Assembly: GCA_036785375.1 (NCBI GenBank)
Contig: JAWMAR010000152.1
Coordinates: forward strand, 2,170,001-2,234,000
DNA length: 64,000 nucleotides
Origin: Leucoraja ocellata
Lineage: Eukaryota
Reading direction: 5' to 3'
How positions within the stretch are numbered: position 1 is the stretch's first letter; each line of letters opens with the position of its first letter. The notes beneath the pieces are model-generated. The model saw nothing but the letters and a program-made list of their open reading frames with translations, did not search any database and was not told the origin of the DNA. This document shows, piece by piece, positions 1 to 64,000 of this stretch. A program made the translations under genes and the position numbers.

Positions 1-290
1 CTTTGAAGGTGCAGCAGGCAATTCAAAGAGCAAATAGAATGTTGTTTTCATTGCAAGGATTGAATTGCAAGATTAAGGATATGTTTGAGATTGCACCAGG
101 CGTGCACCTGTGTGCAAGATTTTGGCAAGATAGATCCACAAAAATGATTCCTGAATGAAGGGGTTGCCTTATTGGAGAGAGAATGAATTAAAAAATGACC
201 CATACTGGTTTAGAGGTCAAAGAAATGATCTCTTGGCAATTCTGAGAAAGTTTGAGGGAGTACGTTTTACGAGGCTATTTCTTCAGACTC
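1..290 (+). mobile_element. Degenerate CR1/HER1-type LINE fragment (RT 3' region)
   Basis: Resembles CR1 RT C-terminal DNA (gcaaatagaatgttg..., gaatgaaggggttgccttat...gagaga); reading frame decayed. Confidence 0.45.
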
Positions 291-912
291 AAGAATCCAG
301 ATTTGCCAACCAAAAATTGAACTATTTGGATGATTCCCACAGTCTATGTCCTTGTGGTTATGGCAGGTACATTTTAAATGTATGGTTTCTGGCACAGCTA
401 TCTTTTCAAGCTGCAAAGTCCAGACTTCCACTGCTCCTTTGGGTAGAAAGGAGGAAGGTTTTCTTGACTCCCTTCTAAACTTTCTGCCAATTTTACTTTT
501 CATTTCTCTAGATATCAACCCTGCTTGCCATGGAAATAGGTCCTTGTTCTCTAATTTTGGTCATGATTCAATTTTAAACCTTTTTTAATTCTTTGTGGTC
601 TATGGTCTAATAACCTTATTGTTTAAGCTCTCTTGCAATTTTAAACATCAGACTTGAGTTGTGCAAAACCTATTTTTTGAATGAGAGTTCAGGTTTACAA
701 TTCCGTGCACGTAATTACGACCCTCCGAGAGTTGTTATGCTCTCTGTATTCTCCCATGCATTATTATCCTTTTCAGAATTTAATGCTCAAAAGACATCTG
801 GAATGTGGAGTTACATAATTTATGTTTACATTTTCTGTTCTAATTCCATTATGTCTTAGCTGACTTGTCATAGCCCGTGAGATCCAAGGAAATTGTAACA
901 ATAGATAATTTA

Positions 913-2100
913 AGGGCCTGTCCCACTAACGCGACTGTTTTCGACCTTCAAGCTCGAGGGCACTTGCCTGAAAAACCTCGAGCTGAATCGACCGTCGGCG
1001 ATGAAACCGCGAGTCGGATCGACCGTATGCATACATGCGCGCGCACGCACGCGGCGGGGGCCAGGGAAAGCGGGGGAGCGCTGTCTGAAATTCACACCTG
1101 CGATGAACAGGAGGATAAAAGACGGCTGGCACAGTTGTGGTAAGTCCTTCAGAGAGCGTGGAGAGGGGGGTGGAAGAAGGAGTGGAGACACTTTTAAGAA
1201 GCCAGAGAACTTTTAATAAAAGGTTACACAGAAAAGCTGGAGAAACTCAGCAGGTGCAGCAGCATCCATGGAGCGAAGGAAATAGACAACGTTTCGGGCC
1301 GAAACCCTTCTTCAGACTGATCGGGGGTGGGGGTGGGTGGGGACAAGAAAGGGAAAAGGAGGAGTAGCCAGAAGGCTGGAGGGTGGGAGGAGACAGCAGG
1401 GGAGCTGAGGAAGGGGAGGAGACAGCAAGGACTAACAGAATTGGGAGAATTCGATGTTCATGCCCCGGGGGTGTAGACTCCCCAAACGGAATATGAGGTG
1501 CTGTTCCTCCAATTCCCGGTGCTGCTCGCTGTGGCCATGGAGGAGACCCAGGACAGAGAGGTCGGAGGCGGAGTGGGAGGGGGAGTTGAAGTGCTGAGCC
1601 ACCGGGAGGTCAGCTTGGTTATTGCGGACCGAGCGGAGGTGTTCGGCGAAACGATCGTCCAACCTCCGCTTGGTCTCACCGATATAGATCTGCTGGCATC
1701 TAGAGCAGCGGACGCAACTTTTAATAAAGTTTAGCGGGCATTTAAACAATACTGGTCAGTTTACTTTTTTCTCAACAAGCTTTACATTTGATTTCCTTTG
1801 ATTACCTACGATAGCATTACTGCCTACCTCGACTAAATCTACGAGTAAAAAAATATTGATTTTTTTTTCTTCTTTTTTTTTCCCCCCCCCCTTGACCTTT
1901 TTTTACTCGCGGGCATTTTTCAGCTTGCTGAAAAAAGCGCCGCAACCTAATTGATGCCTCGAGTACGCAGGGATTACTCTCAAGCATGAAGGGGAGTTAC
2001 AAAGACCTCCTAGGACCTCGTGTCGGCCATGCTGCGAGAATGAGTCGAGGGCAAACTCTTCTAAAGTCGCGAATTAGGTCCCCGCAGTGGGACAGGCCCT
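913..2100. mobile_element. Non-autonomous DNA transposon with 15-bp TIRs and TTA target duplication (PIF/Harbinger-like), interrupted by a PLE insertion
   Basis: AGGGCCTGTCCCACT (913-927) and its exact reverse complement AGTGGGACAGGCCCT (2086-2100). TTA at 910-912 and 2101-2103. CpG-rich interior with no transposase ORF. Confidence 0.8.
1221..1715 (-). mobile_element. 5'-truncated Penelope-like element: GIY-YIG endonuclease C-terminus plus 3' pLTR with hammerhead motif
   Basis: ORF 1432-1749(-) reads RCSRCQQIYIGETKRRLDDRFAEHLRSV...HFNSPSH...LEEQHLIFRLGSLHPRGMN. Perfect 13-bp TSD AACTTTTAATAAA at 1208-1220 and 1716-1728. Confidence 0.92.
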
Positions 2101-3819
2101 TTAATTGATGTAATACACTGTCAATATCTTTCAGTGTTTCATAGAATGTGATTAATTTCTTAAATAACATTTTGCTTTTGTATATCATCACACAGGTTCA
2201 GATACATAACCAAATGCATCTCTTTAATAATGATGTTCCAAAAGTCTAAATTGTAATTCTGCTATCATTCATTCTGTAATTTGGAGTTATCCTCTGAAGA
2301 TATAGCCGATGCTACACAGTCAAAACTTTAATGACAATTAATGGCCAGTGGCTTTGTGTACCCTGTTACCGATTCGGATTTCTTTATTGACCTATATGCC
2401 AAGGTGCAATGAAATTCCTTGTTCACATGAAGCTTGCAAACAGTAATAATAAATACAGTGGCAAGTACAAGTGTAAAACAACAAACTTGTCTAATTACTT
2501 GGCTAAATTTTTCATTTATTGTCACTAGCCTCAAAAGTTGCATTTATTCACCAAAATAAATGGGGAAGTGCGCCTGGAAAATCCGTGCAATATTTTCATG
2601 ATATAAATATTGATTAGTTCTTATATATACATCCTAAAATAGGGTGTCAAGTTTGGTTGATCTGAGTGAGTAAATGTGCTGCTTAAAAAAAACAAAAACA
2701 TTTTTGCAATTCCAATCCAAGTATTTATTTTTGAATGCGCCACTTGTTTATCTGCTTTCTGTTGTGCCAGAGGTGGATAAATGTTTGCTAGTCCCTTGCA
2801 TTTCTCTCCAAGTGAGAACTTAAATCTTGATTAGAAAATGGAAGAGAATACTGTTTTCCTCAAAGGTTCTATAACTGATAAGTCACAGTTTTTGAAGGTG
2901 ACAAAGGGAATTTGGTGCCGCTTGATAGAAAAGTCTTAATGGCTAATCGGGCAGTATTGCAATGACAACTGGCTAACTTGTTTATTCTAATATACCATTT
3001 GAGTTAATTTATTTCCTTTAATGAAGAAAATCTCAATTTTTCCATGTGGTGTGTGAGCAACAAACCTGAAACTTTGTGGAGGATTATTAATAGAATAATT
3101 GATATTTGCATTATTTGGTTTTAAATGTGCCCGCCTCCCTTTGGCAGCAGTCCAGCTTATACTGTTCATTTTATGAGAAATGATTCTTGCTTCCCGGTGA
3201 GCTCTGTTTTTAACCCTTCAGCCCTTTGGTAATGAAATCCATTTTTAACTGCCACCCCTATAGTATGGCATTAATATAATCAATGAAACTTTGTCTAGAA
3301 ACGAGCTACACAAAGATGTGGTCGGAGAAGAGACAAGGAAACAATTGTATTTGTAATAGAAATGCACAATACTTGGTTTAGCTGGTATTCGGGAGGAGAA
3401 TAAATTTTTGAATAGGATAATTACACTTTAAATAAGCTGCTTACACATTTGCCTTTCCCATTTTGGCAGTGCTGGCAATAGACAGTATTCTTCTTTACAA
3501 TCCAAAACAATTCAAGCTTTAGATATAAATTGGCATAACTAGAAAATGATGCCCTTCAGGGTGGCTTCTTATGAATAAAATTGCACAAAAGACAAGGTAG
3601 AGTTGGGCAATGAATTGAAGAACTGCTCAATTCTAGAATTTGACCAAGTGAAATTTTGTAAGCTCAGTTTCAATAATAAAAATTCCATTCTTGCAAATAA
3701 TTTTTTTAATATTTCTGAGTTTGAGTCTAAAATGTGGATTAAGTTTATAAAATATATTTAAAATATGCCTGGTGGTTGAGAGATTGGAACCAAGAGCTTC
3801 AACCGTGTGAAAAAAATCT

Positions 3820-4030
3820 TGTGGCTCTATTTTACAGAGCAGACTGGTTCTTTGTCATGGCCAAATTTCATTCCTTAGCCAATGTACTACAACGGTTCGA
3901 GTCATTTATCTAATTGCTGTGTGACTGTTAAATTGCTGTGCATTAGTTAGCTATCGTGTTTCTCTATGTTACAAGACATCAAAAGGATTTTAAATACGAT
4001 AATAATCTTTGGACCCCAAAGTCTTGAAAA
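3820..4030 (+). mobile_element. Old Deu-domain SINE relic (SacSINE1/AmnSINE-like)
   Basis: gtcatttatctaattgctgtgtg...ttgctgtgcattagttagctatcgtgtttc resembles the Deu core; heavily diverged. Confidence 0.4.
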
Positions 4031-4279
4031 CTCAGCATTTTTTATTGGCTTTTATAATCCACTGTATTTTGCTGAACATTTACTTGAAATTAAAATGAGG
4101 TTTTAACCTCTATTGATGAAACTCTTTGTTCAAGTTTAGTTGAGGAGTATTCTGCTATTTTGTGCACAAATGTTGTATTTGACTAACTTCTACGATTTCT
4201 ATTGAAGGCTGCTGGTTAGAGACCAGCGAGTTCAGATATTCAAAAAATTGAAGGTAACAGTTTTAGAATATGAAGCTCA

Positions 4280-4810
4280 ATGGTTCCTGGGCAGTAATAT
4301 ACTTTGAGCTGTAAGAGTGCAAAAGCGAGGAAGTTAAACTAAACCTTCTAAATCCTTGGTTATGCCCTAAATGGAGTGCTGTGTGCTGTTCGGGCCACCA
4401 TACTTGAACAAGGATGTTGATGCCTCTGAAAAAATATATGGTGGAGCAAATGAAGCAATTCAGTTGTGTACAGAAACTTGAAGTTTTGTCTTGCATTATA
4501 GAATGTTCAGGGGATATTTACAATATCTTAAACTACGAAGAGTTTTTATTAGAGTAAACTGCTTTGTCAGGAAGGTTGATAACGCAAGTGTGTAGATTTA
4601 AGATTGTTGCCACAGGAGACAGAGAAAATATAACAATGCACTGTCATTAAAAGATAGCAGAAGATTCAATAGTAGCCTTCAAAAAGGGAGTTGGATAAAT
4701 ACTTGTAAATAATTGCAGGCTCTGAGGAAGTTGGTGGAATTAATTTTGAATTCTGTCAGAGCCAGTATGTGCATGGTTAAGCCGAATGGTTTCCTTGTCT
4801 TCTGTATGAT
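4280..4810 (+). mobile_element. Degenerate CR1/HER1 LINE 3' fragment
   Basis: Decayed LVRPHLEYCVQFW-like DNA at about 4355-4400, and CR1-type tail (ccttcaaaaagggagttggataaatac...gccgaatgg...tgtatgatt). Confidence 0.5.
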
Positions 4811-5952
4811 TTCCAGAATATGACAGATTTCCAGAAATAATTTTTTCTTATAGCCCGAAGTTCCCAGCAGAAATTGTACTCCTCGTTACTACTTCAATAA
4901 CCCCACCTTCCAAGTTGGCTGATAAACATTATCGATCTAATTCCACTGAATCCAAAACAGCATCAAGTATGAAAACTCTGGTCTTGAGCATGCAGAGTTG
5001 TTTTTCGTTATTAAACTTGTTTGACTTCATATTTACTCCTACCTCCAGCACAGCAGAAGAAATGAATGTAATTCAAGCCTGAAGGCTGGGTTTGGACAGT
5101 TTGCTTGTGGGAGTTGAAATTTGCCCATCCTTCTGGCACTGCTGATATTCTGACGGTTCTTTGAAGATTGTTTATTCTTACAATGTTTTAAGTGTTTAAT
5201 GTTTTTCATCTATAACAGATGTCAGATGAATATGACGGTGTCAGTGGAGATCTATCTATTAAAAGTAAAATATTACTGTATTGCCTTCAATATTGGGCTT
5301 CTAAGTCAATATCAGAAGCCTAACATCTATGAGCTGATCTCTATTTTATCCTGCTAAATCCGATTATGGTAGACTGGCGGCAAACTTGGAGTTAAAGGTA
5401 AATCCAGGTCTACAAACCTGCCGGCAATAAGCAGAAACTAAATGTAACAGCAGGAATGCTGCCTGACTATTTACAGGCACTGAGCTTCAAAGCTTGTAGA
5501 CCAGTATGAAACTGGCTTTTAACTTGCCCCTTTTCTTTCCTGATGTGTTGACATTTTGTGTGTCTACAGAAAGTTGTTTTTGTCTCTTCTGAAGCTGGTG
5601 TAAAGTTTCACAGGTGACAAGAGCAGCAACCTTGCAGTATCTTGCAAAGTAGCCATTAATTGGATAATCCTGGACAGTAAACATCTCAAAGCTGCCTCAT
5701 TTAATGTCCATGTGTACACATTCTACAGTGTCACTGCACATCATTTGGAGTCATGAGAAGTTGATATGATTTCTCACCCTACTCTGGGGCATGAGGACAA
5801 GTAAAATCTGCTCTAACCTGGTGAAAACCATAAGCTTTACATTCTTGCTCAGCAATGTCTATTTACTGCCACTAAATTACTGGTGGAAAGGAATAAGAAC
5901 ATAAATAATTTATTCAAGGAGTATAAATACAGAATTTCGTGAGTTAAGATGT

Positions 5953-6004
5953 TTTTTGGTTCCAAAACTTGTCAGAAGTTTTTGGTTCCAAAACTTGTCA
6001 GAAG
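5953..6004. repeat. Perfect 26-bp tandem duplication
   Basis: tttttggttccaaaacttgtcagaag at 5953-5978 and 5979-6004. Confidence 0.9.
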
Positions 6005-6092
6005 TGTTTTTCTTTTTTAAATCCACTATCAATCTTCAAGATTCCTCCCTTCACCTTGCTATGCGGCAATAGATTGATTTAGGGTGAAGAGG

Positions 6093-6817
6093 GTGGCGCT
6101 TCTATGGCAGCCTCGCGTACAGTCTGTCTGTTTTCGTCTTTTTTTTGTTCTTTTTAGTGTGTTTAAAAAGTATATGTTAATGTTCACTGGTTTGTTTTAT
6201 GTGGGGGGTGGGCGGTGAGGTTGGGGGAAACTTTTTTCAATCTCTTACCTTGCCGGAGATTTTTGGATCGTATCTCCAGTTGCTCTGCGGCCTAACATCG
6301 TGGAGCTGGAGGCCTTGCTCAGGACTGACTTTGAGCCCCACTCAAAGCATGGACTTGCAATCGGAGCCGATCCCTTGCCTGGGATCGATGCTCCAACTGC
6401 GGCCTGCGGACTTTAACATAAAGGAGCTCGCAGTCTCTGGTTGAGACTGACGGCGGAAGCTCCAAAAGGCGCATGACGTTCGACTAGCCACGACCCTGGG
6501 TAGATCGCCCGTCGCGGGGGAGATGAGATTCCCCCCCGATACAGGAGCTTGATTGGCACGCCGCCGGCTACGGAAGTAAGATCGTCCCGTCAATGGAAGG
6601 TAAGTGGCCCCCAACTGCTGGAGGACAAAGAAGGGAGAGATTGAACTTTTTTTCACCTTCCATCACATTGAGGAATGTGGAGGAGTCGCTGTGGTGGATG
6701 TTCATGTTAAATTGTATTTTGTGTGTTCTGTTGCTTTTTATTGGTATGACTATGGCAAATCAAATTCCTCGTTTGTTGCAAAACATACTTGGCTAATAAA
6801 GTATGATTATGATTATT
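6093..6817 (+). mobile_element. Unclassified CpG-rich non-autonomous retroposon with LINE-like 3' tail
   Basis: Sharp CpG-rich block in AT-rich intron, ending in aaattcctcg...cttggctaataaa and (ATGATT)n. No coding capacity. Boundaries approximate. Confidence 0.6.
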
Positions 6818-7225
6818 TAAGAGATACAGGTTTACTTGGCCAGCTTTGAAAGAATTCTTAATTATATTACAAAAACATGACAGCATTTTGTGTTGCCTTA
6901 TTACAATTGCAGCACTATTTCTCAGCGTTGTTTTGGTTGATAAACGTTCTTGCAATCCATCTTATTTAAAGGGAGGATTATGAGGTGTGTCGTTCTAAAA
7001 TTTGTTTTGGTTGTAGTTTCTGAAATTATTGGAATGTTTTCAAGTCATGCAAAGTTTTGAGCATATTTGAGTCTTCTTTAGGTCAATTGGGCTCCAAAAC
7101 TGAATGTGCTTTTCATTGGTGAAAGTTATTTCTGTTCTTAGGCCTTGGTTTTGTAACTCCCTTCCAAAATGTATAATCATTCGTGCCGTCTCTCTGTCTC
7201 TGAGACGACTTTAAAATCCTTTTGT

Positions 7226-7341
7226 GGAGGAAGGAACTGCAGATGCTGGTTTAAACTGAAGATAGACACAAATAGCTGGAATAACTCAGTGGGACAAGCA
7301 GCATCTCTGGAGAGAAGAAATGGGTGACGTTTCGGGTTGAG
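7226..7341 (-). mobile_element. PLE-derived short repeat, hammerhead core truncated
   Basis: aaggaactgcagatgctgg...gggtgacgtttcgggttgaga, flanked by near-duplicates aaaatc(c)ttttgt at 7213-7225 and 7342-7353. Confidence 0.8.
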
Positions 7342-8506
7342 AAAATCTTTTGTCTGTCTGTGCTTTGACAGCCTTTTACCTATGTTTTCCCTCTTTCTAT
7401 TGCGGACTTGTGTAAGGATATTCAGAGATGCTGTCTAATCTTTGCAGTGCATGATGTAAATAGAATTTGTTCCATGCACTCTAACTAGAAATCTCTATCA
7501 GATTTAAACCTGTACAACATAAGCCATTGAGTTGGAACCACAATGCACAGACACCCAAGTAAGGCTGTTATTCAATTAGATTCAACACTTTAAGTGACTG
7601 TAAAATAGTTTATTTGAATTTTATATTGTCCTGCAGTGTTGTGCATATAAAAACAATTGAAAGAAATACACATATGCCTGAGACTTGATTGAGGAGTGCA
7701 AGACTGTTCCCTCTGACACTTCCACTTGTTCCTATCAAATTTCTATTGAGTAAAATAATACTGATCTAATGGTAAATGTATGTGCCACTATAACTGGAAT
7801 AACCAGTTTTCTTTATCTTCAGAATGTGTCAGTTTCACTTAATTTAATGTGATTTGAAAAAAAGGTTTGCGTGCAAGTAATTCTATATGTCAGAAATGTA
7901 GCACAGCTTACTTGCTTGTACTACTGTTGCCTTTCCACAAGCATTGGATAATTTGTATCCCGGTGAGTAATTGTCACCTTTATTCTAAGAGTAAAATCGT
8001 TTTTGTTAATCTGATATTTGATGAAGAATGGATTCAAAATTTAAATCAAAAATAAACTTCATCTGGAACTTCCCCTCAGTCATGGAATGAGCATGAAGTG
8101 AGTGTGGTGTGGTGAAGCTGACATTTAAACACTGAAACCAAAGCGTTGCAGTTTTAAAGATGTACCTTTTTAGTAGCTTCAAAAAATTGGGCTTTACAGA
8201 ATGAATGAGAGCTCTTCTTAAAATTAAACCTTTTTAGTGCTTTGCATTGTAGATGACAACTGCAAAAGATCTCTTGGTGAAAGATATTTCTTGCTGCCTT
8301 CATTCTGAAAGGCTTATAATGCAGAGAAGCTTGGTTGAATGATGAAGTAATAAATTGGAGTCCTCTGAATTTCTCTACTCCATATTTTTCCTTTAAATGT
8401 AATACACTCAAATCAAAGTCAGTCTCCGGATGGGATGAATATGGAAACTCTCAGTTGAGTGTATTTGAATCCTGAAACTGCAATGCAGCTGTAATTCAGT
8501 TTACAT

Positions 8507-8633
8507 TTCAGATTCAGATTCAATTTTAATTGCCATTGTCAGTGTACAGTATAGAGACAACGAAATGCATTTAGCATCTCCCTGGAAGAGCGACATAGCA
8601 AACAATTTGAATAAATAATAATAAGTGTAGTGT

Positions 8634-8680
<47 letters not shown>

Positions 8681-9772
8681 GGTGGTGATTGGGTAGTCAC
8701 AGAGGTACATGTGGTGATTGGTAGTCACAGAGGTACATTGTTGAGTAGAGTGACAGCCGCCGAAAGAAGCTGTTCCTCGACCTGCTGGTTCGGCAACGGA
8801 GAGACCTGTAGCGCCTCCCAGATGGTAGGAGGGTAAACAGTCCATGGTTGGGGTGAGAGCAGTCCCTTGGCGATGCTGAGCGCCCTCCGCAGACAGCGCT
8901 TGCTTTGGACAGACTCAATGGAGGGGAGCGAGGAACCGGTGATGCGTTGGGCAATTTTCACCACCCTCTGCAATGCCTTCCGGTCGGAGACAGAGCAGTT
9001 GCCATACCATACTGTGATGCAGTTGGTAAGGATGCTCCCGATGGTGCAGCGGTAGAAGTTCACCAGGATCTGAGGAGACAGATGGACCTTCTTCAGTCTC
9101 CTCAGGAAGAAGAGACGCTGATGAGCCTTCTTGATCAAAGTAGAGGTATTGTGGGTCCAAGAGAGGTCATCGGAGATGTTGACTCCCAGGAACCTGAAGC
9201 TAGAAACACGTTCCACCTCCGTCCCCTTCCTGAAGTCTACAATGAGCTCCTTGGTCTTCTTGGAGTTAAGGGCCAGGTTGTTGTCAGCGCACCATGCTGC
9301 TAAGTGCTGGACCTCCTCCTTGTAGGCCAGCTCATCGTTGTTGCTGATGAGGCCAATCACCGTTGTATCATCTGCATACTTGATTATGGTGTTAGTACCA
9401 TGTACAGGTGTGCAGTCATAGGTGAAGATGGAGTAGAGGAGGGGGCTCAGCACACAGCCCTGTGGAACGCCGGTGTTCAGGGTGAGGGTTGAAGAGGTGT
9501 GCTTGTCTAACCTCACAGACTGGGGTCTGTTGGTTAGAAAGTCCAGTATCCAGTTGCAGAGGGAGGGGTCGATGCCCAGGTTACCGAGTTTGGTGATCAG
9601 TTTTGATGGTATAATGGTGTTGAATGCTGAGCTGTAATCGATGAACAGCATTCTTACGTAAGTGTCTCTGTTGTCGAGGTTGGAGAGGGCGGAGTGAAGT
9701 GCCGTTGAGATGGCATCCTCCGTACTCCTGTTCTTGCGGTAGGCAAACTGATATGGATCCAGTGTGGGGAGA
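8507..9772 (-). mobile_element. 5'-truncated Rex1/Babar-type LINE (RT domain)
   Basis: ORF 8725-9825(-): [18 protein letters not shown]...[11 protein letters not shown]...[12 protein letters not shown]...KYADD; (GAATCT)n 3' tail at about 8507-8522. Confidence 0.9.
8636..8679 (+). repeat. 44-nt poly-G tract inside the LINE 3' UTR
   Basis: Uninterrupted G run, followed by a roughly 28-bp tandem duplication gtggtgattgg(g)tagtcacagaggtacat. Confidence 0.9.
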
Positions 9773-10310
9773 CTTAAATATAATTGATATTTGTTCATTT
9801 CTAGCATAAGCATTGTTATGCACATGTAGTATTTAATAACTTAAACTCCTACAGCCAGTTTGATGGATATTAAAGTGGTGAATCAGCTCCTTCATTTTGC
9901 TGAATTGCAAGGAGGAAGGAAAAAATATTCTTTGGGCCAAATCTTGTTACTGCTAATTGATTGACTAACTGACTTTCTTTTGAATGAGCACAGGGATTGG
10001 GTGCCAGTGCAAATGGCAAAGAATGAGACATTTGATGAGTATGATGGTTTGGACGGCAGCAGAGTTTTTGAGACCTTTGAACTTTGTGCTTGGGATGCTA
10101 GTAATGAGGATATTGGTGAAAGTTGGGATAAGGAAAATTTGATAAAGTTGGCATCACTTTGGGGGATAAAGTGTACAATGTGCAAGAGATGGATGTTGCT
10201 GTGGCAATGGATAGAATGTGAGTTTGAAACTTTGTACACAGCGTCACAAACAAATTGTATCATTTAGAATCTGAAGATTTTATGCCATGAAAAATCAATG
10301 CAATGGTACA

Positions 10311-10605
10311 TGTGTAGAAAGGAACTGCAGATGCTGGTTTACACCGAAGATAGACACAAATTGCTAGAGTAACTCAGCGGATCAGGCGGCAACTCTGGGG
10401 GGAAAAGGAATATGTGACATTTCAGGTCGAGACCCTTCTTCAGACTGGGACTCGGTGAAGAGAGAAACTAGAGGTATGAAAAGGTACAGAACAAATCAGA
10501 GCCGGCACTGCTGATCATGAAAAGGTGGAGCACAGAATGGTCTATTGTTGGCTGTGAAAGAGGTGATAACAAAAAGATACAAACACTGAAACTAGCAGGA
10601 AGACT
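10311..10605 (-). mobile_element. PLE-derived repeat with hammerhead-like core and extra pLTR sequence
   Basis: tgtgtagaaaggaactgcagatgctgg...gtgacatttcaggtcgagacccttcttcagact. The right boundary is approximate. Confidence 0.8.
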
Positions 10606-10879
10606 AAGCAAGGGTTTCACTGTTAAACTGTTAATGGATTTTCTCTTCACACCAGGGTTGCACTAAGAGTATAATCATGTTCTGCAAAGGATTACTATAA
10701 TTCATGAACATCACTAATAGATTGGAATTTCTGTTTAGTAAGAACCAGGTCTCCTAAGCTATTTTGCGATAAAATGGCAAGTCCTTGTGGACACAGAAGG
10801 TAACAATTCCATTTAATACTCGCCTAGCACTGAGGGCTGTTTAAGATTGTGATAAGAATTGTGTTGTGTTAAGAAGAGG

Positions 10880-13342
10880 CATCCTTGCCTCTTCCCCCTC
10901 TCTGATCATAAGCTTAGACGGTTCACCATCCCTTCTCCGACACCTCGCCCCCGCTTCCTCGAGAAATCACCTTCCATAATCTAAAATCCATTGATCCCCA
11001 CCATCTCTCTGACCTGCTCTCCGCCACTCTCCCCTGGACTCAACCCCCATCTCACTTGATGATCTCACAAACCATCTGAACTCCACCTTGTCTACCTCCC
11101 TCAACACTCTGGCCCCCCTCAAAACAAGAACCGTAACTTTCAACACATCTTCACCCTGGTACACACCTGCACTTCGTAAACTGAAACAGACTGGTCGCCG
11201 ACTTGAACGACTCCCAAATAAATCATCTCTCACAGTCCCACCTTGAAGCTTACAAACTCCACCTCACTGACTACAAAGATGCCCTCATTGCTGCAAAAAT
11301 CTGCCTACCTCTCCTCCATATTCACCGATCCCTGCCTAAACCACAGAACCCTCTTCTCCACAGTGGGCAACCTCCTCGAGCCTCGAGCCAACACTCTCCC
11401 TACCTCTACTCCGGATCTCTGCAACTCATTCCTCCACTTTTTCGCTGATAAAATCAGCGCCATCTATCAATCTTTATCCCCTGTACCCGACTCCCCAGCA
11501 TCTACTCCACCACCTACCAAGGCCCCTCCTTTCAAACATCTCCACTGACCTCCTTACCCCTCCTCCTCACTGTTTCCTCTCCCAGTTTGACCTGGTCACC
11601 CCTATTGAAATCTCCAAACTCATCTGCTCTTCTAAACCCACTACCTGCTCCATCGACCCTCTCCCCACTCCCCTGTTGAAGTCCTGCCTCCCCGTTCTCT
11701 GCCCCTACCTCACTAATCTCTTCAACTCCTCATTGTCCCAAGGAATTGTCCCCTCCGCTTTCAAAACTGCTGCTGTTACACCAATCTTAAAGAAACTGGT
11801 CTTGATCCCTCCTCTCTCATTAACTACCGCCCAATCTCAAACCTCCCCTTTCTTTCAGAAACCCTGGAGCGTATAGTTGCGTCGCAACTTCATTCCCACC
11901 TCCTTGCGTATAACCTACTTGAACCCCTCCAATCTGGCTTTCGTCCCCTCCATAGCACAGGAAACTGCTCTCAAAGTCCTCAACGACCTCCTCACCTCTG
12001 CTGACACTGGTTCCCTCAACATCCTCATCCTCCTCGACCCGAGCGCAGCCTTCGATACAGTGAACCATAACATCCTGCTCACCAGACTCAAAGACCTCGG
12101 CATTGAAGGCTCTGCACTCCGCTGGCTCCGTTCCTACCTTTCCAACAGATCCCACTTCATCTCTCTCCACAACCACACCTCTGCTACAGCCACAGTCACT
12201 CAAGGCGTTTCCCAACGCTCCGTACTTGGCCCCCTCCTCTTCATCATCTACATCCTCCCCTTGGTCAGATACTCCACCACTTCAACCTGGACTTCCACTG
12301 TTACGCTGATGACACCCAGATCTACCTTGGCACCAAATCCTCCCCACAACCCCCCCCCCCCCCCCCTCCCATATCAACTCCTGTTTGTCAGCTATAAAAA
12401 CCTGGATGCAACATAATTTCCTCAAACTCAACAGCGATAAGACAGATTTCCTCCTCATAGGCTCCAAATCCACACTCAGCAAAATCAATAACCCACTCTC
12501 ACCATCGACGGCACCAATGTCTCCCCATCTCCCAGGCCCGCAACCTTGGCGTGATCTTTGATTCCACCCTCTCCCTTGAGCCTCACATCCGCCATGTCAT
12601 TAAAACCTCCTTCTTTCATCTCCGCAACATCGCCAAGCTCAGACCCTCTCTCACACCTCCCGCTGCTGAAAGACTCATCCATGCCTTCATCTCCTCCCGA
12701 CTGGACTACTGCAACTCACTTCTCCTTGGCATCAGCTCCACCTACATCAACCGACTCCAACTGGTCCAGAATGCAGCCGCCCGACTCATCACCCACACCA
12801 AATCCTGGCATCACATCACTCCAGTCCTCAAATAACTTCACTGGCTTCCCATCTCCCACCGATCACCTACAAAATCCTGATCCTCACCTACAAAGCCCTC
12901 CACCATCTGGCCCCCCCCATATCTCACTGACCTCCTCTCCCCCCTCAGATCCACATCAGCCGGTCTCCTCTCCATCCACAAGTCCAACCTCCGCAGTTTA
13001 GGGGACAGAGCCTTCTCCAGGGCAGCTCCCAGGCTCTGGAACTCCCTCCCCCAACTGATCCGCAATTCCGTGTCCCTCACCATCTTCCAGTCCCGCCTCA
13101 AGACCCATCTCTTCACCTCTGCCTATCCTTAGCCCCACGTCCCCCTCCCTTTTCATCTGTGCATTAATTGCCTTATTGTGTTTTGTATTGAATTCTGTCT
13201 TTACTTTGTGTACTAGTCATGTCTCTACTATTTATTTCATTCCCCTTACATGTTTTTCCTCTACCTGCAAAATTTTTATAAGGTGTCCTTGAGACTCTTG
13301 AAAGGCGCCCCATAAGTAAAATTTATTATTATTATTATTATT
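10880..13342 (+). mobile_element. 5'-truncated, frameshifted L2-clade LINE
   Basis: Endonuclease SDH motif (TCTGATCAT 10901-10909), LLD.SAAFDTVNH, YADD at 12302-12313, FFHLRNIAKLRP...HAFISSRLDYCNSLL. Ends with ccttgag..ttgaaaggcgc stem-loop and (ATT)n tail. Confidence 0.92.
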
Positions 13343-15087
13343 CCAGATTTTGTGTGTGTGCTTCCTCATGCAAGGTGCATGGATTGGTGCCTAAAGTGCC
13401 ATATGATGCAAATGTATATTTTATGGATCTAGCACTTTTGTTTCTAAATGTTTCTCTCCTCTTTCTAAAGTTATTTTTAAAGGCAAAAACATTTCCATTA
13501 AATGGAATGAGACCAAAGTATATACTCTTTGCATCGAGTAATTTGCAACCTGAAAAGCGAGAGAGGGAATGAGTCAGCCTTCAAATTACGTAGAGTTTTC
13601 ATAACCATTCAGCTCCTTCATTTAAAGTCACTTGTTGCATTTGGAGCTGCGGCACATTGCACAAGGACTCCAAAAGTATCCATTGTGCGACAGCAGCAAG
13701 GAGACAAGTCAACATGTCAAACCCTCATAGTAACTCTGTAAGTTCTGAATATTTTATCTAAATGTTTTCAATTCGAGGAGTGCCACCTTTCACAGTTGTG
13801 CATTCTCTGTATTAGATATATATTCAGTTCAGATCTGAACTTTTATCTTTTGTCCATAATTTGGTTAAAAGATGTAACATTATCATCCAGAATGATTCAT
13901 TTTAAAATTGACTTTACAAATGCTACTTTACAAACTAATTTCCACTCCTTCAAATGTGTTTGTTGTGTAGTTATTACTAAAATTATAATAGCCACAGCCT
14001 CCAATAATATCAGTGTTAAACAGTTTCCATCGTCTTTGTGATTTTAATTTAACACTGATCCCTGAATTCTAATTTTATATTTTTACGAAAACCCACTGAT
14101 TTGAATTATATTCTGATTGACTTTGCTATTGACCCAGCTTAATTGAAAGCCTGATCTTTTTTAAATTCATTGGAGATTAAATGTTAACGGATTGGATCTG
14201 GAACAGAGTTAAGGTCTGTACTAAACCTGTTAACAGAGCAAGTCTTAAGTCATCGTGCTGAATTGACCCATTCTAGCAAGTTAGTAATTGGATTCAAATT
14301 TTGCCAAGTGCAAGTGTATTTGGTTGGAACCTTGGTTGAAATTGATAGTTTTTCATATTTTGCATTTAGTAGCTAATTAATAGCTTGGAATCTGCATTTA
14401 TTGTGTACTTGTAAAAAGCCATTCAGTGCCAACTACAGGGAATGCTCGTAGTGTGATGTAAATGTATCTATTTTAATCCATCTTTGATCAGTTAATGTTT
14501 ACTTGAGGATGAATCCATCTGGTACGTGTAATTTCCAAAGTGAAAACCTGTTTTTCACTTATCCAGGGTAGCAACAGTGTTATGGTGTGAAGATAAAGCA
14601 CCTACATTAGTATTTTATATGTAGCTTTCCACTGTCGTTATCATTCATGTACAAACTTGGGTAGTTTGTATTGATTCTTTCAACAGTGGAGTGTTTCAAA
14701 TTCAAATGCAGAACATCTTTGCTTAAGATCCCCGCTTAAACTTGCTCTCAACGGGCTGGGTATTAAAGTAGTCTGCATGAAAGGATATTTTTAATTGAAA
14801 GAAATGTCATTTATTTTTCTCTCCCCCCCCCCCCCCCCCCTTGCTCAGATCAAATTTGCATTTCTACATTTTTCTTCTATCCTCTTACCTTACCCACCAC
14901 AATACACTGAAGTGAATCGGGAATATACTTTCTCGGTCCCCAGATTTATATCTCATTTGAAAAGTGGGTTCTGCTCTCTAACTGCATTGGAGCAGGGCTT
15001 GAACTTTTGAGCACAGGCTAAACAAAACCAGACAAATGCAAGCATAAAACCTTGATTTATAATCATTTGTTGATCAGCTGGGGTGCA

Positions 15088-15289
15088 GTCTTGACCTCCC
15101 ATCTACCTCACAGGAGACCTTTGAACAATCTTTAATAGGGCTTCAATGTTATATCTTGCACTAAATGTTGTATCCTTTATCTGTACACTGTGGACGGCGT
15201 GATTGTATTTATGTATTGTCCTTGACTGGATAGCATGCAAACAAAAGCTTTTCACTGTACACCTGACAATAATAAACCTAAAACTAAAT
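15088..15289 (+). mobile_element. LINE 3' UTR fragment (Rex1-like)
   Basis: ctggatagcatgcaaacaaaagcttttcactgtac...acaataataaac is the reverse complement of the tail of the RT-bearing element at about 20372-20445. Confidence 0.65.
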
Positions 15290-17388
15290 TAATGGAGTTG
15301 TTCAGATTTGTTTTTAATATGATTCATAAATGGCATGAATAACTGTTCCAATTGGTTTACCAATCAAATTCAAGTTGCAAATAGTTAACTGTCACTGACC
15401 AGCGTATGTCCAATAATGAGTTATTTTTCCCCCAAAACGAAATTTATTCAGATTAAAAAAATATATACAAAACAAGAACTCTTCATATATTCTCAGTGTC
15501 TCTACATTCAATAGTTAATTATATTTGCACCTATCTTTTAAACAAAACACCCTGCCACTCACATGGCCTCCCTTCCCTTGTTACTGAGAGTTGCTCCATG
15601 AACAATTGTACACATCAGCTGAATGAATTTGTGGTTCCCCTGAAATGGTACAACATAATGATTGTAACCATACATCACTTGGACAACACCAAACATGTTT
15701 TGTGATTTATATCCAGCTTTCCTTCCTTGTTAGTGGATGAACAATCAAGACACTTTGACATTCCCCCCCCCCCCTCTCCCTCACTTGGGTTATAGCCATC
15801 TGTCTTTGCATCAGCATACGTTGCATAAACTGCCTTCCTTAAACCACTGATGGATTCACAGACCCATGAAAATTTATGTCTGTGATTTTGCCTGTGGGGG
15901 AGGAAGCTGATATTAGCAATGTAAATGAGGAGAGATCGATCACAAATTTGGGCTCCCGTGACCTGGTCTGCAGGAGCGTGAAATATAAAAGTACCTTCAA
16001 TTTACTTCAGTTCAAGAGTTGGCATCGAGTAATTCTCAGGTGACTGAAACCAGTTATTCCAAGGTTTTTTTTTTTGTCTGATACCTAAAATCCAGTTCCC
16101 ATGCTGCTAGTATAGATTAAAAAAATGCTTTTGCTTGCGGTGTTTCATGCCTTCCCCCCCCCCCCCCCCCCCTTTATAACATTTAATTTGATTGTGATGT
16201 TCATAATGTCATTCTGATATTTTTTTTAGTAAAATGTAAGCTCAGTGTGTTGATTGTATGTATTTATGTGGCTCATTAGTTAGACTCCTTACCCCTCATC
16301 CTCCAGATAGAAAACTTTATGCACTCCACATTTTTGAAAGTGAGAGCATCTATTTGTCTTATAGGTAAAAAGATCAAAAAGCTGAGAAACGAAAGCTAGA
16401 GAAAGTAGTAGCTCCAATTTGTCAAACTGGGTGTAGAAATAAATAAATGGGAAATGGAGATTCATTTGATAGCGAAAATAAATTTAAGTATATGATGTTT
16501 AAAATAAAAGTGCAACAATTTGACATCTCTCAGATTGAGACTGCATTTTAGTTTCATCTGTTCAGTGGCTTAACAGGAATACGTCCTATTTTATACAACA
16601 AGGTTTGAACTGCTAAGTACTACCCTGAACTTTCTACATGGAGTTTAATTTGCAATTAGTGTACAAATGCAACAATTTTGTGAATATCACGGGGAGATTA
16701 TGGTAAGCTGTTTTCATATGGCAAACACTTAGTGATGCAAATCATCTAACAATTTGTGATCATTCATGGCAAATCTCTTGCAAATTACTAAATGATTTAA
16801 ATGATAATGGTGTATTAAACTTTGCACCATTTAGCTTGTATTATTTTCCCTGCACAAAAGATCTAATTCACAGAGTTTTCATTTTTCTGAACCACATAGA
16901 AGGGGGACATTTGGCCCATTGAGTTGACGCCAGCGCTCGGTGCAATCCCATTTGTATGGGTAATTTGCAGCAGCCAGTTAAATTACAAACCAATACATCT
17001 CTCTAGCTACCCTTAAGTTAACTCAAGGTGAGAAGATAAATTGTCCTCTCATTTGACGTCAGAATCATTTGTTTGAGGAATAAAGATTTTCTGCTACACT
17101 ATTTTACCTGAGATGCAAAAGTTATTCCTGGAGGAAAGGAGATTAAGAGGATATTTGATGATGGTGCATGTGATCGTGCAAGCTGCAGGCTGGAGAAAAG
17201 CTATCTGCATTGACAGGTGGTTCGAGGATGGGGGCACAGAATCAAAGTGATGGGTAAACGTGGAGAATGTGAGGGAAATGTTTTGTACACATGTTTGTGG
17301 TCTGAACTTCTGCCCGTAAGGATGGTGGAAACAGCCAATCAAACAAAACTCGGTTACCACTTGGAACATGATTTGATAGGAGTCAAAA

Positions 17389-17540
17389 TGTAGAAACAAG
17401 AACTGCAGATACTGGCTTGCACGAAAGGACACAAAGTGCAGGAGAGTATGAGGAAAGGTCTCCACCCGAAACATCACCTATCCATGTTCTCCACAGATGC
17501 TGCTTGACCCGCTGAGTTATTCCAGCACTTTGTGTCCTTT
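17389..17540. mobile_element. Tail-to-tail inverted PLE-derived repeat
   Basis: aaaggacacaaagtgc at about 17426 is inverted relative to gcactttgtgtccttt at 17525-17540; degenerate core tatgaggaaaggtctccacccgaaacatcacc. Confidence 0.75.
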
Positions 17541-17740
17541 CATGATTTGAGAGGAAATGGGACTGAATAAGATGATCTATGATTGGGAACAGAACGATGG
17601 AATCCTGTGCTGTAACAATTGTTATTAATTTAACACAACCAAATGAGAAGATGAGCCTTCTCTCAATTGTGAATGAAATTGAATCATTGTGACATCTGCT
17701 TAAAAAAAACAGCTCACACTAGCTTATAATGTGGAAACCT

Positions 17741-17897
17741 GGAACTACAGATATTGGTTTATCAAGGAAATACACAAAATGCTGGATCCTGGAGGACATG
17801 GATCATGGATAGGTAACATTTGGGTCTTTTAGCTTAGTTTTAAACTAAAGGATCAGGACCCTTCTTCAGATGTTTTGGGTCGAGACCCTTCTTCAGA
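17741..17897 (-). mobile_element. Rearranged PLE-derived repeat with two partial hammerhead cores
   Basis: gacccttcttcaga occurs twice (about 17857 and 17885). Confidence 0.7.
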
Positions 17898-18689
17898 GGG
17901 TTTGAATAAGCTCATCACGAGTTTGATGAAAATTACAGAGAAGTTGAGAATAGCAACTCTTGACATCAAGGCAGCAGGAAGCCCAGCAAAGATGAAGTGA
18001 TTATGGGTTAATGGTAAAACCTTTTGTGGCTGCAGTTATTTTGATCTAAGCAGGTGACAGTGGTTGATGGAGACCAGTGCTCCCAGGACATATGTATAGG
18101 AGTTTGTCAAGGAAATATCCTTGGCATCCAACATCAGTTGTTTGATCCGAAGACTGTCTTTACATCCTACTCGAGAGTGGGGCTGCTCACTGACTTTGTG
18201 TTCTAATTCAAAGTGAAATAGCCTGTGCCAACCCACATCAAGACTCCAGGCTTAGGTTGACAAGCAGTGGATAGGCATTACACTGCACAGATGCCAAATA
18301 ATGAGACAAGGGCACGCAACGTCTTCCCTCAACATTCAAGGCACATTGTCCACAACCTGAAAACATACCCTTTGCCTGTATTTCAATTGGTGTATCTTTT
18401 AGCACATTAAACCACATTGCAGCAATGTTGGTGAAGTTGAAACAGTAACATGATATTTTGTTGAAATCTTAACTAGTTGTCAGAATGTGGTTCACTTGAA
18501 AAGGGGATGCTTCTTCATTCTTCTCTGCAATAGAGTCATGGCGTGTTGACATATTCTTTGACGTGTGTTTCGAGGCCACTCTCTGAACCATTATAAAAAG
18601 GACATTCAAAATATACCCTTGATCTGAGTTCATTAAACATTTTCAAAGGTGCCATTTAGATTACTTATTTTTCCAAATTTAAATAATAA

Positions 18690-18880
18690 AAATAAACTGC
18701 TGGAAAGACTCGCAGTCAGCAGAAAGAGAAGCAGAGTTGGCATTTATGATCAGACCCTTATTCAGACTCTTCATCTGAAAAATGCTCTGCCCGTTTCCAA
18801 AGATGCTGCCGGACCCGCTGAATATTTTCAGCGTTTTCTGTTTTTATTTCAGACTTTCCTATATCTGCAAATTTTTTTTT
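18690..18880. mobile_element. Old inverted PLE-derived repeat
   Basis: aaactgctggaaagactc ... agatgctgccggacccgctgaatattttcagcgttttctg; core decayed. Confidence 0.55.
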
Positions 18881-20127
18881 AGATTTTTGGAAAAATTAGT
18901 CACTTTCTGGTTGTGCTGCAACTGCTCAAACTATTAATTTACTTAAGATTGACTAATTTTGGATGTGTTACTGAATGTTTTCATGTTTGATCAAGTTTCC
19001 ATATAGATAATCTGCCAGTCATATGCACCAACTCGATTGAATAATGAAATGATTAAGCATTAAATAACTGTGGAAGATCATTTAATTTTATATGCTGATT
19101 AATGTTGCCTTTGGGGGGAGATCATTAAATGAGAGTTGCGTATTATAGATATAATTTACTGCTTTTTCTTGACTGGGGTTGACATGTAACCTTGGTATAC
19201 TTTTTTTAAAATAGTGCATGTCAGCGGACACACAATTACCTGAATATTACAGGTTGAAATTACTGAAATTGTGTGTAAATAAAAGCAACTTGCTCACTTG
19301 AATCATTCTATAATGCCGGTGAAAAAGAACATATGTGCCATTGGATTTCCAGATTGAAGAGACACATACCTGATCTAAATCTAGAATTCCAGTATGTTCT
19401 CTTTCACCTGCATCGTAGAATGATTCAAGTGAGTGAGTTGCTTTTATTAACAAGAATTTCAGTAGTCTCAAGCTGTAGTATTCTGTAAATTAGCATAAAT
19501 TTTCCCGTATGTGTTTTAAGTATAATCAATGTGGATTTAACTTGCATGAATGTCTGATAAGCATGTTTTTTTAAGTGACGTACAAGTCGGCCTTTCATTG
19601 GGATTCGGTACAACACGCCCAATCTGAGATCATGGACTTTTGGGTTATCTGTACAGCTTGATTTTCAACTTATTATAAAAAAAAATTTAAAAAAATTGTA
19701 ATGAGGCTTTGAATTGAATCCGTACGAAGGATGCTAATACCACTCACAGCCCAAGCCCCCCCCCCGGAGACATTGTATTCACCATTTCCATAAACGGATG
19801 AATCTCTTTTGAGGAAATTATTTTCGTCCTTCCTCTGACAATGGGTTAACATTGCCATCATTCAGTAATATAACATGAATCATAGTAAATCCGTTAATGT
19901 CTTTCCCCAAATATTCTCCTTGTGACAGCTCAGCCACATAGCAATTCAGTGCAACAACCAGGAGTTCAACCACGACTTTCTACTTCTTTACCATTTTTGG
20001 GATGGCTGATGATTTTGTAGTTTACTAAGAGTCTCTTAAACATTACATTTGAAAGATTCTTTCCATGTCAGGAATGGTTTTTAAAGCCTTTTTTTTTATT
20101 TTTACTTTCTAGCACAGCACTTTGACA

Positions 20128-63816
<43,689 letters not shown>

Positions 63817-63929
63817 AGAGGGCCACATGGACTACACTTTTCTACTCCCCTTGCACTGACTTCATCTAAAGAAGGAGGTGTTCTTACCAGGGTTGGACAA
63901 GATCATTGTTTTCAGGGATTAATCTACAG

Positions 63930-63962
63930 AATAAACGAGGGTTAAATTCGGCTCCAAATAAA
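63930..63962 (+). promoter_or_regulatory. Two candidate polyadenylation hexamers in the proximal 3' UTR
   Basis: AATAAA at 63930-63935 and 63957-63962, followed by a U/GU-rich tract from about 63981. Whether they are used cannot be told from sequence. Confidence 0.3.
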
Positions 63963-64000
63963 ACTAAGTGTACTCCATCTGGATTTTTTTGTTGCATCTT

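Follow-up and report, generated by a model that had tools for sequence, protein, structure and literature searches.

Minimal hammerhead ribozymes in the pseudo-LTRs of metazoan Penelope-like elements (PLEs) occur mostly as solo motifs, which the available text of Cervera and De la Pena (2014) ascribes to truncated PLEs (PMC4209133). The function of the PLE hammerhead is called unclear in the accessible part of PMC8557442. Insertions of EN+ PLEs are described there and in PMC3846280 as a partial tandem with an adjacent inverted 5'-truncated copy and an optional 30–40-bp tail at one end, and the Neptune clade has a Cys-rich Zn-finger-like linker between RT and EN (PMC8557442). A close experimental system is the anole Poseidon element PAc, for which two internal RT start sites 3' of the hammerhead set the tail in vitro, both strands were extended, uncleaved RNA was the main template and the cleavage site was without RNA ends (PMC11167929). 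Animal non-LTR retrozymes are defined by tandem units that each contain a complete hammerhead (bioRxiv 10.64898/2026.07.22.740005).

We analyzed a 64,000-nucleotide stretch of Leucoraja ocellata contig JAWMAR010000152.1, referred to here as the window. Positions within the repeat are counted in the element sense from hammerhead C3 as 0, so that H17 is +27 and the first base past the cleavage site is +28. Sequence comparison found the repeat at all 20 positions given in a preliminary description of this DNA, and a profile search resolved 27 arms that form 21 insertions, one of them (33554–33737) previously unlisted; the reversed control sequence gave no profile matches. Eight of the 21 are head-to-head inverted pairs, which the preliminary description had lacked, and direct repeats of at least 9 nt surround seven (Table 1). 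The motif proposed earlier, CUGA(N)GA-N-GGGU-YUCG-RCCC-GAAAC-GUH, is real but is exact in only 3 of the 27 arms (C3 at 1315 minus, 35070 plus and 46786 plus), with a looser core pattern at 8 sites. GIY-YIG coding sequence adjoins the unit at 1435–1715, as had been reported (tblastn E=3e-52; 13-bp TSD). A second such junction at 41895–42440 did not hold up: tblastn gave no match there, a forced alignment was equaled by 31 of 200 shuffles, and the stretch is a long pyrimidine-rich PLE-type 3' UTR with 69% identity over 513 nt to a copy in locus L206.

Table 1. Repeat insertions and the host gene in the window.
Feature	Position	Strand	Remarks
5'-truncated young PLE	1221..1715	-	GIY-YIG ORF end, stop 1432-1434; C-rich 3' UTR; hammerhead C3 1315; short 3' end; 13-bp TSD at 1208 and 1716
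Short tailed arm	7225..7342	-	Starts inside stem II, without CUGA
Tailed arm	10311..10490	-	Hammerhead C3 10443, C15.2 mutated; short pyrimidine-rich 3' UTR stub; upstream limit approximate
Head-to-head pair	17389..17549		Tail-only minus arm and decayed plus arm; 10-bp flanking direct repeat
Decayed tailed arm	17731..17897	-	Hammerhead 5' part duplicated
Head-to-head pair	18684..18873		Old, decayed
Solo short copy	21206..21300	+	Starts at C3; core present, 1 stem II mismatch; 9-bp TSD
Head-to-head pair	27880..28085		Minus arm tailed; CUGA reached by neither arm; 14-bp TSD
Head-to-head pair	32829..32990		Old; minus arm from C3 (32925), stem II decayed; right limit approximate
Head-to-head pair	33554..33737		Old; missing from preliminary description
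Solo short copy, young family	35069..35165	+	Complete minimal hammerhead motif, C3 35070
Solo tailed copy	36948..37087	-	Starts at G(-2); helix III palindrome mutated; 12-bp TSD
Solo short copy	38662..38766	+	Core 5' half damaged
Solo short copy	39078..39162	+	Starts at stem II; 7-bp flanking repeat
Short copy	41243..41347	-	Core with 3-nt deletion
Old-family copy	41880..42440	-	Long pyrimidine-rich 3' UTR and hammerhead unit, C3 41982, G12 mutated; GIY-YIG match not significant
Head-to-head pair	44341..44623		Old, with spacer; 9-bp flanking repeat
Solo copy	46786..46902	+	Starts at C3; complete minimal hammerhead motif; partial tail
Head-to-head pair, young family	51615..51750		Most of hammerhead missing; plus arm tail-only
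Head-to-head pair	54496..54653		Minus arm tail-only; plus arm from G(-2), G16.2 mutated
Solo short copy	62352..62450	-	Starts at G(-2); C11.1 mutated; 11-bp TSD
Host Ikaros-family gene	20128..63816	+	Coding exons near 20128, 29561, 43372, 45625, 61490, 63090; limits approximate

The host gene belongs to the Ikaros family by a PDB match; the name IKZF4 is a tentative assignment from sequence motifs. The repeats had been placed in its introns, which is true of 14 of the 20 sites, lying between recognizable coding exons, but not of the remaining six (1221–18690), which are upstream of the first such exon at ∼20128. Nothing points to a role of the repeats in this gene. A CpG-rich stretch at 1001–1500 was dropped as promoter evidence, since it overlaps a young insertion. 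The window also contains broken non-LTR reverse-transcriptase ORFs (8725–9840, 11013–12835, 20618–21494 and 47136–48645), presumably L2- or CR1/Rex-like, the third of which encloses the repeat copy at 21206. A second dispersed repeat group, which we assume to resemble cartilaginous-fish SINE or LINE 3' tails, lies at 24445–24600, 25249–25310, 27024–27162, 28611–28743, 53601–53651, 54248–54372 and 59847–59914, and a run of 200 N (32013–32212) falls inside an intron.

The repeat was then followed through 120 arbitrarily placed 10-kb stretches (1.2 Mb), mostly on large contigs of the 3.44-Gb assembly; loci L061–L080, picked for long ORFs, were excluded from every frequency count. The sample held 603 arms, which extrapolates to ∼1.7 million genome-wide, and one exact 37-mer of the youngest family occurs 74,735 times in the genome. 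Thus, the high density noted earlier for the window is genuine but ordinary, at 4.2 arms per 10 kb against a sample mean of 5.0. On one contig (C1), insertions between L141 and L161 (∼0.2–1.2 Mb) recur between L172 and L188 (2.1–2.9 Mb) with near-identical flanks in the opposite orientation, as would result either from a segmental duplication that is large and inverted or from duplication in the assembly.

A complete copy of the source element is present at locus L061 and consists of a terminal repeat, an uninterrupted ORF of 1,223 amino acids, a C-rich 3' UTR and a second terminal repeat. Its ORF matches RVT_1 (E=1.8e-6) and GIY-YIG (E=0.011), both slightly below the Pfam cut-offs. The short unit is the 5' UTR before this ORF and also the 3' end of the element, and it aligns end to end with the PLE terminal repeat. 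L061 and other long loci have the partial-tandem pseudo-LTR and the adjacent inverted truncated copy of EN+ PLEs, and the optional 30–40-bp tail at one end is present as well, with 3' ends near +92 and +131. The GIY-YIG fragment in the window has at least 150 genome matches at ≥98% identity, and other unit variants are preceded by the 3' UTRs and GIY-YIG remnants of older families. The repeat source is therefore an EN+ PLE, and the motif is the PLE minimal hammerhead, in agreement with the preliminary description, because L061 carries an RT and GIY-YIG ORF between its repeats. A Cys-rich cluster precedes the GIY-YIG motif, a linker common to Neptune and Nematis in the available text of PMC8557442. 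In having such an RT-EN linker, as in Neptune, the ORF differs from that of anole PAc, and it starts ∼165 nt past C3 and not, as in the accessible account of PAc, inside stem II (PMC11167929).

Three observations concern the element itself. Residues ∼190–520 of the L061 ORF form a long Pro-rich low-complexity stretch from the N-terminal region to the RT. RNA read depth is near zero over the 5' third of the ORF, and full-length transcripts are accordingly rare in the sampled libraries. At L048:1287–1884 a young copy runs from +7 through the 5' UTR and ORF start and then skips ∼3.4 kb to the element 3' end; it is a unit-length copy that starts at the hammerhead edge and has an internal deletion.

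The hammerhead core, C3-U4-G5-A6-N-G8-A9, G12-A13-A14, A15.1-U16.1 and H17, is found in L061, which looks active, and in the majority sequences of all seven clusters, and it is intact in 117 of the 603 arms. The extra base after A9, the G10.1-C11.1 pair and the palindromic 15.2–16.2 are also present, with CG kept in six of the seven cluster majorities. These features, together with the loop-less palindrome and the mostly single occurrence, are those of the minimal hammerheads in the available text of PMC4209133. Unlike the typical members of that set, with 4–5 bp, only a 2-bp helix I (GU with RC) can be drawn, as in a variant described there for D. virilis (PMC4209133). By its sequence the motif is a minimal hammerhead apart from helix I length, and its activity is a prediction; Rfam gave no match to it, and in fold predictions the monomer does not fold as a hammerhead and none was more stable than shuffles. 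Such motifs have shown weak activity, or activity that depends on protein, in published work (PMC4209133, PMC11167929). Solo PLE terminal repeats with minimal hammerheads are known, as are the motif and the element class, and the present case is very abundant: ∼1.7 million arms and ∼115,000 complete motifs by extrapolation, set against ∼4,000–9,000 descriptor hits given for coelacanth and Xenopus in the accessible part of PMC4209133, where the methods differ.

We next consider how the insertions are built. As had been proposed, most copies are ORF-less stand-alone insertions with TSDs, which were seen at 7 of the 21 window insertions and, at ≥8 nt, at 42 of 107 solo copies in the random sample, compared with 4% when flanks were swapped. 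Of 44 young solos, 29 had the TSD no more than 40 nt from the junction and one had it far upstream, and therefore there is no long 5' transduction. The 3' ends of 117 young arms fall into two groups, 70 at +80 to +101 and 46 at +124 to +141, which match the tail signature of the two RT starts of anole PAc in the available text of PMC11167929. Head-to-head pairs outnumbered tail-to-tail pairs in the sample (113 versus 19), and many overlap by 8–10 nt. Exactly one arm was tailed in 61 of 79 classifiable short pairs, where ∼40 were expected (34 of the 113 pairs were unclassable for tails), as it was in all 9 long young pairs for which the two ends could be resolved. All three features of the EN+ PLE anatomy in the accessible parts of PMC8557442 and PMC3846280 are present in long and short insertions, with palindromes at the inverted junctions. 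In contrast to that anatomy, most arms here are reduced to the terminal 95–135 nt and have a fixed front edge.

The position of this front edge was determined from 117 young arms (129 less 12 duplicates); 9 of 331 core-reaching arms had less than 300 nt of upstream flank. Seven young arms ended in +41 to +11, 20 in +10 to +4, 47 in +3 to -6 and 3 in -7 to -50, the modal end being -2 (16 arms). The 47 ends in +3 to -6 came from 90 arms at risk, or 0.074 per nt, ∼50-fold above the rate of 0.0008–0.0017 per nt between -7 and -550. The boundary is ragged, in that 20 of 110 young arms end in +10 to +4, and ∼40 of the 117 continue far upstream. Across all families the same peak appears in blurred form, with 96 of 177 solo arms at risk ending in +3 to -19. 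Exact counts over the genome drop from 56,604 at +6 to 40,633 at 0 and 18,512 at -6, losses of 28% and 54%, compared with 10% over a control 6-nt step; this contrast is approximate, because the control had degenerate CpG letters and another pattern and the -6 base is variable (43 of 52 long copies). The sharp front edge is genuine. The available text of PMC4209133 describes no clustered 5' boundary, and the literature consulted, mostly open-access main texts and exclusive of Repbase, yielded none at a PLE hammerhead and no such skate or shark repeat.

The bases at the edge were also inspected. Of the copies that reach C3, 16% continue with GT and then depart. A direct stutter of the first bases precedes 13 of 119 solos, compared with 3 in control windows; TSDs account for some of these, and a single duplicated locus contributes two. 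The base before GTCTG is G in 14 of 28 solos, where 8.6 would be expected (p=0.03), there is no G surplus before AGTCTG (6 of 23 solos), and the base before departure genome-wide is G in 2,654 and a pyrimidine in 3,912, inverted junctions included. A cap-templated G was set aside as weak and confounded. RNA reads from a related or identical organism that holds the young family break at +129, +91 and -3 to -7; the libraries, which carry the same species label as organisms with the family, are fragmented poly(A) or single-cell. They showed no pile-up of molecule starts at TCAGT, which such fragmented, passenger-dominated libraries could hardly reveal. On either strand, coverage of the hammerhead bin far exceeds that of its neighbors, as passenger copies in host transcripts would produce. 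Neither an upstream exon common to the short copies nor a long 5' transduction was seen, and both ideas were dropped.

We consider it somewhat better than an even bet that the short repeats are ORF-less PLE end pieces made by RT run-off from an uncleaved template. RT would start at internal sites ∼92 and 131 bases past the first core base, on uncleaved RNA predicted to begin 2–3 bases before the hammerhead core, and would run off the RNA 5' end to give a 95- or 135-base cDNA. This cDNA would integrate with a TSD, either solo or as one arm of a head-to-head pair, the pairs likely arising when both DNA strands are primed, presumably by twin priming, and the inserted copies would then decay neutrally. 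The 5' boundary would thus be the RNA end, and the RNA end may be a transcription start at the initiator-like TCAGT. TCAGT at this boundary fits the initiator consensus. In the available texts, D. virilis Penelope has an internal TATA-less promoter (PMC2377424), and a rotifer element has an initiator-like TCACT (PMC3846280). Initiation in the 5' repeat would be expected, because the anole protein needs RNA downstream of its start sites, according to PMC11167929, and in a repeat-ORF-repeat transcript only the 5' repeat has such sequence. From a start at +92 or +131 in the 5' repeat, synthesis up to the RNA 5' end would yield 95 or 135 nt, which are the observed sizes.

Several details would be consistent with run-off. 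The first-base stutters would fit run-off with re-priming, and two run-off cDNAs could anneal through the near-palindrome TCAG-T-CTGA, in line with the pairs that overlap by 8–10 nt. The long copies would need read-through templates or transfer to the 3' repeat. Extending the behavior of the anole element, a Poseidon-clade PLE, to the skate element is an argument by analogy, and the accessible text of the PAc study contains no discussion of run-off insertions (PMC11167929). In D. virilis Penelope the boundary geometry differs, because transcription starts 46 bp before an intron, and it is the 3' end of this intron that meets helix I, in the texts available (PMC2377424, PMC4209133).

Two live rivals share the front edge with run-off. 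RT might stall or abort at the boundary on longer templates, for example at a bound protein, at the C-rich tract (G-rich in the cDNA) or at the splice-acceptor-like CAG. This we regard as unlikely. It would account for the long copies without strand transfer, and every family has a pyrimidine-rich tract followed by CAG just upstream, with ends that are ragged from +10 to -6; however, the ends precede the C-rich tract, and only 3 of 43 young arms end in -7 to -50. If structure caused the stops, they should fall on the 3' side of the stems (+20 to +30), but the genome-wide counts show no end step there, and the pile-up lies past the whole RNA structure, which RT moving 3' to 5' has already traversed.

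Alternatively, the template might end at the hammerhead edge through processing and not transcription initiation, for example by 5'-3' exonuclease trimming to a protein-bound ribozyme or by splicing or debranching at CAG, which we judge distinctly unlikely. The 2-bp helix I begins with the modal G(-2), the 3' end of the D. virilis intron maps to the helix I 5' end in the available text of PMC4209133, the anole hammerhead works only with the protein of its element in that of PMC11167929, and the weak cap signature would suit a processed end. Against processing, short copies are not preceded by a common upstream exon, and retention is steady from -1 to -2 (T 0.69, G 0.67), unlike at a splice junction.

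The preliminary description had suggested a SINE- or retrozyme-like non-autonomous ribozyme family, whose short copies would be transcribed, self-cleaving and re-copied by PLE enzymes. The enormous copy number, near-uniform length and TSDs speak for such a family, and copies that keep TCAGT could bear an internal promoter, yet the modal copy already lacks most of TCAGT. A short-only lineage and common junctions are absent. For 175 short copies, the nearest long copy lay at a distance of 0.136 and the nearest other short copy at 0.139, six of seven clusters contain long or medium copies, and the seventh consists of the 11 most decayed copies. A comparison of 68 short with 40 long arms of the young family found a difference at 1 of 42 columns (p=0.028, uncorrected), and 3 of 113 inverted junctions recur. 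These tests covered the 1.2-Mb sample and 117 young arms, and small short-only lineages could therefore be missed. The same two 3' ends and the one-tail asymmetry occur in short and in long ORF-bearing insertions, which argues against a separate family. No unit matched an RNA polymerase III SINE head (tRNA-, 5S- or 7SL-derived) in Rfam at E≤1.

The state of the inserted cores points the same way. Core, palindrome and stem II are kept together in only 40 of the 603 arms, and G12, which lies in a CpG, has changed in 59 of 201 copies (29%). Mismatches at non-CpG core sites number 130 of 2,010, compared with 510 of 6,030 in the flank, and CpG sites in the core have decayed by 28–29% versus 23–27% at other CpGs. 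Selection on inserted cores was rejected as an explanation of the small core-flank gap, which is open to detection bias and family differences. The inserted copies decay neutrally. The cluster majorities retain the core but vary further downstream, as selection in active lineages could produce, although these majorities are few and related.

Arrangement in tandem was scarce, with 31 same-strand neighbors among the 603 arms. Four tandem arrays repeat a 67-nt piece of the unit, G12 to the short 3' end (L132:7700–7950, 8800–9030 and 9120–9420; L138:8720–9035). One junction is common to the two contigs, a point in favor of a separate family, but the arrays lack the CUGA half and occupy 2 of 228 loci; they are either products of repeated RT re-priming or a small satellite derivative. 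The copies share with the non-LTR retrozymes a PLE pLTR origin, a type I hammerhead, the lack of an ORF and dispersed monomers, but differ in being solo or inverted, with few tandem arrays that are without the core 5' half (bioRxiv 10.64898/2026.07.22.740005). There is also no surplus of ends at the cleavage site. A separate family is thus unsupported, because of the PLE 3' ends, one-tail pairs, shared subfamilies, dispersal and neutral decay; without a lineage of its own, without complete-hammerhead tandems and with a core that decays like its flanks, this reading is largely refuted and highly improbable.

Self-cleavage by the hammerhead as the event that sets the template 5' end is refuted as the main source and has almost no probability left, although it may have a minority share of up to a few percent. 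Three of the first 30 young arms began at +28, but these reduce to two events once a duplicate is removed, one of them at a palindromic junction, and the copies keep the core that cleavage would remove. Genome-wide, the loss across the cleavage site is 4.2%, compared with 6.0% at the next control step, and therefore cleaved RNA is not a main template. The stops at the front edge of the ribozyme, and not at its cut site, likewise argue against cleaved linear RNA in that role. At L147 and its duplicate in L182, a copy from exactly +28 is preceded by sequence like the ORF start of a related family, which may record a template jump off the end of a cleaved RNA. Random 5' truncation of PLEs in the ordinary sense, which would suit the smooth, drawn-out tail of extensions (20 to 820 nt), is refuted as the sole explanation of copy lengths, as the preliminary description had anticipated, by the ∼50-fold end rate at +3 to -6 and the genome-wide count step, and has a negligible chance of being correct.

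Under the run-off reading, a further step can be proposed tentatively, and we think it possible but rather doubtful: a strong-stop step of PLEs, in which RT from the 5' repeat runs off the RNA start at the hammerhead edge and the cDNA either integrates or transfers to the 3' repeat for copying of the ORF. The minus-strand strong-stop DNA of LTR retroelements is likewise a short cDNA that begins internally, extends to the RNA 5' end and spans the terminally redundant repeat. The putative PLE product would differ from it in being target-primed, not tRNA-primed, and in being integrated directly. If such a step exists, it would have left more than 1 million stubs, several percent of the genome, and neither ribozyme cleavage nor RNA circles would be needed to account for pseudo-LTRs and more-than-unit copies. 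The repeat class, whose origin can now be named, may make up ∼5% of the skate genome (603 arms of ∼100 nt in 1.2 Mb, by extrapolation), and its tens of thousands of near-identical young insertions record the starts and stops of PLE cDNA synthesis at single-base resolution.
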